A DNA stretch of 15,416 bases, from IMG/VR virus record IMGVR_UViG_2778261167_000001; one strand, written 5' to 3'. Positions 1 to 15,416 of the stretch are shown here, piece after piece (the stretch's first letter is position 1; every line of letters starts with the position of its first letter). The DNA is from a virus (Duplodnaviria; Heunggongvirae; Uroviricota; Caudoviricetes). The notes below the pieces were generated by a model, which worked only from the letters and a program-made list of their open reading frames with translations, made no database searches and had not been told where the DNA came from. Position numbers and translations under genes: made by a program.

Positions 1-347
1 ACCGCATCCAGAAAACGGGCGTAAACCTTACGCCGGACCACCGTTCCGCCGACCAGACTCTGCAGATCTTCCGCCATACCGGTGACCATACCGTGCAGGT
101 TAGAAACCGTCAGTGTCGGACGGGCAGCACTGCCCTTGCCGTTCAGTTCAAATCCTGTCCCCTGAATGGGGTATGCCTGATACTGCCGCCCCTGCCAAGT
201 GACCGGCTCACCTTTTTCGTTCTGCTCATTACAGAAAAAATAACGTTCACCACCGACCTCTGTCAGATCGATTTCCCAGAGCACCACCTGGGCTGACTGA
301 GTGAGGCGTGTCGTCTCATGATGTGTTTCCTGTGGAATATCCTGCAT
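1..347 (-). CDS. L: Minor tail protein L, N-terminal part only (gene runs off the window start)
   Basis: Minus-strand translation from ATG at 347 reads MQDIPQETHHETTRLTQSAQVVLWEIDLTEVGGERYFFCNEQNEKGEPVTWQGRQYQ..., closely matching lambda gpL as I recall it. AGGAGG RBS overlaps the stop of the upstream M gene. Below the ORF-track size cut only because it is truncated. Confidence 0.85.
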   Translation of the reverse strand, partial: MQDIPQETHHETTRLTQSAQVVLWEIDLTEVGGERYFFCNEQNEKGEPVTWQGRQYQAYPIQGTGFELNGKGSAARPTLTVSNLHGMVTGMAEDLQSLVGGTVVRRKVYARFLDA

Positions 348-356
348 CAGAGCCTC

Positions 357-686
357 CTATGCCACGACCTGTTCAAAATCTGCCGTTATGGTTACCCACA
401 GCGCCCCCACGCTTGCCGACCATTTACGACAAACCACCCTGATCGGCTTCCAGTCATAAGGTGGCGTCCACTGAAATGCGCGGACGCCACCGTGCCGTTC
501 CAGAAAGGCTTTTAAAGATGGGTGTTCACATTTACGAACACGTATCGTCACGCTGTAAGTCGACAACTGGTTATTCAGTCCCGCCGCACGACGCTGTTCA
601 TAACCATCGCCCAGCTTCACTGTCACCACTTTCGGCTCTGATACCACATTCATATCCGGGCGCACTTTCCAGTGAAACGTCTCCAT
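357..686 (-). CDS. M: Minor tail protein M
   Basis: 109 aa, same length as lambda gpM. METFHWKVRPDMNVV...GDGY.QR...TYSVT...FLE.HGG...WTPPY.W....V.C.KWS...FEQVV pattern matches lambda M. ATG overlaps the TAA stop of H (TAATG). Confidence 0.85.
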   Translation of the reverse strand: METFHWKVRPDMNVVSEPKVVTVKLGDGYEQRRAAGLNNQLSTYSVTIRVRKCEHPSLKAFLERHGGVRAFQWTPPYDWKPIRVVCRKWSASVGALWVTITADFEQVVA

Positions 687-3600
687 TACCGATATGCTCC
701 ACTTAACCGACCACCATCACGGGCCTGCTGTTGCATAAAGTCCGCTGCCGCTTTTTTCCCGAGATCATAAACCACCTTCAGGGCAGCCGGACCTATCTGC
801 CCGTTCGTGCCATCGTTATTGATCTCGATGTTGTACTGCGGGGCAAACATCGCCATACCTGAACCACCAATATCCGCCACAACCCCCAGCTTACCGTCAG
901 CACCACGACGCAGTGGCAGAATGGCTTCAGGTCCAGCTTCCCCCATCACACCCGCGCCTTTTGCAAAAGCAAAAAACGTCGGACGGTTAACCACCGTGCC
1001 ACTGTAACGACTCAAATCAGCAGACTGATAAACACCACCATCTGCATTGGGCGTCACACTGGCAGTTGCTGCACTCCCCCAGCCAAACGCCGAACCAATC
1101 CCCTTAACTGCCTGCATCATGGCCATCTGGGCCATGATTTTTGCCAGATCAGAAAGGAGCGAGGCGGTAAAAGATTTGAAGTTCAGTTTTCCGGTGGTAC
1201 AGAACGTCGCCAGTGCATTACCTGCGCTGTTAAATGCCGCTGTAAACATCTGCTCAGCCGTACCTGCCGCGTTATCCGCACTCTCTGTGAAATTCTGAAA
1301 CGCCCGCATGGCACCGTTTTTCCAGTCTGCCTGCATCAGTTCCTGTTCCTGCCAGTAGCGTCTGTTTTCGTTCAGTTGCCGGTTAAGGCTGTCTGTCAGC
1401 ATCTGCTCAGCATTCCGGTATTCATCTGTGCCGTATGTTCCTTTCTGTTTACTGTCACGCTCCAGTTGCTCCATCTGCTGCTGATATTTTTGCTGCAGGC
1501 TGAACTGTGTCTGGTACCGCTGACGCTGTTTATCCCCCATTCCTGTTGTGGCGATATCCAGGTCATGTTGCTGACGCAGAGCCCGCTCCTCTTCCGCCAG
1601 CTGGCTGGCAAGCTGAATGGATTTTTTCTTCAGGTCATTCAACGCCGTCTGCTTCTGCAGCTCCTGCTGTTTTACATCCAGCAGCGTCAGTGCCTGAATC
1701 AGTTCATCTTTACGGGCCAGCACACTCTTTTCATCTGCCGTCAGTTTTTTCCCGTCCAGGTCGCTGATGCGCTGCTGCAGAGCCAGAAGCTGTTTATGCG
1801 CTTCTGTCATCCTGTCAGTGGCAATGCCTGCTGACTGTCTGGCAGCTGCAATCTGTCCTTCCACCTGTGCCTGTTGCTGACTGTACTGCAGCAATAACCG
1901 GGTGGCCTCATCATTACGGGTTTCGCGTGTTTTTTTCTTACCGGATGCCAGGGCTTTCTCGTAACGTTCATTTTCACGTTGTATCGCCGCATCCCTGACA
2001 GCCTGATCGGCGTACTGCATGGCATTAATACGCGCAATTTCACGCTGATGTCGTGCTGCTTCCGTTTCATTCATCCGGTTCAGTGCAGCATTTTCAGCAT
2101 TACGGCGTTTCTGTTGCTCCTGATAATTCCGCTCTGCCTGCTCTTTTGCATCCTGCAAATCCTTCTGGCGTTTTTTCTCCTGAAGCTCGTTAAGACGCTG
2201 CTGATCGTATTCAACCTGAGAAGATGATGCCGTCCAGGGGAGTCTTTTCGCCCGCGATACTTTCTCCTGCAAAGTGGCAATCTGCGCATCCAGCGAATCT
2301 TCACGACCAATATTCATGGCCGCATCCCAGAACTGCTTCCACCAGTCAGACAAGGTTTGCAGCGTACTACCCAGCGCATTGAGGTTATTATCAATATCCG
2401 CAGTACGCCGACCGGTTTCCTCTGCCAGTGCAGACATGGCTATCCGTGCCGCATCACTGGAGCGCCCCTGCTCTCCAAGGACGCGTATCTGCTCAAGCTG
2501 AGTGGCAGTAAGAAAATGCAGCTCATTGTCCAGAGCCTTCGCGGCATTTACAGGATCATCCTTCAGCCGCTTAAACTGATTTATGGTATCGCTGATCGAC
2601 TGGCCAACCGATCGCTCCATCTGTGCGGCAGCTCTCGCCACCATACCGATATCGTTTCCACGAAATGCACCACTCCCCACCACCTGAGCCAGCGCACCGG
2701 CTGCAGCATGTTGCGTGATACCATTCCCGGAAATAGCACGACTGAGCGTCCACAGCTGCCCGGCAGTGACTCCGGCATAATGCCCCGTCAGCGACAACTG
2801 GCGGTTAAATTCTTCCCCCTCCTTCTGACCGTCATACCAGGCTTTACCCAGACCATAGACGGCCGCGGTAATACCGCCAATAACCCCGCCCAGCATCATG
2901 CCTTTCGGTGACATCAGTGTGTCTATCCATCCGGCACGGTTAGCCAGCGTTATCCCGGATCCCCTCAGCGCCCCTAAATTGCCGCGGGCCAGTTCACCTA
3001 TCAGAACGCCTATCTCCTGGCGGGCCGCTGCACTTTTCAGACCCAGCGAATGCGTGGCTTTTCCTGCCCGCTCCATTTTGCGGATATACACTTCTGCAGC
3101 ACTGCTTACCCCCAGCTGGGCAGCCCTGGCACGAAGCAACTCAGAAGAAGAAAGATTCTGGCGGGTTGCCTGCTCTTTAAGCTGACGGATAAACGCCACT
3201 TTCTGTCGGGTAGCCTCTGCCTCAGCCTGCGTAAGAACACGGGTTTTCGCCGTAACCTCAGAAATCAGCGCCAGATAATCCTGCTGACCAATCCCGCCAC
3301 TGTTTCTGGCCTGTCGGATCTGCTGCTGAATACGCTGTAATTCCTGCAGACCCGCACTGACCTGTTTCACACTGTCAATCTGACGATAAAACGCAGCAGC
3401 CGCTTTATCCTGAGCCTCCGCCAGAGCCATGGCCTGCGCCTGTTCCTCGCGCATTTTCTGGCTCAGTGCCTCCATGCGCTGGCGGGTTTTCTCCACCTCG
3501 CGGGCCATGCGTTCATGAGCCTGTGCGTTCTTCTCCACCGTCTGCGCATGGACGGATGCGGCTGTTGCAGCCGAAGAAGCCGCCTGCGTTGTCTGCCGGG

Positions 3601-3760
3601 CGGCCTGAGTCTGACGCTCCATAAAACGCTGCATACGGGCAGAAGACCGTTCTGCATCGCTGGCTGCACCATTCAGAAGGTTTTTGATACGGGGAATTTC
3701 ATTTTTAAACTCTGCCGCATCAATCCCCAAATCAATGACCAGGTTGGCTATCTGGTCCAT
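686..3760 (-). CDS. H: Tail tape measure protein (gpH-like), about 1024 aa from the ATG at 3760
   Basis: Longest ORF in the window. C-terminus ...NNDGTNGQIGPAALKVVYD...RDGG matches the lambda gpH C-terminus. Long charged coiled-coil centre and a Gly-rich hydrophobic segment. Start placed at ATG 3760 (GGAGGTG RBS) rather than the TTG at 3790. Confidence 0.9.
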   Translation of the reverse strand: MDQIANLVIDLGIDAAEFKNEIPRIKNLLNGAASDAERSSARMQRFMERQTQAARQTTQAASSAATAASVHAQTVEKNAQAHERMAREVEKTRQRMEALSQKMREEQAQAMALAEAQDKAAAAFYRQIDSVKQVSAGLQELQRIQQQIRQARNSGGIGQQDYLALISEVTAKTRVLTQAEAEATRQKVAFIRQLKEQATRQNLSSSELLRARAAQLGVSSAAEVYIRKMERAGKATHSLGLKSAAARQEIGVLIGELARGNLGALRGSGITLANRAGWIDTLMSPKGMMLGGVIGGITAAVYGLGKAWYDGQKEGEEFNRQLSLTGHYAGVTAGQLWTLSRAISGNGITQHAAAGALAQVVGSGAFRGNDIGMVARAAAQMERSVGQSISDTINQFKRLKDDPVNAAKALDNELHFLTATQLEQIRVLGEQGRSSDAARIAMSALAEETGRRTADIDNNLNALGSTLQTLSDWWKQFWDAAMNIGREDSLDAQIATLQEKVSRAKRLPWTASSSQVEYDQQRLNELQEKKRQKDLQDAKEQAERNYQEQQKRRNAENAALNRMNETEAARHQREIARINAMQYADQAVRDAAIQRENERYEKALASGKKKTRETRNDEATRLLLQYSQQQAQVEGQIAAARQSAGIATDRMTEAHKQLLALQQRISDLDGKKLTADEKSVLARKDELIQALTLLDVKQQELQKQTALNDLKKKSIQLASQLAEEERALRQQHDLDIATTGMGDKQRQRYQTQFSLQQKYQQQMEQLERDSKQKGTYGTDEYRNAEQMLTDSLNRQLNENRRYWQEQELMQADWKNGAMRAFQNFTESADNAAGTAEQMFTAAFNSAGNALATFCTTGKLNFKSFTASLLSDLAKIMAQMAMMQAVKGIGSAFGWGSAATASVTPNADGGVYQSADLSRYSGTVVNRPTFFAFAKGAGVMGEAGPEAILPLRRGADGKLGVVADIGGSGMAMFAPQYNIEINNDGTNGQIGPAALKVVYDLGKKAAADFMQQQARDGGRLSGAYR

Positions 3761-4061
3761 AACGCACACCTCCGGAAATACCTTCCCCAAGATGCATCAG
3801 TTCTTCGTCCGTTCGCTCCGGTATCCCGTTCTCTTCCGGTAAAAGGCTGAAATCAGCCACCGCAGCATCACTGCTGCCGGACACCATTCTCACGATCAAT
3901 GCCTTCAGCGAGGCAAACTGCGCATCCATCCACACATCACTGAAGCTCTGCATCCGGAAATAATCGCCCCACTCACCAAGCTCAGTGGCCGACATTTCCG
4001 ACAGCATCCGCCGCCAGTCTGCCCGCCGGAACTCCCGGGCAAGCCGCATGACAAACTGCAT
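3732..4061 (-). CDS. T: Tail assembly protein T segment, expected to be made as a G-T fusion by -1 frameshift
   Basis: MRLAREFRRADWRRML...GEGISGGVRYGPD resembles lambda gpT. The -1 frame at the end of G runs directly into this ORF. Sits between G and H as in lambda. Confidence 0.7.
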   Translation of the reverse strand: MQFVMRLAREFRRADWRRMLSEMSATELGEWGDYFRMQSFSDVWMDAQFASLKALIVRMVSGSSDAAVADFSLLPEENGIPERTDEELMHLGEGISGGVRYGPDSQPGH

Positions 4062-4069
4062 TTCCCGCG

Positions 4070-4459
4070 TCAGGACTTTTCCGGCGTCAGCACCTCATGC
4101 TCCAAATCCCCGGCATTCTCAATGGCTCCCATACCGCTCAGCGACAGAACCATCTCCGCCCCCGCTCCCAGGGCATCATACGACCATGTTGTAATAACGG
4201 ATGCGCAAAGAGTCTCAACATCCTGAGACTGTTCCGCATTCCACAGTGAGCGGGAAACCAGCCAGGCATTGATATCCATCCCCATCCGCAGAAAAGCAAT
4301 CTGTCGTTCAGCCTCCGGCAGTTCTCCCTCTTCGGCATCAAACTTTGCCGTTCGCTGCTGAACAAACGCCAGATATTCAATTCTCTGCAGCCCGGACAGC
4401 TCACTGAGCACCACGGACTGCTTTTCATAATTAAACATGCCCTGTTTCAGAAACATCAT
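4070..4459 (-). CDS. G: Tail assembly chaperone G
   Basis: MMFLKQG...VLSELSGLQRIEYLAF... resembles lambda gpG (MFLK...TLSELSALQRIEHLA...). Start taken at ATG 4459/4456 with GGTGGAG RBS rather than the longer ORF-track start. Position between V and T. Confidence 0.8.
   Translation of the reverse strand: MMFLKQGMFNYEKQSVVLSELSGLQRIEYLAFVQQRTAKFDAEEGELPEAERQIAFLRMGMDINAWLVSRSLWNAEQSQDVETLCASVITTWSYDALGAGAEMVLSLSGMGAIENAGDLEHEVLTPEKS
4076..4084 (-). other. Candidate -1 programmed ribosomal frameshift site for G-T fusion (minus-strand CCG GAA AAG, 8 nt before the G stop)
   Basis: G 0-frame ends ...CCG GAA AAG TCC TGA. The -1 frame reads GGA AAA GTC CTG ACG CGG GAA ATG CAG... in frame with T. A-AAG is a known Lys-tRNA slip site; lambda uses G GGA AAG at the same place. 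Confidence 0.5.
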
Positions 4460-4472
4460 GTTCTCCACCTGC

Positions 4473-4496
4473 AAAAAAGCCCCGGATAACCGGGGC
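4473..4496 (-). terminator. Intrinsic terminator or attenuator between V and G
   Basis: Minus strand GCCCCGG-TTAT-CCGGGGC stem-loop followed by TTTTTTG, 20-40 nt after the V stop. Classic position for attenuating expression after the abundant major tail protein. Confidence 0.6.
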
Positions 4497-4516
4497 AAAT
4501 GATGAGTATCGTCCTG

Positions 4517-5260
4517 TTAACCTGCGGCGCTGACAGTCACCGCAGCCACAGCCACAAAATTCCCGTCAGCGGTCATGCCCACAATGCTGACACTGCCCTG
4601 CTTCACGCCTTTCACCGTGGCTACAAGCCCGTTCAGGGTCACCGTGGCAGTCTGTGGATCTGACGAATGCACACTGATCGCTTTATCACTGGCTCCGTCA
4701 GGTTTTACTGTAAAGGTCAGCGTGGTGGTTGCTCCCACTTTTACACTGGCAGATGCCGGTGATACTGTCAGCCCGGTAACGCTCACGGTTTCAGTGCCTT
4801 CCTCTGCCAGATATGGACGCCCCACACCGCTGATTTTCACAGTGCGGGTCATCACGTCTTTTGAGGCAATGGTTTTACCCAGTGAGCTCAGCCAGCCACG
4901 GAAAACATCAACAGTGCCGTTGGGATATTTGATACGAAACGCGCAGACTTCACCGGAGTCGAACAACTGAACCAGTTTTTTCTGCCCGCTGTCACCCGGA
5001 CGCCAGGCCAGCGTCGCCGAAGTATCACCAACGGATTTCTGCCCCTGGGTTGTCGTTTTCCAGTCTGCATCTTCATCATCGAGATAAGTGTCATCTTCTG
5101 CATCAGCGGTCATTTCGCCAGGTTGCAGATCCTTCACCATCGCAAGACGCAGCCAGTCAGTGTCCGACAAAGGGTTCGCAAACGCATCGCCGTTGCCGGT
5201 ATACATCCAGAACGTCGTCCCCGCACCTTTCGTCTTTGCCAGTGGATTTGGTGTGGTCAT
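4517..5260 (-). CDS. V: Major tail protein V with C-terminal Ig-like (Big_2-type) domain
   Basis: From ATG 5260 (AAGGAGGTG RBS): MTTPNPLAKTKGAGTTFWMYTGNGDAFANPLSD...YLDDEDADW...NGTVDVFRGW... closely matches lambda gpV. C-terminal ~90 aa is Thr/Val/Ser-rich beta-strand sequence typical of the gpV Ig-like domain. Confidence 0.9.
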   Translation of the reverse strand: MTTPNPLAKTKGAGTTFWMYTGNGDAFANPLSDTDWLRLAMVKDLQPGEMTADAEDDTYLDDEDADWKTTTQGQKSVGDTSATLAWRPGDSGQKKLVQLFDSGEVCAFRIKYPNGTVDVFRGWLSSLGKTIASKDVMTRTVKISGVGRPYLAEEGTETVSVTGLTVSPASASVKVGATTTLTFTVKPDGASDKAISVHSSDPQTATVTLNGLVATVKGVKQGSVSIVGMTADGNFVAVAAVTVSAAG

Positions 5261-5270
5261 TACCACCTCC

Positions 5271-5672
5271 TTAATTCGTGTACGTGATCTGGTACGTGAT
5301 TTCTGCCATCGCCCAGGTGGCCATCTCATTATCACGTTGATAGTTAAAACCGAGTGGGTTCAGAGTGTCGATGAGTCCGGAAAGGGCTGGCATATCACTC
5401 AGGGCCGGAAAAATGGTGCTCTCCATCCACGTATCCAGCTCTGAATCCGGTGCCTGTGCCCGGATGAAGACGGCAATATGCAGAACAGCCTGCCAGTCAT
5501 CTTCATCCATCATTTTTCCGGTGTACTGTGCATCACTCAGCCACACCGCCACGGCAGGCAGTTCCTGCGCATCAATAAATGCCGGAAGCCCGTCAAAAAA
5601 CGTGGCGCTGTCTCCACACTGTTCCCGAAGGCGTGCCAGTACGACCTGGCGAATTTGTGTATGTCGGTTCAT
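5271..5672 (-). CDS. U: Tail terminator protein U
   Basis: MNRHTQIRQVVLARL...ATFFDG.PA..D....PAVAV.L....YTG...D.D.WQA.LHI.VF..AQ.PDSELD.WMES.I.P..SD.PALS.LI matches lambda gpU. ATG 5672 overlaps the Z stop (ATGA). Confidence 0.85.
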   Translation of the reverse strand: MNRHTQIRQVVLARLREQCGDSATFFDGLPAFIDAQELPAVAVWLSDAQYTGKMMDEDDWQAVLHIAVFIRAQAPDSELDTWMESTIFPALSDMPALSGLIDTLNPLGFNYQRDNEMATWAMAEITYQITYTN

Positions 5673-6247
5673 CGGGTCAGCCATAACCTCAGTTGTTGTT
5701 TCAGTGCATACCCCAGTTGCTTCGGCATTTCCGCAGTAATGATGCGGTCGCGGGCATCTTCAAATGCCTGTGTCAGCGGTCCGGACAGCGGGATTTTCAC
5801 CACATCAATGGGGTAACGATTTTTGCCATCAATACGCCGCATCACATGCCAGCGACCATTCGCCAGCTGCTGAATAAACGCATCCCGGAAAAGATATTTA
5901 CCCACCTTCAGCACACTGCCACGGTACTGCAGTTTTCCACCACGCCGGGTCAGTCTGACCTGGGCCGTCCCCAGCTTAATGGCGGGCAGGTTGCCCCGGT
6001 TAACGCGGATCCTGGCCGTCATTTTTCCTGACGGACTGGCTTTAAACACCCGGACACGCTGACGTACCAGTTTCAGGGGTATCCCTTTCACCTGGTTATC
6101 TCCCGCAACGGTATTCCCGGCAACCTGCCGGGTGGCAACCGAGACCGCTTTCTGCGCCACACGATTTATCGCCCATGCGCTGGCCTGTGGCACCATACGG
6201 GTATCAAGGCTGTTCAGATTGCGGATGGCATTCTCAAGCCCCTTCAT
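5669..6247 (-). CDS. Z: Tail completion protein Z-like
   Basis: 192 aa, same length and position as lambda gpZ. GAGG RBS 6 nt upstream of ATG 6247. Assignment rests on synteny plus remembered similarity. Confidence 0.7.
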   Translation of the reverse strand: MKGLENAIRNLNSLDTRMVPQASAWAINRVAQKAVSVATRQVAGNTVAGDNQVKGIPLKLVRQRVRVFKASPSGKMTARIRVNRGNLPAIKLGTAQVRLTRRGGKLQYRGSVLKVGKYLFRDAFIQQLANGRWHVMRRIDGKNRYPIDVVKIPLSGPLTQAFEDARDRIITAEMPKQLGYALKQQLRLWLTR

Positions 6248-6258
6248 CCCACACCTCT

Positions 6259-6534
6259 TTACTCAATAAAGATCATTGGCTTACCGTTAAAGCGTTCATG
6301 CCGTGTGACCGTCCATTGTTGTCCGTCATAAACAACGCGATCCCCGCGCCGTGGGCGGTATCCCGAAGAAAACACCACCAGAGAGACCGCAGGTCCGGAC
6401 AGAGCATTCAGCTCTGCCAGTGTTTCTCCCGGGATCACTGTCATATCGACATCATTAATCGAGGCTGTCTTTCCCATCTTTCTGACCGTGATCGCATCCA
6501 TACGCGCTGCCAGCCGGGAAAAGGGATCAGACAT
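6259..6534 (-). CDS. Head-tail joining protein (FII-position)
   Basis: 91-aa ORF immediately upstream of Z, the position of lambda FII. Assignment is positional; no strong motif recognised. Confidence 0.5.
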   Translation of the reverse strand: MSDPFSRLAARMDAITVRKMGKTASINDVDMTVIPGETLAELNALSGPAVSLVVFSSGYRPRRGDRVVYDGQQWTVTRHERFNGKPMIFIE

Positions 6535-6850
6535 TGAGTTTTACCGGCACTTCTTCTGCACTGGTTCCGGCATCTGCCCAGACAACCCCGACCAGCGGAT
6601 CAGAGCCGCTGTTAGTCAGCTGAACTTTTCCGGACTTCAGATAAACCTTCTTACCCGTTTTCATGTCATCCGTTTTCAGCTTCGGCAACATAAATACGCC
6701 TTCAGCGATACCATCTCCCGTTTCGCCTTTCGCAATATCGGTCAGTGCCACCGCAAAAACATCTCCCACCTGCACCAGTTCTCCGCTACTGATATTTGCA
6801 CCAGCAACAATCGCCACCGTTTTTCCTTCTTCTACAAAATTCTTTGCCAT
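6527..6850 (-). CDS. Small head protein directly downstream of the capsid gene (possible decoration/cement or head-completion protein, DUF2190-like)
   Basis: 107 aa from ATG 6850 (GGAGA RBS). Gly/Val/Ala-rich beta-type composition. The ORF-track start at 6895 would run into the terminator hairpin, so the ATG is preferred. Confidence 0.45.
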   Translation of the reverse strand: MAKNFVEEGKTVAIVAGANISSGELVQVGDVFAVALTDIAKGETGDGIAEGVFMLPKLKTDDMKTGKKVYLKSGKVQLTNSGSDPLVGVVWADAGTSAEEVPVKLNV

Positions 6851-6892
6851 AACTGTCTCCACACAGCCCCTGAGCGGGGCTGATTTCAGGTA

Positions 6893-6912
6893 CAAAAAAA
6901 GCCCTTACGGGC
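6893..6912 (-). terminator. Intrinsic terminator or attenuator after the capsid gene
   Basis: Minus strand GCCC-GTAA-GGGC (GNRA loop) followed by TTTTTTT, about 25 nt after the capsid stop at 6937. Short stem, so probably partial termination. Confidence 0.5.
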
Positions 6913-6936
6913 CATCTGAGTTGTTGTCTGCGACGG

Positions 6937-15416: not shown

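What the first reader, a model, noticed from the sequence alone, without database searches (positions are those of the whole stretch)
4061..4100. G-T frameshift geometry conserved but slippery heptamer is non-canonical
The -1 frame at the 3' end of G runs directly into T, as in lambda. At the position of lambda's G GGA AAG this sequence has CCG GAA AAG, so only the A-site Lys codon is a classical slip partner. Either frameshifting is less efficient or it relies on a different P-site pairing.
Basis: partly seen in the sequence, partly recalled or inferred. Interest (0 to 1): 0.4.

Follow-up and report, generated by a model that had tools for sequence, protein, structure and literature searches.

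The report
Phage tail-chaperone G-T frameshift site
This is the ordinary programmed -1 frameshift site that joins the tail-assembly genes G and T of a common E. coli lambdoid prophage; its "odd" slippery sequence G GAA AAG is in fact a conserved, widespread variant already annotated as the slip site in phage N15.

Summary
On the minus strand, G (4459-4070) ends ...ACG CCG GAA AAG TCC TGA. T lies in the -1 frame, which is open only from 4094. The sole slip-prone site in that 22-nt window is G GAA AAG (4082-4076), at the position of lambda's G GGA AAG.

It is not an error and not unusual:
- All 82 close relatives in viral contigs carry it, and the module matches 1,849 of 5,426 complete E. coli genomes.
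- Distant G-T loci carry it too: Gifsy-1/2, Fels-1, phi80, mEp043, and prophages of Klebsiella, Enterobacter, Citrobacter and Kluyvera.
- N15's GenBank record labels GGAAAAG "slippery sequence for -1 translational frameshift".
- Among 47 intact G clusters (sample biased by my queries), 35 have GGAAAAG, 8 GGGAAAG, 3 AAAAAAG and 1 AGAAAAG.
- The base before GAA is G in 35 of 36 clusters, across five codon families.

That last point argues that P-site tRNA-Glu re-pairs on GGA with a central G·U. Published data say this heptamer is intrinsically weaker than lambda's. I found no convincing stimulator in this clade.

Verdict: a real, functional, already known kind of site, of low interest. One practical point: public annotation of this clade calls T a stand-alone gene.

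The parts
4070..4459 (-). Gene G, the tail assembly chaperone and zero-frame product (129 aa from ATG 4459; PGAP starts at the second ATG, 4456). Stop TGA at 4072-4070.
   Evidence: ORF list and translation; Pfam PF06894 Phage_TAC_2 E=5.4e-39; annotated gpG in relatives.
4076..4082 (-). Slippery heptamer G GAA AAG: P-site GAA (Glu), A-site AAG (Lys). On a -1 shift the tRNAs sit on GGA and AAA.
   Evidence: Only slip-prone in-phase site in the permitted window. Identical in 82 of 82 close loci and in 35 of 47 intact G clusters. The same 7-mer is annotated as the slippery sequence in N15.
4073..4094 (-). The only stretch where a -1 shift can join G to T. It is bounded upstream by the -1-frame stop TGA at 4097-4095 and downstream by the G stop.
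   Evidence: Frame analysis.
3732..4076 (-). T-frame (-1) coding segment of the GT fusion. Base 4076 is re-read, giving the junction ...LTPEK|VLTREMQF...; stop at 3734-3732. The predicted GT protein is 242 aa.
   Evidence: Pfam PF06223 Phage_tail_T E=5.1e-15. Conservation of the -1 frame starts exactly at the heptamer in 16 diverse loci, and the first ATG of T is not conserved.
4091..4096 (-). SD-like GAGGTG, 8 nt upstream of the heptamer. A candidate stimulator with weak support.
   Evidence: Duplex with the 16S 3' end is -6.9 kcal/mol. But 5-9% of positions in the window do as well, the sequence is GAGGCG in mEp460 and other relatives, and the GGAAAAG class as a whole shows no enrichment.
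4517..5260 (-). Gene V, the major tail tube protein (context: upstream neighbour).
   Evidence: Pfam Phage_TTP_12 1.2e-66 plus Big_2; annotations in relatives.
686..3760 (-). Gene H, the tape measure protein (context: downstream neighbour). Its ATG at 3760 overlaps the end of T by 29 nt.
   Evidence: ORF; annotated as tape measure protein in Ayreon, mEp460 and E. coli RefSeq at the corresponding coordinates.
4473..4496 (-). Intrinsic terminator-like hairpin plus T-run between V and G (context).
   Evidence: The same element is annotated as a terminator in Ayreon, mEp460 and N15.

Best explanation
The window carries the V-G-T-H tail module of an mEp460/cdtI/Ayreon-type lambdoid prophage of E. 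coli.

Most ribosomes translating G terminate at TGA 4072-4070 and make the chaperone gpG.

A small fraction slip back one base while tRNA-Glu (on GAA) and tRNA-Lys (on AAG) occupy the heptamer G GAA AAG (4082-4076).
- tRNA-Lys re-pairs perfectly on AAA.
- tRNA-Glu re-pairs on GGA, keeping the first (G:C) and third (A:U34) pairs and accepting a G·U at the middle position.

Translation then continues in the T frame to give a 242-aa G-T fusion with the junction ...LTPEK-VLTRE....

As in lambda, this fusion would link the tape measure protein to the tail tube protein.

Shown here: gene identities, frame geometry, uniqueness of the site, its nucleotide-level conservation, and the lack of a conserved independent start for T.

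Inferred: that slippage really occurs, the two-tRNA mechanism, and a low-percent efficiency, probably lower than or similar to lambda's.
For: - **Identity.** Pfam hits for G, T and V. The region is 97.6-99.5% identical to phages phi458, Ayreon, cdtI and mEp460.
- **Geometry.** The -1 frame is open only from 4094, with a single slip-prone site in the window.
- **Where T-frame conservation starts.** The -1-frame peptide GK(V/A)L..EL.F..LAREF.R.DWR is conserved from the heptamer onward in 16 diverse loci. Upstream of the heptamer the -1 frame contains stops in 13 of those 16 loci and is not conserved. The first ATG of T drifts between codons +7, +11, +17 and +25.
- **Conservation of the heptamer.**
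  - Present in 82 of 82 close loci.
  - The module matches 1,849 of 5,426 E. coli genomes.
  - Among 47 intact clusters, positions 4-7 are always A AAG, although AAG is only 37% of Lys codons in these G genes.
  - With a GAA P-site codon, position 1 is G in 35 of 36 clusters across GCG, CCG, CTG, GTG and ACG.
  - The next codon upstream uses nine different Thr/Ser codons.
- **Prior annotation.** N15's record marks GGAAAAG as the slippery sequence. The Gifsy-1 and Gifsy-2 records describe T as made by frameshifting.
- **Plausible efficiency.** In the dnaX context in vivo, A GAA AAG gives 20% and G GGA AAG gives 57% (Bock 2019 Suppl. Table 3). G GAA AAG additionally restores the P1 G:C pair.
Against: - No protein or ribosome-profiling evidence for the fusion in this clade. 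The 242-aa fusion is in no public protein source.
- In a reconstituted E. coli system, AUG GAA AAG gave mainly zero-frame product with wild-type EF-G and was called unfavourable for slippage (Peng 2019).
- The A_AAG tetramer alone is barely above background without a stimulator (Sharma 2014).
- I found no convincing stimulator here. Downstream folding gives z = -0.96 and +0.09, the covariation term is +1.09, and the SD-like match is marginal.
- Two natural exceptions, A GAA AAG in L198 and G GCA AAG in L192, show that the position-1/P-site requirement is not absolute.
- Clusters are phylogenetically related, so the counts overstate the number of independent observations.
Confidence: 0.8

Rival explanations
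1. Single-tRNA slippage. Only tRNA-Lys slips on the tetramer A_AAG, and the P-site tRNA-Glu does not re-pair in any specific way. The site would then belong to the hexanucleotide NNA_AAG class (B. subtilis cdd, IS1222) rather than being a degenerate heptamer.
For: [quoted passage not shown]
- A GAA AAG, which has a first-position mismatch as well, still gives 20% in dnaX in vivo.
- Natural exceptions L198 (A GAA AAG) and L192 (G GCA AAG) exist.
- The review describes NNA_AAG frameshifting as dependent on the wobble behaviour of the 5' codon's tRNA.
Against: - Position 1 (the third base of the preceding codon) is G in 35 of 36 clusters across five codon families. The G-ending fractions of those families elsewhere in G are 0.32-0.50, and their product is 0.013. 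Single-tRNA slippage does not predict this.
- The P-site codon is always GAA, never GAG, although GAA is only 61% of Glu codons in these genes. However, GAG would also destroy the A_AAG tetramer, so this point does not discriminate between the two models.
Confidence: 0.2
2. The weak heptamer is compensated by a stimulator. In this clade that would be the upstream SD-like GAGGUG (4096-4091) pairing with 16S rRNA at dnaX-like spacing, and/or the G stop codon one codon downstream.
For: - The duplex is -6.9 kcal/mol with an 8-nt spacer. By my hand alignment of the pairing register the aligned spacing is about 11 nt, against 10 in dnaX.
- All five clusters of the window's clade reach -5.1 kcal/mol or better at 8-12 nt, against a background frequency of 0.28.
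- Sharma 2014 shows that weak motifs need stimulators.
Against: - 5-9% of positions in the window have an equally good match.
- The motif changes among relatives (GAGGUG, GAGGCG, AGAGGA, AAAGGAC), and the region encodes an acidic, purine-rich linker.
- The mean for the whole GGAAAAG class (-3.0) is no stronger than the window background (-3.6).
- No role is known for a stop codon placed one codon after a -1 site.
Confidence: 0.25
3. There is no frameshift. T is translated on its own from ATG 4061, as PGAP annotates it.
For: An ATG exists 8 nt after the G stop. RefSeq annotates a 109-aa 'phage tail assembly protein T', and that protein is deposited from at least 1,000 contigs.
Against: - That ATG is absent in Gifsy-1, Gifsy-2, Fels-1, N15, phi80 and lambda. 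There the first ATG falls at +11 to +25 codons, inside the conserved domain.
- Conserved T-frame residues (GKVL.RE) lie upstream of it and start exactly at the heptamer.
- No good SD precedes it (TCCTGACGCGGGAA).
- According to the review, tail assembly in lambda depends on the ratio of gpG to the frameshift-derived fusion gpGT.
Confidence: 0.05
4. It is a sequencing error or a decayed copy of a canonical G GGA AAG site.
For: A single-base difference (G to A) from lambda's heptamer.
Against: The heptamer is identical in 82 of 82 independent contigs and in 35 divergent clusters, including isolated, plaque-forming phages such as Ayreon, mEp460, phi80 and N15.
Confidence: 0.01

Closest known systems
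Phage lambda G/GT programmed -1 frameshift (Levin, Hendrix & Casjens 1993; Xu, Hendrix & Duda 2004, 2013, as cited in PMC5009743)
   Same: Same gene order (V-G-T-H) and the same Pfam families for G and T. T is in the -1 frame. The slip site sits at the aligned position, around the invariant Lys near the C-terminus of G. The A-site codon is AAG in both.
   Different: - Lambda's heptamer is G GGA AAG (tRNA-Gly in the P site, fully canonical). Here it is G GAA AAG (tRNA-Glu, with a middle-position G·U after the shift).
- The G stop is one codon after the heptamer here, against five in lambda.
- The G proteins are only about 31-33% identical.
Phage N15 genes 14/15 (GenBank NC_001901, misc_feature 'slippery sequence for -1 translational frameshift')
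   Same: Exactly the same heptamer, GGAAAAG, in the same phase (GCG GAA AAG) at the G-T junction.
   Different: - It belongs to a different branch of the family. Its G is distant from the window's, and the G stop is 15 nt after the heptamer.
- N15-type loci have a possible GCCAG/CUGGC hairpin starting 5-6 nt downstream, which the window's clade lacks.
Gifsy-1, Gifsy-2 and Fels-1 prophages of Salmonella LT2
   Same: They are the closest divergent relatives (54-56% G identity, 67-70% DNA identity). They share CCG GAA AAG (T/C)CC TGA, and in Gifsy-1 and Gifsy-2 T is annotated as made by frameshifting.
   Different: Different host genus. The SD-like element upstream differs in sequence and register.
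E. coli dnaX A AAA AAG and its mutant series (Tsuchihashi & Brown 1992, as tabulated in Bock 2019, PMC6787027)
   Same: tRNA-Lys slips from AAG to AAA in the A site. The P-site GAA variant (A GAA AAG) was measured at 20% in vivo.
   Different: dnaX relies on a strong upstream SD and a downstream stem-loop. No comparable stimulators were detected here. G GAA AAG itself was not in that series.
Hexanucleotide NNA_AAG sites (B. subtilis cdd A_CGA_AAG, IS1222 G_CGA_AAG) and G_GA-type P-site heptamers of insect-specific flaviviruses (reviewed in PMC5009743, section 31)
   Same: These are intermediates between the tetramer and the full heptamer, with an imperfect P-site re-pairing tolerated.
   Different: Those involve different P-site codons and tRNAs and different organisms. 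The flavivirus sites act on eukaryotic ribosomes with RNA structures.

Membership tests
Lambda-type G/GT tail assembly chaperone with programmed -1 frameshift | Two overlapping ORFs located between the major tail (tube) gene and the tape measure gene | tested here: met
   V 5260-4517, G 4459-4070, T frame 4094-3732, H 3760-686 (annotations).
Lambda-type G/GT tail assembly chaperone with programmed -1 frameshift | The upstream ORF is a gpG homologue and the downstream frame a gpT homologue | tested here: met
   PF06894 Phage_TAC_2 at 5.4e-39; PF06223 Phage_tail_T at 5.1e-15.
Lambda-type G/GT tail assembly chaperone with programmed -1 frameshift | The downstream ORF is in the -1 frame and open across the end of G | tested here: met
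   The -1 frame is open from 4094 through the G stop to 3732.
Lambda-type G/GT tail assembly chaperone with programmed -1 frameshift | A slippery sequence lies in the overlap and is conserved among relatives | tested here: met
   G GAA AAG at 4082-4076 is the only candidate. It is conserved in 82 of 82 close loci and in 35 of 47 clusters.
Lambda-type G/GT tail assembly chaperone with programmed -1 frameshift | T has no conserved independent translation start | tested here: met
   The first ATG is at codon +7, +11, +17 or +25 in different relatives. Conserved residues lie upstream of it.
Lambda-type G/GT tail assembly chaperone with programmed -1 frameshift | The G-T fusion protein is actually produced, at a low fixed ratio to G | not testable with these tools
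   This needs a reporter assay, mass spectrometry or ribosome profiling. The fusion sequence is absent from public protein sets.
Canonical X_XXY_YYZ simultaneous-slippage heptamer | Positions 1-3 are identical, so the P-site tRNA keeps two Watson-Crick pairs plus wobble after the shift | tested here: not met
   Positions 1-3 are G-G-A. tRNA-Glu on GGA has a middle-position G·U (sequence; Peng 2019).
Canonical X_XXY_YYZ simultaneous-slippage heptamer | Positions 4-6 are identical, and in bacteria the A-site tRNA re-pairs cognately (A_AAG is the best case) | tested here: met
   A AAG is present and is invariant in 47 of 47 clusters. Sharma 2014 gives the rule.
Tetramer/hexanucleotide Z_ZZN (NNA_AAG) single-slippage sites | Function is independent of the base at heptamer position 1 | tested here: inconclusive
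   Position 1 is G in 35 of 36 clusters across five codon families, which argues against independence. Two natural exceptions exist, and phylogenetic non-independence limits the test.
dnaX-type stimulated -1 site | An upstream SD-like element and a downstream stem-loop at functional spacing | tested here: inconclusive
   The SD-like GAGGUG at an 8-nt spacer is marginal (5-9% background). The downstream structure is not significant and has no covariation support. Rfam finds nothing.

The most novel reading that the evidence does not exclude
G GAA AAG is treated by translation biochemists as an 'unfavourable' control heptamer. It may nevertheless be a selected slip site of enterobacterial lambda-like phages because it works with an unrecognised stimulator or regulatory input. 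Candidates in this clade are the upstream anti-SD pairing, the nascent acidic G tail, or the stop codon one codon downstream. Another possibility follows from both slipping tRNAs (Glu and Lys) carrying mnm5s2U34. That could make the G:GT ratio doubly sensitive to the host 2-thiouridine pathway, which is already known to modulate lambda G-T frameshifting.
Probability: 0.15. Interest if true: 0.45.

Novelty: already known. Interest (0 to 1): 0.15.

Why it matters
There is little here that is new in biology. The G-T frameshift is a textbook case of recoding, and this heptamer variant is already recorded for N15.

Two modest points have practical value:

1. **Annotation.** RefSeq/PGAP and most phage records of this very common E. 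coli prophage type annotate T as a free-standing 109-aa gene and omit the GT fusion. The module is in about a third of complete E. coli genomes. Frameshift predictors restricted to X_XXY_YYZ will miss it.
2. **A natural test case.** The comparative pattern (NNG GAA AAG fixed at all three wobble positions) is a natural case for P-site near-cognate re-pairing. It uses a heptamer that in vitro work treats as poorly slippery, so it makes a cheap, well-defined reporter experiment.

Tried and rejected
- **Sequencing error or pseudogene.** Rejected by 82 of 82 identical loci and wide conservation.
- **Downstream stimulatory structure in the window.**
  - Single-sequence folds were not significant (z = -0.96 and +0.09).
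  - The six-sequence RNAalifold had an unfavourable covariation term, and its only nearby helix pairs the heptamer itself.
- **Rfam scan of 3600-4600.** Only a chance lncRNA hit at E = 0.99.
- **SD-like stimulator.** Present in the window but within background and not a property of the whole class. Kept only as a weak rival.
- **GCCAG/CUGGC hairpin of N15/phi80-type loci.** The correlation with the weak heptamer is intriguing, but the consensus energy is -5 kcal/mol and covariation is about 0. It is also absent from the window's clade.
- **Literature searches.**
  - Searches for GGAAAAG or 'GAA AAG' as a phage slip site found only Peng 2019.
  - Xu 2004 and Xu 2013 are not held, so I could not check their tables of slip sites.
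  - The PRFect supplements held no list.
- **Transcriptional slippage.** Considered and rejected from general knowledge: a run of four A is too short.
- **Not run.** Structure prediction and large protein searches were not used, because gene identity was already unambiguous.

Full report
**1. What is at the coordinates**

The genes of this window run on the minus strand.

- Gene G runs from ATG 4459 (a second ATG is at 4456) to TGA 4072-4070. It ends ...GAG CAT GAG GTG CTG ACG CCG GAA AAG TCC TGA.
- The next reading frame is displaced by -1. In that frame a TGA lies at 4097-4095. The frame is then open from 4094, across the G stop, down to a stop at 3734-3732.
- Pfam identifies the first product as the lambda tail assembly chaperone G (PF06894, 5.4e-39) and the second frame as minor tail protein T (PF06223, 5.1e-15).
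- The upstream gene is a lambda-type tail tube protein with a C-terminal Big_2 domain. Downstream lies the tape measure gene (686-3760).

A -1 shift that joins G to T can only occur between 4094 and 4073. The only in-phase site there whose A-site codon can re-pair is G GAA AAG at 4082-4076.

**2. Identity of the element**

- The 821-bp G-T region is 97.6-99.5% identical to the lambdoid coliphages phi458, Ayreon, cdtI, mEp460, Tritos and others.
- It matches 1,849 of 5,426 complete E. coli genomes, nearly always at 95% identity or more. This is one of the commonest E. coli prophage tail modules.

**3. Is the heptamer an error or an oddity? Neither.**

Close relatives:
- All 82 close loci (80 from viral contigs plus the Ayreon and mEp460 records) read CCGGAAAAGTCCTGA.

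More distant G-T loci with G GAA AAG at the aligned position:
- Gifsy-1, Gifsy-2 and Fels-1 (CCG GAA AAG);
- phi80, mEp043 and Klebsiella phage Kp4865-4 (GCG GAA AAG);
- prophages of Citrobacter, Enterobacter, Atlantibacter, Superficieibacter, Pseudocitrobacter, Yokenella, Phytobacter, Pluralibacter and Kluyvera.

Other heptamers at the same position:
- Lambda, 434 and the Stx2a phages, plus prophages of Serratia, Edwardsiella and Symbiopectobacterium, have G GGA AAG.
- VT1-Sakai has A AAA AAG.

Prior annotation:
- The N15 GenBank record carries a misc_feature 'slippery sequence for -1 translational frameshift' whose sequence is GGAAAAG.
- The Gifsy-1 and Gifsy-2 records describe T as produced by translational frameshifting.

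So the variant is already on record.

**4. Nucleotide-level conservation**

From 277 loci I obtained 135 distinct G proteins in 50 clusters at 90% identity, of which 47 are intact.

| Heptamer | Clusters |
|---|---|
| GGAAAAG | 35 |
| GGGAAAG | 8 |
| AAAAAAG | 3 |
| AGAAAAG | 1 |

The proportions are biased, because three of my four queries were of the GGAAAAG type. The qualitative result is not biased.

- Positions 4-7 are A AAG in all 47 clusters, although AAG is only 37% of Lys codons elsewhere in the G genes of the 36 GAA-type clusters.
- Among the 36 clusters with a GAA P-site codon, the preceding codon is GCG (21), CCG (6), CTG (4), GTG (3), ACG (1) or GCA (1).
  - The amino acid changes among Ala, Pro, Leu, Val and Thr, but the third base is G in 35 of 36.
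  - Elsewhere in G those G-ending codons make up 0.32-0.50 of their families.
  - Counting one event per amino acid, the product is 0.013.
- The next codon upstream uses nine different Thr/Ser codons, and upstream third positions carry 1.5-1.9 bits of entropy.

The clusters share ancestry, so these counts are not independent trials. Even so, the pattern is what selection on the RNA sequence NNG GAA AAG predicts.

**5. Is T made by frameshifting rather than on its own?**

- In 16 diverse loci the -1-frame translation is conserved from the heptamer onward: GK(V/A)L..EL.F..LAREF.R.DWR.
- Upstream of the heptamer it contains stops in 13 of the 16 loci and is not conserved.
- The first ATG in the T frame lies at codon +7 in this clade but at +11, +17 or +25 in others, inside the conserved domain.
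- PGAP nevertheless annotates T as a 109-aa CDS from ATG 4061. That protein is deposited from at least 1,000 contigs, whereas the 242-aa fusion is in no source.

I regard independent initiation as very unlikely (about 0.05).

**6. Mechanism**

On the heptamer, tRNA-Lys moves from AAG to AAA, the favourable change that makes A_AAG the best bacterial A-site motif (Sharma 2014; Bock 2019).

tRNA-Glu moves from GAA to GGA. The first pair (G:C) and the third pair (A:U34) are kept, and the middle pair becomes G·U. The invariance of position 1 fits a requirement for that first G:C pair. It therefore favours two-tRNA slippage with a near-cognate P site over pure single-tRNA slippage on A_AAG.

Two natural exceptions, A GAA AAG in L198 and G GCA AAG in L192, show that the requirement is not absolute.

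**7. Efficiency**

Evidence that the heptamer is weak:
- Peng et al. 2019 used AUG GAA AAG as the 'unfavourable', 'less slippery' counterpart of G GGA AAG in a reconstituted E. coli system.
  - With wild-type EF-G it gave mainly zero-frame product.
  - It did respond to EF-G domain-4 mutants.
- Sharma 2014 found the A_AAG tetramer barely above background without a stimulator, but at 5.6% with a pseudoknot.

Evidence that it can still work, from the in vivo dnaX series (Tsuchihashi & Brown, tabulated in Bock 2019 Suppl. Table 3):

| Heptamer | Frameshifting in vivo |
|---|---|
| A AAA AAG | 81% |
| G GGA AAG | 57% |
| A GAA AAG | 20% |

- The combined penalty for P1 G:C to A:C plus P2 A:U to G:U is 8.5 kJ/mol, against -4.6 kJ/mol for the A-site wobble change.
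- G GAA AAG lacks the P1 mismatch. Under that additive model it should lie between 20% and 57% in that context. This is my inference; it was not measured.

Lambda needs only a G:GT ratio of about 30:1 (PMC5009743). A several-fold weaker heptamer could therefore still be adequate.

**8. Stimulators**

- Downstream RNA in the window folds no better than shuffled sequence (z = -0.96 for 100 nt, +0.09 for 60 nt).
- An alignment of six clade members gives an unfavourable covariation term (+1.09), and its only nearby helix pairs the heptamer itself.
- Rfam finds nothing relevant.
- Upstream, GAGGUG (4096-4091) can pair with the 16S 3' end at -6.9 kcal/mol. Its spacing is 8 nt (about 11 nt by my alignment of the pairing register, against 10 in dnaX).
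  - All five clusters of this clade have a match of -5.1 kcal/mol or better at 8-12 nt.
  - But 5-9% of positions in the window do as well, 28% reach -5.1, and the region encodes an acidic, purine-rich linker.
  - The motif is not conserved in sequence, and the GGAAAAG class as a whole shows no enrichment.

I keep this only as a weak hypothesis.

**9. Comparison with what is known, and novelty**

- The site meets every testable criterion for the lambda-type G/GT recoding system. It fails only the strict X_XXY_YYZ definition of the heptamer.
- It is the same heptamer that N15's record annotates.
- Imperfect P-site triplets such as G_GA are listed as recognised intermediates in the Atkins 2016 review.
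- PRFect recognises non-'threethree' motifs in tail chaperone genes, including one it calls 'twofour'. By my reading of that name it would fit GGAAAA; the motif definition itself was not in the text I could read.

I therefore classify it as already known and of low interest. What remains open is quantitative:
- the actual in vivo efficiency;
- whether position 1 and the SD-like element matter;
- why a heptamer that behaves poorly in vitro is so widely fixed.

A handful of reporter constructs would settle all three.

Noticed in passing
window 4473-4496 (minus strand): An intrinsic terminator-like hairpin, GCCCCGG-TTAT-CCGGGGC followed by T6, lies between the V stop and the G start. The same element is annotated as a terminator in Ayreon, mEp460 and N15. 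It would lower G/T/H transcription relative to V.
   Followed up: partly
window 3732-4061 (minus strand); L282 6460-6789: RefSeq/PGAP and several phage records annotate T of this clade as a stand-alone 109-aa CDS from an internal, non-conserved ATG. That protein is on at least 1,000 contigs, while the 242-aa GT fusion is in no public source. This is a systematic annotation gap for a prophage present in about a third of complete E. coli genomes.
   Followed up: yes
L144, L152, L194, L200, L247, L091 and others; 5-6 nt after the heptamer: N15/phi80/Kluyvera-type GGAAAAG loci have GCCAG 5-6 nt after the heptamer, complementary to a conserved CUGGC about 21 nt further on. Loci with canonical heptamers (GGGAAAG, AAAAAAG) have GACGG or GAAGG there and cannot pair. 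The consensus fold is weak (-5.0 kcal/mol) with no real covariation. The window's clade lacks it.
   Followed up: partly
L198 1399-1405; L192: Natural exceptions to NNG GAA AAG: L198 has GCA GAA AAG (A GAA AAG, the dnaX mutant measured at 20% in vivo), and L192 has GCG GCA AAG. L198 also has the strongest predicted downstream structure in the set (z = -3.7).
   Followed up: partly
L123-L135 (genome contigs): The slip-site region and the G/T lengths are identical to lambda's in contigs, several of them short and at about 1x coverage, from assemblies of Pseudomonas, Kitasatospora, Neobacillus, Oceanobacillus, Shewanella, Chromatium, Leeuwenhoekiella, Paenibacillus, Pseudoxanthomonas and Psychrobacter. 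This is almost certainly lambda control-DNA contamination. L095 ('Bacillota MAG') and L100 ('Proteobacteria soil MAG') carry the E. coli-type prophage G at 98% and 93% identity.
   Followed up: no
L004, L005: Two viral-contig relatives have frame-breaking indels inside G but an intact slip site and T frame. They are either decaying prophages or assembly errors.
   Followed up: partly
window 4070-4082 (minus strand): In this clade (mEp460, Gifsy, Fels) and in a few phi80-like loci, the G stop codon lies one codon after the heptamer (AAG YCC TGA/TAG). In lambda, N15 and phi80 it lies five codons after. Any functional meaning is unknown.
   Followed up: no
window 3058-3064, 6625-6631, 15215-15221 (minus strand); 5887-5893, 6517-6523 (plus strand): There are five further copies of GGAAAAG in the window. 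By hand, the one in H (3064-3058) is in the phase GGA AAA G, not the slip-prone phase. The others were not checked.
   Followed up: no
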